From positions 1 through 64,000 of IMG/VR virus record IMGVR_UViG_2706795919_000001: 64,000 nt of DNA; one strand, 5' to 3'. The translations under genes were made by a program, and so were the position numbers. The notes beneath the pieces are model-generated. The model saw nothing but the letters and a program-made list of their open reading frames with translations. It was not told where the DNA came from and did not search any database. Of the stretch, positions 1-64,000 are shown one piece after another; positions within the stretch are counted from its first letter, which is position 1, and each line of letters begins with the position of its first letter. This DNA is from a virus. Its lineage: Duplodnaviria > Caudoviricetes.

Positions 1-83
1 AGCGATCCCTCTCTCTCTGGAAATTCTGGCTCAAACTAAGGCGCCTAAGCGCGCTAAAACCGCAGCTCAGGAGGCATTTACCT

Positions 84-473
84 ATGGGACGTAACGCGCC
101 AGGCGCATACAGGGGTGGAAGCCGGGGAAGGGACTCCCGGAAGGGCACCAGGGAAGAGTTTGAGCAGAAGCGGCCCAAAGACCGGTCGAACTTCGGCCAG
201 ATATCGGCGGCTGCGGCTGAGAACGGGTGGAAGGTGCTCAGTAAGCGCGACTTCCCCATGAGTCGAGCGCACCCGCAGTACGTCTCCTATGAGCGTCCGG
301 ACGGAATCAGGGTCCAGGTTTTCTTTACGTCTACTGGCCGGGTCGGTCAGGCCGCGATTGCGAACAGTAACCGCGAGATTATTGGCGACATTATGCCTAA
401 ACACGGCGATAAGCGCGAAAAGGTTGTCCGTTGGCTTAACGGCTCGGGTAGCAGCGTGTTTCGGAAGGGGTAA
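84..473 (+). CDS. hypothetical protein
   Basis: 129-aa ORF, first gene of the rightward operon; no recognisable motif. Confidence 0.7.
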   Translation: MGRNAPGAYRGGSRGRDSRKGTREEFEQKRPKDRSNFGQISAAAAENGWKVLSKRDFPMSRAHPQYVSYERPDGIRVQVFFTSTGRVGQAAIANSNREIIGDIMPKHGDKREKVVRWLNGSGSSVFRKG

Positions 474-480
474 TTGACTT

Positions 481-852
481 ATGGCGAAGGAAAACGGCGT
501 TCCACCTGGCCTTAACTTGGCCGGTATTGACCTCTGGCTTGCTATTGCCGAGGAAAGGGAACTTGACGCTCCGGCCAAGGTGCTTCTGCTCAATGCTTGC
601 CGGATCGCGGACAGGCTAGATCAGCTTGATAAGGAAATCGACGGGCGGTTGCTTTCGTACAACCAGCGCGGCGACGAGGTTATTAACCCGCTTATCTCTG
701 AGCACCGGCAGCAGTACACGACTCTTGCCAACATTTTGTCGAAGATGGGCCTGGGCGAGCTTCCGAAGGCGAAGCAAGAGGACTCCCGTTGGGATGAGCT
801 AGCCAAGAAGAGGGCTGAGCGCGCCGCTAAGGCGGCAGAGAAGGCGTCCTAG
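481..852 (+). CDS. terminase small subunit
   Basis: LLLNACRIADRLDQL...INPLISEHRQQ...LGL pattern of P27-type small terminases; upstream of TerL. Confidence 0.8.
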   Translation: MAKENGVPPGLNLAGIDLWLAIAEERELDAPAKVLLLNACRIADRLDQLDKEIDGRLLSYNQRGDEVINPLISEHRQQYTTLANILSKMGLGELPKAKQEDSRWDELAKKRAERAAKAAEKAS

Positions 853-856
853 ATAG

Positions 857-1045
857 ATGGGTGCCGGGATGCTCAATCGGTCGTCTAAATGGCGCTCCTG
901 CGGCTGTTGTCCCGTCTGGCGTATTCCGGGCGGGCGCGCGTACGAGAAGCGCCAATGGCAGGCCGAGGACTGGGACGAGGAATACACGGAGGCTGAGTAC
1001 CGCGCGTTGACGCGACTCGCCATTGAAAGGGTGAACAGTGAGTAG
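857..1045 (+). CDS. small hypothetical protein
   Basis: 62-aa ORF packed between TerS and the next gene. Confidence 0.5.
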   Translation: MGAGMLNRSSKWRSCGCCPVWRIPGGRAYEKRQWQAEDWDEEYTEAEYRALTRLAIERVNSE

Positions 1046-1196
1046 CGAGAATGGCGCGTACCGGCCCGCTGAGGCTCAGTGCCTTAAGCGGGGCTGCGAG
1101 GGCGACGTTTGCGACTTCACGTCCACTTACGGACGGGTCTACAAGTGCGTTGAGTGTGGGGAGGTAGCCACTAGCGCGCGGCTGAACTTCGACTAA
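1038..1196 (+). CDS. small Zn-ribbon-like protein (52 aa)
   Basis: GTG at 1038, CLKRGC...CVEC; TAA overlaps TerL ATG (TAATG); read by hand, below the ORF-track cutoff. Confidence 0.55.
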   Translation: MSSENGAYRPAEAQCLKRGCEGDVCDFTSTYGRVYKCVECGEVATSARLNFD

Positions 1197-2761
1197 TGGC
1201 GATGCAGATAGTCGAGAGCATCCCGACTATCCGGTCCGTCACGGTTGAGGATGAGCTTTGGATTCCGATTGAAGAGAAAGCTAAGGAATGGAAGGCGAAG
1301 GGGCTTGTTGGCCTCCAAACGCCCCGGCTTAGCAACTACCCGACGTTCTTTACCTCGCTTGAGGACGACGGGATGGACTTCATTGAGGCATACGGTTATG
1401 ACCTACTGCCCTGGCAAGAGGCTATCTTCCGGGCGTCTCTAGGCCGTAACGAAAAGGACCGCTGGTCGGCCCGCCAGGTGTGCCTAATCGTGACCAGACA
1501 GCAGGGTAAGACGGAGCTTCTGGAAGCGCGCGAGTTTTTCGGGCTGTTCGGCCTTAACGAGAAGATTTTCCACACGTCGCAGCAGGCTAAGACGAACACG
1601 CAGGCTTGGCAGGCACTAACGAGCAAGATCGACTCCTATCCCGACTTGGAAGAGTTGGTGATGCGCCATAAGAACGGCGGCGAAGAGGTTTCGATCCGGC
1701 TTAAGAAAACCGCTAAGAACCCTGAGCCGGGTTATGTGCGCTACATTGCGCGCTCTCCTGACTCTGGTCGTGGTTTCCGTGACATTGACTTGGTGATGTG
1801 CGACGAGGCGTATGCACTCACTGCCGCTGAAATTGCCTCTCTTGGCCCTACGCAGCGTGCTAACCGCAATCCGCAGACTTGGTTCACCAGTTCTGCCGGT
1901 ACGGAGGACTCGGAAATCCTGAGCGGTATCCGGGACGCTGGGATCGCCCACGCTAACGATGCTCTGCTTTTCGCTGAGTGGTCGTTGCTTGAGGGGGAGG
2001 ACCCGGAGGACCGGTCGCTGTGGCCTTTGGCTCAGCCGTCGCTAGGTGCTCCGTTCTGTTCGATTGAGAACCTTGAGGCTGAGTTTGTCCAGCTTCCGTT
2101 TGTGGAGTTCGCCCGCGAGCACATGGGCATGTGGGACGACCCGCGCGTTAACTCGGTTATCCCGTTCGACGCTTGGGAGGCTTGCAAGCTAGAGGACTTG
2201 CCTAACGGCGAGCAGCCAACCGTTGACGTTGAGTGGACGGTGGCGAGCGTGGACGTGGCTCCGGATCGCGCCTGGGGGTCTATTGCCCTGGCTGGTAAGC
2301 GTCCGGATGGCCGGTCGCATGTTGAGGTCATCGTTCAGGACAAGGGTGTCAATTGGATCGTCCCGACGATGCAGCGGCTTATCAGTTCCAGTAATCCACC
2401 TAAGGCGGTGGCATTGCAGGCCGGTGCCCAGGCTGGCGCGTTCTACGCGGAGCTTGAGCAGATCGGTTACAAGGTCCACATGCTTACCCCGCAGGAGATT
2501 GCGGCGGCGACGGCGAAGTTCTACGACGACGTTGTGGGCGGGAAGCTGACGCACCTTGACGACGACACGTTGGTTAAGGGTTTGGCCGGTGCCACTAAGT
2601 ACCCAATCGGAAAGATCGAAATGGGTGGTTGGGGCTGGCTCCGTAAAGGGACCAACGTCGATATCACTGGCATTGTCGCGTGTTCTTACGCCAACCGGAT
2701 TCTCACATTGGAGTCGGCTGAGGAATCGCTGACCAAAAAGAAGCGATACAGGATGGTGTAA
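1196..2761 (+). CDS. terL: terminase large subunit
   Basis: Walker A-like RQQGKT, Walker B LVMCDEA, C-terminal nuclease domain (VDVAPD...DITG). Confidence 0.95.
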   Translation: MAMQIVESIPTIRSVTVEDELWIPIEEKAKEWKAKGLVGLQTPRLSNYPTFFTSLEDDGMDFIEAYGYDLLPWQEAIFRASLGRNEKDRWSARQVCLIVTRQQGKTELLEAREFFGLFGLNEKIFHTSQQAKTNTQAWQALTSKIDSYPDLEELVMRHKNGGEEVSIRLKKTAKNPEPGYVRYIARSPDSGRGFRDIDLVMCDEAYALTAAEIASLGPTQRANRNPQTWFTSSAGTEDSEILSGIRDAGIAHANDALLFAEWSLLEGEDPEDRSLWPLAQPSLGAPFCSIENLEAEFVQLPFVEFAREHMGMWDDPRVNSVIPFDAWEACKLEDLPNGEQPTVDVEWTVASVDVAPDRAWGSIALAGKRPDGRSHVEVIVQDKGVNWIVPTMQRLISSSNPPKAVALQAGAQAGAFYAELEQIGYKVHMLTPQEIAAATAKFYDDVVGGKLTHLDDDTLVKGLAGATKYPIGKIEMGGWGWLRKGTNVDITGIVACSYANRILTLESAEESLTKKKRYRMV

Positions 2762-4405
2762 ATGGCTATTGAGCTACCGGAGTCAATCTCCGATGGTGAG
2801 GTTAAGAAGTTCATTGAGAACGTGCTATGGCCGGAGTTCGTTAAGAAGCGCGAGGGTCTGGACAAGATCGCTAAGTGGGCGCGCGGTGACCAGCCGGATT
2901 ATCTGATTCAGAACGCTAATGCGGAGAAGCGGGCGCTGCTTAAGCTCGCTAAGACGCCTTGGTTGGGTCTTGTGGTTACGCACTTCACGCAGGCGCTCTT
3001 TGTGGACGGCTACCGCGCGGAAGGTGCTAAGGAAAACGCTAGCGGTCCGTGGCAGACGTGGAACGCGAACAACATGCAGTCGCGGCAGATCGGTATTCAC
3101 CGGGCCGCGCTGACGTACGGGTACGCATTCGCACGCGTTTTGCCTGGTACGGCGCTTGACGGTGCCAACCAGGCTGAAATCCGCGGTGTGTCTCCGCGTC
3201 GGCTCCTGGCCCTCTATGAGGATCACGTCAACGACGAGTACCCGAAGTACGCGCTAGAGCTGGCTAACAACGGTAAGTACGTGCGGCTCTACGACGAGAA
3301 CCACTACTGGGAACTTAAGATGCCGCATCCGGGCCAGTTCCGGAATGAGGACACTCCTAAGAAGTACCGGCACGGCGTGGGCGTGTGTCCGTTTGTGCGC
3401 TACCTGAACATGCAGGACTTGGACGGCTTCACGATGGGTGAGGTTGAGTACCTGATCCCGGTTGCGTCGAAGATCGACAAGACGGACTACGACCGGCTGC
3501 TAGCGCAGCATTACAACTCTTGGAAGGTTAAGACTGCTACCGGCATCGACGACCTTGACGGGGATGCGACGGAAGAGGACCAGGCGCGCGCGAAGCTGAT
3601 CCTGGCTCACGACGACATTCTGATGCACGGTAACGAGCAAGCTAGGTTCGGGACCTTGCCGGAGACGAGCCTTGACGGCTTTATCGCGGCGCATGTGCAG
3701 GACGTTGAAATCCTCGCTACGAACGCTCAGGTCCCGGTGTGGGTCCTTAATGGGTCGCTCGCCAATCTCTCGGGAGACGCGCTTACAGCGGCCACTAAGA
3801 GCACTATTCAGAAGCTCTACGAACGGCAGATCACGTTTGGCTCGGCGCACAACCAGCTTCTACGGCTGGCGGCGCACGTTGAGGGTGATAAGGCGGGCGC
3901 GCGTGACTTCACGGCCAGTGTGTCGTGGCAGGACACGTCGGTTCGCTCGCTTGCTCAGGCTGTGGATGCTTACGGCAAGGCCGCGACGATGCTCGGTATG
4001 CCGAAGGAATTCCTGTGGGGTCTGATTCCGGGGATTACTAAGACGGACGTTGAGCAGATGCGCCAGCACTTCAACGATGACGACGACATGACGCAGATGC
4101 TTCTTTGGTGGACTGCTAATGGCCCTGGTGGTCAGTTCGCAGCCGATATTGAGGTTGATACGCAGGAGCGCGTGATCGAAGCGCAGGGGGCAGTCCAGAA
4201 GGACTTGCAGGACGCTCAGGCTAAGGCTCAGAAAGAGCTAGCTAAGCAGAACGCGGAAGCGCAGGCGAAGGCGGCGGCTCAGGCCGCGCGTGCTCAGCCT
4301 GCCACTCCGGCCTCCGGTGCGCGCAAAACGTCGAGCACTAGCAAGCGGACGCCTAAGAAATCTGGCGGGGTTAACGGTAACGACCCGTCGAGTAGGGCGG
4401 CATAA
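2762..4405 (+). CDS. portal protein
   Basis: 547 aa after TerL; SPP1 gp6-like motifs (HRAALTYG, GVCPFVRY, NLSGDAL). Confidence 0.9.
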   Translation: MAIELPESISDGEVKKFIENVLWPEFVKKREGLDKIAKWARGDQPDYLIQNANAEKRALLKLAKTPWLGLVVTHFTQALFVDGYRAEGAKENASGPWQTWNANNMQSRQIGIHRAALTYGYAFARVLPGTALDGANQAEIRGVSPRRLLALYEDHVNDEYPKYALELANNGKYVRLYDENHYWELKMPHPGQFRNEDTPKKYRHGVGVCPFVRYLNMQDLDGFTMGEVEYLIPVASKIDKTDYDRLLAQHYNSWKVKTATGIDDLDGDATEEDQARAKLILAHDDILMHGNEQARFGTLPETSLDGFIAAHVQDVEILATNAQVPVWVLNGSLANLSGDALTAATKSTIQKLYERQITFGSAHNQLLRLAAHVEGDKAGARDFTASVSWQDTSVRSLAQAVDAYGKAATMLGMPKEFLWGLIPGITKTDVEQMRQHFNDDDDMTQMLLWWTANGPGGQFAADIEVDTQERVIEAQGAVQKDLQDAQAKAQKELAKQNAEAQAKAAAQAARAQPATPASGARKTSSTSKRTPKKSGGVNGNDPSSRAA

Positions 4406-4421
4406 CTAAAGAGGGGGTTGA

Positions 4422-5492
4422 GTGGCTGAGGCCGACGAACAGGATAAGGCCACTTCCCCGCTAATCGCGGTGCCTGCCTTGGCTGAGCTATATGCAACTG
4501 AGCATGTGCTCGCCCAGGAGGCTATCGCGGCTAGCACCACGGCAGGCTTAGCTCTGTTGTGGCCGATTATCCAATTCGATGCTCTGGACAGTTCGACAAC
4601 GGCATGGCTGCACGCAACCACGCTACAAATCAGAATGGGCTATGAACAATCAGCCGACGCGGCGTTTGAGTACGTGCAGAAGGCGTTGTTCGCGGCTGTT
4701 CCAGATGCAGACCCGCCAGTAAAGGCGGCGGTTAATTTCCCAGCGCAGGAAATCCAAACTGCGATGCGGGTTAAGGGTCCTGTCCAGGTGAAGCGCGCCG
4801 TAGCGCGCGCGATCCCGGAAGAGGACGCTATGGAAGCCGGTAACGCGGCCTCACAAGGTGTGGGTGCTGCTAAGGCGACTGACGGCGGTCGCGCACAGGT
4901 TCTTGACTTCGTTGCTAAGCAGGCGGCTAAAGAGTTCAAGGCTGCGGAGAAATCCGGGGCTAAGGGCAAGCCTGCTATTGGCTACGCACGCAAGACCGAC
5001 TCAAATCCGTGCTCATTCTGCGCCATTCTGGCGTCACAAGGGGCGGTGTACTACAAAGAGACTGCTTTCGCGGCTAGTTCTAACAAAATCCGCGAAGTTA
5101 AGTGGTCTAGCAATAGCGACAAGGGCACGAAGCGCGCGTTCATAGGTGATGGCCCGGCCAAGGTGCATGACAACTGTAAATGCACTATGCGACCGGTCTT
5201 TAGTCAAAGAGACAAATGGGATGAGCGCGCTAAGTATTTCCTTGAACAGTGGGAAACGTACGGCAAGGCGGGAGTGGGCGAGGACGGTAAGTACCGATCC
5301 GCAGAGCTTAACTTCCGTCGCAATTACGTACCTCCACCACCTTACAGCGCAGATGTGCTGGATTTAAGCGAGCGTCGGCAGGTTATCGCTGATGTTCAAC
5401 GAAACCGTGAGCTTCTACTAGCTCGCGGCTTCGCGGCGGATTCGCCAAACGTCAAATTCATTGACGACTCAATTAAGAAACTGAGCGCTTAG
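4422..5492 (+). CDS. capsid maturation / MuF-like minor capsid protein
   Basis: CSFCAILASQG and HDNCKC motifs; follows portal. Confidence 0.75.
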   Translation: MAEADEQDKATSPLIAVPALAELYATEHVLAQEAIAASTTAGLALLWPIIQFDALDSSTTAWLHATTLQIRMGYEQSADAAFEYVQKALFAAVPDADPPVKAAVNFPAQEIQTAMRVKGPVQVKRAVARAIPEEDAMEAGNAASQGVGAAKATDGGRAQVLDFVAKQAAKEFKAAEKSGAKGKPAIGYARKTDSNPCSFCAILASQGAVYYKETAFAASSNKIREVKWSSNSDKGTKRAFIGDGPAKVHDNCKCTMRPVFSQRDKWDERAKYFLEQWETYGKAGVGEDGKYRSAELNFRRNYVPPPPYSADVLDLSERRQVIADVQRNRELLLARGFAADSPNVKFIDDSIKKLSA

Positions 5493-5547
5493 CTCAGGAC
5501 GCGGAACAGTCGCGCATATTTCTGACTGGTTTATTTAAGGATGACTA

Positions 5548-6147
5548 ATGTCTGATATTGATACTCCTGATACCCCCGATACGCCGGATACCCCGGACGA
5601 TGGTGGTAAGGAAACTCCGTCCTTTAAGGCTATTACCTCGCAAGAGGACTTCGATAAGGCTGTTCAGCGGCGTCTAGCGCGCGAAGCCAAGAAGTACGAG
5701 GGCTTTGACGACTTTAAGGCTAAGGCCGCTGAGTTGGACAAGCTACAGGCTGAAAAGGGTTCGGACATTGAGAAGCTGACCCGTCGTGCCGAGAAGGCCG
5801 AAAAGGATTTGGCTTCTCTAACGGAAAAGCTGACTAAGGCTGAGCGCCTTGAGCTTGTCCGGGATATCGCTGACGAACTGGGCCTGCCTAAGAAGCTGGT
5901 CAAGCGCGTTGCGGGCGATACCGAAGAGGACATTCGCGCAGACATTGAGGACCTTATGGACGGTCTGCCTAAGAGTGAAAAGAAGGACGCGCCTAAGGAC
6001 GACGAGGACGGTAAGAAGCCGCCCTCAAATCAGCCGAAGGCACGCATGACGTTTACCACGCCTGGTGAGGACACCGACGAGGTTTCCGTTAGCGCGGACG
6101 ACATTCTTAAGGACCTTCCGCGTGGCGGTGGGCTTAGGGCTTCCTAA
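5548..6147 (+). CDS. capsid scaffolding protein
   Basis: SQEDFDKAVQRRLARE motif, acidic coiled-coil, precedes major capsid; N-terminal DTP repeats. Confidence 0.85.
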   Translation: MSDIDTPDTPDTPDTPDDGGKETPSFKAITSQEDFDKAVQRRLAREAKKYEGFDDFKAKAAELDKLQAEKGSDIEKLTRRAEKAEKDLASLTEKLTKAERLELVRDIADELGLPKKLVKRVAGDTEEDIRADIEDLMDGLPKSEKKDAPKDDEDGKKPPSNQPKARMTFTTPGEDTDEVSVSADDILKDLPRGGGLRAS

Positions 6148-6206
6148 GCGTTCCGTCTCTCTTAATTCCCATTTCCGTAGTTAACAACTAAATAAAGGAG
6201 AGCATT

Positions 6207-7367
6207 TTGCCTACTCCCGCACATATCTTTGTCAAGCCGGAGCTTGTCGCTGAGATTGGCGTTAAGCAGCTTCAGCGCGAAATCGTGCTTCCCGGCCTTG
6301 TGTGGACTAACCCGCTGACCAACTTCGGCGGTTCGCAGGGCGACACCATTACGGTGCGCGTGCCTGCCATCACCACGGCTAACCGGCGCGACCTGCGTTC
6401 GGAGGACCGTACCGTCGTGGCGAGCGAGCTGGTTGAGCACTCGTTCGGCGTGACGCTTGATAAGCACATCTACCACGCGCTCAAGTTCACGGACGAGCAG
6501 CGCACGTTGGATATCCGCGACTACTCGCAGCAGGTTCTTATGCCTCAGGTGAGCGCGGTTGCTTACGAGCTTGAGGACTACATCGCGGAGCTTATTGAGG
6601 GTGCGCCTTACGAGGAAACCATTCTCATTGATCCTGCCGATACGGTCCCTGCGTTCATCACGGCTGATCAGCGCATGGGTGAGGCCAAGGTTCCTACCGA
6701 TGGCCGCACGCTGGTTGTTGGTTCGGCTGTCGCTGCGGCGCTGGCTAAGGACAAGCAGTTCCGTCACGCTGACTGGTCGGGCGACATGGCTAACTCGGCT
6801 CTGCGCGAGGCTCACGTTGGGCGTCTGGCGGGCATGAACGTCATTAAGTCGCTGGCTATCGCCCCTGATAAGGCGTACCTGTGGCACCGTACGGCGTTCA
6901 TCCTGGCTTACCGGACCCCGGTTGTGCCTGAGGGTGCTAAGGCTGGTGCTTCGTTCAGCGCTAACGGCGTTGCGCTGCGCTGGCTGGCCGACTACGACTA
7001 CTCGCAGCTTGGCGACCGTACCCTTCTGGACGTGTTCGCTGGCCGCAAGGTCGTGAGCGAGGTTGACGGTTCGTTCGTTCGCGCGGTTGAGCTTCAACTG
7101 ACGAGCGAGAGCATCACGGTTGTTGGTGGCAACTTCGCCCTGGCGACCCGGACGGCCACGAAGCAGCTTAAGGTCCGCGATAGCAACGGCACCGACGTTA
7201 CGGCGCGCTGCACGTTCGCTTCGGCTGACGCCACCAAGGCGACGGTCGGCGCTTCGACGGGTCTGATTACGGGTGTTGCTGCCGGTACTTCGGTGATCAC
7301 CGCTTCTTACGTGCCGCCGCAGGGTGGTACCGCTAAGACGGCCACCGTTACGGTCACCGTTCCGTAA
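6207..7367 (+). CDS. major capsid protein with C-terminal Ig-like domain
   Basis: GDTITVRVP capsid motif; strong RBS AAGGAG; C-terminal Big_2-like ATVGASTGLITGVAAGTSVITA. Confidence 0.9.
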   Translation: MPTPAHIFVKPELVAEIGVKQLQREIVLPGLVWTNPLTNFGGSQGDTITVRVPAITTANRRDLRSEDRTVVASELVEHSFGVTLDKHIYHALKFTDEQRTLDIRDYSQQVLMPQVSAVAYELEDYIAELIEGAPYEETILIDPADTVPAFITADQRMGEAKVPTDGRTLVVGSAVAAALAKDKQFRHADWSGDMANSALREAHVGRLAGMNVIKSLAIAPDKAYLWHRTAFILAYRTPVVPEGAKAGASFSANGVALRWLADYDYSQLGDRTLLDVFAGRKVVSEVDGSFVRAVELQLTSESITVVGGNFALATRTATKQLKVRDSNGTDVTARCTFASADATKATVGASTGLITGVAAGTSVITASYVPPQGGTAKTATVTVTVP

Positions 7368-7377
7368 GTAGCTCCTA

Positions 7378-7854
7378 ATGGCGGGTCTAGCGACTATTGG
7401 TCAGCTACAGACCCTCATGTCTACGACGTTTCCTGAGGGGAGCGATGAGCTAGCGCAGGCCGAGCTTGTGCTAGCCATCGTTTCCTCTTGGGCGCGGGTG
7501 GTGTCGGGTCGAGCGTGGCCCGACGCCCCTGCGGGCGTCCCAGAGGACGTGACGGCTGTGGTGTTGCAGGCGTCTCGCCGGGAGCTTAAAAACCCTGACC
7601 GCGTTATCTCGCGGCAGATGGGTCCGTTTAACGTGCAGTTCTCCGCGCCACCGGACGGGTTCTTTTACCCGGCTGAGTTGGCGATCCTTAGGCGCTTCAA
7701 GCGCTCCGGGGGGTTGCAGACGGTAAGCGTTTCTCGCGGCGAGGACGGACGGCCTTGGGCCGGTAATACGGGATTCCTGCATCACGGCGAAGGGGACGGA
7801 CTGTTCCCGTTCTGTGGTGGGGATGAAGGATACGGAGACGCGGTTCCCTGGTGA
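7378..7854 (+). CDS. head-to-tail adaptor
   Basis: RELKNPD...QMGPF motif; synteny. Confidence 0.75.
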   Translation: MAGLATIGQLQTLMSTTFPEGSDELAQAELVLAIVSSWARVVSGRAWPDAPAGVPEDVTAVVLQASRRELKNPDRVISRQMGPFNVQFSAPPDGFFYPAELAILRRFKRSGGLQTVSVSRGEDGRPWAGNTGFLHHGEGDGLFPFCGGDEGYGDAVPW

Positions 7855-8189
7855 ATGAGGAAACTTTAACGGTCACTCGGGGTGACACCGATAAGTACGG
7901 CAATCCCAACAAAGAGGCTCACGGCACCGTTAAGGGCATCTTCGCGTGGGGACCCGGTACTTCTACTAACAAGTTCGGGCGTGACCGGAACTTTAAGGGC
8001 GAGTCCAACTCTCTGACGGCTGAGCTTTACGTGAAGCGGGGGAGCGACCTTAAGGCGAGGGATCGCGTACAGCGTGCTAACGGTGAGCTTTACGCCGTCG
8101 TGGGGCACGCAGCGTGGGACCAGAACGACCCGTTCGGCGGGTACGACTTCGGTTACATGGTGTTTCAGGTTGAGGCGGTGAATGCGTAA
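7851..8189 (+). CDS. head-to-tail stopper
   Basis: DKYGNP motif, size and synteny. Confidence 0.7.
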   Translation: MNEETLTVTRGDTDKYGNPNKEAHGTVKGIFAWGPGTSTNKFGRDRNFKGESNSLTAELYVKRGSDLKARDRVQRANGELYAVVGHAAWDQNDPFGGYDFGYMVFQVEAVNA

Positions 8190-8605
8190 TGCAGGCAGGC
8201 CAGACCATTGGGCACCGGCTGATCGACGTTGATGTTCCTAAGCCCAATAAGGGGCTAGCGGAGCTTCTGCTAAGCGACAACATGATGCTCCTAATGGACA
8301 TTATGGGCATGGAAGTCGTGATGCAGTACCGCGCTAAGGTCGCTAAGCGTACCGGCAAGCTGATGGCTTCGGCTGAGTCCAAGCCCAAAATCGGCGGTCA
8401 CGCTAATGACCGGTGGGTTGGTTACGTCACTATCGGTGGCGAGGGTCCGGTGGCTAAGTGGTATAGCCCGCGCAACCCTAACCCTGGCGATTTGTTCTAT
8501 TACGGCGTTCTGCATGAGCACGGCGACGGCGGCAATCCCCCTTCGGGTTGGGACTTTCCGGCGCACAAGGACTTGCGGGCCGCTGTTATTGCTGCGGGTC
8601 TTTAA
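8189..8605 (+). CDS. virion neck / tail completion protein
   Basis: KRTGKLMAS and YGVLHEHG motifs typical of HK97 gp10-like proteins; synteny. Confidence 0.6.
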   Translation: MQAGQTIGHRLIDVDVPKPNKGLAELLLSDNMMLLMDIMGMEVVMQYRAKVAKRTGKLMASAESKPKIGGHANDRWVGYVTIGGEGPVAKWYSPRNPNPGDLFYYGVLHEHGDGGNPPSGWDFPAHKDLRAAVIAAGL

Positions 8606-8614
8606 GGGGGGTTA

Positions 8615-9100
8615 ATGGCGTTGGAGTTACCGGATTGGTACGAGGACCCATTCGTAAACGTCGAGAACTTGTTCATTGACATTTTCTCGGCCCTGTTGCC
8701 TGGTGTGATTACCGGGTGTTGGGCACCTGACGACTGGCTAGAGCAGGCGACTCCTGATCCGACGCTCTGGTTTTTCCGGCTTCCGGGAGGCCAGGTCGAT
8801 TTCCAGGGTCGAAAGGATGAGTGCCAGTTACAAGCCACGATTGTTACGGGTAGCCGTGACGATTCGTGGGCGCTAATGAACTTCGTCCGCGCAATGCTTC
8901 TGCCTTTGCAGGGCGACAAGTTCAAGATGGCTGACGGTTATACGGCGCAGATTCGTTGTGCCGGGGAGATTTCCGGGCCGCAGCTACTAACGCCGGGACA
9001 GCGCATTGATAACCGTGTGATTAACGCGGTGTTCAAGGTCTCGGTGAACCTGAAAACCGCAAAGGACTACAAGCAGTATTTCTATGCAGCGAGTTCTTAG
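8615..9100 (+). CDS. tail terminator
   Basis: Immediately upstream of major tail protein; typical size. Confidence 0.65.
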   Translation: MALELPDWYEDPFVNVENLFIDIFSALLPGVITGCWAPDDWLEQATPDPTLWFFRLPGGQVDFQGRKDECQLQATIVTGSRDDSWALMNFVRAMLLPLQGDKFKMADGYTAQIRCAGEISGPQLLTPGQRIDNRVINAVFKVSVNLKTAKDYKQYFYAASS

Positions 9101-9129
9101 CGCATAACTAAATAGAGGGACAACTGAAT

Positions 9130-10029
9130 ATGACGGATTTTTACACGATTAAGGACGCGCAGGCTGATCTTGCTATCGCCCCGCTTAACCTGACCGTGCT
9201 TCTGGCTCCGTACAGCACGACTCCGGCGCTTACGCTTGAGTCGCCTACGGACGGCTCGCTGACTATCCCTGAGGGGTATAAGTCGGTTGGTCACTTCCAG
9301 AAGGCCGCAGGTCTGACGCTGGGCAACGAGTTTGACAGCAAGGACATTGAGGCTTACGGCGAGCCTGAGCCTATCCGGACGATCATCAACAAGCGGACCA
9401 CGACGTTCGACTTTTCGATGTACCAGAACCAGCGCAACGTGCTGGAACTGATCTGGACGCAGGACTTCTCTGACGTTCAGCCTTCGGAGTTCGGTGGCAT
9501 CGTTCTTGAGGCTCCTAAGGTGCCTAAGAACATCTACTACCGCGCGATCCTGGTTGGCCTTGACGACCGTAACGACCGCGAGGTTTGGGTCTACTGGCTG
9601 ATGCCGAAGGTGAAGCTGGACAAGCTGGACAACCAGACGCTCAATGACGACAACGTTCTTGAGTACAAGCCGACGCTTAAGGCGTTCCGTGACGACACGG
9701 CGGGCTACTCGGTGGCTCAGGGCTTCGCGGGTCCGGGTTGGCGCGACATTGTGGCGCAGGCTGGCTTTGGTCAGTCGCTTACCGCTCTGACGATTACGCC
9801 TGGCTCGCCTGCGGTGACGGTTGCTACCGGTGCTTCGCACACGGCTCAGCTTCTGGTTGAGGGCGATAACGGTATCAACTACACGCCTGACGTGGTGTTC
9901 ACGTCGAGCGATCCGACCAAGGCGACCGTTTCGGCGTCGGGTCTGGTGACCGGTGTTGCGGCGGGTTCCGTGACGATCACGGCTAAGAAGGGTGCGCTTG
10001 AAGCTACGGCTTCGGTGACCGTTTCCTAA
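9130..10029 (+). CDS. major tail protein with C-terminal Ig-like domain
   Basis: Synteny; C-terminal FTSSDPTKATVSASGLVTGVAAG (Big_2-like). Confidence 0.9.
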   Translation: MTDFYTIKDAQADLAIAPLNLTVLLAPYSTTPALTLESPTDGSLTIPEGYKSVGHFQKAAGLTLGNEFDSKDIEAYGEPEPIRTIINKRTTTFDFSMYQNQRNVLELIWTQDFSDVQPSEFGGIVLEAPKVPKNIYYRAILVGLDDRNDREVWVYWLMPKVKLDKLDNQTLNDDNVLEYKPTLKAFRDDTAGYSVAQGFAGPGWRDIVAQAGFGQSLTALTITPGSPAVTVATGASHTAQLLVEGDNGINYTPDVVFTSSDPTKATVSASGLVTGVAAGSVTITAKKGALEATASVTVS

Positions 10030-10041
10030 GTCGCTTTTAAC

Positions 10042-10089
10042 GGGGAATGAGGGGGAGCGGTCATATAGCGGGCCGCTCCCCCTTACCTC
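10042..10089 (+). promoter_or_regulatory. strong hairpin between major tail and chaperone genes
   Basis: GGGGGAGCGGTC-ATATAGCG-GGCCGCTCCCCC inverted repeat. Confidence 0.6.
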
Positions 10090-10130
10090 GTCGTCTCAAA
10101 AAATAACTAACACTAAGGGGATATATTCTT

Positions 10131-10406
10131 ATGGCTGAACTGAACGAGCTTGTGGGTTCTCTGTTCAAGGAACTGATCGACTCTGTGCGTATTCCGGAGC
10201 CGCTTGAGGTTGCGCCTGGCCTGACGGTCACTAACCCGACTAAGAAGCAGGCTAACGAGCTTATGAAGGCCACCACGGAGGAAGAGGCTCAGCGCATCAT
10301 CTTCGGTGACCAGTTCGACAAGGCTATGGAACTGTTCGATCCGCAGCCTGTGCAGGTCTGGAACGCTTTCATGGAGAAGTACAACGAACACTTTTTTCGG
10401 AAGTAA
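10131..10406 (+). CDS. tail assembly chaperone (gpG-like)
   Basis: Between major tail and tape measure; ends CAC TTT TTT CGG AAG TAA. Confidence 0.85.
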   Translation: MAELNELVGSLFKELIDSVRIPEPLEVAPGLTVTNPTKKQANELMKATTEEEAQRIIFGDQFDKAMELFDPQPVQVWNAFMEKYNEHFFRK

Positions 10407-10947
10407 GTCTCAGGATCAAATCTGCTTAGTCGCGCAGTTGTTTGAGCGGTACTGGAAGGCTCTTAACTGGGACTTCCAGCACCTTCTTAACCACAACGTG
10501 TTGGATTACTTCGCGGCTCCGTGCAGGTGCGGTCAGTGCCGGGAACGGCATGGAGACTTCGCTAACCGCTATGTGTCGCGTCGTACGTGGGACCAGTTCA
10601 TTTCGCACTATGAGTGCTTGCTGGCCTGGCGCGGCTCTTATACGCAGGCGATGTACCTCAGCGATCCTGAGGTTATCGAAATGCAGGTTAACGCTTCGGA
10701 CGAGGATTGGAAGTCGGGCGGTAAGCCGGGCTTGTGGCAGTGGACGAAGGAAATGGATGCCGCGTATTACATCGCGGATCAGGTGCAGGCTGGTCGTATC
10801 CGTAATCCGGATGACTTTAAGCCGTACCCGCGTCCTGAGCTTCCCGCCGAGAAGGAACGTAAGAAGCGTAAGGAACGGAAGGTTAATTCGGGCATCGAAG
10901 CTGCTTTGGCGCGTGGCGCTGAGGCTGCTAAGTGGAACTACCTATAA
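10396..10947 (+). CDS. tail assembly chaperone frameshift extension (gpT-like)
   Basis: Overlapping open frame (+1) without its own RBS/start, directly before tape measure. Confidence 0.8.
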   Translation, partial: FGSKSQDQICLVAQLFERYWKALNWDFQHLLNHNVLDYFAAPCRCGQCRERHGDFANRYVSRRTWDQFISHYECLLAWRGSYTQAMYLSDPEVIEMQVNASDEDWKSGGKPGLWQWTKEMDAAYYIADQVQAGRIRNPDDFKPYPRPELPAEKERKKRKERKVNSGIEAALARGAEAAKWNYL

Positions 10948-10975
10948 CTGAATAACAACTTAATAAGGGGGCACT

Positions 10976-13900
10976 GTGGCTGAATTTGTTGCCGCCCAGG
11001 CGTCGGTGCTGATCGTGCCGACGCTTGGGAAGGGTGCCAACAGCTTCCATACGAAGCTAAAGGGCGAACTACAGAAGGTCCGCGAGTCGGTTGACGTGCA
11101 GGTTAACGCCGACACTACCCGGATGATGGCCGAGGTCCAGACGGCTAAGACCGCGCTGGAAAAGGACCCAATCAACCTGCGCGTTGCCGTCGATAATGAC
11201 GGGTTTAAGACCCTGATCAAAGACGTGCAGCATATTCAGACCGTCTATCAGGACCTAAAGTCAGATTTCAAGAAGGGGTTATTCCTTAACCTTAAGGTCG
11301 TTGGCCTTAGCACGCTTAACATGGCGGCGCTGGCTATCGGGTCCCTGAACACGTCGCTTGTCGAGCTGGCGCAGTCATCGCTAGTGGTGCCGGGCATCAT
11401 GGCGGGCCTTGCCTCGTCTCTGACGGCGGGCATTGTTGGCTCGCGTGGCCTCGCGGATGCTTTCAAGGCTCAGGCGACGGCGACTAAGAACGCTACCGAC
11501 TCTGCACGGCAGCAGCGGGACGCGAATAAGGCGGTGCGCGATTCGACGCGTGACCTTAACAACGCCATTAAGGACGCTAAGCGCAACCTACAGGATTTGA
11601 ACGACCAGCTTCGGGACGCTCCGCTAGACGAAGCGGAAGCGATGATGAATCTGGCTGAGGCTCAGGCTGAGGCGAACAACAGGCTGGGCAAGTCGGCGTT
11701 TGACCTACAGAAGGACCAGCTACGACTACGCCGGGCTGAGAACGAGCTAGCGGATACCCGTAAGACGAACGGGCGGCTGGCTCAGGACGTGGCTGAGGCC
11801 AACGTCAAGGGCATTCAGGGTAACGACGCGGTTGTGGCCGCGACGGAGCGGCTGACGGCGGCTCTTGAGGATCAGCGGCGCGGCGCGGACGCGGTAAACG
11901 ACCTGGCCGACGCGATGGCGAAGCTGTCTCCGAACGCTCAGGATTTCGTCAACAAGGTCAAGGCTCTGGGCGGCGCTTGGAATGAGCTTCGCTTCGCGGT
12001 GCAGGACCGTCTATTTGCCGGTCTGGGCGACGATGTAACCACTCTGGCGGGTAAGAGCCTGCCCATGCTCCGAAAGGGGCTAGAGGACGTTGCAGGGTCC
12101 CTTAACGGCAACCTGCGTACGGCGCTCGGTGCGCTGGGTCAGGATCAGAACCAGGGATTCCTAGAGAACATCTTCGGCAACACGGCTGACGCTGGCCGGA
12201 TTTTCGATCAGGCGATTAACCCGCTGATTGGTGGTCTGCTGCGGCTTAGCTCTGTTGGGTCGGACTCGCTGCCTCGTTTGTCGGACGCCTTTGGCGACGT
12301 GATGACGCGGTTTGAGAACTTCATTACGAAGGCCGACGAGAACGGCAATCTTGACAAGTGGATTGATCAGGGTCTAACCGCGCTGACGGAGCTTGGTAAC
12401 ACGCTCCTGAATATCGGTTCGATCATGAACACGGTGTCTGAGGCGTTTACGGGCGCTGGTGGTAAGTCGGTCACGGAGTGGCTTGAGACGAACACTAAGC
12501 GGCTCGCGGATTTCCTTAAGGGTCCGGAGGGTCAGCAGAAGCTACGCGATATCTTTGCGAATGCGCGCGCTGAGTTCTCTAAGTGGGAGCCGGTTCTAAA
12601 GACCATTCCTGGGATCATTAAGAACATCGCGGACGCGGCTCAGAACTGGGCCAATATCGTGATGCCGTTCCTGAACACGGTTGCGCCGATCCTGCGGGAT
12701 CATCCGGGCCTAGTCATGGCGATTTTCACGGCTTACATGACGTGGAAAACCGCTTTCCCTGTTATCCGTGGGCTTAACACGCTGATTGGTACCGATACGG
12801 GACTTGTCGGTGCGGCTAAGCGCGCTGGTAGGGAGATTGGCGAAGGCAAGGGTCTGTCGGGCAAGCTGCGTGCGTTTGGCAACCTGATTGGGCCTGGTGG
12901 CCTGGTCATGGGTGGCCTTACGGTGCTGGCCGGATTCCTGATCAACGATTGGGTTCAGGCTCAGCAGCGGGCAGCGGATGCGGTTCAGCATCACGCGGAC
13001 ATGGTTGCTCTGCTTAAGGGCAACATTGATTCGCTGTCGGGGTCGATGACGCAGCAGGGCTTGGTCGATACGATCAACGGCCTAAGTTCGTGGCAGGACC
13101 CAAGGGGTAACCGCCGCGACATTCCGATGATCGCTCGGGATCAGGGGCTTACGGACCAGTTCACGCGGGCTATGAATCCTACGGATCAGGCCGGGCGTAA
13201 CGAGTTCGCTGGCACGGTTCGGGAACAGCTTCGTCAGGAGCTTGGACCTAAGCTCAAGGAAACGGTTGACACCGTTAACCATGAGCGGGATTCACGCGGC
13301 GGCGACGAGAGCGGTACTCCGGTTCTTACGGAAGATGCTTTCCTAGACGCTCTGTTGAGCGGGCCGCAGACGCGTACGGACTTCGCCAAGAAGTATTTCA
13401 TGCGCGAGACGCTGGACAACTTCATCTTTGGTGAGGATACCGGTCTGCCGTTCAACGTTGGCGACACGCCTGGTCTGTCTAAGCGGGCGCAGGACCTTAT
13501 CTCGCTTAACGCGGCGACTAACGAAGCCGTGGACTCGGGATTGGCTCAGGGTCAGCTTAACCGCGACCTTGGGCGGTCGTTGTCTGGCGCTAATGCTGAG
13601 TTCCTGCCTGGTGGTCCGTTCGCTAACTTGGGTACGCCTCGGGCGTTCTACAACATTAACCGTGATGGTGGCGCGACGATTGAGGTTGATACGCCTCCTG
13701 ATCGCCTGCCTCCGGCGCTTGTTGAGCAACTGGGTCAGTACAACATTGAGCCTTTGGCCGGTAACTCGGGTTCGTCTATCAAGGTGGACCCTGATCTGGC
13801 TAAGCAGTTCTTGCAGCCTCAGATCGCGCGAGCGGCTGGCGGCATTCTTAAGGGTCCTGGTAGCGGTACGTCGGACTCGATTCTGGCGCGCGTCTCTAAC

Positions 13901-16219
13901 GGCGAGTTCGTTATGCGCGCGGCGGCGGTCGAGAAGTACGGTACGCATTTCCTAGACGCGTTGAATGCTGGCGCGCTTGGTACGGATGATCTGCCGGGCT
14001 TCTGGCTTGGTGGTCTGATCGGTGGTCCTAAGACGGATACGCCTGGGCCTTTCCCGCTGCCTCCGGGCACGCCGGGGCAGGTGCCGATGACGGTTACGCA
14101 TGGTCCGACTAACGGGTTTGTTCCTGCCATTCCTGGCGCTCCGAACATTCCGGACGGTCCTCCGTCGTTCACGCCGGGTATTCCGGGTGCTCCTGGTGGA
14201 AGCCTTGGGCCTCAGAGTCCTACGGGGATGATCGGTCCGTTCGCGGTGCCTGCGAGCATCATTCCGAAGCCTGCGGCTCCTAAGCCTCCTACGGGGGTTA
14301 AGGGTCCTGCACCTTCGCTGAGTGGTCCGCAGAATCCGGGGCTATTCGATCCGGTTACCGGTACGTACACGCCTCTTAGCAGTGCTAGTGGCAATGTGCC
14401 TAAGCCGGGCAGGGACGGCGATCCGGGGGAGACTCCTGGTCCTAACCTGCCTCCGACTGACGCTAAGTCTCCGTTCAACCCGCAGACGCACGGTTCCGGC
14501 GCTTCGCCTGGGACGGGCAACGGTGTTCCGCATCTAACGGGCGCTGCGCCTGGGCCTGGGGGCAGTGCGAGCCTTGTGCCTTCGGTGAGTGGCGATACCG
14601 GCAGTCCGCTACAGAACATGATCAACGGTTGGAATCCGTCGCTTACGCCGTCCGCTAACGACCCTCTGGGGCTTAGTGGTCTGCCAGACAACTTGCAGCC
14701 GGTGAGCATTTTGGAGCAGGTTGGCGAGATTCTGCTAAGCGCGGTTCTGGGGTTCTTTGGCATTGATCCGACGTACTTCGGTATCGGGAAGAGGGTCTTT
14801 ACGGGCCTCACCGGTAAGGGCGATAAGGATAAGGACGCGCAGAAGGCCGCAGTTCCGGGTGTTGACGAGCTTATGGCGGCTGATCCATACGCTTACTACG
14901 GCGTGGGTACGCCGGGCACCGCCGATATGGCTATGGGCTACGGTCCTGCGGCCACTCGCGCGGCGGCTATGGCGGCTCAGATGCAGGGTAAGCCGTATGT
15001 GTGGGGCGGTTCGACGCTTGACGGCACGGACTGCTCGGGCATGGTTATGTACGTCGCAGACGCGTTCATGGGTAACGAGTTCAAGGGCCGCTCCGGTGGC
15101 ACCGGGGGCTTTTCGTCCACGATTCCCGCTAAGGGTGGCGTGATCATTGACGATCCAAGCGAGGCTCCACCGGGGACTCTGCGGATCGGGTGGAACGCTA
15201 GCCATACGGCGGGCACGCTGCCTGACGGTCGCAACTTTGAGTCGAGTACGTACGGCAAGCCGATTGCGGTTGGCGCTGGTGCGTCGGGATACAACGATCC
15301 TCAGTTCACGAACTGGGCGTACTTCGCTGCGCCGGGTTACGCGGCTGGCGGGTTGCTAAGGGGTCCTGGTAACGGGACCTCTGATTCGATCCTGGCGCGC
15401 TTGAGTGACGGCGAGTTCGTTACTCGGGCGTCGGTGGTGTCGCGTAATCCTGGTCTGTTCTCGGCGCTTAACAGCGGCGCGATTGACCCGGCGATGTTCC
15501 CTAAGTTCGCGGACGGTACTCCGGTGCCGTTGCAGATCGCGGGGATGCAGACGCAGACGCCTCAGCAGGCGGGTCCTCTGCCTCCACCAGTTGCTCCTAT
15601 GGCGGGTCCTCCGGGACCTGACCCTCAGGCTCCACAGAGTCAGCCTCCGGTGACGGATACGGCGGCTCAGGCGCTCGGGGGTATCAGCCTTGGCGGCACT
15701 AGTGCGGCAGACGGCGCTCAGCCGGGCGCTGAGGGACCGGAAGGGGCTAACCCAGAGGTTGACCCACGGTCGATTCTCGGCGCGGCTCCGACGAACACGG
15801 ACCACAACAACCCTGCTCTGTCTAAGGGCATTCAGGGTGCGTTTAGCACGGTGGGTTCGATTGCATCTATGGCGGCTTCGGCGGCTCTGTCGGCGGGCAC
15901 GATGGGCGCGGGTGCGGCGGCTTCTGGCCCTGCATCGTCTGGCATCCAAGCGGGCGCGCAGATGGCCGGTCAGGTCGCTACGGGTGCTCTCAATATCCTG
16001 TCGAGCTTGCTTGTGGGTACGGCTCCTGGTCAGTCGGGCACTACGGCTAACGCTTACGGTGCTCCGGTTCTGCCTCAGGGTCCTCCGCAGAGTCAGCCTC
16101 GCGGTCCTGGTGTGGTTAACAACTACGGCGATATCCATACGGCTAACTACGAAGAGTTCCATAGGGGACAGCAGCGTAGGGAGGCGCAGACGCAGGCACC
16201 ATTCCTGCCGATGCGATAA
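10976..16219 (+). CDS. tape measure protein with NlpC/P60-like peptidoglycan hydrolase domain
   Basis: 1747 aa, Ala-rich helical; GKPYVWGG...DCSG...HT NlpC/P60 motif between two GPGxGTSDSILARxSxGEFV repeats. Confidence 0.95.
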   Translation: MAEFVAAQASVLIVPTLGKGANSFHTKLKGELQKVRESVDVQVNADTTRMMAEVQTAKTALEKDPINLRVAVDNDGFKTLIKDVQHIQTVYQDLKSDFKKGLFLNLKVVGLSTLNMAALAIGSLNTSLVELAQSSLVVPGIMAGLASSLTAGIVGSRGLADAFKAQATATKNATDSARQQRDANKAVRDSTRDLNNAIKDAKRNLQDLNDQLRDAPLDEAEAMMNLAEAQAEANNRLGKSAFDLQKDQLRLRRAENELADTRKTNGRLAQDVAEANVKGIQGNDAVVAATERLTAALEDQRRGADAVNDLADAMAKLSPNAQDFVNKVKALGGAWNELRFAVQDRLFAGLGDDVTTLAGKSLPMLRKGLEDVAGSLNGNLRTALGALGQDQNQGFLENIFGNTADAGRIFDQAINPLIGGLLRLSSVGSDSLPRLSDAFGDVMTRFENFITKADENGNLDKWIDQGLTALTELGNTLLNIGSIMNTVSEAFTGAGGKSVTEWLETNTKRLADFLKGPEGQQKLRDIFANARAEFSKWEPVLKTIPGIIKNIADAAQNWANIVMPFLNTVAPILRDHPGLVMAIFTAYMTWKTAFPVIRGLNTLIGTDTGLVGAAKRAGREIGEGKGLSGKLRAFGNLIGPGGLVMGGLTVLAGFLINDWVQAQQRAADAVQHHADMVALLKGNIDSLSGSMTQQGLVDTINGLSSWQDPRGNRRDIPMIARDQGLTDQFTRAMNPTDQAGRNEFAGTVREQLRQELGPKLKETVDTVNHERDSRGGDESGTPVLTEDAFLDALLSGPQTRTDFAKKYFMRETLDNFIFGEDTGLPFNVGDTPGLSKRAQDLISLNAATNEAVDSGLAQGQLNRDLGRSLSGANAEFLPGGPFANLGTPRAFYNINRDGGATIEVDTPPDRLPPALVEQLGQYNIEPLAGNSGSSIKVDPDLAKQFLQPQIARAAGGILKGPGSGTSDSILARVSNGEFVMRAAAVEKYGTHFLDALNAGALGTDDLPGFWLGGLIGGPKTDTPGPFPLPPGTPGQVPMTVTHGPTNGFVPAIPGAPNIPDGPPSFTPGIPGAPGGSLGPQSPTGMIGPFAVPASIIPKPAAPKPPTGVKGPAPSLSGPQNPGLFDPVTGTYTPLSSASGNVPKPGRDGDPGETPGPNLPPTDAKSPFNPQTHGSGASPGTGNGVPHLTGAAPGPGGSASLVPSVSGDTGSPLQNMINGWNPSLTPSANDPLGLSGLPDNLQPVSILEQVGEILLSAVLGFFGIDPTYFGIGKRVFTGLTGKGDKDKDAQKAAVPGVDELMAADPYAYYGVGTPGTADMAMGYGPAATRAAAMAAQMQGKPYVWGGSTLDGTDCSGMVMYVADAFMGNEFKGRSGGTGGFSSTIPAKGGVIIDDPSEAPPGTLRIGWNASHTAGTLPDGRNFESSTYGKPIAVGAGASGYNDPQFTNWAYFAAPGYAAGGLLRGPGNGTSDSILARLSDGEFVTRASVVSRNPGLFSALNSGAIDPAMFPKFADGTPVPLQIAGMQTQTPQQAGPLPPPVAPMAGPPGPDPQAPQSQPPVTDTAAQALGGISLGGTSAADGAQPGAEGPEGANPEVDPRSILGAAPTNTDHNNPALSKGIQGAFSTVGSIASMAASAALSAGTMGAGAAASGPASSGIQAGAQMAGQVATGALNILSSLLVGTAPGQSGTTANAYGAPVLPQGPPQSQPRGPGVVNNYGDIHTANYEEFHRGQQRREAQTQAPFLPMR

Positions 16220-16239
16220 CTAAATACGGAAACGCGGTT

Positions 16240-16284
16240 AGGCCGCTCGGTTAAGGGTTCCAATCCCTTGGCCGGGCGGCCTTT
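16240..16284 (+). terminator. hairpin / possible terminator after tape measure
   Basis: GGCCGCTCGGTTAAGGG...CCCTTGGCCGGGCGGCC followed by TTT. Confidence 0.5.
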
Positions 16285-16307
16285 CCCGTTAGAAAGACAA
16301 CTGAATA

Positions 16308-17198
16308 GTGACCGATTTTCTCAAGATTGAATTGAAGGGTCGGGACGGTTCGCTTTGGAATCTATCGGGTCCCGGCATGGGCGCGCAGGGTGTGACGCTT
16401 TCGCCTGGTGCGTTGGAGAACTTCTACGACGCTCCGGTTAAGACGCTTTACGTCCCTGGTCCGTTCGGTGAGGAATACGCCGGGAAGCGCGCGCAGCGCC
16501 GCGAGATTGTGTTTACGGTCCAGGCGTTCGACGGCGAGCCGGAAACGTGGTCAACCATCGACTCTAAGTGGCGGTGGGCGTGGGATTACGACGAGGAATC
16601 TGAGCTAAGGGTTACGACGGCTGACGGTACTCGGTACCTAAAGGTGCGCCTGATGGAAGCGCCTAAGCCTTACTACGAGAAGGACCCGCATATCACTGCG
16701 GATAACCCAATCGTGATGACTGTGACCGCTACGTTCCCTTATTGGCGGGAAACCGCTAAGGAATACAAGTGGTCAACCCTGCAAACGCAGGACATGACGA
16801 CTTTTGACATTTTCAACTACGGCGATGTGCCGATCTTTTTGCGGTGGTTCGTTACGGCTCCCGGTCTGTGGATTCTCCCGGACTTCTCTTGGGGCAACGA
16901 CATGTACTCGCGTGGCCTTGAGGATCAGGGCCGCACCATTCCTCTGCCTGAATTGGTAGAGAACGAGCACTGTTCGGTGGACTCGGACCCTCGCGTTCAG
17001 ACGATCATTGCGGTTAACGGCTCCCCGGTGCAGCACCGCTGGAAGGGCAACGACCTGCTTTACCCGCTGATGCCGGGTAAGGGCGGGAAGGTCCCGGTAC
17101 GGCTTAAGAACGCTCCGCAGGGTGGCGCTATCAAGCTGACGCAGGAGCGTTGGCACTCGCGGCCTTGGTCGCGGCCAGGGGTGTTGCCGAATGGCTAA
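16308..17198 (+). CDS. minor tail protein (distal tail, Dit-like)
   Basis: First gene after tape measure; GRDGSLWNLSG N-terminus typical of mycobacteriophage Dit. Confidence 0.85.
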   Translation: MTDFLKIELKGRDGSLWNLSGPGMGAQGVTLSPGALENFYDAPVKTLYVPGPFGEEYAGKRAQRREIVFTVQAFDGEPETWSTIDSKWRWAWDYDEESELRVTTADGTRYLKVRLMEAPKPYYEKDPHITADNPIVMTVTATFPYWRETAKEYKWSTLQTQDMTTFDIFNYGDVPIFLRWFVTAPGLWILPDFSWGNDMYSRGLEDQGRTIPLPELVENEHCSVDSDPRVQTIIAVNGSPVQHRWKGNDLLYPLMPGKGGKVPVRLKNAPQGGAIKLTQERWHSRPWSRPGVLPNG

Positions 17199-18954
17199 TA
17201 CCGACTGGCAGAGCATCTTGGCGGCGGCTGACGGTGACGAGTGGGCGGCGTTTAGCTCGCTTGAGGACCAGGCGCAGACGGTGCGGGATCAGCACGCGGG
17301 AATCCGGCGCGCTAAGCCTCTGATCCGGTTGTGGATGAACAACCCGGAGGGTGACGCGGGCCTGGTCTACGTGGGGCGCGTCGATTACGACGACACCATT
17401 AACGGCAGCTTCCCGTTTAAGAACAACACGCCGTCTCAGGGCATCTTGAACCTTCGGGATGATCACTACTTGGCGGTGTGGCTTAAGAAGCTGCCTAACG
17501 ATCCGGCGCTTAAGAAGAACGTCGTTATTACGGTGGACTTCTACGGCGGTAAGAAGCGGTGGAGTGGGCTGCTAGATCACTGGAAGATAATCACTAAGGA
17601 TCACGTTAAGCAGCTTGAAGTTACGTTTAACGATGACCTGACTTTCTTGCAGTACCTTTTGTGCCCTCCTAACCCGTTCCTACCAATCCCGGTCCTGCAA
17701 TTTCCGCGCATTTTCGGGCTGGCTGGCCCGGCAAAATGGACGATTAGCGTACTAATCCTAATCAACCTAATGCGTGTCCAGGGGAACTGGTGGAATCTGC
17801 CTGACGACCCCTTTGACCTTGAGTCTTGGGACGACGCTTTTGACTGGTCGGATTGGCAGTGTTTCGTTAAGGCGAATTCGTTCCTGCTAGACGATTCCTC
17901 GCTGTGGACTTTCGTGTCCTCGCGTATGAATCCGATTGACTCGGTTATTGCCGATTCGCTGGACGACGCGCAGCTTACGATCACTTACCGGCGCATCCTT
18001 ACGGATGACGGCGAGGTTAGCGATATTCCGGGTGTTCCTAACCCTAAGAATGGCGCTCTCGTCTTTGAGGTTGTCGATAACTCTAACGCTACGGCGCTTG
18101 AGGGGACCTTCTTTGAGGGGACCATCGTTGACGGCTTCGCGCGGTCGGTGCTGGTGTACGGCGGCGGCTTCGTTGAGGACACGCTGAGCACGGTTGGCGA
18201 CGACCAGACGTTGCAGCCTGACGAGTATTACCAGTCGGGATTCCTAGCGACTATGGCGAAGATGCCTTGGCTGGTGGTCCGAGATAACGAGTGGACGCCT
18301 ATTGAGTCGTCCGATCTAAGCTGGGGACCGGCTAAGAACGTTAGCGTTGTGGTCGGTGGCGATAACCCGGCTGCGGACGCTATCGCTAAGCTGATCATCA
18401 CCACAACCGGAAACTTGCTGGGCTATATGTTGCTCGGCGGTTTCTCGTCTGCGGGCGATATCGCAGCGGACATAATCATGCCGTTTATCGTCGGCACGAT
18501 TGCAGCGTGGCTGTACTGGAAAAACACCGGTCGAGCTACGCAGTTGGGGTGGGTCCACTACTGGGAGCTTTACCAGCAAGGCGCGGAGTCTAACTCCTGG
18601 TCGCTAGCGGCCCTTGCGGCTTTGCGAGGCGGGTTCCTGGTTGGGCGTGCGGAGACCGTTCACACGATGGCTCTGCATGACTCTTGGATCATTCCGGGTC
18701 TGCATATCGACGTGGGTCAGCGTATGGGATCGACGGTCAACTCTAAGGGCGTTGAGCAGATCATCTGGGTTAACCAGCTTGAGGAAATGACTGCGGCTTG
18801 GGATCACTCTAGCGGGGGGCAAATGCCGCTTAGCTGGGTGCTTAAGGCCGGTAAGTCTGATCGCGCTATGAGCATGGGCGAGCGTATGGCTCGTTTGACG
18901 AAAAAGATGAGTGAAGCTCTCAACAACGTTGGTGTCCAACTGGTTGCGAGCTAA
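17191..18954 (+). CDS. minor tail protein (baseplate hub, Tal-like)
   Basis: PNPFLPIPVLQFPR and VVGG motifs typical of mycobacteriophage minor tail proteins. Confidence 0.85.
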   Translation: MANTDWQSILAAADGDEWAAFSSLEDQAQTVRDQHAGIRRAKPLIRLWMNNPEGDAGLVYVGRVDYDDTINGSFPFKNNTPSQGILNLRDDHYLAVWLKKLPNDPALKKNVVITVDFYGGKKRWSGLLDHWKIITKDHVKQLEVTFNDDLTFLQYLLCPPNPFLPIPVLQFPRIFGLAGPAKWTISVLILINLMRVQGNWWNLPDDPFDLESWDDAFDWSDWQCFVKANSFLLDDSSLWTFVSSRMNPIDSVIADSLDDAQLTITYRRILTDDGEVSDIPGVPNPKNGALVFEVVDNSNATALEGTFFEGTIVDGFARSVLVYGGGFVEDTLSTVGDDQTLQPDEYYQSGFLATMAKMPWLVVRDNEWTPIESSDLSWGPAKNVSVVVGGDNPAADAIAKLIITTTGNLLGYMLLGGFSSAGDIAADIIMPFIVGTIAAWLYWKNTGRATQLGWVHYWELYQQGAESNSWSLAALAALRGGFLVGRAETVHTMALHDSWIIPGLHIDVGQRMGSTVNSKGVEQIIWVNQLEEMTAAWDHSSGGQMPLSWVLKAGKSDRAMSMGERMARLTKKMSEALNNVGVQLVAS

Positions 18955-19078
18955 GGGATAAACACCCGCGTTCCTACTGACGTGGGCAGCCCATATAAGT
19001 GCTGCCGTAAATCGAGTCCGGGTTATCAGCCACGCCGAGGGGCGTAAAGGCGTGGCACCAAACTTTTAAGGGGTAATT

Positions 19079-19528
19079 GTGGCTAAGACGCAAGCGGAGT
19101 CCAATTTGGACGATCCGAAGGAAATGTTCGCGTGGATGTTTGCGGCGGGTGTGCCTGACCCAAGGGATACGGAGGGGAAGTTTCCCAACCAGCCGCTTAT
19201 CCCGCCGATGTGCTTTCCGGTGCTAAGCGAAATGCTCTACCGGATGGGCGCGCGGTTCCACCCGGAATTGCAGACGGTGTGGGTCAAAGAGGGTGTTGGG
19301 CCGGAGCGGAATTTCCAGGCTAACGGCACGACGGACATTAAGCCTGAGGACATTGAGGCCGACGTGGCAGAAATGCTGGCCGATCAGTTCCCGGAAATCG
19401 CGCAGAAGATCAGTCAGGTTACTCCGGCGACTCACCAGGCCGCGCTTGAGCAGACCAGTAAGGAACTGCTCGCCAACCTGGCTGAGCTTAAGAAGGCGCG
19501 CGCGCAAATGGAGGGAGGTAGCGCCTAA
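19079..19528 (+). CDS. DUF2744-like minor tail-associated protein
   Basis: DPKEMFAW...SEMLYRMGARFHPELQ pattern. Confidence 0.65.
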   Translation: MAKTQAESNLDDPKEMFAWMFAAGVPDPRDTEGKFPNQPLIPPMCFPVLSEMLYRMGARFHPELQTVWVKEGVGPERNFQANGTTDIKPEDIEADVAEMLADQFPEIAQKISQVTPATHQAALEQTSKELLANLAELKKARAQMEGGSA

Positions 19529-22035
19529 TGGGTGCAAACCTACCCAATAAGCAGGACGGGCTTGACCCCGGCGCGTGGCTCGCGCATTGGATGCTTACCA
19601 ACGACCTGTCGAAGCTGGCGAACCGCACAGAGGATCAGGTACGGGAGTATTTCGCCGCTCAGGTGCAGAACGACGGCGGGTGGACTGACGCGTCTACGAC
19701 GTTCTTTCAGATGATCCTTAGCGGGTTCCAGAACCTTGGCGAGTTCACGTCCCTGATCGTTCAGGCGATTACGGGCGAGCCGGGCGCGCTAACGGACCTA
19801 CAGGCGTTCCTAAGTGATCGCTGGGCTGACCTAGCGGCTGCGTTCGGGGCTATCGCTGAACTGATCGACGGTATCGCCGGTAAGGCTGGCGCGACGTTGG
19901 TTGAGGCGATTGAGAAGCTGGCGACGTACCTGACGGAGGAATCTCCGCTTAGCGCGCTTAACCTGTTCGGCCAGATCAATCCGGGCAACCTGGGGCAGGT
20001 CGGGCTTGGGTCTATCGGCCTGGTGTCCCCGGAGCTGCTTGACAACGGCGGCATGAACAGCGCCATTTCCGTTAAGAACAACCCGGACTTTGTGTGGGAC
20101 GGAACGGTCGGCCACTCCAATGTGGGGTCGGCTAAGACGACCGCTAACGGGTCGATTAAGACGCTGCGCTCTAACACCGTCAATGTCACGCAGAACGAGG
20201 AACTGTCGGTGTCCGTCTGGGCCAATTACTCGGGCGTGACGGCGACGGCGGGCCAGAACGGTATCCGCTTGTCGGTGTCGGCCTACTCGGACAACGATGG
20301 GGTTCTGTCGCTCGTCAGCACGACGATGATTGAGGGCATTGCCTCTCCAACGGGCACTGCGGGCGGCTGGGTTGAACTCTCAGGCACTTACACGGTCCCG
20401 GCAGGGGTTGATGTGGTCGTGGCTGAATTGACCGTCACAAGCGCTGTGAGCGCCGGAACGGTTTGGTTCGATGACGCCTCGCTGAAAAAGAATCCGAACT
20501 TCCGTATGGAATGGGTTAGCGGCCTGGTGTCTCGGTTCAGCCAAGTCACCGCTGAGCTAGAGGACGCCATTAGCCAGGTGTTGCACCTAGACGAGTGGCA
20601 GGACTTTCTAGATCAGGTCAAGGGCGGCGTCGGTGGCACCATTGCCGACTTGCTAAGCAAGATTCAGTGGCTCACTGGCGGCGGGCTGTTCGATGCGTCG
20701 AAGCTGACGAACGCAAGCAACATCGTTAACCTGCCGGGCGAGAAGGTTTCGGGCATCGCGTCGAACATCGTCGAGGACTTCCAGAACAACATTGACGCTC
20801 TGGTGAACCGGCTATTCGGCAGCAACAACTCTAACCAGACGCTAGCGGACGCTAACGAGGCGCTTAAGTCGCTTAAAGAGACGGTTATGGGCCTGTCGCA
20901 GGACGTGCAGGACTTGAAGATTCAGGCGACGGGCGACAGTAACTCGGGCAAGAACTACCGGGTTGACTTCACTAAGCTGCCGCCTTCGTCGGACTTCTCT
21001 ACGGCTCCGTTCGATCTGACCTACCTGAACAGCACCGGCCATCTGCGGATCAACAGTCAGGCTGAGTGGGTCGAGGGCAGCGGCGCGGACAACTACGTGC
21101 TGGCTCGCTATACGGGCGGCGTGACGGACACCGACTACCAGTTGATTCAAGCGACGGTGGCCGGGCCTCCGGAGGTTGGCGCGTCTAACTGGGCTTGCGC
21201 GCGCATGAGCGCCGACAAGCAGAACTTCGTCTACGCGAAGGGCTACCGGGCGGGCGCGTTCGGTCTGGGCTTCTACGCGGAGCTTGGCTGCTACGTGAAC
21301 GGCGTGCCGCACGTCTTTCAGACGAATATCCCGGCGACGTACAACTACAACCTGTCGGTCCGTGTCGGTATCTCGGGCAACCCTTACCGGTTCCAGGTGC
21401 TTAGCGGTTCCAAGGTGGTGGCTGACTTTACGGACACCACGCATGTCAGTCAGATAGGCGCTAACTACCGGGGCTGGGGATTCCTGTCGATGACGGGTAA
21501 CTCGGGTTCGGCCTCACCGGCTCCGGCTGCCTTCGTTGGCTGTTCGGATAACGCTCCGGTGGCGGTGGTCGGTACGACGATGCGTGCGTACCGGTCGGTG
21601 ACTTCTAACGTCACGCCGTCTACCGGCGATGTGGTGCTGCCTGCTAACACGTTCGATGTTGTCGATTACAAGAGCGCTGACCTTGTGTGGGACCCGGCGA
21701 TTAACGCGGTGGGAATCACTAAGGACGGTACTTACCTCTGCACGGCGCGATTGGAGTACGACAACGTTGCAGGCATGGGTGCTACTGACTGGCATCTGAT
21801 CTGGTACGTCAACTCGGTCATTAAGGCGATTGGTAAGCCAACTAAGTCGGTGTTGATTAACGGCTTCGGCGTCCCGGCCACTTCGGCTGACTCGGGCGTC
21901 GGTGGCGATCCGTTCGTCTACTACCTGAAAGCAGGAGACATTCTGCAAATCGGTATGGGTTCGACGGGTTCAACGCAGATCAAGGGCGAGAGCACAGGCA
22001 AGTGGACGCACTTCACCATTACTAAAATCACCTAA
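19528..22035 (+). CDS. minor tail protein (carbohydrate-binding-like domains)
   Basis: 835 aa; WVELSGTYTVPAGV...VWFDDASL CBM-like segment; tail module. Confidence 0.8.
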   Translation: MGANLPNKQDGLDPGAWLAHWMLTNDLSKLANRTEDQVREYFAAQVQNDGGWTDASTTFFQMILSGFQNLGEFTSLIVQAITGEPGALTDLQAFLSDRWADLAAAFGAIAELIDGIAGKAGATLVEAIEKLATYLTEESPLSALNLFGQINPGNLGQVGLGSIGLVSPELLDNGGMNSAISVKNNPDFVWDGTVGHSNVGSAKTTANGSIKTLRSNTVNVTQNEELSVSVWANYSGVTATAGQNGIRLSVSAYSDNDGVLSLVSTTMIEGIASPTGTAGGWVELSGTYTVPAGVDVVVAELTVTSAVSAGTVWFDDASLKKNPNFRMEWVSGLVSRFSQVTAELEDAISQVLHLDEWQDFLDQVKGGVGGTIADLLSKIQWLTGGGLFDASKLTNASNIVNLPGEKVSGIASNIVEDFQNNIDALVNRLFGSNNSNQTLADANEALKSLKETVMGLSQDVQDLKIQATGDSNSGKNYRVDFTKLPPSSDFSTAPFDLTYLNSTGHLRINSQAEWVEGSGADNYVLARYTGGVTDTDYQLIQATVAGPPEVGASNWACARMSADKQNFVYAKGYRAGAFGLGFYAELGCYVNGVPHVFQTNIPATYNYNLSVRVGISGNPYRFQVLSGSKVVADFTDTTHVSQIGANYRGWGFLSMTGNSGSASPAPAAFVGCSDNAPVAVVGTTMRAYRSVTSNVTPSTGDVVLPANTFDVVDYKSADLVWDPAINAVGITKDGTYLCTARLEYDNVAGMGATDWHLIWYVNSVIKAIGKPTKSVLINGFGVPATSADSGVGGDPFVYYLKAGDILQIGMGSTGSTQIKGESTGKWTHFTITKIT

Positions 22036-22044
22036 GGGGGGCTT

Positions 22045-23244
22045 ATGTCGTGGGATATAAGCCCACCTGATTTGTCCCGCTCTCCGGCTCGGGGTTGGTT
22101 CCCGCCGATTGATAGCACGCCTCCCACTTACGGGACTGGCTGGTGGGTCGTTCTCAACGTGGAGAACGCCTTATCGGTGCATTGCGTGACTGAGGCTGAG
22201 CTTGGGGCGCTGCTGCATCTGGACATGGTTGCAGCGGTTGAGGCTGACCGGGACGCGGCTCTGCGTCAGGTTTCCATGTTGGTCGCTAACAGGCCGATTG
22301 AGGTTGACCGCGTACTCCACATGAGCGCGACGTTCCAGTTCGACTCTGAGTTGTCGGTGGCGGTGGAAAGGTCGCTGAGCTTCACCCGGACTACGGGTCT
22401 GGACTTGGCGGCGCTGATCACGGCGAACCTGTCGCTCGGCCTTAAGTCGGTTGGTCCGCTTAGCACTCCGCTAAGCCTGACCGCCAACCGGGCCGCAGCA
22501 CTGACCAAGGTTGCGACTCTGGGCTTGCCGCAGTCGTTGTCGGTGGATCGGGTTGCAGAACTTGGCATTCGGTCGAGCATTGACGCGGCTCAGACGATCA
22601 CCGGCGACCGGTCGCTTGAGCTTGCGCGGGTCAATTCGATTGCGGCGGCTCAGACGATCAACGCTAACCGCTACGCGGAGATGGGTTTCCCTCCGTACAC
22701 GGCGGCGGGGCAGACGTTTACGACAGTCGGCGCTTACACGTACACAATTCCGCGTAGGGCCAACTTCATTGACGTGATCCTGCTTGGCGGCGGCGGCGGC
22801 GGTCGCGGAATGATCAACTTCGGTGCCTGGGGGCAGGGTGGCCGCGCTTCGTCGTGGGCCATTGTGACGCTTACGCGCGGTGTGCATATTCCGTGGGGCA
22901 CGTTAACGATCACCGGGACGATTGGCGACGGCGGTAACGGTAGCTCGGCGTCATTCCTTCCCGCTGCGGGTTCTCCGGGCGGTAATACGACGGCGACGGC
23001 TGCGGGCTGGGGAGGGCTTACGTCTACGGGCGGGGCTGGCGGCGGTAACTCCATTGATCCCGGTGGACAGGGCGTGGACCCGCAGACGCAGACGCTTAGC
23101 GGTCAGACCTATACGGGCGGCGGGCTAACCGCTGGCGGGGATGATGCTGGCGTTCCTGGCGGTGGCGGGCCTGCGGGCATCGTGACCTTTTCCGCTGGCA
23201 AAAAGGGTGGTCGCGGTCAGGCGTGGTTTTACGCATATCAATAA
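22045..23244 (+). CDS. minor tail protein, glycine-rich C-terminus
   Basis: YTIPRRANFIDVILLGGGGGG Gly-rich domain typical of mycobacteriophage tails. Confidence 0.8.
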   Translation: MSWDISPPDLSRSPARGWFPPIDSTPPTYGTGWWVVLNVENALSVHCVTEAELGALLHLDMVAAVEADRDAALRQVSMLVANRPIEVDRVLHMSATFQFDSELSVAVERSLSFTRTTGLDLAALITANLSLGLKSVGPLSTPLSLTANRAAALTKVATLGLPQSLSVDRVAELGIRSSIDAAQTITGDRSLELARVNSIAAAQTINANRYAEMGFPPYTAAGQTFTTVGAYTYTIPRRANFIDVILLGGGGGGRGMINFGAWGQGGRASSWAIVTLTRGVHIPWGTLTITGTIGDGGNGSSASFLPAAGSPGGNTTATAAGWGGLTSTGGAGGGNSIDPGGQGVDPQTQTLSGQTYTGGGLTAGGDDAGVPGGGGPAGIVTFSAGKKGGRGQAWFYAYQ

Positions 23245-23271
23245 CTCAATAACAACTTCATAGGGGGCTTT

Positions 23272-23655
23272 ATGGCGTACGGCATTTCTACGTACCTTGC
23301 TAACAAGCTGCTAGATCACGCGTTTAGGAATGTGGCTTATACGCCACCGACTGCGATTTACGCGAAGCTGCACTTGGGCGATCCGGGCGCAGCCGGTACG
23401 GGTAACTCTTCGGCTCTGACGACGCGCATTGCGACGACGTTTAGCGCGGCGGCTGCTGGCGTTATCGCTATCTCCAATACTCCGGAATTCACGCTTAACG
23501 CGACGGAGACGATTGTGGGCGTCTCATTCTGGGACGCGTCTACGGGCGGCAACTTTCTGTACTCGGTGCAGGCGTCGGTATCTAAGGGTGGCGCTTCGGG
23601 CGACATTATCCGCCTGGCTACTAACACGTTCGGTTTGTCACCGATTGCCGCTTAA
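23272..23655 (+). CDS. minor tail protein
   Basis: LHLGDPGAAG...FWDASTGGNFL motif. Confidence 0.75.
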   Translation: MAYGISTYLANKLLDHAFRNVAYTPPTAIYAKLHLGDPGAAGTGNSSALTTRIATTFSAAAAGVIAISNTPEFTLNATETIVGVSFWDASTGGNFLYSVQASVSKGGASGDIIRLATNTFGLSPIAA

Positions 23656-23666
23656 GGGGGTTAAGG

Positions 23667-24608
23667 ATGCTTAACCTCGCTCCGACGATGGAAACGCTCG
23701 CCTTGTCGGCGGGCAGCGCGTTTGAGATTCCGGGCTGGCGGCTTAAGGGCGCTTACCCGGCTGGCACCGTAGCGAAGATCGTTTTCACGGACGACGCGGG
23801 CGGTCTGCTGGGGGAGTTTCCCGGCTCGGTGACCGCGAAGGAAATTCACTACATTCAGACTGCGGATGACGTTAAGAACATTCCGCACGGCGCGAACTTC
23901 CAACTGTTCGTGCAGTACCCGGCCTCACAGCCGATCTGTACGCATTACGGAACGGTGATCCGGCGCGAGCCGCGTTATCCGCTTAGCACGGTGGTTAGTC
24001 CTGAGGACTCGGCTGTGCAGTACACGGCGAACTTCATTGGCGAATATATCGGGCCGATGTGGAAGCCGATGGGTAACGGCTGGGGATCGCTCGGGATTCA
24101 CACGCACGCGCTGATCAGCCAGGACCCTTCGATGGGTCCCAACTATGCGCTGTTCAGTGAGGCGTGCGCGCGCTGGCTGTGGCCGCTGAATATGGACTCG
24201 GTAACGATCAACCTAAAGGTGCTTAACGTCGGTGCCGGAAAGCTCAATGTCATCGTCTGCGGCGATTACACGCTTGAGACGTACATGGGCATTCAGTTTG
24301 AAACCGGCATTAGCAATAACCGGGTCCGGGCGATTACCGGTAAGGGTCCATTGGAGTACGACTACCAGGGGACCGCGGTCAATAACACGACCGCTAACGG
24401 TGACGTTTATCAGGTCAAATACAACTTCCTGTCTAACAAGCTGGCGCTCTATAAGGGCACCAGCCTTACCCCGCTCTTGGAGTGGGAGGACGTAGACAAC
24501 ATCGTTCCGCACGGCGAGGGATTCCGTTATACGGGCCTCGCTTGGCAAACGTCGCTGTTTACGCCGGGCGTTGAGCCTACAGCTTGGGAAGCCAAGGACG
24601 GCGTTTAA
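23667..24608 (+). CDS. minor tail / structural protein
   Basis: 313-aa beta-rich protein at end of tail module. Confidence 0.6.
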   Translation: MLNLAPTMETLALSAGSAFEIPGWRLKGAYPAGTVAKIVFTDDAGGLLGEFPGSVTAKEIHYIQTADDVKNIPHGANFQLFVQYPASQPICTHYGTVIRREPRYPLSTVVSPEDSAVQYTANFIGEYIGPMWKPMGNGWGSLGIHTHALISQDPSMGPNYALFSEACARWLWPLNMDSVTINLKVLNVGAGKLNVIVCGDYTLETYMGIQFETGISNNRVRAITGKGPLEYDYQGTAVNNTTANGDVYQVKYNFLSNKLALYKGTSLTPLLEWEDVDNIVPHGEGFRYTGLAWQTSLFTPGVEPTAWEAKDGV

Positions 24609-24633
24609 GCCGGTTAAGGAAAGAAAGGAACAG

Positions 24634-24741
24634 ATGAAGCTAAAGGCAATTCTATTCGTGCTAGGTCTGGCCGTGAAGGTTATCCCCGGCAAGGTGGATG
24701 ACGAGGCTTACGAACTGATCAAGAAGCTGCTAGGTCAGTAA
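24634..24741 (+). CDS. small hydrophobic protein (35 aa)
   Basis: AAGGA RBS; MKLKAILFVLGLAVKVIPG...; TAA overlaps lysin A ATG. Confidence 0.55.
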   Translation: MKLKAILFVLGLAVKVIPGKVDDEAYELIKKLLGQ

Positions 24742-26216
24742 TGCCTAGAACCGTTTACGGAAACGATTGGTCCGAAAACGGTTGGAGAATGATTTGGGAC
24801 ACGGAGTGCCAGTGGACGAATATCCCTGGCACTTCGGTCACATTGCAGATCGCTAAGGGGTGGCCGCTCGCTATCATGCGGGCGTTCGCCGCCGACTTCA
24901 ACGCTTATGTCGAACCTCTGCGGGACCCTGACTCTGCGTGTTGGACGCTAACCAACTCGGTTGGCACGTCTAACCACCTGTCGGGCACTGCGATGGACCT
25001 TAACTGGAACAGTCACCCGTTTAAGATCGCTAACGCTGGCTTTGACGCTGCGAAGATTGCCACCGTTCGGGAGTTGCTTGACTTCTACGAGGGCACGATT
25101 TTCTGGGGGAACGACTGGTCATCGCCTAAAGACGCGATGCATTTCCAGATGGGCTACAACACGTACGGCCAGGCGCGCGTGGGCGACTTTATCGCTCGCA
25201 AGATTCGGGCTGACGGGTTCTCTACGTTCCGGCGCGGAAACACGCCTCAGGCGTCCGATCCGGCGCTGATCCTGTCTCGGGCTACCGGCCTGACGATTAA
25301 TCGCGCACAGGAGATTCTACCGGCTGTTGCGGCGGGTCTGAGGCAGTCCGACTGCCTGACCCCGGCCCGTATCGCCATGTGGCTCGCTCAGTGCGGCCAT
25401 GAGTCGGCGGGGTTCAACGCGACGGAGGAATACGAGGACGGCGACGAGTCGCAGGAGCGTTGGAAGTACAAGGGTCGGACGTGGATTCAACTGACGTGGC
25501 TTAGCGCTTATCGCGGCTTCGGTCAGTGGTGCTACGCGCGCGGCCTGGTCAATGACCCGGAAGTGTTCGTTAAGAATCCGAAGTCACTCGCTGATCTGCA
25601 ATGGGCCGGTCTAGGCGCTGCCTATTACTGGACGACGACCGTCCGGAGCACGCGCAAGTACCCGACGCTTAACGAGGCGTCGGACGCGCGCGACGTGTTG
25701 GTGGCAACTCAAATCATTAACGGCGGGACTAACGGCCTACCTGACCGTCAGGACCGCTACAACCGTGCCGTCGCTGTTGGCGACGATCTAACACTAATTA
25801 TCACTGAGGGGGATGATTTCTTGAGCGCGCTTAATGCAGACGAACAGCGCGAAATGCTCAATCTGCTGCGGTGGATCGCGGCTCCCGAATATGGCGAGCT
25901 TCGCAAGCTGTTCCAAGACGAGAACATGTACCGCGAGGGCAACGAGCGTAACGGCACGTTGGCTAAGAAGGTGTTCAACTCTGCCACGTTCGGGTGGGAG
26001 GACCGCGTTGAGCGGAGCGCTGAGCGCGGCGAGGAATGGGCTTTGGACCTAGTTGCTCAGGCTGCGGCTGGAACGCTAGCTGGCGTTAAGCGGGCTGACG
26101 GTACTCCTGATCCGTTCCTGGTTGGTCACGCGAGGTCAGTTCTTAAGGACCTTGAGAAGCACTATCCCGAAGTGCTTGAGGAATACCTGGCTAAGAAGAG
26201 GGGAGGGGCTGCTTAA
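24741..26216 (+). CDS. lysA: lysin A (M15-like peptidase + GH19 glycoside hydrolase)
   Basis: SENGW N-terminus, SNHLSGTAMD and DAMHFQ peptidase motifs; LAQCGHES, YKGRTWIQLT, INGGTNGL GH19 motifs. Confidence 0.92.
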   Translation: MPRTVYGNDWSENGWRMIWDTECQWTNIPGTSVTLQIAKGWPLAIMRAFAADFNAYVEPLRDPDSACWTLTNSVGTSNHLSGTAMDLNWNSHPFKIANAGFDAAKIATVRELLDFYEGTIFWGNDWSSPKDAMHFQMGYNTYGQARVGDFIARKIRADGFSTFRRGNTPQASDPALILSRATGLTINRAQEILPAVAAGLRQSDCLTPARIAMWLAQCGHESAGFNATEEYEDGDESQERWKYKGRTWIQLTWLSAYRGFGQWCYARGLVNDPEVFVKNPKSLADLQWAGLGAAYYWTTTVRSTRKYPTLNEASDARDVLVATQIINGGTNGLPDRQDRYNRAVAVGDDLTLIITEGDDFLSALNADEQREMLNLLRWIAAPEYGELRKLFQDENMYREGNERNGTLAKKVFNSATFGWEDRVERSAERGEEWALDLVAQAAAGTLAGVKRADGTPDPFLVGHARSVLKDLEKHYPEVLEEYLAKKRGGAA

Positions 26217-26617
26217 TGAATCCTAAGATTCGTCAGTCCATTTATTACGTCGGCGCTATCGTGCCGGGCCTCCTGGGGCTGTTTATGCTCTGGGCTGGTC
26301 TAACGCAGGATGACGCGGACAGTATTCAGAACATCGTTTCGGGCGTTGTTTCGATTCTCGGTGCGGGCGCTCCGGCCACGGCTGCCATTAAGGTCGGCCA
26401 GCAGCGTAAGGACGGCACGTTCGATTCCGTTAGCCCGGCTGAGGCTGTCGTTAACGGAGTCCAGGCTGTGCTTGAGGCGCAGGCCAGCGCGGCGGCTGAG
26501 GTTGACAAGGTTAAGACGGCCATTACCGGCGCGGTTAACCAGATTCCGGGTTTCGGTCCGCTGGCCGCGCAGATTATCCAAGCGTCCGGTTTCGACCTTG
26601 GGAAGTCGCAGGGCTAA
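26216..26617 (+). CDS. holin
   Basis: Two N-terminal hydrophobic helices; between lysA and lysB. Confidence 0.8.
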   Translation: MNPKIRQSIYYVGAIVPGLLGLFMLWAGLTQDDADSIQNIVSGVVSILGAGAPATAAIKVGQQRKDGTFDSVSPAEAVVNGVQAVLEAQASAAAEVDKVKTAITGAVNQIPGFGPLAAQIIQASGFDLGKSQG

Positions 26618-27661
26618 ATGCCCTTGCGCTTAGGCGACCGTAACGAATCGGTGCGCCAGTGGCGGGTAAAGATGAATGCGTGGTTTGGCGGGCTTTATAC
26701 CCGCCTCCACGGCCCGCTGCCTATGGATACAGACGAGTTCGGCCCTCGCGCCGTGCTCTGGCAGAAAGAGTATGAGTTTCGGACCGGGCAGGTTCAGGAT
26801 GGCGTGGTTAGCGATAACGACCTAAACGCGCTTAAGGTTCCGCTGCCGGTAGTTATTGGTCCGTCGATTATCCACTTCTCAATCAACGGTGCCGGTTCTA
26901 CATGGGACATGGGCTACCCGTATGACATTGGCGAGCTTCTAGATAAGCGGAAGTGTTATCACCAGCCTGTCGGCTATGACACTTCGCCGGTGCCTATGAG
27001 TCGTGGCGTTAAGACGGGCGTTGAAGAGTTCATCCGGTTGCTGCGTCTGCACAACTGCCAGGTTGTTCCGTGGTGCTTCACCGCGTACAGCATGGGTGCC
27101 ATCGTCGCTATGACGGTGCTAATGCGGGTCCTGTACGGCGATCTGCAAGAGTTCAAGGCCACCTACAGGGGCAGTAACGCGTTCGGCAATCCGATGCGTC
27201 AGAACGGGCATACGTTCCCCGGCTGCGCCTACTCGGACGGCGAGGGGATTGTGCTGCCTAACGCGCATGACACTCCGGCTGAGCACTGGGACTTCACGTC
27301 GGATAAGCGGATGGTTGGCGCTAAGGGGGATGACCTCTACTCGTCGTTCGCTAAGCCGGGTAGCTCGGCTGAGCAGAACGAGAACATGCGCGCTGTCTGG
27401 GACATTGTGAATACCGGTAACCCGCTTAACTTGGGTAAGCAGGTATTGGAGTTGGTTCTGTCTCCGACGTGGCACGAAGCGCAAGGCGCTGCTACTGCCG
27501 CGTGGGATGCGATTGTGTTCTTTATCGCTAAGGGCACTAGTCCACATACGACGTACCAGTTCATTAAGCCGATTCCCGGCGACCCGCGCGACTGTTGGCA
27601 GATCGCGCTTAATCACATGCAAGACATTGTTGCCAGCGTGCCTATGCGCGCGGCGGCTTAG
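26618..27661 (+). CDS. lysB: lysin B (cutinase-like esterase)
   Basis: N-terminal PG-binding-like segment; AYSMGA nucleophile elbow, FGNPMR, DDLY, H motifs. Confidence 0.88.
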   Translation: MPLRLGDRNESVRQWRVKMNAWFGGLYTRLHGPLPMDTDEFGPRAVLWQKEYEFRTGQVQDGVVSDNDLNALKVPLPVVIGPSIIHFSINGAGSTWDMGYPYDIGELLDKRKCYHQPVGYDTSPVPMSRGVKTGVEEFIRLLRLHNCQVVPWCFTAYSMGAIVAMTVLMRVLYGDLQEFKATYRGSNAFGNPMRQNGHTFPGCAYSDGEGIVLPNAHDTPAEHWDFTSDKRMVGAKGDDLYSSFAKPGSSAEQNENMRAVWDIVNTGNPLNLGKQVLELVLSPTWHEAQGAATAAWDAIVFFIAKGTSPHTTYQFIKPIPGDPRDCWQIALNHMQDIVASVPMRAAA

Positions 27662-27673
27662 GAGGTAAGGACA

Positions 27674-28135
27674 TTGTTGGTATTTGACGAGCAGTTGCCG
27701 GTGCTGGACGACAGCTTTGAGGGCAATGAGGTAAATCTGCTAGCGGTCCGTGGCCGCAGGGTTGACCCGCACTTTCGCCGGAACTACGCATGGGCCAAGC
27801 ACGCGATTGATCGCGGCGCGATCCGCAAGGTGGTTGTGATCGTGGCGCTCGGCTCGGACTCTTGGGTCCATACGGTCGGTGCGGTCACGTCGGCGCTCTC
27901 GGGCGGCAAGCTGCACCAGGGCGCGCGGTTCAAGGTGGACGCTGAGGTCAGCGACATTGGCACTGACAAGGTGACGCAGGTTCTCGCGGCGCTCAAAGAG
28001 CTTGAGGGTCCAAAGGACGTTTACGTTCTGGACAATGCGAAGGCTCTTGCGACTAAGCAGCCTAAGCCGAAGCCTGCACCGAAGCCGGAGCCTGAACAGC
28101 CGGTGGAGGATACCCCGCCAGTTAGCGAGAGCTAA
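27674..28135 (+). CDS. hypothetical protein
   Basis: 153-aa ORF with GGAGG/AAGGA RBS. Confidence 0.65.
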   Translation: MLVFDEQLPVLDDSFEGNEVNLLAVRGRRVDPHFRRNYAWAKHAIDRGAIRKVVVIVALGSDSWVHTVGAVTSALSGGKLHQGARFKVDAEVSDIGTDKVTQVLAALKELEGPKDVYVLDNAKALATKQPKPKPAPKPEPEQPVEDTPPVSES

Positions 28136-28137
28136 GC

Positions 28138-28557
28138 ATGGAGACGGGCGACTGGACTGTAATGCTGACGACGAACTGGCCGACGATTGCGGTTGTCGCG
28201 TCGTTAATGTTCGGCATCTATGTCATCGTCCGTTTCCTGGCTGGAACTTTTGAGGCGTTTGGTGATGCGCTCGGGCCGGTAGGGAAGTGGTTCCAGGCCC
28301 GGCGCGCAATCTCGCAAGCTGAATCAGACGATATGCGGCGTCAGATCGTGGCCTTGGATAGGCGCGTTCGGGCGCTGCTGTATCGGGACGAATGTTACTT
28401 CGCGTACATGGTGACGGATGCGGAGTGGCACCGCAGGGCAGAGCTTATCGCTATCGCTAAGGGCTGGGACCTAGAGCCACATATCCCGTTCCTCCGCTTC
28501 CGTGATCAGTGGATGCGCGAACGAGGAATTGATAAGGAACTAGAAATATGGACGTAA
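28138..28557 (+). CDS. membrane protein (lysis-associated)
   Basis: N-terminal TM helix followed by coiled coil. Confidence 0.7.
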   Translation: METGDWTVMLTTNWPTIAVVASLMFGIYVIVRFLAGTFEAFGDALGPVGKWFQARRAISQAESDDMRRQIVALDRRVRALLYRDECYFAYMVTDAEWHRRAELIAIAKGWDLEPHIPFLRFRDQWMRERGIDKELEIWT

Positions 28558-28814
28558 CGGTGTACTCACCGGCTACCCCTTGCACCGGCTGCATGGCTAC
28601 GAAGCTCGCGCTTAAGAAGAACGGACTCCCGTTTGCTGCGGAGATTGCTACTGATGACCAGATTGAGGCGTTTAAGGCTGATGGGCACTCAGCGTTCCCG
28701 GTCGTTGTCGTTGAACTAGGCGACGGCGCTACGTGGACGTGGAGTGGTTATCGCCATGACGACATTAAGCGTCTGAAAGAACTAAGTGAGGAAACGAAGC
28801 CGTTAGCGGCTTAA
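28548..28814 (+). CDS. nrdH: NrdH-like glutaredoxin
   Basis: VTVYS...CTGCMATK, FPVVVV, WSGYRHD. Confidence 0.85.
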   Translation: MDVTVYSPATPCTGCMATKLALKKNGLPFAAEIATDDQIEAFKADGHSAFPVVVVELGDGATWTWSGYRHDDIKRLKELSEETKPLAA

Positions 28815-28820
28815 CAAACT

Positions 28821-28877
28821 CGGGCACTCGCGCTCCCTCTATTTCCCCGGAGGTTGAGCGCGGGTGCCCGCTTTTTT
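28821..28877 (+). terminator. intrinsic terminator ending the late operon
   Basis: CGGGCACTCGCGCTC...GAGCGCGGGTGCCCG then CTTTTTT. Confidence 0.8.
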
Positions 28878-29131
28878 GTGTTTAAAAGGGGACCGACCCG
28901 GCAACAGTGCAACAGCCGATTACCCTTTAAGACGGGCCGGTCCCCCGCCTGGTGGAGAGGGAGGCCAGGGCCAACATGTCGGCCAGTCCTGGCCTCCCCT
29001 GAACGGCTGCCGAAGGTTAACAATGGACCGGGGGGGAGGGGGTGTCCATCGCAGTCATCCGACAGCCGCTTCAAGCCAGGCTAGGGAGTTTTTGGCACCT
29101 GTCAAGCTCGTCAATTTGCTTGCAATTACAG

Positions 29132-29407
29132 CTAATTTTCAGGCCAGGTTACCGGTGGGTATTCCCCGTAGTAACCGGTCAGTTCGTCGCCTCGCAGCAA
29201 AGCTGAGTCCTGTTCGTACGCCCTGTGAACTAAATCACGTTGGAGTTTCCTGTGAGCGTCCAACCGTCGCAGGACGTACGCAAGAATTCGCTTGGCGACC
29301 TTGTAGCTCAGGTACAAGGCCAGACCGAGAAGGACCCACTTCCAGATCGCGGAGACGACCGCGAACAGGACCGCGCCAACCACCAGCCAAACGAAGAGTT
29401 CTCCCAT
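29132..29407 (-). CDS. small membrane protein
   Basis: Hydrophobic N-terminal half; GGGA RBS. Confidence 0.7.
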   Translation of the reverse strand: MGELFVWLVVGAVLFAVVSAIWKWVLLGLALYLSYKVAKRILAYVLRRLDAHRKLQRDLVHRAYEQDSALLRGDELTGYYGEYPPVTWPEN

Positions 29408-29416
29408 AGGGAGAGC

Positions 29417-30157
29417 TTAGACAGGAAAGGGGACGTTATTCCATACCCGCGAGTGAACTTCCACCAGCCAAGCGTTTACCACGTCCATGTCCGGGCGCAG
29501 CGGGAGCTTAGAGGTTTGCCCCGCCTCTTCGATCCGTTCGCGCCAGTAGACGATTTCCTCAAGAGCCTTAGCCTCGCTTAGCTCGCCATTGCGAACGCTT
29601 AGCAGAAAGTCGCGCGCGAGGTCGTGCATAGGCATGGTCATGGTTTGGTGGGTCAGCATTTCGTGGCCCTGAATCAGTAGCCGGATCGCGTGGAATGCGG
29701 CCTTAGTGTCGTAGCCGTGCTTAGCGATTAGTTCGGGCCGGTTAGTCCTGGGCGCGCGCACGCCGGTCAGCCGGTCGTACATGCCGTTGGCGTACCCGAC
29801 GTGGGTTACCGCGATCTGCCGGGACAGGAGGTTAGGCGCGAATGCCTGCAATCCGATTGTGTCGGGCCATGCCAGGTTCGGCGTGAATAGCAGCGTGTGG
29901 AGCGTCGGGTTACCCTTGACGATTTCGCTGACGAACTTCCGGAGGCCGTAGTAGACAATCTCCGTGTCTCCCGGCTCGCTCTTAACCCCTTCGGCCCGGT
30001 CCCGCACTTTGAACGCTCCACGGAGCGCTGAGAGGCCAATAAGCCCCTCTGGCGGGTCTGCGTAGACCGCGATGTAGTCGTGATCGCTCTCCGGCACCCC
30101 AAGGCCGTGTGCGATTGATCCGATTTCCCCCATGATGAGCGGCTGTACGTCAGCCAT
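29417..30157 (-). CDS. nucleotidyltransferase (Pol-beta superfamily, RlaP-like)
   Basis: GSIAHGL...SDHDY motif, KGNP, YDTKAAFHAIRLL. Confidence 0.88.
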   Translation of the reverse strand: MADVQPLIMGEIGSIAHGLGVPESDHDYIAVYADPPEGLIGLSALRGAFKVRDRAEGVKSEPGDTEIVYYGLRKFVSEIVKGNPTLHTLLFTPNLAWPDTIGLQAFAPNLLSRQIAVTHVGYANGMYDRLTGVRAPRTNRPELIAKHGYDTKAAFHAIRLLIQGHEMLTHQTMTMPMHDLARDFLLSVRNGELSEAKALEEIVYWRERIEEAGQTSKLPLRPDMDVVNAWLVEVHSRVWNNVPFPV

Positions 30158-30252
30158 CTTTCCCCCTAAACGGAGCTAGCCCCGGTGAATCCCCCTCCCA
30201 GAGGTCACCAGGGCTAGCGGTCCGTGTCGTACGTCCGTTGACGTACCCGCGT

Positions 30253-30693
30253 TTATGTACCCGAAAACGCAGGTTCGTCCTTCTTTGCGGTCGGCGCTTT
30301 CTTGGCCGGTGCGGCTTTCTTAGCCGGTTCCGGCTTGTCCTCGGACGTTGCGGCTTTCCATGCTCGCACGACCTCGGCGCTTACGCGACCCTTCTCCGCT
30401 ACGTCCATACCGTTTGCCTGTGCCCAGGCACGGATTTCCGCGAGCGGCAGACCCGGCTCCCCACCGGAATGCGTGATCCGCGTACCGCTGCGCTTACGCG
30501 CCCGGCCACTACCGGAGCCGGTACGGGAGGCCACTTCGGTCCACTTCGCCATGTCCTGATCGAACAGCTTCGCGTTCTTTTCGGACAGGTCCAGGTGGTA
30601 GCCGACGTTGCCAACCGAGAACTCGCGCTCGGTTTCCGCGTCCAGGGTGTCGTCCAGGTCATCGAACAGAGTGACCGTTACGCGCTTACCCAT
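30253..30693 (-). CDS. lsr2: Lsr2-like nucleoid-associated protein
   Basis: VTLFDDLD...YHLDLSEKN dimerisation domain; IRAWAQANGMDVAEKGRV DNA-binding domain. Confidence 0.92.
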   Translation of the reverse strand: MGKRVTVTLFDDLDDTLDAETEREFSVGNVGYHLDLSEKNAKLFDQDMAKWTEVASRTGSGSGRARKRSGTRITHSGGEPGLPLAEIRAWAQANGMDVAEKGRVSAEVVRAWKAATSEDKPEPAKKAAPAKKAPTAKKDEPAFSGT

Positions 30694-30780
30694 CGTTTCA
30701 TCCCTTCTCGGTTTTCGTATCCCATCTTGGTTTGGGTACGTGGTGTGACCACTAAAGCACCCCGGTTGCTAATCCGTCAA

Positions 30781-31164
30781 CTAGTGAAGCGGATTAGTTA
30801 GCGATTGAGCTATGTAGAGCACCAGCAGCGTTAGCAGCACGACCGCGACTGTACCCCCGATAAGCAGGGACATTCCCTTGGGGCGCTTACGACGCGCGGG
30901 CGGCTTAATGCGAGGGCCGCGTTCCTCTAACACTGGCGGGCGCGGACGAGGCCGGGGAGGCGTTAACCCACGCTCACGTTCTAGCAGGTAAGAGGGCGGA
31001 ATGCCCATAACCGTTCTACGGAATTCCTCGCGGTTCTTAGCGTAGCTCTGCACCATGCGTTCGTACTCGCGGCGCTGGCTCTGTGCGGCATTGATCATGG
31101 CTTGGCGCTCGCGCGTGATCTGCGCGTCAAGCTCCCGGAGGAAGTCGTCGGTGAACCTCGTCAT
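30781..31164 (-). CDS. membrane-anchored hypothetical protein
   Basis: C-terminal TM helix; GGAG RBS. Confidence 0.65.
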   Translation of the reverse strand: MTRFTDDFLRELDAQITRERQAMINAAQSQRREYERMVQSYAKNREEFRRTVMGIPPSYLLERERGLTPPRPRPRPPVLEERGPRIKPPARRKRPKGMSLLIGGTVAVVLLTLLVLYIAQSLTNPLH

Positions 31165-31439
31165 CGCGCGCGCGTGTCTCCTTCCGCACTTAACAGAGCG
31201 TGTGTTTTTAACTTGCTTGTTTAACTACTCAAGGTGACGTTCCGTAGGTGGTTAGCTCTTGTCGTTGCGGTAGTGGGGAACGGCACTAGCAGAGGGTCTT
31301 TAAAGAGCATCTGCATTTTTGAAGCGATATGGAATTAATAAAGAAATCTCTTAGGGTCGTCTTACCGCTCTGGGGTTGTCCCAGCGTGTCCGCAGGTGCT
31401 AGAAGCGCACCCTTCTTAACCTGCGGGGATGCCACGCGA

Positions 31440-31680
31440 CCAGGGCCGAAAGGTAAAGTTTTAGGTATAGCGACTCCGGAAAACGCTCTGACCTGCATGT
31501 TCTTAAGGTCACCGAAGGCTTAAAAGTCTAGAGGTAACACCCCCGCACGCCCTGGTGTAGTCTGTCAAACACGCAGCTAAGAGGCTTAACGGACGCCTAT
31601 GCAACCCTATGCAGGCACACGCTAAGTGATAGCTGTTAGGTATAGTTCGGCAGGTTTCGGCACCAGTGGAGGTACAGCGA
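31440..31680. mobile_element. probable attP region
   Basis: Non-coding DNA upstream of int; TTAGGTATAG at 31461 and 31636, tandem CCTATGCA (~31596-31613); TTAAAAGTC at 31520-31528 is the reverse complement of a tRNA-Lys(UUU) anticodon loop sequence. Confidence 0.55.
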
Positions 31681-31682
31681 AA

Positions 31683-32990
31683 GTGGCAGAGAACACAGCG
31701 AAATCTAAGAGACGGGCGAGGGGCGACGGTGGCCTGTTTTGGTCCGAGTCTCAGCAGTTGTGGATCGGCCAGGTGTGGATCACCGGCAGGGACGGCAACC
31801 CGAAACAGAAGCGCGTCAGCAGCCGGGTCAAGAGCACCGCTCAACAGAAGCTCAACAAGCTCCGCGCGGACGTACTCAACGGCAAGGTTCACGACGGACC
31901 CAACAAAGGGCAGACCGTTAGCGACTGGCTGGACTACTGGCTGACCGTTAAGAAGCGGGAGAACCGGCCAGGCGGCTACCAGTCCTACGAGGGCACGGCC
32001 CGGCTGTACCTCAAGCCGCACCTGGGCGATATCCGGCTAGACAAGCTCACGACGCCTCAGGTGCGCTCTATGCTCGCCGCGCTACAGGACGGCACCGGAG
32101 ACACCAAGGGGTCCACGCGGAACGCTCAGAAGGCGTATCAGGCGCTTAACAACGCACTCAAGCTCGCGGTGGACGAGGGCGAGATTGAGCGCAACGCGTG
32201 CGACCCGATCAAGATGCCCAAGCACGTCAAGCAACAGCGCGGCGCGTTTGAGACAAGCGCGGCGGTCCATGTCCTCAAGACGGCGGCGGCGCGGGACGAC
32301 GAGAACCACCCACGGAGGCCGAAGCTCGCTAGCCGGTGGGTGGCCGCGTTCATGACCGGCGCGCGGCAGGCCGAATGCTTAGGGCTGGAATGGGATCGCG
32401 TTGACTTCGATAAGGGATTCTTGGATATCTCCTGGCAGCTACAGCGGCTTAAGTACGCGCACGGCTGCGGGACCAAGCCAGACGGATCGCCTAAGTGCGG
32501 TAAGGAACGGGTGGGCTTCTGCCCGGCTAAGAAAGAGGACTTCCCGCCCGGCTTTGAGTACCGGCACTGCCACCGGTCCCTGTTCTGGACGCGGCCTAAG
32601 ACGCTAGCGGGGGAGCGGTTTATCCCGATGGCACCGCTACTGCTTGAGAGCCTTAAGGTCCATAAGCGGATGGACACGGACCCCAATCCGCACGGTCTGG
32701 TGTGGCATCACCGGGACGGTAGGCCGCTAAGCCAAGAGGACGACAACCAGGAGTGGAACATGCTCATGGCGGCGTCTGGGATCGAAAAGAAGTCGCGCGA
32801 GGTCGTGTTGCACGAAGCGCGGAATACGGCGGCGACGATGCTCCTAGAGAGCGGCATTGACGCGAAGGTCATTCAGAGCATCTTGGGCCATGCGTCCATC
32901 TTGCAGACGCGTGAGTATCAGCGGGTGAGTTTGGAGTTGAGTAAGAGCGCCGTCGCTAACGCGTTCGACGCTCTACTTCCGAAGGCTTAG
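31683..32990 (+). CDS. int: tyrosine integrase
   Basis: RRARGDGGL arm-binding N-terminus; TGARQAE, HEAR, LGH, Y catalytic residues; GTG at 31683 after GGAGG. Confidence 0.95.
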   Translation: MAENTAKSKRRARGDGGLFWSESQQLWIGQVWITGRDGNPKQKRVSSRVKSTAQQKLNKLRADVLNGKVHDGPNKGQTVSDWLDYWLTVKKRENRPGGYQSYEGTARLYLKPHLGDIRLDKLTTPQVRSMLAALQDGTGDTKGSTRNAQKAYQALNNALKLAVDEGEIERNACDPIKMPKHVKQQRGAFETSAAVHVLKTAAARDDENHPRRPKLASRWVAAFMTGARQAECLGLEWDRVDFDKGFLDISWQLQRLKYAHGCGTKPDGSPKCGKERVGFCPAKKEDFPPGFEYRHCHRSLFWTRPKTLAGERFIPMAPLLLESLKVHKRMDTDPNPHGLVWHHRDGRPLSQEDDNQEWNMLMAASGIEKKSREVVLHEARNTAATMLLESGIDAKVIQSILGHASILQTREYQRVSLELSKSAVANAFDALLPKA

Positions 32991-33775
32991 TGAGATTCCA
33001 GTTGGGGCTTAGGCTGCTTACGCGTCTTAAGCACGTCGGCGTAAGTAGCCTTGCCCCTGCGGACCTTTTTCCAGAGTCCGGTTTTCATGTGGCGCTGCTT
33101 GAGTCGCCATGAGATTGCAGAAGTGATTCCGAAGCCGCACGCAGCGAGCGCCGTGAGTCCCCAAGCGTGGCGCGCGTAGTCGATGTTGTAGAGCACGCCC
33201 AAGATGCGCTCCGCACCGGCCAGAAGGGCAACGAAGCAGCAGCCAAGATAGGCGCGCATGATGCCGCGCGAGCGCGGGTCGGTGAGCTTAATGATCATGA
33301 GCAGACGGCCAATCTGGAAAATCCACCAGCCGAAAGCTGCCGTCAGGAGCGCGTCAACAACGCGGTCGCTAAGCGTGTAGAACGCGCCGATAAGCGTAGG
33401 GCTGATGAGCGTGACCGGGAGCGTGATGTTGCGCGTTACCCAGCGCATCCGCTCGTCCTCGTCATAGTCCAGCCGGGACGCAAGCGAGTACAGGAACGCG
33501 GCCATGCCCATAAGGACGAAGCCGTCACCGATGATCTGGGGGAGCGGCAGAAGCTCGTCCACTAAGCCCAACTCCGGCCAGATGACCTGCCGCACAAACG
33601 GCGATCCCAGCGTCAGGCCGAAGGTGCAGCACGCGCCGCAGAACGTCGTCGCGGACTCCCACCGGCAGCGCCAGGTAGCTCGTCGCGTCCATTGGATATA
33701 CGCCGAAGCCAGAAACACACCGATAAGGATGAGGTTGTAGTACCGGAGGTCCAAAGTGACGAACGACGAGGACAT
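32987..33775 (-). CDS. multi-pass membrane protein
   Basis: About 7 hydrophobic segments; downstream of repressor; start chosen at MSSSFV. Confidence 0.75.
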   Translation of the reverse strand: MSSSFVTLDLRYYNLILIGVFLASAYIQWTRRATWRCRWESATTFCGACCTFGLTLGSPFVRQVIWPELGLVDELLPLPQIIGDGFVLMGMAAFLYSLASRLDYDEDERMRWVTRNITLPVTLISPTLIGAFYTLSDRVVDALLTAAFGWWIFQIGRLLMIIKLTDPRSRGIMRAYLGCCFVALLAGAERILGVLYNIDYARHAWGLTALAACGFGITSAISWRLKQRHMKTGLWKKVRRGKATYADVLKTRKQPKPQLESH

Positions 33776-33940
33776 ACGCGATGGGCTTTCTCGAACACGC
33801 CAGCCATGTCTAGACGGGCGCAATGTGGGAGGGGGACTGCACTGCTTATCGCTGTTGCGTAGCTACGCGTTACAGCGGGTGTACGCCTTGGGAATGTAGT
33901 CCCATATTTGGGAATAGCGCAAGCCCAAGGCGCTGCCCCA

Positions 33941-34324
33941 TCACATTGGCGGGCTGTCGAGCCGCGCCCTGACCCGTCGCCGCCTACTGCGGACTGCTCG
34001 GCGGGTCACTGTCGGAGGGTGGGGCTGTTCGTAATCCTCACCGCCCTCAACGTCAACCACGCCCGCGTCTGCGAGGTAGTCAACAAGCTCTTGCTCGTCT
34101 AGGTGGCCGAAGCGCACCAGCAAGTCCACCTTGTTAAGGCCGAACGCGTCGGCAATGAGCATGAGGTTAGGCACGCTGTTGAGCACGCCCTTGTCCCTCT
34201 GCTCGTAGTAAGTAGAGCGGGACATGCCCAGCGCGCTAAGCGCCTCCTGCATTCGTACCTGCCGTCTGAGCAGGTAGGACACGACCACCAGTAGGTCGTT
34301 GTCCTGATCGTTTTTGGCCGACAT
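33941..34324 (-). CDS. immunity repressor (HTH)
   Basis: ALSALGMSRSTYY HTH; divergent from Cro-like gene. Confidence 0.8.
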   Translation of the reverse strand: MSAKNDQDNDLLVVVSYLLRRQVRMQEALSALGMSRSTYYEQRDKGVLNSVPNLMLIADAFGLNKVDLLVRFGHLDEQELVDYLADAGVVDVEGGEDYEQPHPPTVTRRAVRSRRRRVRARLDSPPM

Positions 34325-34335
34325 GCCGCTCAGTG

Positions 34336-34420
34336 TGTCGGATTTTCCGGACAACCGCAACCGGTCCTGACCTGCGAGAGCAAAGTCACATGGATGTAAT
34401 TTTGTCCGATTTTCCGGACA
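34336..34420. promoter_or_regulatory. two operator sites in the rep/cro intergenic region
   Basis: TGTCGGATTTTCCGGACA (34336-34353) and TGTCCGATTTTCCGGACA (34403-34420). Confidence 0.75.
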
Positions 34421-34462
34421 CGTTTGACCCTGAGTCGGACTGGGTATGTTACGTTTCTTTCC

Positions 34463-34762
34463 GTGCCGATCACCCCTCCCAACACCGCAAACCACAACAT
34501 CGAATGGATTCCCCAAGCAGTCGAGAACCTGCTTCATAACCACGACATAATGACGCGCAACGAGCTTGCCAAAGTGCTCGGAGTTGCCAGGTCTACGGTC
34601 TACGGCGCATTTGCCGAGGACTGGACTGGTGAGCCGTCAATCAAGATGCTCGCTCAGATGGCCGGATACTTCCGCGTGCCTATCGGATCGCTCGTCACTG
34701 AGCCTGGGCGTAAGGCCGCTAAGCGCGAGTCACGGCGTGTAAATGTCCGGAGGATCGCATGA
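34463..34762 (+). CDS. Cro-like HTH protein
   Basis: TRNELAKVLGVARSTVY HTH; start uncertain (GTG 34463, possibly leaderless, or ATG 34550). Confidence 0.8.
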   Translation: MPITPPNTANHNIEWIPQAVENLLHNHDIMTRNELAKVLGVARSTVYGAFAEDWTGEPSIKMLAQMAGYFRVPIGSLVTEPGRKAAKRESRRVNVRRIA

Positions 34763-34977
34763 GCACCGCCACCCTGAGCAATCCGGAAAATCTGACACAG
34801 CCACTCATGGTGACCCGCCAGGACGCGGCCCGGCTCCTGGGCCTGAGCCTGCGCGAGGTCGATAACCTCCGCGCTTCCGGTCGCCTGATGGCAAAGAAGC
34901 ACGGCTCCAAAGTCCTGTTCCCCCGCGCTGAGCTTGAGCGCTTCGTTAACGACCTGCCTTGGGAGGTTGACCAGTGA
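34759..34977 (+). CDS. xis: excisionase (HTH_17-like)
   Basis: VTRQDAARLLGLS...VLFPRAELERFV; follows Cro. Confidence 0.8.
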   Translation: MSTATLSNPENLTQPLMVTRQDAARLLGLSLREVDNLRASGRLMAKKHGSKVLFPRAELERFVNDLPWEVDQ

Positions 34978-35369
34978 CCGATCAGCCCGAACTTGAGTTC
35001 CCGTTTCACATGCAGTTGACCGAACCCGACTACGACTCCGCTAAGGCGCTTAAGGACGCGCTAGAGCTTCTAAGAAAGGATGGATGGGGACGTGGAAAGT
35101 TTCACGATGAGTCCACAGGCAAGCGCGACTCTCTTGGGGCGCTCGGAGCGCCATTCGGGACAACCCGTCCAGAGGCAGTCGATTACCTCGCCTACGCCGT
35201 GCGGATGCGTGACGGCGCTCCCCCTATCCCGGCAAGCATGGACCCGCAGCGCGTCGTCATCAACTGGAACGACGGCTTCCGGCGCAAGTTCTCAGAAGTC
35301 GAGTCCGTGTTCAAAGCAGCTATTCGCTACGCAGAGGGTAAGGGCGTCTCAGTGCGACCGGGCCGTTAG
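34974..35369 (+). CDS. hypothetical protein
   Basis: GW...DSLGAL...WND...EVESVF pattern common in actinophage early genes. Confidence 0.7.
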   Translation: MTDQPELEFPFHMQLTEPDYDSAKALKDALELLRKDGWGRGKFHDESTGKRDSLGALGAPFGTTRPEAVDYLAYAVRMRDGAPPIPASMDPQRVVINWNDGFRRKFSEVESVFKAAIRYAEGKGVSVRPGR

Positions 35370-35540
35370 GGACACGGTTCTCTGCGCGCTCTCGTTAGCG
35401 GCTCTGATCCTCATTGGAGCCATCGTTCTTAACGCTTGGTTTGGAGGCTGGTTCTAATGGAGTCATGCGCTGTAATCAGTAGCCCTATTATTTCCGATAG
35501 GCGACTCTTCCCGTTATCCTATAAAGGTGAGGGTGAGGGG

Positions 35541-35864
35541 ATGAGAAAGTTCAAGGACGTGATCGCGGAAGCGCGAATGGTCGCAATGCTTAACCCTCTT
35601 GGTCGCAATGAGAATGCGGCTTACACGGAGAGGGACGGAGAGCCATGCTGCATCTTCGGTCACGCCCTTGAACGCCTGGGAATCGGTATCGCGTCCTGGG
35701 AAGTGCTTAACAACTTCACGCTCGCTGAACTGCCTTGGGCCGACTTCGGCTTTGAGGAACCTAATGCCTACCAAATTCTTTGGACTACTAAGGTCCAAGC
35801 CGCTGCGGACAACGGGGACGCGTGGATCATCGCAATTGCGATGGCTGACGCAACCCTGATCTAA
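35541..35864 (+). CDS. hypothetical protein
   Basis: GAGGGG RBS before ATG 35541; PCCIFGHAL...QAAADNG..W. Confidence 0.65.
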   Translation: MRKFKDVIAEARMVAMLNPLGRNENAAYTERDGEPCCIFGHALERLGIGIASWEVLNNFTLAELPWADFGFEEPNAYQILWTTKVQAAADNGDAWIIAIAMADATLI

Positions 35865-36043
35865 GCAGCACTTAGTAACAACCATACGTAGTTGACCTCT
35901 ACGAACTAACCCCGTCGCCGGGGAGCCTGTGAACATGTACCGGGCTGCTGAGTGGTTCGCCAGCAAGTAAGTCAACGTGAGTACGTAACGCGGATGAACC
36001 GGTCCCTATAGGTGAAAGCCCATAGCAGCCGGAGAACGCGGGA

Positions 36044-36143
36044 GCGATGAGTAGCGGTTAGTGCCAGATCGGCGGCTACAAGCAAGGGCTATGGGTGAAA
36101 GTGATTGCCTAGCTTACGGGTGCAACCCCCGTTCATCGCACCA
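36044..36143 (+). ncRNA. tRNA-like structured RNA ending in CCA
   Basis: GCGATGA/TCATCGC acceptor stem + ACCA; T-arm-like ACGGG-TGCAACC-CCCGT; no canonical anticodon arm. Confidence 0.55.
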
Positions 36144-36287
36144 GGCCGGGGCGGTCGAGACGCACGGAACGACGGGCATCGTTCTTAAGGGGCGCGGACG
36201 CGTAAGGGTGTGACGCTACGCAGCACCGCTGCTGCTCCCCCCCGGCCATTCTCTTAAGTCACCACAACCACAACGAAAGGGCACGCA

Positions 36288-36650
36288 ATGACGGGTGTTA
36301 TCTATCTCGGTGAGCCAACCGGCCCACGACTGCGGTCCTTAAGCCTCGCTAAGACGCGGGAGCTTGACGCGTGGTTGACGAACGCAATGAGCTACGGCGC
36401 GTCCAAGCACGATAAGGACCTGCCGGTGGATTACACGCGAGCGCTAAGCACGCTGGCGCAGCGCCGGGGTATCCGGTTCCACTTCAACGGGGACCGTATG
36501 CGCGTACCGGGTGAGGTCCCGTTGGGATCGAACATTCCCGGCTGTGTGGGTGGCTCAAAACGAAAGATCACCGTTACCGACGAACGCGCGATTGCATCGA
36601 AACATGGACAGGCCGTCGAACCGTGGAATATGCGGGATTGGCGGGAATAG
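36288..36650 (+). CDS. hypothetical protein
   Basis: 120-aa ORF, AAAGGG RBS. Confidence 0.65.
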   Translation: MTGVIYLGEPTGPRLRSLSLAKTRELDAWLTNAMSYGASKHDKDLPVDYTRALSTLAQRRGIRFHFNGDRMRVPGEVPLGSNIPGCVGGSKRKITVTDERAIASKHGQAVEPWNMRDWRE

Positions 36651-36700
36651 TTGACACCTTCCGTACATGCCGTGTACGGTATCAATCAGTGGAGGTCCGA

Positions 36701-36862
36701 ATGGCCCAACTCTCCTGCGAACTGAATTGCGGGGCTAGCTACACCGAGGAATACCAGCTTCACCTTCACCACTACGCATCCGAAAAGGGCATCCTTCCCA
36801 CCTGTGGTAAGGGCCGCGAGCGAAAGGCGCGCAATGCCGAGCGAGGAAATCAGGTCGCCTGA
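36701..36862 (+). CDS. small Cys/His (Zn-finger-like) protein
   Basis: GGAGG RBS; CELNC...HLHH...C. Confidence 0.5.
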   Translation: MAQLSCELNCGASYTEEYQLHLHHYASEKGILPTCGKGRERKARNAERGNQVA

Positions 36863-37643
36863 CAAGCTGATGCTTGCCGGTGACTGGCACGGTAACTTGC
36901 CGTGGGCGTTCAAGGCGCTGCACTACGCGAAGTCAAACGGCGCAGACACGATTCTGCATGTCGGGGACTTCGGGTTCTGGCAGACCGCTAACCCGCGCAC
37001 CGTGCAGTTCCTAAGCGAGGTCGATAAGGAGCTTAAGGCTCTTAGCATCGAACTGCTTTGGGTTGACGGCAATCATGAGGATCACGCGTTCTGGAACGGC
37101 TTCAACCGTCCGGACTCGGAGCCGGTCACGCTCTCGTCTTGCTCCAACATCACACACCTTCCGCGCGGTTACCGCTGGGAGTGGTGGGGCGATACGTGGA
37201 TGGCTCTTGGCGGCGCTCATTCGATCAATCGGAGCTTCTGCACGCCGGGCGTGGACTGGTGGCCGGGCGAGTGGATTGACGACGAGCAACTTGAGTACGC
37301 GTGCCGTCCCGGCAAGGTGGACATAATCGTGGCCCACGATGCGCCGGAGGCTGTGACCATTCCCGGCATCGTTCCCGGCAAGCCGGTCTACATGCACATT
37401 GGCGGCATGAAGCGGCGGGTCCCGCAAGCGGACCTGCTTAAGGCTGAGGAACACCGGGCGCGCATTCAGACCGTGTGCGACGAGGTTAAGCCGGTGGAGT
37501 TCTACCACGGCCATTACCACAAGGCGTACAACGCGCTGGCCCGCGTTAAGGGCGGCAGCTACGTCAACGTGCGCGGGCTGGACAAAGACGAAACAACTAT
37601 GGCAGCGAACACCCATTTCATCACGGAAGGTTTGAACGACTAA
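36834..37643 (+). CDS. metallophosphoesterase (calcineurin-like)
   Basis: GDWHG, HVGDFG, DGNHE, HDAP, HGHYH motifs. Confidence 0.9.
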   Translation: MPSEEIRSPDKLMLAGDWHGNLPWAFKALHYAKSNGADTILHVGDFGFWQTANPRTVQFLSEVDKELKALSIELLWVDGNHEDHAFWNGFNRPDSEPVTLSSCSNITHLPRGYRWEWWGDTWMALGGAHSINRSFCTPGVDWWPGEWIDDEQLEYACRPGKVDIIVAHDAPEAVTIPGIVPGKPVYMHIGGMKRRVPQADLLKAEEHRARIQTVCDEVKPVEFYHGHYHKAYNALARVKGGSYVNVRGLDKDETTMAANTHFITEGLND

Positions 37644-37861
37644 TGCTGGACACCGCAGAGCGAAAGGTCACCCGTCGTCCGGACGGTGACCTGACGATTG
37701 AGGGCACAAGCGTTTGGATGCCCGCCGACCCTAAGGCGCTCGCCCAGGAGCGCGCGGAGGTCATGCAGCGGCTCGCTGATTTGACGCGGGCTGAGTTGTT
37801 CCTTGCCACGACACCTAAGCCCACCTACATGTTCAAGGGGGATTACTACCGTGAGGGCTAG
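37643..37861 (+). CDS. hypothetical protein
   Basis: 72 aa, translationally coupled (TAATG). Confidence 0.6.
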   Translation: MLDTAERKVTRRPDGDLTIEGTSVWMPADPKALAQERAEVMQRLADLTRAELFLATTPKPTYMFKGDYYREG

Positions 37862-38058
37862 TGAGCGCCTAGAGCAGCGCAACGACATTCTGGAAGTCAT
37901 CGCCCAGATAGATGACGACCTTAAGGGGCTTACTTACGATAAGTCTTTCCGGTCTGCCCAACAGGCGCGGGAAATGTTGGAAACGCGGCACGAACTGTCG
38001 CGCGAGTTGCAATCGCTCGGGTTCCAAGCACCTGAGCTTGACGAAAGGTTGCGGAACC

Positions 38059-38316
38059 GTGAGGGCACTCTTAGCTCTCGTCGTCCTCGCTTTGGTGGTG
38101 GCGACGATCCTTCTCGTACTGGCGTGGTTGCGAAACGCCGTATTGGCCCGGCGAGCGCGAGCTAAGGCGCTTACCGACAAGTACCCGCTTCTGGGCGTGC
38201 TTAAGGGCGCGGACCGTAAGCGCTACTTGGCTGAGCTAGTCGAGCGGGAGCAAGAAGAGTACGACGAGGATAAGCACGAACGCTTCGTGGATATCCTCAA
38301 GCGCACTAACTCATAA
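38059..38316 (+). CDS. membrane protein
   Basis: N-terminal TM helix; GAAAGG RBS. Confidence 0.6.
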   Translation: MRALLALVVLALVVATILLVLAWLRNAVLARRARAKALTDKYPLLGVLKGADRKRYLAELVEREQEEYDEDKHERFVDILKRTNS

Positions 38317-38334
38317 CTGAATATCGCATCCGAA

Positions 38335-38372
38335 AAGGGACCCCTGAGGCTACGGCTTCGGGGGTCCTTTCC
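38335..38372. terminator. hairpin terminator
   Basis: AAAGGGACCCCTGAGGC-TACG-GCTTCGGGGGTCCTTT. Confidence 0.65.
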
Positions 38373-38387
38373 TATGAAAGGGAAAAG

Positions 38388-39320
38388 TTGAACCGTAAGC
38401 GCATTGCGGCTTTCGCAGTTGCGGCCCTGGCCGTCCTGCCTATCGTCGCGTGTTCTACGTCGGTGCCAGCGGGCGTTACGGCGGTCAAGGTGGAGGACTA
38501 CGCGTTCATCCCGACTGACCCGACCGTTGAGGGCTGCATTAAGCCTGAGACGAACGAGTACAACCCGATTGGCGGCTTCAAGGCGTACATGTACCCGGCC
38601 CGCCAGATCAGCTACGACGCGCTGGACGCGCAGGACGCAGAGGCTCCGGCCACGGTCGTCGTGTCTAACGCTTCGGCTCCGGCTGAGCTTAAGGTCCCGG
38701 TTACGGTGACGTTCGATCTGACGCAGGACTGCGAGCAGCTTAAGAACTTCCACCGTGACTTCGGTACCAAGTACCAGGGCTGGCTTAACGATGACGGCTC
38801 GGTGTCACAGGGCTGGAAGGACTTGCTTAACTACGTGGTTGGGCAGCCCTTGCAGAACACGTTGGTTTCCATCGCGCAGAAGTACGAGTGGCGCAAGATT
38901 TGGAACGACGAGGCCGTCCGGGTCGAGTTCCAGAACGCTCTCCGGGAGACGCTGCCTAAGGTGTCGCGCGACCGTACTGACGGCGTTGACTACTTCACCA
39001 ATTTCCAGGTGACGGTCATGAAGCCCGATCCGGTGGACCCCAACCTCAAGTCGGCCATCATCGCGGAGCAGAACAGCATCGCGCAGGCTCGCGCGGCTGA
39101 GGCTAAGGGCGTGGCTGACGCTAACGCTGCTAAGGCCAAGGCTGAGGCTGACGTTGCGGCGGCGGTCGCTCAGACCAAGGTCGCTGAGCAGGAGGCGCTT
39201 AAGCGCGCTGCCGAGATTCGGGGTTACCCGTCCGCTGAGGATTACCTCAAGGCAATTGCCATTGAGAAGGGCATCACTCCGTGGCCCTCTCCGGTGATCG
39301 CGGGCGCTCCGGCTCGCTAA
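38388..39320 (+). CDS. SPFH / Band-7-like lipoprotein
   Basis: Lipobox IVAC; SPFH-like core; Ala/Glu coiled-coil C-terminus. Confidence 0.8.
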   Translation: MNRKRIAAFAVAALAVLPIVACSTSVPAGVTAVKVEDYAFIPTDPTVEGCIKPETNEYNPIGGFKAYMYPARQISYDALDAQDAEAPATVVVSNASAPAELKVPVTVTFDLTQDCEQLKNFHRDFGTKYQGWLNDDGSVSQGWKDLLNYVVGQPLQNTLVSIAQKYEWRKIWNDEAVRVEFQNALRETLPKVSRDRTDGVDYFTNFQVTVMKPDPVDPNLKSAIIAEQNSIAQARAAEAKGVADANAAKAKAEADVAAAVAQTKVAEQEALKRAAEIRGYPSAEDYLKAIAIEKGITPWPSPVIAGAPAR

Positions 39321-39382
39321 GTACAACAGCCTGCCGTCTGGCTGATGTTCGCTAGGAACACCTAGCGGCGATAGGCGGCACC

Positions 39383-39465
39383 GTGGCGAAGGCAACTGTT
39401 GGTTTGTTGCACCTGCCTGTAAAGCAGGCGCTTCGGCTTCGGGGGTTCAATTCCCTCTCGCCACA
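39383..39465 (+). tRNA. tRNA-Tyr(GTA)
   Basis: GTGGCGA/TCGCCAC acceptor; CCTGC-CTGTAAA-GCAGG anticodon arm; GGGGG-TTCAATT-CCCTC T arm; long variable arm. Confidence 0.8.
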
Positions 39466-39498
39466 CGCTTTACCAGTAACCAAACCCTTAAGGATGAC

Positions 39499-39897
39499 AT
39501 GAGTAAGAGCAATCTCTTTGATCAGCCGGGCGTCGAGCAGATGATTCCCGGTAAGGAACTGCCGGTAGCCGTTAAGGTCACCGGTCGCAACATGCACGCG
39601 GTGTCGCTGCTGGTGTCGGTGGCCGGTGAGCAGACCGGCGTCCGTACCGCTGTCTCGGCGTTCTTTGAGTCGGACGGCTCGCTTGATCACGTCAAGCTGA
39701 CCGCGCCGGGCTACGACCAGGACGTGCCTGCCGGTGACTACTTGGTGCTGAGCGACGACAAGACGACCATTGTCGTTACGGACCAGGAAACCTACGACTA
39801 CAGCAAGGCGCTGTTCCCGATCTTGTCCGCTGTCGATGAGGCCGTTAGCGCCGTCGCGGACGCGCTCGGTTCGACGCTGGGGCTGGTGGCGAAGTGA
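39499..39897 (+). CDS. hypothetical protein
   Basis: 132 aa, AAGGA RBS. Confidence 0.7.
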   Translation: MSKSNLFDQPGVEQMIPGKELPVAVKVTGRNMHAVSLLVSVAGEQTGVRTAVSAFFESDGSLDHVKLTAPGYDQDVPAGDYLVLSDDKTTIVVTDQETYDYSKALFPILSAVDEAVSAVADALGSTLGLVAK

Positions 39898-40139
39898 GCC
39901 TCTTCAAGAAAGCAGCCGCGCCGGTTGCGCTTAAGGCTCCTAAGTCGGTGGCGTCCATCACGGCGGGGCTGACCGACACGCTCGCGGAGCTTGAGGCGCA
40001 CGCCGACGAGCAGACGACGCAGGCTGAGGCTCAGCGGCAAATGGCTGAGTACGCGCTGGCCGCTGCCGATAAGCACGCGGCTGAGTCTGAACTGGCGGTT
40101 AAGGTCGCCGGGAATATCAAGGCTCTGCTCGGCGCGTGA
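39894..40139 (+). CDS. hypothetical coiled-coil protein
   Basis: GTGA overlap with upstream gene. Confidence 0.65.
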   Translation: MSLFKKAAAPVALKAPKSVASITAGLTDTLAELEAHADEQTTQAEAQRQMAEYALAAADKHAAESELAVKVAGNIKALLGA

Positions 40140-40394
40140 TCACGTCAGTTATGAGGCACCTGTTCGCGCTCCATTACTTCCGTAAGGAGCGCGGCAGGTT
40201 GCCAACACTCAGAGAGCACTACCGAGAGGTAACAGGTAAGTGAACCTTCGCTTTAAGGTGCTCGGCTACACCATTGCGTCAGTCGAGCTTGAATTGCCGG
40301 AAGCCGCTGAGCCGGAAATCGCCCAGCCGGTCACTAAGCTCACGCAACGCCTCGTTAAGGGCGTTAGCCGCCTGTGGGTTAAGGGGATGGCTGC

Positions 40395-40631
40395 GTGAGC
40401 GGATTTGAGGGCGTCAAGAAGCGGACCGAGGAACAGGGCCGCATCGTCATCACCCTTGAGTACGACGTGTCCAAGTCGTACTGGAAGCAATACGCGGAGA
40501 GCCGCAAAGCCACTATCACTGATGCAGTCGATTGCCTACGGCTGAACGTTCAGGACTACGAGGCGGGCGAGCTTTCCCTTGAGGAATTAATCGACGGCGC
40601 TAGCGAGATAAGCGTTACCGCCACTAAGTAA
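40395..40631 (+). CDS. hypothetical protein
   Basis: 78-aa ORF upstream of Ro-like gene. Confidence 0.6.
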   Translation: MSGFEGVKKRTEEQGRIVITLEYDVSKSYWKQYAESRKATITDAVDCLRLNVQDYEAGELSLEELIDGASEISVTATK

Positions 40632-40642
40632 GAAAGACGACG

Positions 40643-42082
40643 ATGACCACATTCCTACGCAGCCTGCAAGAGCAGTTCAACCACACCACTACGGAGAACG
40701 GCGCTCTGGCCCATAAGAGCAGCTTCGATCCGGTGGTGGACTACTTCGGCCTGGCGGGCGCTATGCGTAACCGGGCTGAGGCTTCGGCTGACCTGTTTGA
40801 GACGGCGTTCCGCTCAGACGTGCAGGCCGCGATCCGGACCCTGTTCTATCTGCGTGATGTGCGCGGCGGCCAGGGGGAGCGCGATGTGTTCCGCGCTGGC
40901 CTTAAGCGGCTCGTCGGCCTTAGCCCCGTTAAGGCGGGCCGGGTGTTGCAGCATGTCCCGTTCTACGGGCGGTGGGACGATCTGCTGATTGAGGGTGTGT
41001 TCCATCACCCGGAGGTCCAGAAGATCATCCTTAACCAGTGGACGGCTGACGTTGCGGCTTACGAGCGCGGCGAGGGCGTGTCCCTGATGGCTAAGTGGCT
41101 CCCGTCCGACAAGGCGGCGAACAAGGAACTGGCTATCGCGGTCCGTAAGTCTCTGGGCCTGACGCAGCGTGAGTACCGCCAGACGCTTAGCGCGCTTAGG
41201 TCGCGGATCGGTCTGCTTGAGTCGTCCATGTCCCGGAACGAGTGGGATATCGACTACGGCAAGCTCCCGGCGCAGGCGCACCGTAAGCACGTCAAGGCTT
41301 TCCGGCGTCACTCGGAGGGCGAGTACCAGGCGTACTTGGATGCCGTCGAGCGCGGCGAAGCCAAGATCAACACGTCCACGCTGTACCCGCATGAGCTTTA
41401 CGAAATGGCGACCCACTACGGCGGCGACCGTAAGGCCGCTGACGTGATGTGGAACAACCTGCCGGATTACACGCGCGGCGCTGAGGCCATCGTCATGGCT
41501 GACGTGTCGGGGTCCATGCACCAGTCGTGGAGCCAGGGCGCTAACCCAATCGCGGTGTCCGTCTCGTTGGCGCTGTACTTCGCAGAGCGGAACCAGGGCG
41601 ACTACGCGGGCTACTTCATGACCTTTGCGTCCACTCCGGCGCTCATGAAGGTGCCTTCCGGGGACCTGAGTGCCCGTCTGAGCGCCGTGGAGAACTCTAC
41701 GGGGTGGATGGGTAGCACAGACGTTGGAAAGGCGTTTGACGCGATCCTGGCGGCTGGCGTGAAGTCGGGCACTGTCCCGGCCACTCTCTACATCATTTCG
41801 GACATGCAGTTCGACCAAGCGATTGACGACGGAAACGATACGACGTTCCAGACGGCTAAGCGGAAGTTCGCGGCTGCCGGGCTGGAACTGCCTCATGTCG
41901 TGTTCTGGAACGTGGACGCTCGGAACGATCAGCTTCCGGCGACGATCTTGGACGGCCAAGTCACCTTGGTTTCCGGCTTCTCGCCTACGACGTTCGGTAT
42001 GGCGGTAGAGGGCAAGACTCCGCGCGAGCTTGTGGACTCCGTTATCAACGGTGAGCGCTACGAGCGGATTAATCCGTTCTAA
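40643..42082 (+). CDS. DUF2828 / Ro(TROVE)-like RNA-binding protein with vWA domain
   Basis: TTENGA, FYLRDVRGGQGER, YGRWDDL, AKWLP motifs; vWA MIDAS DVSGSM, GSTD, IISDMQFD, VVFWNV. Confidence 0.85.
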   Translation: MTTFLRSLQEQFNHTTTENGALAHKSSFDPVVDYFGLAGAMRNRAEASADLFETAFRSDVQAAIRTLFYLRDVRGGQGERDVFRAGLKRLVGLSPVKAGRVLQHVPFYGRWDDLLIEGVFHHPEVQKIILNQWTADVAAYERGEGVSLMAKWLPSDKAANKELAIAVRKSLGLTQREYRQTLSALRSRIGLLESSMSRNEWDIDYGKLPAQAHRKHVKAFRRHSEGEYQAYLDAVERGEAKINTSTLYPHELYEMATHYGGDRKAADVMWNNLPDYTRGAEAIVMADVSGSMHQSWSQGANPIAVSVSLALYFAERNQGDYAGYFMTFASTPALMKVPSGDLSARLSAVENSTGWMGSTDVGKAFDAILAAGVKSGTVPATLYIISDMQFDQAIDDGNDTTFQTAKRKFAAAGLELPHVVFWNVDARNDQLPATILDGQVTLVSGFSPTTFGMAVEGKTPRELVDSVINGERYERINPF

Positions 42083-42123
42083 AAATTCCATAGCTGCGGG
42101 CTAGGCCGTAAGCTATGCGATAG

Positions 42124-42176
42124 GTGGACACAGACAGCAATTACTTTGTTTGCATACAACAGAGAAATGTGTCCAG
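42124..42176 (+). ncRNA. short Y-RNA-like unit 1
   Basis: TGGACACA/TGTGTCCA closing stem, ACAGCAA, inner hairpin CTTTGTT-TGCATAC-AACAGAG. Confidence 0.65.
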
Positions 42177-42184
42177 TAATGCTT

Positions 42185-42315
42185 GTGGACCCCCACAGCA
42201 ATTGACAACTCACAGGAAAAACCGGTGGTCGCGGGTTCGAGTCCCGCTCGCTCGGGTTGACCGGGCGATAGCTCAGTGGGTAGAGCATTGGTCGCAGTTA
42301 ACAAACGGGGTCCAG
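42185..42315 (+). ncRNA. YrlA-like Y RNA with circularly permuted tRNA domain (unit 2)
   Basis: TGGACCCC/GGGGTCCA stem, ACAGCAA; T arm GCGGG-TTCGAGT-CCCGC precedes loop-closed acceptor stem and D arm GCTC-AGTGGGTA-GAGC. Confidence 0.85.
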
Positions 42316-42326
42316 TTAAAGCGGTT

Positions 42327-42383
42327 GTGGACGGTAACAGCAACCTAAAACTTTCACTGCTAATGAAATCAAATTCCGTCCAG
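42327..42383 (+). ncRNA. short Y-RNA-like unit 3
   Basis: TGGACGG/CCGTCCA stem, ACAGCAA, inner hairpin TTTCA-CTGCTAA-TGAAA. Confidence 0.65.
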
Positions 42384-42399
42384 TCTTACCGCGCAGATC

Positions 42400-42440
42400 G
42401 CCTCCGTATTCAGCCTTAGCGGCTGACCGGGGGCTTTTTT
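42400..42440 (+). terminator. intrinsic terminator after RNA array
   Basis: GCCTCCG..CAGCC-TTAGC-GGCTG..CGGGGGC followed by TTTTTT. Confidence 0.7.
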
Positions 42441-42463
42441 GTGCCCAAACTAAGGGAGACACC

Positions 42464-42805
42464 ATGAAAAAGATCATTGGCGGCGCGCTGGTCGCTGCGG
42501 TCGCGCTGGCGCTGCCCGCTTGCGCTACGCAAAACCAGCACTGGGAGTCCAACTGCACGGTCACGTCTAAGGACATGATCTATGGCGGCGATAAGGACTC
42601 GGGCACCACGCGGACTAAGCGCCTGAGCACGTCGTGCGGCGCGTTCAACGTGGAGGACGCCTGGGAGGTTGGCGCGTTCAACTCCTACGACCTGTGGGCC
42701 AAGCTGGAAGTCGGTAAGACCTACGACCTCAAGGTTGGCGGCATCCGTAACGGCTTCATGTCCATGTTCCAGACGGTGATTGAGGTCAAGGGTCCGAATG
42801 GCTAG
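42464..42805 (+). CDS. lipoprotein
   Basis: Signal peptide with lipobox LPAC; GGGAG RBS. Confidence 0.75.
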   Translation: MKKIIGGALVAAVALALPACATQNQHWESNCTVTSKDMIYGGDKDSGTTRTKRLSTSCGAFNVEDAWEVGAFNSYDLWAKLEVGKTYDLKVGGIRNGFMSMFQTVIEVKGPNG

Positions 42806-43115
42806 CCGGATCGTTCGGGAGGCCATCGCTAAGTACGCGGAGGCTAAGGGCCGGGACGGCGGGATGGACACCTTCTACCCGGTGCCTAACCGGGCCATGA
42901 AGCGGGCGTTCACCTTCGGCGGCAAGAAAACCCTGATCCCTAGCGGTAACGGTGTGCCTGCGGTGCTGATGCGCGAGGGCCGGTCGCGGATTACGAGGGG
43001 TACCTCGCGGCCTCAGTCTCGCGGCAAGGTGCTAACGGACGGCCTTAAGCCGATCTTCGTTGACGAGCACGGCGAAGTCGTGGACATGGCGAAGTTCTAT
43101 GAGGCGGCAGCGTGA
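42798..43115 (+). CDS. hypothetical protein
   Basis: Overlapping ORF in operon. Confidence 0.6.
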   Translation: MASRIVREAIAKYAEAKGRDGGMDTFYPVPNRAMKRAFTFGGKKTLIPSGNGVPAVLMREGRSRITRGTSRPQSRGKVLTDGLKPIFVDEHGEVVDMAKFYEAAA

Positions 43116-43241
43116 TCGTTGAGGCACTTCTGACGGCGCTGGTCATGGTTCTGCTGATCATGGTTGCGTTCGCGCCCTGGTACGTCATCCTCGCGCTGCT
43201 CTTGGCGTTCGGTGCCGGTTACGTCTACGCGGGGAGGGTTT

Positions 43242-43418
43242 ATGAGTTTCCGCGTAGAGGTTAAGTGCGCTAAGGGCGATCCGCGAATCATCGTCACTGA
43301 CCGTGAGCCGGTCGTCGGAAAAATCGGAACGTTAACCGTCCTTAAGGACTCGTCGTACGTGGTGTACGGGCCGGGTTATTGGCAGAGCTACAGCGTGGAG
43401 GAACACAGTGGAACCTAA
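43242..43418 (+). CDS. hypothetical protein
   Basis: GGAGG RBS before MSFRVEV. Confidence 0.55.
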   Translation: MSFRVEVKCAKGDPRIIVTDREPVVGKIGTLTVLKDSSYVVYGPGYWQSYSVEEHSGT

Positions 43419-43599
43419 ATACCCGATTGGCACCGTGCTCTACAAGCGGTTCCCCGACGTGGGTCCGGACGCGTTCGACGTGTTCGTAATGACGCATTAC
43501 GGGTGGGTCGCTACTGACCAGTACGGCGTCCAGACCGGCCAGTTCCCGCAGTTCGACGCGGAGACGGACAACATCACGCCGAAGGTTAGCGAGGCGTAA
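43408..43599 (+). CDS. hypothetical protein
   Basis: GGAGG RBS, 63 aa. Confidence 0.6.
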   Translation: MEPKYPIGTVLYKRFPDVGPDAFDVFVMTHYGWVATDQYGVQTGQFPQFDAETDNITPKVSEA

Positions 43600-44576
43600 T
43601 CACCGACTATCAAGTAAAGCGGGACTACTGGGATAGGCCAATCGTCTGGCCCGAAGGGGAGACGGACCTATCCGGGGAGTGGAAAGACGGGAGAGGGCGC
43701 GATGGCAAGCCAAAGCGATGGTTCCGGCCAAGGTCCAAAGGCGCTAAGGGCTATAGCCGCGCGTCAGGTGCCGGGAAAGGGCTTGACTCCAAAGACGGCC
43801 TTGTCGATTGGGCAGCCTGTCAAGCTGCCGTTGGAATCATGCTCGATGCCTCCGCGCGCTCAGAGGTCACAACGCTTATCAACGAGTACGAAGCCGACCC
43901 TTGGAACAAAGGCGACGACGGAGGTACCCGCTCCGGTAAGCAGCGGCTTAAGGACGCAGTTGAGCAAGCCCGTAACACTGCGGGTCAGCACACTGCTGCT
44001 TCTGCTGGGACTGAGTTCCATAAGCTCGGCGAGCTACGCAATAAGGGTAAGAAACCGCATGTCGTCCAAGAGCACCTAAAGGAACCGCTCTCTAAGTACG
44101 ACCAGGCGGTTGAGCCGATTGAGTTCATTAGCCAAGAAATCCTTATCGTCAACGACGCTCTGGAACTGGCTGGCTCGGTCGATTACCTCATGGGCTTGCC
44201 TCCGGGGATCACCACGCCTGACGGGGTGTTCCACGAAAAGGAATTGGTTGTGGTGGGCGACCTTAAGACGGGTCGCTGGGACGCGCGGTATCCGCTTAGC
44301 GTGACGTGCCAATTGTGCGCCTACGGGACTGGTGTGCGTTATGACCAGGAGACGAACACTCGGACTCCCCTGCATAACCAGATCAATACCAAGTGGGGCG
44401 TCATGGTGCATTTCCCGATCATGACTAAGGACCCGGAGGTTCGCTTCTTTTGGGTGGACTTGGAACTTGGGCTTAAGGCGTCTTTGCTCGCTAAAGAGGT
44501 TCAGGCGATGCGTAACCAGTTCAACTCAAAGGACGCGCAGCTTACGGAATTGGATTTGAGCAAGTATCAATGGTGA
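43599..44576 (+). CDS. PD-(D/E)XK exonuclease (Cas4/RecE-like), apparent ATC start
   Basis: GTEFH, AGSVD, GDLKTG, QLCAY motifs; open frame with family-like N-terminus (KRDYWDRP, YSRAS) extends back to ATC at 43599. Confidence 0.8.
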   Translation: MTDYQVKRDYWDRPIVWPEGETDLSGEWKDGRGRDGKPKRWFRPRSKGAKGYSRASGAGKGLDSKDGLVDWAACQAAVGIMLDASARSEVTTLINEYEADPWNKGDDGGTRSGKQRLKDAVEQARNTAGQHTAASAGTEFHKLGELRNKGKKPHVVQEHLKEPLSKYDQAVEPIEFISQEILIVNDALELAGSVDYLMGLPPGITTPDGVFHEKELVVVGDLKTGRWDARYPLSVTCQLCAYGTGVRYDQETNTRTPLHNQINTKWGVMVHFPIMTKDPEVRFFWVDLELGLKASLLAKEVQAMRNQFNSKDAQLTELDLSKYQW

Positions 44577-45358
44577 ACGGAGAGCAATTGAGTGAAGAGT
44601 CCGTAAAGGCTGCGCCTAAGAAGTTCACGCTGGCTGAGGCTGAGGCCCAGATCGGTGACCTGACGGCGCTAGTGGAGGACATTCAGGCACGCGGCGGTAC
44701 CGGCGACAAGCCGACTGTCTTTGAGGCGTGGAACGCGGTCATGCGCGATGTGCAGGCGATCCGTAAGGATTCCTACAACTCGGGGCAGAAGTTCAACTTC
44801 CGTGGCATTGACGCGGTGATGAACGCGGTTGGCCCGGCGTTGCGCGAGCACGGCGTTACGGTCGTCCCCCGCGCGCTTAGCGCCGAAGCGGAGCGTTACC
44901 AGACTGCTAAGGGCGGTCAGATGTGTAACCGCACCGTGGAAATGGGCTTCCGGGTGTTCGGCCCGGCTGGCGACTACTTCGACGGCACGGCGTACGGCGA
45001 GGCTGCCGACTCGGGCGATAAGTCGATGACTAAGGCTGAGTCCGTCGCGCTTAGGACGTTCCTCCTGCAATCGCTGATGATCCCGACTGACGATCCGGAC
45101 CCGGACGCTGAGTCGCATGAGCGGGCCACTCCGGCTACCGCTGCACGCTTGCAGGCTCCGGCTCCCCCGGTGGGTAACGCGGACTCCGCTAAGGCTCGCG
45201 GTGAGCTTAAGGAACTGGCCGGGCAGAAGGGTTGGGACCTGAACGCGATTGCGGACAAGTTCGCAGCCGACAACAACGGCAAGTTGCTTAAGGACGCGAC
45301 CGGCGAAGAGGTCACGGCCTACAAGAACCTTCTAGAGACAGGGGCGGTAACCGTCTAA
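44570..45358 (+). CDS. ERF-family ssDNA annealing protein
   Basis: FNFRGIDAV, GEAADSGDKSMTKAES, DPD motifs; follows exonuclease. Confidence 0.88.
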   Translation: MVNGEQLSEESVKAAPKKFTLAEAEAQIGDLTALVEDIQARGGTGDKPTVFEAWNAVMRDVQAIRKDSYNSGQKFNFRGIDAVMNAVGPALREHGVTVVPRALSAEAERYQTAKGGQMCNRTVEMGFRVFGPAGDYFDGTAYGEAADSGDKSMTKAESVALRTFLLQSLMIPTDDPDPDAESHERATPATAARLQAPAPPVGNADSAKARGELKELAGQKGWDLNAIADKFAADNNGKLLKDATGEEVTAYKNLLETGAVTV

Positions 45359-45630
45359 TGCTTAACAACACGATTGCAGGTGTGCCGGTCAACCTCATTG
45401 AGGCTCCGGCACACCTGTTCGTGCCCTGCGAGCAGTGCTTTGAGAAAGAGGCTGAGTTCGCAATCGGGCACTCGGATCACAAGCTGGTCTGCGAAGCGTG
45501 CATGGATTGGGGCGACTCGCGGCGCTGGTGGCATCTTGAGCCACGTCAGGCGCTTAAGGGCAGCGGAGCTATCGCCCTGGCCCACGACGCGGAGCACGAC
45601 GCTTACACGTACTGGGTGTGGGCCGCATGA
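45358..45630 (+). CDS. Zn-finger hypothetical protein
   Basis: CEQC...CEAC. Confidence 0.6.
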   Translation: MLNNTIAGVPVNLIEAPAHLFVPCEQCFEKEAEFAIGHSDHKLVCEACMDWGDSRRWWHLEPRQALKGSGAIALAHDAEHDAYTYWVWAA

Positions 45631-45935
45631 GTCATCCACCAGTGCTGCCCAGCGCTAAGGGTGCGCCAGTCCTGTGGGACGCGCGCCAGCTTATTTCCTC
45701 GTTTGAGGACGGTAACGAACACGGCTGGCATGAGGAACTGCAATTCCTCTGGTTTGACGACCGTGAGCGGACGATGAAGCTGCTAGACGAGGTTGGCAAC
45801 GTGGGCCGGATCATGGAGCCGGTCACCGTGGGTCACGACCGCCGCGTGTGGGACGGCCATCACCGGATCGCGGTAGCTCTCGCGCTTAGCTTGCCGGTCC
45901 CTGTTGTGTTCGCGGAAGAACAGGGGACTAGTTGA
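45627..45935 (+). CDS. ParB/Srx-like nuclease domain protein
   Basis: EPVTV...VWDGHHRIAVA motif. Confidence 0.7.
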   Translation: MSHPPVLPSAKGAPVLWDARQLISSFEDGNEHGWHEELQFLWFDDRERTMKLLDEVGNVGRIMEPVTVGHDRRVWDGHHRIAVALALSLPVPVVFAEEQGTS

Positions 45936-46303
45936 GTGACGATATCCACGAATACAACCCGATATCGGTAGAGCGGGAAATCCTCAGCACAGTTAACGAA
46001 CTGTCTAAGGGGATTGGCACGGCGCGGGACGCCCACAAGTCGTTCCTAGAGGCTGAGCGTGCTTACAAGCGCGCTTATGCCCGCGCGTTCATGGCCCATA
46101 AGGGACCGCAGACGGAAAAGCGGGTAGCCGCGAACATCGTCCCGGAAGTCATGGACGCTGAGGATCAGCGGGACGCGCTAGACGTGGCCTACTCCTACGC
46201 TAAAGACCTTAACAAGGCGCTTAGCTCAAAGCTGGACGCTATTCGCTCGGTGGGAGCTTCGGTGCGCCAGGCGTACGCGAACGCTGGCCGTGGCGAGTGG
46301 TGA
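45932..46303 (+). CDS. hypothetical coiled-coil protein
   Basis: 123 aa, operon overlap. Confidence 0.65.
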   Translation: MSDDIHEYNPISVEREILSTVNELSKGIGTARDAHKSFLEAERAYKRAYARAFMAHKGPQTEKRVAANIVPEVMDAEDQRDALDVAYSYAKDLNKALSSKLDAIRSVGASVRQAYANAGRGEW

Positions 46304-46622
46304 GGCTGCCTGCCGTCGATTGATCAAGCCGCGCTCTGAGGGCTTCTGTGAGCGATGTACGGCGTGGGGCAACCTGACCCTGCATCACCGCAAGAAACGC
46401 TCTCAGGGCGGCTTGTGGACGGCTGATAACTGCGTCCTGTTGTGCGGCCACGGTACGACCGGCTGCCACGGATGGATTGAGCATCACCCAGACCTAGCGG
46501 AAGCGCAGGGCTGGCATGTGCGCCCTTGGCAGGAGCCGTCTGAGGTTCCTGTGCTTTGGCGCGGAAACGAATGGGTTCTCTTAACTCCCGAAGGAACGAT
46601 GAATGACTATCACGTTGGATGA
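46290..46622 (+). CDS. HNH endonuclease
   Basis: CERC, HHRKKRSQGG, NCVLLCGHGTTGCH. Confidence 0.85.
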   Translation: MASGEAACRRLIKPRSEGFCERCTAWGNLTLHHRKKRSQGGLWTADNCVLLCGHGTTGCHGWIEHHPDLAEAQGWHVRPWQEPSEVPVLWRGNEWVLLTPEGTMNDYHVG

Positions 46623-47064
46623 TGCGCGCGCTGATCTGTCGGACAAGATCGAAGAGGGCACCGACTGTCCTTGCTGCGGTCAGTTCGCCAAGGTCTACCG
46701 GGTTAAGTTCCCGGCTACTGCGGTCAAGCTGATGATCGAAATGCTTAAGCAGCACCGCAACGGAGTGCAGTGGGTCCACGCTCCTACCGCTGGTCCTCCC
46801 GGAGGCAACCCGGTTAAGGCGCGGCACTGGGGGCTGATTGAGCCTATGCCGGATGCGGTGCGCGAGGACGGCTCTAAGCGCGTCGGCCTGTGGCGGCTCA
46901 CGACGAACGGTTACGCGTTCGTGCGCGGCATGTTGAACGTGCCTAAGTACGCCAACTTGTTCAACAACGAGTGCTTGGGGCTGGACGCGAGCGAGGGCTA
47001 CGTGTCTGCCGAAGAGGCGCTTGGTCACAACTTCAACTACCGGGAGCTAATGGCGGGTGTCTGA
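46603..47064 (+). CDS. Zn-ribbon / winged-helix protein
   Basis: CPCCGQ; HWGLIE...WRLT. Confidence 0.65.
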   Translation: MTITLDDARADLSDKIEEGTDCPCCGQFAKVYRVKFPATAVKLMIEMLKQHRNGVQWVHAPTAGPPGGNPVKARHWGLIEPMPDAVREDGSKRVGLWRLTTNGYAFVRGMLNVPKYANLFNNECLGLDASEGYVSAEEALGHNFNYRELMAGV

Positions 47065-47737
47065 CTTCGGCAGGATTGACCGGAAGTTCTGGGATCATCC
47101 CAAAGCTAAGCAAGCCGGTAACGCTGCGCTAGGTCTGTGGGCTAAGGCGAACTCCTGGTGCCGGGATAACCGGTCCGGGGGGTTCGTCCCCCGCGATGTT
47201 GTGCTAGAGCTTGGCACTCGGGATGAGGCCAATGCTCTCGTCTCGGCCCGGCTCTGGAAGCGGGTCGATAAGGACGGCGCGTTTATCGGCGTGCAGTTCA
47301 ACGACTACGACCATTGGAACGACGACGTTGAGCCAAACACCGTCGCGGGCGATCTGGTCCGCAAGGTCGTTCCGGAATCCCAGCCGCTAAGCATCCGTAA
47401 GCAGTTGGTCAAAAAGACTGCGGAAATGCTGCGGGAGGGGATCGACGCGGAGATTTTGGAGCGCGCACTTAACCTCTGGCTCGCTAAGGACTTCGGGCCG
47501 GGCATCTTGCCCAACCTCGTCAGTGAGGCGCAGAAAGAGGCACAGCGCGCGGCCACGCTCCGCAACACCATTACCAAGTGCCTTGAGACTGGGCAGGTCA
47601 GTCCGCTTAAGGCATACGGGTACATCTTCACGCCTCCTGTTCCTCCGGACGGTCTAGACGTTAATCAGCGTCGGGATTGGATGGCCGGGGCTAAGCGGGA
47701 TTGGCTGAACGAACTTAGAGGGAGGGTGGCTGCCTAA
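47057..47737 (+). CDS. putative replication initiator (RepA-like)
   Basis: DRKFWDHPK...ALGLW...LVSARLW...FNDY actinophage initiator N-terminus; upstream of DnaB. Confidence 0.7.
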   Translation: MSDFGRIDRKFWDHPKAKQAGNAALGLWAKANSWCRDNRSGGFVPRDVVLELGTRDEANALVSARLWKRVDKDGAFIGVQFNDYDHWNDDVEPNTVAGDLVRKVVPESQPLSIRKQLVKKTAEMLREGIDAEILERALNLWLAKDFGPGILPNLVSEAQKEAQRAATLRNTITKCLETGQVSPLKAYGYIFTPPVPPDGLDVNQRRDWMAGAKRDWLNELRGRVAA

Positions 47738-48036
47738 TGGGCGGCATCGCTTATCCGCGCCGTGATGACTTGGTGCGGTACGAGAAGTTCGACGGATCGC
47801 TTGAATCGGTGCAGCGCATCGTCAACCTGACTAAGACGGAATTGACGATCAGCTTTAAGCAGCGTCCCAATTTCCTAGAGGGGGACAAGCTCACCATTTC
47901 CAGCATTCCTTTTAGCGGCGGGGCTATTCAGCTAGGCGACTTCGTGACCGTCAGCAATGCCGGTCAGGTCTCCGTGTTTCCCGGCGACGTGTTTCACGCC
48001 AAGTTCGATATCAGCAAGATTGCCGGAGGTTCTTAA
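47737..48036 (+). CDS. hypothetical protein
   Basis: 99 aa, TAATG coupling. Confidence 0.6.
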   Translation: MGGIAYPRRDDLVRYEKFDGSLESVQRIVNLTKTELTISFKQRPNFLEGDKLTISSIPFSGGAIQLGDFVTVSNAGQVSVFPGDVFHAKFDISKIAGGS

Positions 48037-49302
48037 TTGACAGAGGCCCAGCCACCGCAGGACGCTAACGCGGAACAGTGCGTTATCGGTTCCATTCTCA
48101 TGTCGGCTAAGGCGCTTAACACGCTTTCGACGATGCTTACGGCTGAGGACTTCTACCGCCCGATCCACGGCGAGATTTTCTCGGCGGCAATGCACCTGCT
48201 CTCTGCCGGGGAGCCGGTGGACGCGATGACGACCGCCAAAGAGCTTGAGGCTCGCGGCCAGCTTCGCAAAATCGGCGGGGCACCGTACTTGCTCACCTGT
48301 CTAGAGGTCACGCCTACCGCGACTAACGCTGAGGCGTACGCGCGCATGGTGCAGGACAAGGCGAAGCTCCGGCGCATGGCTGAGCTTGGTAACAGGCTTA
48401 AGCAACTGGCGTACTCGGAGACGAGCACTAGCGAGGACGTAGCCACGCTCCTGGGCGAGGGCGAGAAGTTCTTTCGGCAGGAGCATGAGCCGGATGACAA
48501 GGCGCTCACGTTCGGGAAGATGATCGACTCCTGGGAGCACTGGCAGTCCACGGCTGAGGGCTATATCAAGACTCCGTGGGAGCCGGTGAATGAGCGGCTG
48601 AATGGCGGTCTACAGCGCGGCAGGCTCTACACCATTGGTGCTAGGCCGGGCGTCGGTAAAAGTGTCGCAGCGTTGCAGCTAGCCGCCAATTCGGCGTTCT
48701 GGGGCTTCCCTGCCGCGTACTTCACGCTGGAAATGTCCTCGGATGAGGTCACGTCGCGTCTGGTGTCTGCCGGAGCGGGCGTGGACTTTAGCCGGATCAT
48801 GCGTAAGAAGATCGACCTTGAGGACCGCGCGAAGATCGACAACTACCTCAAGCTGAACGACACCATGCCGCTACAGGTGGTTGACCGGGCGACGATCACG
48901 ACAGAGCAGATCGTGGCTCACTGCCGGTCGGTCGGGAATCTGGACACGGTTGTCGTGGACTACCTGCAATTGATCAATCCCAGTGACCGTAAGGCTTCGC
49001 GCGAGCAGCAAGTAGCGCATATGTCCCGGTCGCTAAAGATCGCGGCGCGTGAGCTAAACGTCGCAATGGTGGTCTGTTCGCAGCTTAACCGTGGCCCGCT
49101 TAAGGACGGAAAGGTCCGCGCTCCGAATATCGGGGACTTGCGCGAGTCGGGCGCGGTTGAACAGGACTCGGATGTGGTTCTGCTGCTGCATAACGACGAG
49201 GACGATCCGGGCATCGTTCAAATGATTATCGGTAAGAACCGAAACGGGAGGATGGGCGATCTTGCGCTCAACTTTGAGGGTCACTATCAGCGGATCACAT
49301 GA
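48037..49302 (+). CDS. dnaB: DnaB-like replicative helicase
   Basis: AEQCVIGSIL, GARPGVGKS, VVDYLQL, SQLNR, DLRESGAVEQDSD, KNRNG. Confidence 0.95.
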   Translation: MTEAQPPQDANAEQCVIGSILMSAKALNTLSTMLTAEDFYRPIHGEIFSAAMHLLSAGEPVDAMTTAKELEARGQLRKIGGAPYLLTCLEVTPTATNAEAYARMVQDKAKLRRMAELGNRLKQLAYSETSTSEDVATLLGEGEKFFRQEHEPDDKALTFGKMIDSWEHWQSTAEGYIKTPWEPVNERLNGGLQRGRLYTIGARPGVGKSVAALQLAANSAFWGFPAAYFTLEMSSDEVTSRLVSAGAGVDFSRIMRKKIDLEDRAKIDNYLKLNDTMPLQVVDRATITTEQIVAHCRSVGNLDTVVVDYLQLINPSDRKASREQQVAHMSRSLKIAARELNVAMVVCSQLNRGPLKDGKVRAPNIGDLRESGAVEQDSDVVLLLHNDEDDPGIVQMIIGKNRNGRMGDLALNFEGHYQRIT

Positions 49303-49580
49303 GTAAGGACATAGAGGCGCTTATGTCGCCTAAGCCGCTGCATTGGACCGAAGAGGCTCTTTGTCATGACGACCGGCGCTTTACCGGAGACGAGAAGTTT
49401 CTAGGTCCGCAGGACTGGACGGAAATGGCCGCTAAGTGCTTTGACTGCCCGGTCCGTAAGCAGTGCGACGACTGGGCTAACCGTGAGGGCGTTACCGACG
49501 TATTCGCGGCGGGCTATTGGAGGCATGGACATGGCGAGGACGGCGAAGCCGAAACCGGAATCGGAGACGGCACCGGCTAG
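49299..49580 (+). CDS. WhiB-family protein
   Basis: W..EALC...CFDCPVRKQC...VFAAG. Confidence 0.7.
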   Translation: MSKDIEALMSPKPLHWTEEALCHDDRRFTGDEKFLGPQDWTEMAAKCFDCPVRKQCDDWANREGVTDVFAAGYWRHGHGEDGEAETGIGDGTG

Positions 49581-50009
49581 TAGGCCAGCTTGGCAGTTTC
49601 AACGGTTCACGCCCGCTACGGGTAGGAACCGGCTCCTGTTCTCCTACGAGGGCGGGGACGAGCTTCTGAATGACAAGGGTGTCAATGCTGCGCTAACGAG
49701 GCTTAGCGAGCAGTTAAGGGGCGTGAAGTGACGGCGTATTTCAACGTTCTCCGGGCGGCTGCCGGTGAGAACCCTTGGGGGCACGGCTGCGCGGGTTGCG
49801 GCCAGTCCACCTACGGCCAGCGGCACGGCGCTTGCGAGCGCTGCGAAGGCGGTTACGACGACGAAGAGGACTACCCGCGTGACTGAGCCAGATGACGACT
49901 ACGAGAACCCGGTAGGGGAAGTGCTGGACGACGACACCGTTAAGGACTTGGCGTCGGCGCATTTCACCTACTCCATTGCCGGTCTATTGGGAATCAAGTT
50001 AGGGAGTCC

Positions 50010-50861
50010 GTGGTGGCCGTTTACCTGAGGGTCTACAAGCCGGAAGTTGGCACTAGCCGGGACGCGGCGCAGAAGTTCAAGTTCCCTGGTGGCGAGGTCC
50101 ACCTTAAGAACGTCATCCCGGAAATGAGTGGGCTGTCCTACTACGTGGCTGACGTGCGGGGCGCGGACCTTGACGACCTTATGGCGGCGGGGCTGTGGGC
50201 TGACATAGCGCACGACCGCGAAATGCCTTTCGTCCTGTTCCTGCCTTACCTTCCGGCTGCGCGCGCGGACCGGGGCGAGCCGGGCGGCAAGTACATGTAC
50301 GCCAAGTTCGTTAACACCTTCGGCGCGGATCAGGTCATCACGATTGATCAGCACTCGCAGCTTGGTTACAACTGGTACGACGAGCTTAACGACCTGCCGT
50401 TGTTGCCGCTGCTAGACCGGGCGCTTGAGAGCCAGGGGCACTGGCGTTACGACGGCATCATTGCGCCGGATAAGGGCGCAGTCGAGCGGGCTAACACGGT
50501 CGCTCAGCATTACGGGCTTGACCTGTACGTCGGCAACAAGTACCGCGACTTTGAGACGGGCCGCATCCTTAAGTACGAGATTGACGTTCCTAAGAGCGGC
50601 CAGTACCTCGTTGTGGACGACATTTGCGACGGGGGTTGGACCTTTACGGAGCTTGCACGCGCGAGCGGCTTGTTCCAGTCGCAGCTTAGCTTGTGGGTTA
50701 CTCACGGAATCTTCTCCGGTAACGCGCATGAGCTTCGGAGTTACTACCGGCGCATCTATACGACCGACTCGCATCCCGGCCATAACCGGGTGGGTGTCGC
50801 TACGACGATTGTGCCGACTTTCACCTACATGCATGAGGCAATGGTTAAGGGGCTTAAGTGA
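50010..50861 (+). CDS. PRPP-synthetase-like protein (Adps-like)
   Basis: FPGGE, PYLPAARADR, APDKGA, VVDDICDGGWT, THGIFS. Confidence 0.9.
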   Translation: MVAVYLRVYKPEVGTSRDAAQKFKFPGGEVHLKNVIPEMSGLSYYVADVRGADLDDLMAAGLWADIAHDREMPFVLFLPYLPAARADRGEPGGKYMYAKFVNTFGADQVITIDQHSQLGYNWYDELNDLPLLPLLDRALESQGHWRYDGIIAPDKGAVERANTVAQHYGLDLYVGNKYRDFETGRILKYEIDVPKSGQYLVVDDICDGGWTFTELARASGLFQSQLSLWVTHGIFSGNAHELRSYYRRIYTTDSHPGHNRVGVATTIVPTFTYMHEAMVKGLK

Positions 50862-52333
50862 GCACGAAATTCGCGCCGGTTGCGGCGCTGTTCCAGACGG
50901 ACGCGTACAAGCTGGGCCACATTCAGCAGTACGCGCTTAGCGGGAACGTGACTAACGTCTATTCCAACTGGACTAACCGGAAGTCTCGGCTGCCGGGCGT
51001 CGATAAGGTCGTTCACTTCGGCTTGCAGGCTTACATCGCTAAGCACCTGATGGAAGCGTTTGAGCCGTTCTTTGAGGCCGACGAGGACACGGTTGCCGCG
51101 CTGTACGAGGAACGCGTTACGCAGATTCTCGGTCCTAACACGATTGGCTCCGGCCATATCCGCAAGCTGCACCGTAAGGGCTACTTGCCGCTCCGCTTCT
51201 GCGCGGTGCCGGAGGGGACGATGGTTCCTATCGGCGTGCCTAGCTTCACCGTGGAGAACACGGACCCGGAGTTCTACTGGCTGACCAACTACGTGGAGAC
51301 GGGCATTAGCGCGGGCGTGTGGCAGGCCAGCACTAGCGCGACCATCGCTAAGCAGTACCGGCGCGTGATGATGGACGCGGCGCGGCTGACCGGCTCGGAC
51401 CCGATTGGCGTTGACTGGCAGGTCCACGACTTCTCTTACCGGGGCATGTCCTCGCATGAGAGCGCGGCGGCGTCGGGCGCGGCTCACCTGTTGAGCTTCA
51501 CCGGGACGGACTCGCTGGTGTCGCTTGAGTGGATCGACCGCTACTACGGCGGCGACTACATCGCTGGCTCGGTGCCCGCTACGGAGCACTCGGTGATGTG
51601 TACCGGCATTGAGACGGTAGGCGAGCTTGAGACGTTCCAGCGGCTCTTAGCGCTGTACCCGGACGGGATCGTTAGCGTCGTTAGCGACACCTTCGATCTG
51701 TGGCGCGTGCTGTGGGAGTACCTGCCGACGCTGCAAAAGCAGATCATGGCCCGTAACGGCAAGCTGGTGATCCGGCCTGACTCGGGCGATCCGGAAAAGA
51801 TCATCTGCGGTGATCCTGACGCGCCGGTTGGCTCTAAAGAGTGGTACGGCGTGCTGGGCGCTCTCTACGAGCACTTCGGCGGCAAGCAGAACGCGGCGGG
51901 CTTCATTGAGATTGATTCGCACGTAGGCGTCATTTACGGCGACTCCATCACGCTTGAGCGCGCTAAGAGCATCACGGACCGGATGACCAAGCTCGGCTAC
52001 GCCTCTTCCAATGTGGTGTTCGGCGTGGGCAGCTTCACCTACCAGCACAACACGCGCGACACGTTCGGGTCCGCGATGAAGGCGACGTGGGTAAAGGTCG
52101 GCTCTAACACGTTCGACCTGCTTAAGGACCCGGTTACCGACGACGGCACCAAGAAGTCCGCGACCGGGCGTCTGGCGGTGCTGCGCGATCTGCACGGCGA
52201 GCTTGTGCTTCTGCAAAAGGCTGACTGGATGGACGAATACTCGTCGGAGCTTCGTCCGGTTTGGGAGAACGGCAAGTTCGTCAACTTCCAGTCATTCGCC
52301 CACGTCAGGGGCGTGCTGGGGTCCTACTCGTAA
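50858..52333 (+). CDS. nicotinamide phosphoribosyltransferase-like protein (Namat-like)
   Basis: TDAYKLGH, HDFSYRG, PATEHSVM, SVVSDT, IRPDSGDP, YGDSIT, GVGSF, KDPVTD. Confidence 0.93.
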   Translation: MSTKFAPVAALFQTDAYKLGHIQQYALSGNVTNVYSNWTNRKSRLPGVDKVVHFGLQAYIAKHLMEAFEPFFEADEDTVAALYEERVTQILGPNTIGSGHIRKLHRKGYLPLRFCAVPEGTMVPIGVPSFTVENTDPEFYWLTNYVETGISAGVWQASTSATIAKQYRRVMMDAARLTGSDPIGVDWQVHDFSYRGMSSHESAAASGAAHLLSFTGTDSLVSLEWIDRYYGGDYIAGSVPATEHSVMCTGIETVGELETFQRLLALYPDGIVSVVSDTFDLWRVLWEYLPTLQKQIMARNGKLVIRPDSGDPEKIICGDPDAPVGSKEWYGVLGALYEHFGGKQNAAGFIEIDSHVGVIYGDSITLERAKSITDRMTKLGYASSNVVFGVGSFTYQHNTRDTFGSAMKATWVKVGSNTFDLLKDPVTDDGTKKSATGRLAVLRDLHGELVLLQKADWMDEYSSELRPVWENGKFVNFQSFAHVRGVLGSYS

Positions 52334-52340
52334 ATTCAAG

Positions 52341-52386
52341 TGTCCGAGTTTCCGGACAGATTCGCGTCTGTCCGGACTCTCGGTGC
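52341..52386. promoter_or_regulatory. operator-like pair upstream of pnk
   Basis: TGTCCGAGTTTCCGGACA (52341-52358) and inverted degenerate copy TGTCCGGACTCTCGGTGC (52369-52386). Confidence 0.6.
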
Positions 52387-52418
52387 TTGACTAATTCCAG
52401 ACGAGAAAGGGGGTCAGA

Positions 52419-53354
52419 ATGGCTCTGACTCTTACCGCGATGCGGGGATATCCCGGCTCGGGTAAAAGCACGAAAGCGCGTGAGATTGCGGACGCTACCG
52501 GGGCGGTAGTCGTTAACCGCGATGCGCTCCGGCAGATGCTTCACGGAGCGTGGTTCCACGACACGCACGCTAAGGACGCTAAGACGTTTGAGGCTGAGGT
52601 AACCATTGCCGAAAGGGCAGCGGTTCAGGCTTACCTCAAAGAGGGCGTCTCGGTAGTGGTGGACGCTACGCATTTGGAGCCGCCGTCTTACCTCCGCAAG
52701 TGGAGCAAGCTCGCGGCGCAATACGGCGCTCAGTTCGTCCGCGTTGACGTGGATACGGACCTAGCGACCTGTAAGCAGCGTGACCATGCCCGGATGCTCG
52801 CGGGTGGCCGGTACGTCGGGGATCAGGTGATTGATCGGATGGCTAAGCGTCACCCGGTTAAGAACTGGCCGAATATCCAAGCGCCTCCCACGTTCGACCC
52901 GGTGCCGGTGGAATGGATCGACGGTCTGCCTGAGGCGATCATCGTTGACATTGACGGCACGCTGGCTCAGATGGCGGGGCGCTCCCCGTACGACTACAGC
53001 CAGGTCCACACGGACACCGTTGACGAGCAGATCAAGTGGCTCGTTAATGAAATGCACATGCGGAACGTCGAAGTTCTGATCGTGTCGGGCCGCGATTGCT
53101 CCTGCCGTGAGGCGACGGAGGAATGGCTGCGCGTTAACGGCATTAGGTACGACGAGTTGCACATGCGGCCTACCGGCGCGGTGGATAACCACGGAAACAA
53201 GCTGCCGGATTACCTCGTTAAGTCCACGCTCTTTGACGAGAACATTCGGGGTAAGTACAACGTCCGCTTTGTGTTGGACGACCGTAATCAGGTGGTGGAC
53301 CTGTGGCGCTCGCTCGGGCTTAAGTGCCTGCAAGTTCAGCCGGGAGATTTCTGA
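52419..53354 (+). CDS. pnk: polynucleotide kinase/phosphatase
   Basis: P-loop GYPGSGKST, RD; HAD DIDGT, SGR, LDDR as in T4 PseT. Confidence 0.93.
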   Translation: MALTLTAMRGYPGSGKSTKAREIADATGAVVVNRDALRQMLHGAWFHDTHAKDAKTFEAEVTIAERAAVQAYLKEGVSVVVDATHLEPPSYLRKWSKLAAQYGAQFVRVDVDTDLATCKQRDHARMLAGGRYVGDQVIDRMAKRHPVKNWPNIQAPPTFDPVPVEWIDGLPEAIIVDIDGTLAQMAGRSPYDYSQVHTDTVDEQIKWLVNEMHMRNVEVLIVSGRDCSCREATEEWLRVNGIRYDELHMRPTGAVDNHGNKLPDYLVKSTLFDENIRGKYNVRFVLDDRNQVVDLWRSLGLKCLQVQPGDF

Positions 53355-53536
53355 TGCCAACGATAAGCATTACGCCTAACGGCGTGCAGTTCCCGATTCC
53401 GGATTGTGACGCTGAGGTCTTTTACGACCCTAAGACGCGCACTCTCCTGATTGAGGGGCTAACGGATGAGGACCGCGTTACGACGCGGACCGACAGTAGG
53501 GACGGCTCACAGGCGGTCTTTATCCGGATCGCGTAA
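53354..53536 (+). CDS. hypothetical protein
   Basis: TGATG coupling to pnk. Confidence 0.55.
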   Translation: MPTISITPNGVQFPIPDCDAEVFYDPKTRTLLIEGLTDEDRVTTRTDSRDGSQAVFIRIA

Positions 53537-53929
53537 GTGGAGCACCGGCTTACAGTGCCTTTCAAACGGCCACCCATGACCGCTAATGATCAGCGGCGCG
53601 CACATTGGGCCGTAGTTGCTAAGGCCAAGAAACAAGTCGGGGACGTAGTTGAGTGGCAGGCGCGGCGGGCGGGGATTAAGGACTTAGGTCCGTCCGTCGT
53701 GTCTGTCCTCTGGTACACGCCCACCAAGCGTGCTACCGACTCCGACTCGCTAGGGCCGTTCGTTAAGGGTGCTCTGGACGGCTTAGTAAGGGCTGGGGTC
53801 TGGCCTGACGACAACTCGCGTTACGTCAAACAGACCTGCATGGCAGTAAGTGACGGGGATACGAAAAACCCACGCATTGAGATAAGGATTAGAGAAGTTG
53901 GCGACACAGGAATTGAAGTGGTGGCATGA
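53537..53929 (+). CDS. rusA: RusA-like Holliday junction resolvase
   Basis: DSDSL...KGALDGL...WPDDN. Confidence 0.85.
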   Translation: MEHRLTVPFKRPPMTANDQRRAHWAVVAKAKKQVGDVVEWQARRAGIKDLGPSVVSVLWYTPTKRATDSDSLGPFVKGALDGLVRAGVWPDDNSRYVKQTCMAVSDGDTKNPRIEIRIREVGDTGIEVVA

Positions 53930-54164
53930 CGCGCTTTGCGCTCAGGTAGACACCGATCTGTTCTTTCCGGAAAAGGGTCACGGCGTTTCGCTCGCGCGGC
54001 AAGTCTGCAACCTCTGCCCGGTTAAGGCTGAGTGCCTTGAGGACGCGCTGGTTGAGGAATACGGCAAGTGCAAAACGCTCCGCTTCGGTGTGCGCGGCGG
54101 GACGACTCCTAACGCTCGGTGGAACATCGAAAAGCAGCGTGAACGCGAAGTGGAGGCAGCGTGA
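53898..54164 (+). CDS. WhiB-family transcription factor
   Basis: ALCAQVDTDLFFP, CNLCPVKAEC, GVRGG. Confidence 0.9.
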   Translation: MATQELKWWHDALCAQVDTDLFFPEKGHGVSLARQVCNLCPVKAECLEDALVEEYGKCKTLRFGVRGGTTPNARWNIEKQREREVEAA

Positions 54165-54481
54165 CCATAGAGGCTCTGCATTTGTCCGGTGCTCGGACCC
54201 GGCAGATTCCGGAGATGGACATTCCGGACCTCCCAGGCGCGCTCTGCAAGGGCCATGAGGACCCTGACCTATGGCACCCCGGCCCAGGCGCGGGAGGCCG
54301 TAACAGGCGCGATCAGGCCGTTGCAATCTGCAAGCAGTGCCCGGTGCAGATGGCGTGTCTGCAATACGCATTGGAGTGGGACCGGGACCACACCTTTTTG
54401 GACCGCGTTCAGGGCGTGTGGGGCGGTGTCCCTGAGCCTGAGCGCCGGAAATTGCTTAAGGGGAATAAGGGTGCTGCTTAG
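54161..54481 (+). CDS. WhiB-family transcription factor
   Basis: ALC..DPDLW, CKQCPVQMAC, GVWGG. Confidence 0.9.
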   Translation: MTIEALHLSGARTRQIPEMDIPDLPGALCKGHEDPDLWHPGPGAGGRNRRDQAVAICKQCPVQMACLQYALEWDRDHTFLDRVQGVWGGVPEPERRKLLKGNKGAA

Positions 54482-54710
54482 CACGAAGATCAAGCTGGAC
54501 TGCGGGACTCTGGACTACTCCTACAACCCGGTCCGCGATAACCATTGCGTGAAGTTTCAGGCGGGCTGCACGCGCGGCATGTGGGTCAAGATGTACGACC
54601 TGCCGGGCCAGGTGATTAGCGCTATCGCTCAGTACCGGGGCAATCCGGACGTTGACGCGCTGGTGTCCTGGCTCGCCGGTCAGGCCAAGCTCCCGCGCTA
54701 TGGGCGCTGA
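54471..54710 (+). CDS. hypothetical protein
   Basis: GTG start overlapping whiB end. Confidence 0.5.
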   Translation: MLLSTKIKLDCGTLDYSYNPVRDNHCVKFQAGCTRGMWVKMYDLPGQVISAIAQYRGNPDVDALVSWLAGQAKLPRYGR

Positions 54711-55266
54711 GCCAAGGTGCCGGTCTGGTAAGCGGTGCGTTAGCCGTACGTCGGACGGCGCTGCCCTGGTGGCGCTCCGTCCGCTGTGCGACGGCTGCAT
54801 AAAGGACGTGCAGAAGTGCTACGACGAACTGCCGGGTTACGTCGGGCTGCTTGAGCTTTACAAGGGCTACACGCCCGGCTCGGTCGGGCAGTCGAAGGTT
54901 AGTAACGGGTCCACGGAGCCTAAGTCTCCGCTGAACATGACCGTCATTGATCTGATCGGCCAGGCGCGCGCTCTGGTGGTGCGCGTTGACGGCTATCTGG
55001 TGCGGGACCTAATCACGCTTAGCGACGGGTTAGAGATCGCGCTTGATATCCGCGATTGGCATTCCAAGGCTGACGGGATTATCGGCCTGCAAAGGGTGTG
55101 GGAGCGGCGGCGTGTCCCTTGCCCGGATTGCAACCTAGCCACTCTCGGGGGATGGCTGGGGGAGGACCGCATTTACTGCACTAACAGTGATTGCATGTCC
55201 GTTTTTACTAAAGCGCAGTACGAAGAGTATTGCTTAGCGAAATCGAAAGAGAGAAAGCGTGGCTAA
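54700..55266 (+). CDS. Zn-binding hypothetical protein
   Basis: CRSGKRC, LCDGC, CPDC, CTNSDC. Confidence 0.65.
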   Translation: MGAEPRCRSGKRCVSRTSDGAALVALRPLCDGCIKDVQKCYDELPGYVGLLELYKGYTPGSVGQSKVSNGSTEPKSPLNMTVIDLIGQARALVVRVDGYLVRDLITLSDGLEIALDIRDWHSKADGIIGLQRVWERRRVPCPDCNLATLGGWLGEDRIYCTNSDCMSVFTKAQYEEYCLAKSKERKRG

Positions 55267-55642
55267 CGCAGCGATTCAGATTCAGGGCAACCTCACCGCT
55301 GATCCGGAACTGAGGTTCTTGGACTCTGGCGTGGCGGTCGCTCAGTTCTCGGTGGCGTCTACTCCCCGCAAGTTCAACAAGCAGACGAACGAGTGGGAGG
55401 ACGGCGAAACCGTGTTCCTCCGTACGTCGGTGTGGCGCGAGCTTGCAGAGGGCGCGGCTGAGAACCTGCGTAAGGGTGACAACGTTGTCGTGATCGGCAA
55501 CCTTAAGCAGCGCGCCTACGAGAAGGACGGCCAGACTCGGACCGTCTTTGAGATTGACGGCGAGTTCGTCGGCAAGAGCGTGCGTGCGCGTAAGAGTGGT
55601 GGCGGCTCTAAGGCTCCCGCTAACGACGGTCCCGGCTGGTAA
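55259..55642 (+). CDS. ssb: single-stranded DNA-binding protein
   Basis: GNLTADPELRF...VASTPRKF closely resembles actinobacterial SSB. Confidence 0.95.
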   Translation: MANAAIQIQGNLTADPELRFLDSGVAVAQFSVASTPRKFNKQTNEWEDGETVFLRTSVWRELAEGAAENLRKGDNVVVIGNLKQRAYEKDGQTRTVFEIDGEFVGKSVRARKSGGGSKAPANDGPGW

Positions 55643-55666
55643 CCAGCCCCGGACCACGAAACTCTT

Positions 55667-55885
55667 ATGTCACACGAAAAGACTTCCGAGGTAGTTCGGA
55701 AGATTCATAAGGCCGCTCGCGTCCGGGGGATGGAACTAACCATTTCCCGGCGCGGGGGCAATCACACCATTTACGACTTAGACGGTCACATGGTCACTAT
55801 CCCTAACGGCTCTAAGGTCACGCGGGTTGAGGCCACTTACCGCCAGTTGCAACCAAAACTCGGAAAGGGCTGGTGGCGGGAGTGA
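55667..55885 (+). CDS. HicA-like protein
   Basis: 72 aa basic; RRGGNHTIY...VTIP. Confidence 0.6.
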   Translation: MSHEKTSEVVRKIHKAARVRGMELTISRRGGNHTIYDLDGHMVTIPNGSKVTRVEATYRQLQPKLGKGWWRE

Positions 55886-56214
55886 CCGTTTACCGCAATC
55901 GCCAGGGCAGCGGGTTGTTCATCGTCTTTAAGTACATAGACGGCGAGCTTGATACCGGCAGCTATACCGGCAGCTATGCGCGTAAGCCACCGGCCCGCAC
56001 ATACAACACGCCCGGCCAGGCTAAGGCGCAGTGGAACCGGTTCATTAAGGACGGTTACGGCGCGCGCGCGGCAGAAATCGGCTTTGACGAGAGCGGCCAG
56101 CCATTCATCCGCTTCATTGACGAAGAGTGGACGCCCACCGTCGAGCTTTGCAAGTACAGCAAGTACGGCAAGACCTGCAAGTTAAAGAAAGATCACGAAG
56201 GGATTCACCAGTGA
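55882..56214 (+). CDS. hypothetical protein
   Basis: GTGA overlap; C-terminal C..C..H..H. Confidence 0.6.
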   Translation: MTVYRNRQGSGLFIVFKYIDGELDTGSYTGSYARKPPARTYNTPGQAKAQWNRFIKDGYGARAAEIGFDESGQPFIRFIDEEWTPTVELCKYSKYGKTCKLKKDHEGIHQ

Positions 56215-57509
56215 GCTTCGACGCGCCGGAGAACGTTAACTACGCGGCGACCATCGTTAAGCTGCCTGAGCCTCAGGCGGTGCCGGGGCTGGACAAGCTC
56301 GTCGGTATCCCGATGTTCGGGTACCAGGCGCTAACGCAGAAGGACTCCGCTAAGGCGGGGGACCTCCGGGTGCTGTTCGTCGCGGAGACGCAGCTTGACC
56401 ATGAGTATGCGAGCGCCAACAACCTGTACCGGGAGGCGACCCTTAACGAGGACGCTACGCAGACCGGCTACCTAGAGCAGAACGCTCGGGTTAAGGCGAT
56501 CCGGCTCCGTAAGAACCAGTCCGACTGTCTGCTGATGCCGCTTGAGTCGCTGGCCTACACCGGCTACGACGTGAGCACGCTCAAGGTGGGGGACACGTTC
56601 GACAAGCTGAACGGCCACGTCATTTGCCGTAAGTACATTCCCGCTGGTCAGCGCACCGCCGGCTCGGTTGCTGGGGCGCCCAAGATTCGGCAGCGGGTTG
56701 ACCAGAAGTTGTTCCCGATGCATCTGGACACGGAGCACCTGTTCCGGAACCTCCAATGGTTCCGTAAGCCCCGCTACGTCGTCATCACGCAGAAGTTGCA
56801 TGGGACTAGCTGGCGCGGCGGGAACGTGCCTGTGCGGCGCGATAAGGGCCGTTTGGAGCGCCTTGTGAACCGGCTGGGGATCAAGACTCCGGACACGGAG
56901 TACGAGCATGTGTTCGGCTCGCGTCGGGTGGTCAAGGGCAAGAGCACCGACAACCACTACTACGAGTCCGATCTGTGGACCGACTACGGGCAGAAGCTCT
57001 TGGGGCTTATCCCTAAGAACTTCATGGTCTACGGCGAGCTAATCGGGTGGGTGGACGACCAGTCCCCGATTCAGAAGGGCTACACGTACAACCTCCTGCC
57101 GGGCACCGCTGAGCTTTACGTGTACCGGGTGGCGACGGTTAACGAGGACGGCGTTATCGCTGACCTGTCCTGGGAGGGCGTTAAGGACTTCTGCCGGTCG
57201 CTTGGGCTTAAGTGGACGCCTGAGCTTTGGGCTGGGATCGAATGCGCGCCGCAGTCGGTAGACGATGAGAGCTTCGTTTCCGGCTACCAGTTGGACTACT
57301 TGGACGTGCGGTTCACCGACAGTCCGGGTGCTGAGCATTTCAACGAGGCTCCGGTGCCGCTTAGCAACGCTAAGACGGTAGACGAGGGCATTTGCGTGCG
57401 GATTGAGGGTCAGATTCCGCGCGTGTTCAAAGCCAAGTCGCCCCTGTTCTTGGAACACGAGACTAAGGCGCTTGACAACAATGAGGTCGATTTGGAGGCC
57501 GCTGCTTAA
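56211..57509 (+). CDS. RNA ligase (Rnl2-like with N-terminal OB-like domain)
   Basis: Motif I TQKLHGTS, YGELIG, EGICVR, FKAKS. Confidence 0.88.
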   Translation: MSFDAPENVNYAATIVKLPEPQAVPGLDKLVGIPMFGYQALTQKDSAKAGDLRVLFVAETQLDHEYASANNLYREATLNEDATQTGYLEQNARVKAIRLRKNQSDCLLMPLESLAYTGYDVSTLKVGDTFDKLNGHVICRKYIPAGQRTAGSVAGAPKIRQRVDQKLFPMHLDTEHLFRNLQWFRKPRYVVITQKLHGTSWRGGNVPVRRDKGRLERLVNRLGIKTPDTEYEHVFGSRRVVKGKSTDNHYYESDLWTDYGQKLLGLIPKNFMVYGELIGWVDDQSPIQKGYTYNLLPGTAELYVYRVATVNEDGVIADLSWEGVKDFCRSLGLKWTPELWAGIECAPQSVDDESFVSGYQLDYLDVRFTDSPGAEHFNEAPVPLSNAKTVDEGICVRIEGQIPRVFKAKSPLFLEHETKALDNNEVDLEAAA

Positions 57510-58162
57510 TGACTACTGACTACAAAGAGGAAATCAAGGCTTACCGGCTGCGCGAGCTTAAGGCTAAGGCTGAGCTTGCGGAGTTGCACGCGGCTCAGGC
57601 TTCGCGCCAGGAGGCCCATTTCCTAGCGACTGATGACATGGTGCGTAAGCACTACTTCATTGGTGGCGTGGACTCTAAGAACGTGGCTGACTGCGCTCAG
57701 CACTTGGAGTTCTGGCACCGGATCGACCCGACGTGCGACATGACCATTGAGATTCACTCGGGCGGCGGCTCGGCGTTGGCGGGGATCAACCTGTTTGAGC
57801 ACCTGACCCGCTACAGCTTGCAGGGCGGCGGGACGCACAAGCTGACCATGCATGTGTGCGGCCTGGCTGCCTCTATGGCGACGGTGCTGGTGCAGGCTGC
57901 CGACGAGCGCGTCATTGGGCCGGAGTCGTGGTTCATGGTGCATGAACTGTCGGGCCAGACGGCGGGCAAGATCGGTGAGCTTGAGGACACGATGAGCTTC
58001 TACCGGCGTCTTAACGACCGTATTGGCGAAATCTATGTGGCCCGGTCGGGCGGCAAGTTGTCCCCGGAGGGCTTTAAGGCTCTGTGGACGCGGCAGGACG
58101 TGTGGCTTACGCCCACTCAGGCGCTTGACTTCGGCATGGTGGATCGGATTGGAGGCGTTTAA
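57509..58162 (+). CDS. ClpP-like protease
   Basis: IHSGGG, GLAASMA (Ser), FMVHE (His), DVWLTPTQALDFGMVD. Confidence 0.88.
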   Translation: MTTDYKEEIKAYRLRELKAKAELAELHAAQASRQEAHFLATDDMVRKHYFIGGVDSKNVADCAQHLEFWHRIDPTCDMTIEIHSGGGSALAGINLFEHLTRYSLQGGGTHKLTMHVCGLAASMATVLVQAADERVIGPESWFMVHELSGQTAGKIGELEDTMSFYRRLNDRIGEIYVARSGGKLSPEGFKALWTRQDVWLTPTQALDFGMVDRIGGV

Positions 58163-58707
58163 TGAGCTTTAAGGCTCCTACCCTGAGGGACCAGGGCGCG
58201 TACTCGGTGCAGCCGCATGAGGTCGCGTTCGCGCCTGCGGCTCCGGTGTCGCAGCCGGTGTCCAAGATCAAGGCGATTAAGGCGGCGCGCGATGCCGTCG
58301 AGCGGAACGGCTTCGGCAACCGGCTCGGCCTTAAGGACGCTAAGGACGCGGTTGAGGCCGTGTTCCAGTCCATTGAGGACCAGGGGTTCAAGCTCGTTGA
58401 CTCGCCGGTCGGTGAGGATGAGGTTGTCCTGAGCGATGCGGAGACTAAGGCGGCGCGTAAGGCGCTCGTCCAGGTCCACGCTAACGCGGACGTGAAGCTG
58501 GCGGCGGTGCTGGCGGCGATCAACACCATTCGCAACAACGATCCGGTGGGCACGCTGCGTAAGAACAGCAAGGGCCAGTACGCGTTCTCCTACGAGCCGG
58601 GTAAGTGGCTGCTGATCGACGTTGACAAGCCCGCTTACCGGGCTGAGGAATCCCCGGCGCAGAGCGCGGCCATTCAGGGTTCGTGGGCGCTGATCGCTAA
58701 GGGCTAA
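58162..58707 (+). CDS. protein with ribosomal L7/L12 C-terminal-like domain
   Basis: KIKAIKAARD...LGLKDAKDAVE. Confidence 0.7.
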   Translation: MSFKAPTLRDQGAYSVQPHEVAFAPAAPVSQPVSKIKAIKAARDAVERNGFGNRLGLKDAKDAVEAVFQSIEDQGFKLVDSPVGEDEVVLSDAETKAARKALVQVHANADVKLAAVLAAINTIRNNDPVGTLRKNSKGQYAFSYEPGKWLLIDVDKPAYRAEESPAQSAAIQGSWALIAKG

Positions 58708-58808
58708 GTGGCTGCCGTTCTTGTCGGCGCGATGGTGGGGGTGCTCTTTCTACTGATCATCCCCGCCATCGTTGTCGGCCTACTAGTGCTGATAAGGGAC
58801 TTATTCAG

Positions 58809-59039
58809 ATGAGTTACACATTGCTTGCCGGGTCGCGTGACGGCCTGGCCCTGGTGATGCATGAGGGCGGCGAGACTTACCGCTACAACCTGAACGGCAA
58901 CGTCGTCTTTTACCAGCTTGCGGACCACGCAGGGGCGTTCTGGCCCGGCGAGTCTGAGACGTGGCATTACGTCGGTAAGACGTTCGATTCCGTGCAGCAG
59001 ATGCAGGTGTGGTGGCGATACGAACGGACGGGTGTCTAA
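58809..59039 (+). CDS. hypothetical protein
   Basis: 76-aa ORF. Confidence 0.55.
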   Translation: MSYTLLAGSRDGLALVMHEGGETYRYNLNGNVVFYQLADHAGAFWPGESETWHYVGKTFDSVQQMQVWWRYERTGV

Positions 59040-59370
59040 GTGGCCTTGGCCGTCAGATACTAAGGACGACCGGTACCGGAGGATCATTGATCACTACCGG
59101 TCGGCCTTAGCTGATATCGACCTAGAGGCTTGCTTGACAGTCGATAAGAAGATGGCCGATTACGGGCAGCCGTGGGTGTCCGATAACTCCGTCGTGGACG
59201 TTAACGAAATGCTGAGCGCTCGCCAATTCGCGGAGCGGTTCGGTATCTCGGAATGGGACGTGAGGAATTGGGCTAAGCGGTACCCGGACAAGATACGCAA
59301 GCATAAGGCGGCGAATGGTCGGACCCTCTTTAGGGTGGGCGACGTACTTACGTACAACGCGACTCGCTAA
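59032..59370 (+). CDS. HTH DNA-binding protein
   Basis: WPWPSDT N-terminus; LSARQFAERFGISEWDVRNW HTH. Confidence 0.75.
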   Translation: MSKWPWPSDTKDDRYRRIIDHYRSALADIDLEACLTVDKKMADYGQPWVSDNSVVDVNEMLSARQFAERFGISEWDVRNWAKRYPDKIRKHKAANGRTLFRVGDVLTYNATR

Positions 59371-59419
59371 AGGGAACTCTTGGTCATGATTTAATTAAAG
59401 AGGGGAAAAGTGTATCTAA

Positions 59420-59827
59420 ATGTGGGCTGAGTCTCCGCTTGTGCCCGGCATTCAGGTTTCCGATCAAGGCATTGTCAAGGGTCCCCGCAAAGAGCTTTCA
59501 CAGTGGCCGGATGAGCGCGGCTGTATGCGCGTCAAGGCGGGCGGTAGGCCGTACGCGGTACATCTGCTGGTGCTGACGGCGTTCGTCGGTCCACGGCCCG
59601 ATGGGGCGTCTCCACGGTGGCTTAACGGTGACCCTACGGACAACCGGCTGGTGAATCTGACTTGGCAGCTTCCGGATGAGCCGGAAGTGCTGACGCGGAT
59701 CAATCGCTGCCGGAACGGTCACGTCTACTCACGCGAGAACACGAAGATTTGGGGATCAGGTCACCGGATTTGTTTGGACTGCGAACGCGGCCATCCCCCG
59801 GTGACACAGCTTCCGGAAGTTCTATAG
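59420..59827 (+). CDS. HNH endonuclease-like protein
   Basis: VSDQG, VHLLVLTAFVGPRP, NGDPTDNRLVNL, CRNGH...CLDC. Confidence 0.75.
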   Translation: MWAESPLVPGIQVSDQGIVKGPRKELSQWPDERGCMRVKAGGRPYAVHLLVLTAFVGPRPDGASPRWLNGDPTDNRLVNLTWQLPDEPEVLTRINRCRNGHVYSRENTKIWGSGHRICLDCERGHPPVTQLPEVL

Positions 59828-59913
59828 CGCGCACGCCCAGGCGAGGGCGGTTCTGGCTGCGCTAGCGGACGGTCATATAGCGGGCCGTCCGTTCTTTCGC
59901 GTTAGGAGGTCAG

Positions 59914-60183
59914 ATGCCAAAGCTAAGGCCGTCCGATATCGCGTGGCTAAGCATGGTCGCGGGCATTCTCGCTTACGAGTGGCGCGCGCCTGAGGGGGAG
60001 CTACTTAGCGAGGGTTGGGATCGGTACTTGCAGAACCATCCTGTAGCGGCTCGGGTGTTCCCGGTGCTGCTGATTCTGCATGTCATTAACGCGCTGCCGC
60101 AAAGGGTTGACCCATTCCATTGGGCATTCTGCGCTATGCAGGCAGCGGGGAGAAAAGCAATTGACCACGAAGGATGCAATTAA
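59914..60183 (+). CDS. hypothetical membrane protein
   Basis: GGAGG RBS; GELLSEGWDRY...H...DPF. Confidence 0.65.
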   Translation: MPKLRPSDIAWLSMVAGILAYEWRAPEGELLSEGWDRYLQNHPVAARVFPVLLILHVINALPQRVDPFHWAFCAMQAAGRKAIDHEGCN

Positions 60184-60502
60184 CCCGTCGCACTACAAAG
60201 ACGGTTGGTCGAATGGCGCTGAGGTCATCGACATTACCGAGAATCTGAACTTCAACCGTGGCAATGCGGTCAAATACATTGCACGCGCTGGGGCTAAGGA
60301 CCCGGATAAGACTATTGAGGACCTTGAAAAGGCTCAGTGGTACTTGCAGCGCGAGCTTAAGCGCCTTAAGCGCGATGCCGATAAGCCTAAGCCTCAGGTC
60401 GTCGATACGACGATCCGGATTAATGGCGGGCCAATCGCGGGGCGGCTTATGAACGAGGACTACTACAAGTCGCTCGCAAAGATGCCAAGGGGGTTTGCGT
60501 GA
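60161..60502 (+). CDS. DUF3310-family protein
   Basis: INPSHY, FNRGNAVKYIARAG.K, EDLEKAQWYL. Confidence 0.85.
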   Translation: MTTKDAINPSHYKDGWSNGAEVIDITENLNFNRGNAVKYIARAGAKDPDKTIEDLEKAQWYLQRELKRLKRDADKPKPQVVDTTIRINGGPIAGRLMNEDYYKSLAKMPRGFA

Positions 60503-61281
60503 GCGCTAAGGTTCTGGTCCTAGACATTGAGACGCAGCGAGCGATCGTTGAGACGTTCTCCCTGTTCAGGCCGTTTATCGGCATTGACCGGGTGATTAAG
60601 CCGACGCGCGTCCTTTGCTTCGCCGCTAAGTGGCGGGATCAGGACAAGGTGATCTTCAAGTCCGCGTGGGACGACGACGACGAGGACGCCTACCTCCGCA
60701 TGATGCAGTCCGCTTGGGACCTGCTTAACGAGGCTGACGTTGTGGTCACTTGGAATGGTGACCGGTTCGACGTGCAGTGGTTTGAGGCTGAGTTCCTGCG
60801 CCTGGGCCTGGGTCGCCCGATGCCGTACAAGTCCGTGGACCTGATTAAGACGGTTAAGCGCTGGTTCAAGGGTGGGCTTATGTCCATGAAGCTGGACTGG
60901 TCCTCGCGCATCGTCCTTAAGGACCGCAAGGTGCATCACGGCGGCGCTGATCTGTGGCATGACATTCGTTGGGGGACCCGCGCTGAGAAGCGGGCCGCGC
61001 AGAAGCTAATGCGTGAGTACAACGAGCATGACGTGGTTCTGACGGGTCGCCTGTTTGAGCATCACTTGCCGTACCTGACGAACTTGAACCTGGCTCTATA
61101 CGAGCAGAACGAGGACGGCGAATTGCACTGCACTAAGTGCAACAGCACGAACCTAAAGAAAGACGGAGTGAAGGCTTACGTCACTAGCGCGGGTGTCTAT
61201 CAGATGCACCGCTGCAATGACTGCAATGCCACGTCGCGCGGTAAGCGTGTTCGCTCCACTACGGAATTGAGGCCGGTGTGA
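60499..61281 (+). CDS. DnaQ/RNase H-like 3'-5' exonuclease
   Basis: LDIET, TWNGDRFD, YNEHDV; C-terminal Zn ribbon. Confidence 0.88.
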   Translation: MSAKVLVLDIETQRAIVETFSLFRPFIGIDRVIKPTRVLCFAAKWRDQDKVIFKSAWDDDDEDAYLRMMQSAWDLLNEADVVVTWNGDRFDVQWFEAEFLRLGLGRPMPYKSVDLIKTVKRWFKGGLMSMKLDWSSRIVLKDRKVHHGGADLWHDIRWGTRAEKRAAQKLMREYNEHDVVLTGRLFEHHLPYLTNLNLALYEQNEDGELHCTKCNSTNLKKDGVKAYVTSAGVYQMHRCNDCNATSRGKRVRSTTELRPV

Positions 61282-61478
61282 CCGCAGTTACCGACCCTGC
61301 CGATTTCAATTGGCCGGATGGTGACCATGCGGGTTGCAGGGTTATGTCGCTGACGCCTGGTGGGCCGTGGGAGTGCGTGGGAATGCACTGCGCTTACTGC
61401 GGTAAGCCATGTGGCGCTCAGGGGCATATGAAGTGCTTTGAGGAGAATAGACATGAAGCCGGTAGCGCAGCCGAATAA
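61278..61478 (+). CDS. small Cys-rich protein
   Basis: GTGA overlap; CVGMHCAYCGKPC. Confidence 0.55.
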   Translation: MTAVTDPADFNWPDGDHAGCRVMSLTPGGPWECVGMHCAYCGKPCGAQGHMKCFEENRHEAGSAAE

Positions 61479-61716
61479 GCATTACCAAGTGATGCTGGCG
61501 AGCTTGCTTACCAACAAGCGGGGGACGCTTGCGAACAACGTCTCCGCTTTCAACATGGACCTGGCGGCTAAGCGGTGGATTAAGTGAGTAAGGCCGCTGC
61601 GAGTCGTCGCCAGGAGCTACGGCGGTCGAACGCAGCGGTCCCTCACCGTAACCGGTATCGGGAGGCTAAGAGCGGAAAGGGTCAGCATGGGCAGGCCGTA
61701 GCAGAGGGGGTCGCTG

Positions 61717-62136
61717 ATGCCTGGGAATCTTCGCAAGAAGAGTGGGGCTGGCAAGACTGAGCGTGATTACCTCCGGGCGCGTCGGCGCGTCCTAAGGCAG
61801 TCGCAAATCTGCGCCTATCCTCCGTGCCGTAAGGCTATCGACCTGAAACTAAAGCCGATCTGTCAGTTCGTGGACACGTCATTGTTCACGGTTGAGACGG
61901 CGCACCTAATCCCGCTGACTTGTGGGGACGAATGTCGGGAAGCTAAGCACGCACGCAAGGCTAATCCGTATAGCGCGTCCGCTAACCACAAAATCCCGGT
62001 GTCGCAGTTGCCTCCGGATTCCGACATGCTCGCTTCTGCTAAGAACCTTGAACCTATGCACCTTAAGTGCAACCAGGAGCTTGGGGACGGCGACATAAAG
62101 CCTAGAAATAAGACTTCTAGAGATTGGTTCGCATAA
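61717..62136 (+). CDS. HNH endonuclease
   Basis: ICAYPPC, NHKIPVS, NLEPMHLKCN. Confidence 0.8.
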   Translation: MPGNLRKKSGAGKTERDYLRARRRVLRQSQICAYPPCRKAIDLKLKPICQFVDTSLFTVETAHLIPLTCGDECREAKHARKANPYSASANHKIPVSQLPPDSDMLASAKNLEPMHLKCNQELGDGDIKPRNKTSRDWFA

Positions 62137-62363
62137 TGTCTGAATACGATCCCGATAACGGCGAGGACGACGGCAATCTGCTGGTCGCTGAGCTTAGGAT
62201 CATTCAATACATCGACGCTGACGGTCAGCTAAACACTGTCGATTTCTCGCAAGGCGCTGGCGGCGTCGAGCTTGAGGAAAACGATTACGCGAAGCTGCTG
62301 GACTGGGCGCGGGCGTTTGTGCTTGCTCCTAAGGTGGCGGCGATTCTCGCTGGTAATGACTGA
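62136..62363 (+). CDS. hypothetical protein
   Basis: TAATG coupling. Confidence 0.55.
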   Translation: MSEYDPDNGEDDGNLLVAELRIIQYIDADGQLNTVDFSQGAGGVELEENDYAKLLDWARAFVLAPKVAAILAGND

Positions 62364-62449
62364 GGTCTATAAGTCCGACGTTGAGTGCCGGTGCCTTAGC
62401 TGTGACGACATGATCCGGCTAGGTGATGAAGTGCAGGAACTATCGGGAG

Positions 62450-62716
62450 AGCTATTCCATGCCGAGTGCATATGACCCTTGGGGACCGCTGCCGTCGCCC
62501 GCTGAGTGCGAGCGCGCGCTTAGGTTCCTGGGGTGGGCTTACGAGTCGTGCTTTGAGACTGCCGAGAGCTTGTACCGGCGTGAGTATGGCGATCTGCCGT
62601 GCTTCGCGGTGGACGCTCCGGACGGTGGGCACCTGGGCGCGATGCACTTTCTTAAGCGGGCTGTGTCCCTGCTAGAGGTTCAACGAGAGGTACGCCAGAG
62701 TGGGCAAGCCAGGTGA
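62450..62716 (+). CDS. hypothetical protein
   Basis: ORF in operon; start approximate. Confidence 0.4.
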   Translation, partial: SYSMPSAYDPWGPLPSPAECERALRFLGWAYESCFETAESLYRREYGDLPCFAVDAPDGGHLGAMHFLKRAVSLLEVQREVRQSGQAR

Positions 62717-62857
62717 TGTATCCCCGGAGGTTGCGTCGGCGGTGAGTTTCGATGTGGTGGGCAGTGCGATTGAGTACGCCCGTAAGCATCACCCCGATAT
62801 GGTCGAGCAGCTTGAGGCTACGCGGCTGATTCACGCTAAGAGGCTGGTTGAACTAAC

Positions 62858-62929
62858 GCCACCTTAGCTCAGGGGTAGAGCAGCGCCTTCGTAACGCGCA
62901 GGTCAACGGTTCGATTCCGTTAGGTGGCT
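62858..62929 (+). tRNA. tRNA-Thr(CGT)
   Basis: GCCACCT/AGGTGGC acceptor; loop TT-CGT-AA; TTCGATT T loop. Confidence 0.88.
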
Positions 62930-62953
62930 CTGTAAACAAACTATTGAGAGGAA

Positions 62954-63145
62954 ATGATGGACCCGGTACTAGTTGAGAAGGAACGGCGCGGCGCTGTGCA
63001 GGAGCTTCGGGACCGTAACGCTTGGCCTAAGGCTGAGCCGGTTGAACCAGAGGCAGAGGTTGAGAAGCCTAAGCGCGGTCGCCCCGCTAAGCAGGACGCG
63101 CCGGAGCCTGAGCCTGAGGGCATTGAGGTCGCGGTCAGCGAATAA
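62954..63145 (+). CDS. hypothetical protein
   Basis: GAGGA RBS; KRGRP AT-hook-like motif. Confidence 0.6.
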   Translation: MMDPVLVEKERRGAVQELRDRNAWPKAEPVEPEAEVEKPKRGRPAKQDAPEPEPEGIEVAVSE

Positions 63146-63269
63146 GGAATTACCGCGTGTCGTCCGCGTAGGGACTGCTAGCCCGGACTGGCACGCATTT
63201 TAACTGGGAGCCGTAGTCCCCCGTTCAAATTGCTAGCAGAAGCCCATACGCGTTAGGGCAACTACGCAT

Positions 63270-63343
63270 CTGGTTGTAGCGCAGCTTGGTAGCGCGCCTG
63301 ATTTGGATTCAGGGGGTCGGAGGTTCAAATCCTTCCAGCCAGA
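63270..63343 (+). tRNA. tRNA-Pro(TGG)
   Basis: CTGGTTG/CAGCCAG; CCTGA-TTTGGAT-TCAGG; TTCAAAT. Confidence 0.9.
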
Positions 63344-63344
63344 C

Positions 63345-63518
63345 ATGATTGAGCTTGATAAAGAGTCCACTTACCGTGACCGCTTAGGCCGGAAGTGGGA
63401 GTGGTCAGACCTTAATGGCTGGGTAGTTAATCGAATGGCTACCTTCGGCGGGTTCTGGCCGGATGATGAGTTTGCGCCGTTCACGGTTATTGATCCGTGT
63501 CCGACGTGCCATAGGTAA
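63345..63518 (+). CDS. hypothetical protein
   Basis: YRDRLGRKW...FAPF pattern seen in small phage proteins. Confidence 0.5.
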   Translation: MIELDKESTYRDRLGRKWEWSDLNGWVVNRMATFGGFWPDDEFAPFTVIDPCPTCHR

Positions 63519-63682
63519 GGCGCACGCTAGCCTCACGGTTAGTGGCCTTCGGTTATGTCCCTACCGACTGAAAGGGATCGTTGCAGAACTTTCGTATAAC
63601 TGTCGTCCTGCCGGGGGTTGCGTAACACTGACCTATACCCGGTCGCTGTATGGCTCCACGGTGTTATGCAAACGGGCCTCTT

Positions 63683-63756
63683 GCGCTAGCTACCCCTGTT
63701 GGCGGGGTGCCTGCCTTCCAAGCAGGATCACGCGGGTTCGATTCCTGTCTAGTGCT
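63683..63756 (+). tRNA. tRNA-Gly(TCC)
   Basis: GCGCTAG/CTAGTGC; CCTGC-CTTCCAA-GCAGG; TTCGATT. Confidence 0.85.
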
Positions 63757-63761
63757 CTCTT

Positions 63762-63834
63762 AGCTCGGTAGCTCAACTGGTAGAGCAGTGGTCTCCAAAG
63801 CCACCGGTTGCAGGTTCGACTCCTGTCCGGGTTG
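63762..63834 (+). tRNA. tRNA-Trp(CCA)
   Basis: AGCTCGG/CCGGGTT; GTGGT-CTCCAAA-GCCAC; TTCGACT. Confidence 0.9.
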
Positions 63835-63835
63835 C

Positions 63836-63909
63836 GGTTCCGTAGGCAAACTGGCAAAGCCGTCTGACTTAGAATCAGGTGTTTGGGAGTTCGACTCTCC
63901 CCGGAACTA
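63836..63909 (+). tRNA. tRNA-Leu(TAG)
   Basis: GGTTCCG/CGGAACT; TCTGA-CTTAGAA-TCAGG; short variable loop. Confidence 0.85.
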
Positions 63910-63984
63910 CGCTAAGTAGCTTAATGGTAAAGCCCCCGGTTGTGGTCCGGGCGATCACGGTTCAACTCCGTGCTTAAGCCACCA
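63910..63984 (+). tRNA. tRNA-His(GTG)
   Basis: CCCGG-TTGTGGT-CCGGG; CACGG-TTCAACT-CCGTG; encoded CCA; irregular acceptor stem. Confidence 0.8.
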
Positions 63985-64000
63985 ACTTAGAGGGGAATGT

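What the first reader, a model, noticed from the sequence alone, without database searches (positions are those of the whole stretch)
40643..42440. DUF2828/Ro-like vWA protein followed by a three-unit RNA array with a shared ACAGCAA handle and variable cargo
Seen: directly after the stop codon are three tandem units (42124-42176, 42185-42315, 42327-42383). Each reads GTGGAC-N4/5-ACAGCAA-[cargo]-GTCCAG. The closing stems covary (TGGACACA/TGTGTCCA, TGGACCCC/GGGGTCCA, TGGACGG/CCGTCCA), ACAGCAA is invariant and unpaired, and the cargo differs in each unit. A hairpin (42089-42117) precedes the array and a terminator (42400-42440) follows it. Known: Ro60/TROVE-vWA proteins bind Y RNAs through the stem formed by the 5' and 3' ends, and bacterial Y RNAs are encoded next to their Ro gene. 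Inference: this DUF2828-type protein binds a constant stem+ACAGCAA handle and is loaded with interchangeable tRNA-mimic modules processed from one transcript. That would be a modular RNP system, possibly for tRNA/RNA repair or anti-defence.
Basis: partly seen in the sequence, partly recalled or inferred. Interest (0 to 1): 0.92.

Follow-up and report, generated by a model that had tools for sequence, protein, structure and literature searches.

The report
Phage Ro60-like protein with handle-tagged RNAs
A mycobacteriophage gene for a protein shaped like the RNA-binding ring Ro60 is followed by three small RNAs that share one conserved "handle" but carry different tRNA-like parts, and the same pairing recurs in very different phages, so it is probably an undescribed relative of the Ro60/Y-RNA particle.

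Summary
Three units at 42124-42176, 42185-42315 and 42327-42383 each have a 7-8 bp closing stem, ACAGCAA and a trailing G (3 matches against 0.01 expected). A hairpin precedes them and a terminator follows.

The 479-aa protein is DUF2828 + DUF7788/vWA, not Pfam TROVE. Its AlphaFold model (pLDDT 87.9) matches Ro60 over its whole length (Z 22.8).

A covariance model of the unit found 152 of 152 hits on the gene's strand in 71 of 97 phage loci, and 105 of 105 in 59 of 80 independent genome loci. It found nothing in T4, T5 or Bxz1, which are tRNA-rich phages without DUF2828.

- Unit 2 carries a YrlA-type T-arm/D-arm module.
- Short units often carry anticodon-loop-like hairpins.

Rfam has no family for the handle, and none of my eight answered paper searches described it. 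A preprint reports that a Felixounavirus Ro60-like protein, probably an orthologue, counters the Ppl defence system.

Binding, processing and function are inferred, not shown. This scan has already found the same system on other DNA. Verdict: a new variant of the Ro60/Y-RNA kind.

The parts
40643..42082 (+). Gene for a 479-aa Ro60-like protein: an N-terminal helical-repeat part (DUF2828) and a C-terminal vWA domain (DUF7788) with D287-x-S289-x-S291, T359 and D387 invariant
   Evidence: ORF. Pfam and PHROG phrog_850. Invariant columns of the 50-sequence alignment A1. AlphaFold model pLDDT 87.9. Foldseek top hits are all Ro60. VIA-align Z 22.8, rmsd 4.0 over 409 residues to 2i91_A.
42087..42120 (+). 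Hairpin between the stop codon and the array, with no U-tract. A hairpin of different sequence sits at the same place in CELFI, Rumpelstiltskin and LeBron.
   Evidence: Fold -15.9 kcal/mol, z -2.3. Relatives.
42124..42176 (+). Unit 1 (53 nt). Handle stem 42125-42132 / 42168-42175, ACAGCAA 42134-42140, inner 7-bp hairpin 42144-42164 with 7-nt loop UGCAUAC, trailing G 42176.
   Evidence: Covariance model R1 41.6 bits.
42185..42315 (+). Unit 2 (131 nt). Handle stem 42186-42193 / 42307-42314, ACAGCAA 42195-42201, small hairpin, T-arm 42231-42247, 8-bp middle stem 42248-42268, D-arm 42271-42286, trailing G 42315. This is a YrlA-type permuted tRNA-like module.
   Evidence: Rfam YrlA RF02553 37.7 bits, model positions 23-89 only, below the gathering score of 69. 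Fold. RNAalifold on 15 long units: 17 of 21 pairs have compensatory changes.
42327..42383 (+). Unit 3 (57 nt). Handle stem 42328-42334 / 42376-42382, ACAGCAA 42337-42343, 5-bp hairpin 42352-42368 with anticodon-loop-like CUGCUAA, trailing G 42383.
   Evidence: R1 44.7 bits. The same stem carries loop CUGUUAA in CELFI and in L032.
42400..42440 (+). Intrinsic-terminator-like stem-loop followed by U6, closing the array. The next gene starts at 42464.
   Evidence: Fold -23.6 kcal/mol, z -3.5. ORF list. Not found by the simple scan.

Best explanation
The gene encodes a ring-shaped Ro60-like protein from a sequence family (DUF2828 + vWA) distinct from TROVE. The three downstream units are its Y-RNA-like partners.

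Each unit is a small RNA whose 5' and 3' ends form a 7-bp stem of free sequence. The stem is followed on the 5' strand by 1-2 nt and the invariant (A)CAGCAA. It faces an A-rich 3' strand and ends in an unpaired G. I infer that this handle docks on the protein, as the GNCGAA/GGUCCGA helix of Y RNAs docks on Ro60.

The interior is a swappable module: a permuted tRNA-like elbow (unit 2), an anticodon-arm-like hairpin (units 1 and 3), or elsewhere a whole tRNA.

The array is most likely co-transcribed with the gene, ended by the terminator at 42400-42440, and cut into separate RNAs. I infer that the particle presents tRNA look-alike parts to tRNA-handling or tRNA-cutting enzymes during infection, either for RNA surveillance and repair or as counter-defence.

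Shown: the fold similarity, the RNA family, its covariation, and its specific co-occurrence with the gene.
Inferred: binding, processing and biological role.
For: Protein
- The 10 highest-Z chains are all Ro60 (VIA-align Z 14.5-22.8, about 400 residues aligned). The next hits drop to Z 10.5 and cover the vWA domain only.
- Foldseek E 3.4e-8 to 1yvr, and it also hits the Thermus phage Ro60 structures 9kop and 9l5y.

RNA family in phage loci
- An exact-motif finder was run on 80 IMG/VR loci that encode relatives 35-70% identical. It found units in 52 loci: 108 on the gene strand and 2 on the other strand.
- ACAGCAA occurs 183 times on the + strand and 58% of these are stem-closed. Eleven permuted heptamers occur 24-73 times each, with 4-27% stem-closed.
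- Covariance model R1 gave 194 of 195 hits on the gene strand at E<=0.1.
- At E<=0.005 all 152 hits were on the gene strand, in 71 of 97 loci. CAGC and the 3' G are present in 150 of 150 aligned hits.
- The median distance from a unit to the gene is 170 nt.

Independent set not used to build the model
- 59 of 80 genome-contig loci had hits, 105 of 105 on the gene strand. All 7 pairs show compensatory changes.

Specificity
- Five bacterial genomes or MAGs (16 Mb) gave 5 hits, all inside the DUF2828 loci.
- T5, T4 and Bxz1 are tRNA-rich, have no DUF2828 match, and gave 0 hits. FelixO1 and Listeria LP-048 gave 3 hits each, all beside the gene.
- Bxz1 has a true TROVE + vWA_Ro60 protein. Its YrlA-like RNAs carry GGCCGAG and GGCCGAAG instead of ACAGCAA. 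The handle therefore changes with the protein family while the tRNA-like cargo is shared.

Cargo
- Rfam YrlA matches the long units below threshold.
- In L032 a handle encloses a 67.5-bit tRNA.
- 20 of 87 short units have CU-NNN-AA loops, against 0.29 expected.

Context
- 44 of 97 loci have tRNA genes in the flanks, and 269 of those 271 tRNAs are on the gene's strand.
- RtcB lies 1.3 kb downstream in LP-048, and an RNA ligase gene lies just upstream in the Erwinia phage.
- A polynucleotide kinase and an RNA ligase are annotated in Snenia. Snenia is 96% identical to the window over the gene and array.

Literature
- Bas63 gp130 is Ro60-like, lies directly upstream of the tRNA genes, and counters Ppl (preprint passages).
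Against: - There is no direct evidence that the protein binds these RNAs, or that discrete RNAs accumulate. I found no usable RNA run.
- Pfam TROVE is not matched.
- A profile search of PDB sequences found no Ro60.
- hhalign against Bxz1 Ro aligned only the vWA part (75.7% probability).
- 26 of 97 phage loci and 21 of 80 genome loci had no unit within about 2.5 kb at E<=0.005. Some of these phages carry units 6-200 kb from the gene, and one fragment (G001) had none.
- In the preprint, gp130 alone restored T7 plaquing on a Ppl strain. One activity therefore does not need the RNAs.
- The pair counts on alignment A2 are partly circular, because its units were chosen for having a stem of at least 7 bp.
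- Only about a quarter of short units have a canonical anticodon-like loop, and unit 1 here does not.
Confidence: 0.72

Rival explanations
1. The protein acts on its own, for example as an inhibitor of a host defence protein. The units are not its ligands. They are independent stable RNAs, such as tRNA-part decoys or regulators, that merely share an operon or tRNA island with it.
For: Bas63 gp130 expressed alone from a plasmid, or inserted into T7, countered Ppl. LeBron gp53 alone is toxic when overexpressed. In some phages the units lie far from the gene.
Against: Units were found only in genomes with the gene, in every control I ran. They usually lie within 300 nt of it (105 of 148). The invariant unpaired CAGCAA and the 3' G look like a protein-recognition site. 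The parallel with TROVE Ro60 and GNCGAA RNAs in Bxz1 is close.
Confidence: 0.14
2. The units are cis-acting processing or stability elements of phage tRNA and early operons, such as RNase entry sites, punctuation or insulators. They would have no role as free RNAs.
For: In FelixO1 and L032 the units alternate with tRNA genes at spacings of about 5-15 nt. The trailing G is invariant, as a cleavage determinant might be.
Against: The tRNA-rich phages T4, T5 and Bxz1 have none. In this window no tRNA flanks the array. The interiors carry conserved folded modules (T and D arms, 7-nt loops) that a cleavage signal would not need.
Confidence: 0.08
3. The stretch encodes small proteins, as some GenBank records annotate, or it is a repeat left by a mobile element.
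For: Samty, MsGreen and Finnry annotate a hypothetical protein under the match. ORFs of 47-76 aa overlap the array. CP81 ORF140 and BE22_0031 overlap units in their phages.
Against: Stem sequences change freely while pairing is kept. Conservation is limited to 7 unpaired bases plus one G. The orientation is always that of the gene. The RefSeq record of Snenia leaves the gap unannotated.
Confidence: 0.02

Closest known systems
Bacterial and mycobacteriophage Ro60 (Rsr, TROVE + vWA) with YrlA/YrlB Y RNAs (Chen et al. 2014, PMC4201824, passages read; Rfam RF02553)
   Same: A ring protein with a vWA domain. Two or more small RNAs are encoded within a few hundred bases on the same strand. One RNA carries a T-arm/D-arm tRNA-like module and the others are short hairpins. 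The 5' and 3' ends form a stem next to a short conserved single-stranded motif.
   Different: The protein belongs to a different Pfam family, with no TROVE hit. The motif is (A)CAGCAA plus a 3' G, not GNCGAA. The stem is only 7 bp and free in sequence. Rfam YrlA scores are below threshold (37.7 against 69 bits). The Bxz1 control has the canonical type and no R1 hit.
Thermus phage phiLo Ro60 with Yrl1 and Yrl2 (PMC12135203, passages read; PDB 9KOP, 9L5Y)
   Same: A phage-encoded Ro60-fold protein with two adjacent Y-like RNAs, proposed to act against host defence. It is a structural match to the model here (Z 14.8-16.1).
   Different: phiLo Ro60 is described as a Ro60 homologue whose RNAs carry the CGAA motif. 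Its RNAs lie upstream of the gene, and the paper reports a complex with host PNPase. Nothing of that kind is known here.
Bas63 (Felixounavirus) gp130, a counter of the Ppl defence system (preprint 10.1101/2024.10.10.617714, passages read)
   Same: Described as structurally similar to Ro60 and lying directly upstream of the tRNA genes. That is the arrangement of FelixO1 ORF42, which is 33.9% identical to the window protein. It is probably an orthologue.
   Different: I did not locate the Bas63 record, so orthology is inferred. The authors guess that some annotated tRNAs are Y RNAs. The passages I read, found by searching the text for Ro60, Y RNA, gp130, g130, ppl and Felix, do not describe the ACAGCAA units. 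The host and the defence system differ from mycobacteria.
Metazoan Ro60 with Y RNAs (PDB 1YVP, 2I91)
   Same: These are the best structural matches (Z 22-23). The principle is the same: a terminal stem with a conserved motif serves as the protein-binding handle, and a variable loop serves as an effector module.
   Different: 10-12% sequence identity. There is no bulged-helix GGUCCGA motif, and the RNAs are made from a phage operon rather than by RNA polymerase III.

Membership tests
Ro60 / TROVE protein family | Pfam TROVE domain (PF05731) and Ro60-type vWA domain (PF25045) | tested here: not met
   Pfam gives DUF2828, DUF7788 and a weak VWA_2 hit, with no TROVE hit at E<=0.1. The Bxz1 gp220 control hits both TROVE and vWA_Ro60.
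Ro60 / TROVE protein family | Helical-repeat ring closed by a vWA domain (the Ro60 fold) | tested here: met
   The model has pLDDT 87.9. VIA-align gives Z 22.8, rmsd 4.0 over 409 of 479 residues to 2i91_A. The top 10 hits are all Ro60. This rests on a predicted structure, not a solved one.
Ro60 / TROVE protein family | MIDAS-type metal site in the vWA domain (DxSxS...T...D; the consensus is recalled, not taken from a call) | tested here: met
   D287, S289, S291, T359 and D387 are invariant in 50 sequences.
Ro60 / TROVE protein family | Binds Y RNA on its outer surface and RNA 3' ends in its central hole | not testable with these tools
   No tool here models RNA-protein binding. This needs EMSA, RIP-seq or cryo-EM.
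Y RNA, YrlA subfamily (Rfam RF02553) | Score at or above the Rfam gathering threshold (69 bits) | tested here: not met
   Unit 2 scores 37.7 bits over model positions 23-89 only. Long units elsewhere score 34-50 bits. Units 1 and 3 give no hit.
Y RNA, YrlA subfamily (Rfam RF02553) | tRNA-like module with a T-arm, an acceptor-like stem and a D-arm | tested here: met
   Met by unit 2 only. 17 of 21 consensus pairs show compensatory changes across 15 long units.
Y RNA, YrlA subfamily (Rfam RF02553) | GNCGAA(N0-1)G Ro60-binding motif near the 5' end (Chen et al. 2014) | tested here: not met
   ACAGCAA stands at the equivalent place. The Bxz1 RNAs carry GGCCGAG and GGCCGAAG.
Y RNA, YrlA subfamily (Rfam RF02553) | Encoded within a few kb of the Ro gene, on the same strand | tested here: met
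   The array starts 42 nt after the stop codon. Across loci, 152 of 152 hits are on the gene strand and the median distance is 170 nt.
tRNA | Cloverleaf recognised by ARAGORN or the Rfam tRNA model | tested here: not met
   No tRNA is called in 42083-42445. The exception elsewhere is L032 4091-4163, which lies inside a handle.

The most novel reading that the evidence does not exclude
DUF2828 proteins and CAGCAA-handle RNAs form a widespread, modular phage ribonucleoprotein. One ring protein is loaded with interchangeable RNAs that display separate tRNA parts: anticodon arm, elbow, or whole tRNA. These would act as decoys, sensors or repair platforms against tRNA-targeting host defences. That would be a new class of RNA-based counter-defence, present in model phages such as FelixO1, the Listeria P100-like phages and LeBron.
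Probability: 0.3. Interest if true: 0.88.

Novelty: new variant of a known kind. Interest (0 to 1): 0.8.

Why it matters
Ro60/Y-RNA particles are known from animals, about 5% of bacteria and a few phages. What they do is still debated.

Here a second, sequence-distinct protein family with the same fold has its own RNA handle, and the tRNA-like cargo recurs. tblastn found the protein in 705 phage records, from hosts that include Escherichia, Salmonella, Listeria, Staphylococcus, Campylobacter, Vibrio, Bacillus and Mycobacterium. Several of these phages are laboratory or applied phages.

- The RNAs go unannotated or are mis-annotated as small ORFs.
- The handle gives a simple search key for finding them.
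- Together with the reported anti-Ppl activity of a probable orthologue, the system offers a tractable way to ask what Y-like RNAs and tRNA mimicry do in phage-host conflict.

Tried and rejected
Protein searches
- A single-sequence AlphaFold run gave pLDDT 42.9 and was unusable. I repeated it with alignment A1.
- A profile hmmsearch of A1 against PDB sequences found no Ro60.
- hhalign of A1 against Bxz1 gp220 aligned only the vWA part.
- PADLOC gave no hit, and NCBIfam gave only a far sub-threshold vWA hit.

Scans of the window
- The promoter scan found 0 promoter-like sites in 40300-42700, and the terminator scan missed the terminator. The start of transcription is therefore not located.

Expression
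- No RNA holder is listed for the stretch.
- I laid two wastewater runs that are labelled RNA-Seq but are probably DNA. They gave three short contig pieces, covering 41919-42098, 42219-42251 and 42264-42424, which say nothing about expression.

Ideas dropped
- A pairing between AGCA of the motif and the UGCU loop of unit 3 is not kept in other units.
- I asked whether the toxic small protein LeBron gp54 overlaps the array. It does not: it starts 359 nt after gp53, beyond the array.
- I could not find Bas63 by name among the 60 listed rows of 260 FelixO1-like records.

Literature
- Paper searches: Y RNA/mycobacteriophage/Ro60; DUF2828; YrlA + phage; Ro-like/phage/RNA-binding protein/tRNA; TROVE/phage/tRNA-like/RNA repair; anticodon mimic/nuclease/decoy; Cluster L/RNAseq/LeBron; Ro60/phage/Y RNA from 2022.
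- None of the listings or passages I read describes ACAGCAA units.
- The library lacks most subscription journals. The 2020 Annual Review (PMC10870794) was not held. Supplements were closed, so the phage list in the supplementary tables of Chen et al. 2014 was not seen.
Full report
**What is there**

The window is a Cluster L-type mycobacteriophage. The gene and array are 95-96% identical to Kingsolomon, Snenia, Lumos and Whirlwind, whose records call the gene "Ro-like RNA binding protein".

The ORF at 40643-42082(+) encodes 479 aa. It hits Pfam DUF2828 and DUF7788/vWA, and PHROG 850 "RNA-binding protein".

Forty-two bases after the stop codon come three units, at 42124-42176, 42185-42315 and 42327-42383. 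Each reads G-UGGAC..., 7-8 bp of stem, ACAGCAA, interior, the complementary strand, then G. The pattern TGGAC-N3-6-ACAGCAA occurs three times against 0.01 expected.

- Folded alone, each unit closes its terminal stem.
- Unit 1 has a 7-bp hairpin with loop UGCAUAC.
- Unit 2 has a T-arm, an 8-bp stem and a D-arm.
- Unit 3 has UUUCA-CUGCUAA-UGAAA.
- A hairpin at 42087-42120 precedes the array. A stem-loop plus U6 at 42400-42440 follows it.
- ARAGORN calls no tRNA here.
- Rfam gives only a sub-threshold YrlA match, to the T/D part of unit 2 (37.7 bits against a gathering score of 69).
- The RefSeq record of the close relative Snenia leaves this gap unannotated.

**Conservation within Cluster L**

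CELFI, Rumpelstiltskin and LeBron have proteins 66-70% identical to the window's. All three keep the same order: hairpin, three units, terminator. Their closing stems differ by compensatory changes, for example TGGACGC/GCGTCCA, TGGACTCC/GGAGTCCA and TGGTCAC/GTGACCA. The inner loops change faster than the handles: CUGCUAA here, CUGUUAA in CELFI.

**The protein**

Folded without an alignment it gave no usable model. With 50 homologues the model reached pLDDT 87.9 and pTM 0.87.

- Foldseek's twelve matches with E<=1e-4 are all Ro60: Xenopus, human, Deinococcus Rsr and Thermus phage phiLo.
- VIA-align gives Z 22.8, rmsd 4.0 Å over 409 residues at 10% identity. All ten Ro60 entries score Z 14.5-22.8. 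The next hits fall to Z 10.5 and cover the vWA domain only.
- At sequence level the link is not visible. There is no TROVE hit and no Ro60 in a profile search of PDB sequences. hhalign against the TROVE protein of Bxz1 aligns only the vWA part.
- The residues D287, S289, S291, T359 and D387 are invariant. They fit a MIDAS site, a consensus I recall rather than took from a call.

tblastn finds the protein in 705 phage records from many hosts. In the first four distant phages I opened, ACAGCAA units lay beside the gene on its strand. These were FelixO1, Listeria LP-048, Bacillus PJN02 and Enterococcus EFDG1. The units again had free stem sequences.

*Exact-motif finder.* I ran it on 80 IMG/VR loci whose proteins are 35-70% identical to the query. 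It required a stem of at least 7 bp, at most 3 nt of spacer, and ACAGCAA.
- It found units in 52 loci: 108 on the gene strand and 2 on the other strand.
- ACAGCAA occurs 183 times on the + strand, and 58% of these are stem-closed.
- Eleven permuted heptamers occur 24-73 times each, with 4-27% stem-closed.

*Covariance model.* R1 has 64 positions and 7 pairs, and was built from 87 short units.
- At E<=0.1 it gave 195 hits, 194 on the gene strand.
- At E<=0.005 it gave 152 of 152 on the gene strand, in 71 of 97 loci plus the window.
- In the 150 aligned hits, CAGC and the trailing G are invariant. The third pair is G-C in about 94%. The base before the stem is C in only 1 of 150, so the trailing G stays unpaired.
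- The motif varies only at its edges (ACAGCAG, ACAGCGA, UUCAGCAA).
- The pair counts on the training alignment (93.5% paired, all 7 pairs compensatory) are partly circular, because I chose units that had stems.

*Independent set.* The 80 loci from genome contigs were not used to build the model.
- 59 of 80 loci have hits, and 105 of 105 hits are on the gene strand.
- 99.9% of cells are paired and all 7 pairs have changes on both sides. This alignment is fitted to the model.

*Specificity.*
- In five bacterial genomes or MAGs (16 Mb) the only 5 hits lie inside the DUF2828 loci. Only 150 candidates were scored in four of the five genomes.
- T5, T4 and Bxz1 have tRNA arrays and no DUF2828 match. 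They gave no hit at E<=0.1.
- FelixO1 and LP-048 gave three hits each, all beside the gene.
- Where no unit lies near the gene, units lie elsewhere in the genome. This holds for Vibrio Va3, Aeromonas PX29, an Erwinia jumbo phage and one IMG/VR fragment. A second fragment had none.

**The handle follows the protein family**

Bxz1 encodes a true TROVE + vWA_Ro60 protein. Upstream lie a YrlA-like RNA and a second RNA, with long terminal stems and the motifs GGCCGAG and GGCCGAAG. These are the GNCGAA type that Chen et al. 2014 tie to Ro60 binding (PMC4201824, passages read). R1 finds nothing in Bxz1.

Two protein families with one fold thus each have their own handle, while the T-arm/D-arm cargo is common to both. 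This is my strongest indirect argument that the handle is the protein's docking site.

**Cargo**

*Long units.* Fifteen long units share handle, small hairpin, T-arm, covarying middle stem and D-arm. 17 of 21 pairs are compensatory. This is the order of a permuted tRNA, as in YrlA.

*A whole tRNA.* In L032 one handle encloses a complete tRNA (67.5 bits; ARAGORN calls it Gln-UUG).

*Short units.* Of 87 unique short units:
- 60 have a hairpin with a 7-nt loop (27 expected);
- 28 fit YU-NNN-RN (2.9 expected, maximum 7 in 200 shuffles);
- 20 fit CU-NNN-AA (0.29 expected, maximum 2).

The central triplets are GUU, UUU, GCU, UCU, GCA and others. Unit 3 of the window fits (CU-GCU-AA). Unit 1 does not.

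Another first-stage note (e1-6248695) had suggested anticodon-like loops, and the count supports that in part. That these loops mimic anticodon arms for a nuclease or a modification enzyme is a hypothesis. An alternative reading follows Chen's model and treats the hairpin as a variable arm.

**Context and function**

- Units lie upstream (76) or downstream (72) of the gene, at a median of 170 nt.
- 44 of 97 loci have tRNA genes in the flanks, and 269 of those 271 tRNAs are on the same strand.
- In FelixO1 and L032 the units alternate with tRNAs. Cutting at tRNA ends could therefore release them (inference).
- RNA repair genes are nearby or in the same genome. RtcB is in LP-048. An RNA ligase gene lies beside the gene in the Erwinia phage. 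A polynucleotide kinase and an RNA ligase are annotated in Snenia (annotation names).
- LeBron gp53 is moderately toxic when overexpressed (PMC13148394, passages read).

A preprint (10.1101/2024.10.10.617714, passages read) reports on Bas63 gp130.
- It is a Ro60-like protein lying directly upstream of the tRNA genes of a Felixounavirus.
- It counters the Ppl defence system.
- It does so alone when moved into T7.
- The authors guess that some annotated tRNAs may be Y RNAs.

The gene order matches FelixO1 ORF42, a 33.9%-identical homologue of the window protein. I did not see the Bas63 record, so orthology is inferred.

This gives the anti-defence reading some experimental footing. It also shows that at least one activity does not need the RNAs. 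As with Y RNAs, they may gate or retarget the protein.

**Novelty**

The Ro60-like nature of the protein is already in GenBank annotations and in the preprint. YrlA RNAs beside TROVE Ro60 in phages are published.

I found no description of the CAGCAA handle family, its short members or its link to DUF2828. Rfam 15 has no matching family. The eight paper searches did not turn it up either.

There are limits to this claim. The library lacks most subscription journals. The supplements of Chen et al. 2014, which list 22 phages, were closed.

This scan has found the same system before on other DNA: 93 notes in at least 83 genomes, with follow-ups that reached the same reading. I reached mine before reading them.

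**Verdict**

I class it as a new variant of a known kind.

Noticed in passing
L032 4062-4185 (IMG/VR locus): A CAGCAA handle (TAGGCAC / GTGCCTA) encloses a complete, non-permuted tRNA (Rfam 67.5 bits; ARAGORN calls it Gln-UUG). It was the only such case among 148 model hits in the 97 phage loci.
   Followed up: partly
L016 2361-2498 (Campylobacter CP81 ORF140); L017 4013-4102 (Staphylococcus BE22_0031); L019 3997-4457 (Klebsiella phage small minus-strand ORFs); window 42124-42419 (gene 55 'hypothetical protein' in Samty, MsGreen and Finnry): Small hypothetical ORFs annotated in GenBank records overlap handle units. They are probably mis-annotated RNA genes.
   Followed up: partly
L020 and record MT939488.1 at about 300.9-306.9 kb (Erwinia phage pEa_SNUABM_50): In this jumbo phage the four model hits lie about 200 kb from the DUF2828 gene. 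The gene itself sits next to a putative RNA ligase gene.
   Followed up: no
L114 2420-2720 (Bxz1, upstream of gp220): There are two Y-like RNAs with long GC-rich terminal stems and GGCCGAG / GGCCGAAG motifs. Rfam YrlA scores only 32.5 bits on the first, so even a canonical phage Ro60 partner falls below the family threshold.
   Followed up: partly
window 39383-39466: A lone tRNA-Tyr(GUA) lies 1.2 kb upstream of the Ro-like gene, far from the main tRNA cluster at 62858-63980.
   Followed up: no
Cluster L relatives (L001, L002, L196 and the window): The inner loops of units 1 and 3 differ between subclusters (UGCAUAC, UGCGGAU, AUGGUAA; CUGCUAA, CUGUUAA), while the handles and even the hairpin stems stay the same. 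The loops therefore evolve fast.
   Followed up: partly
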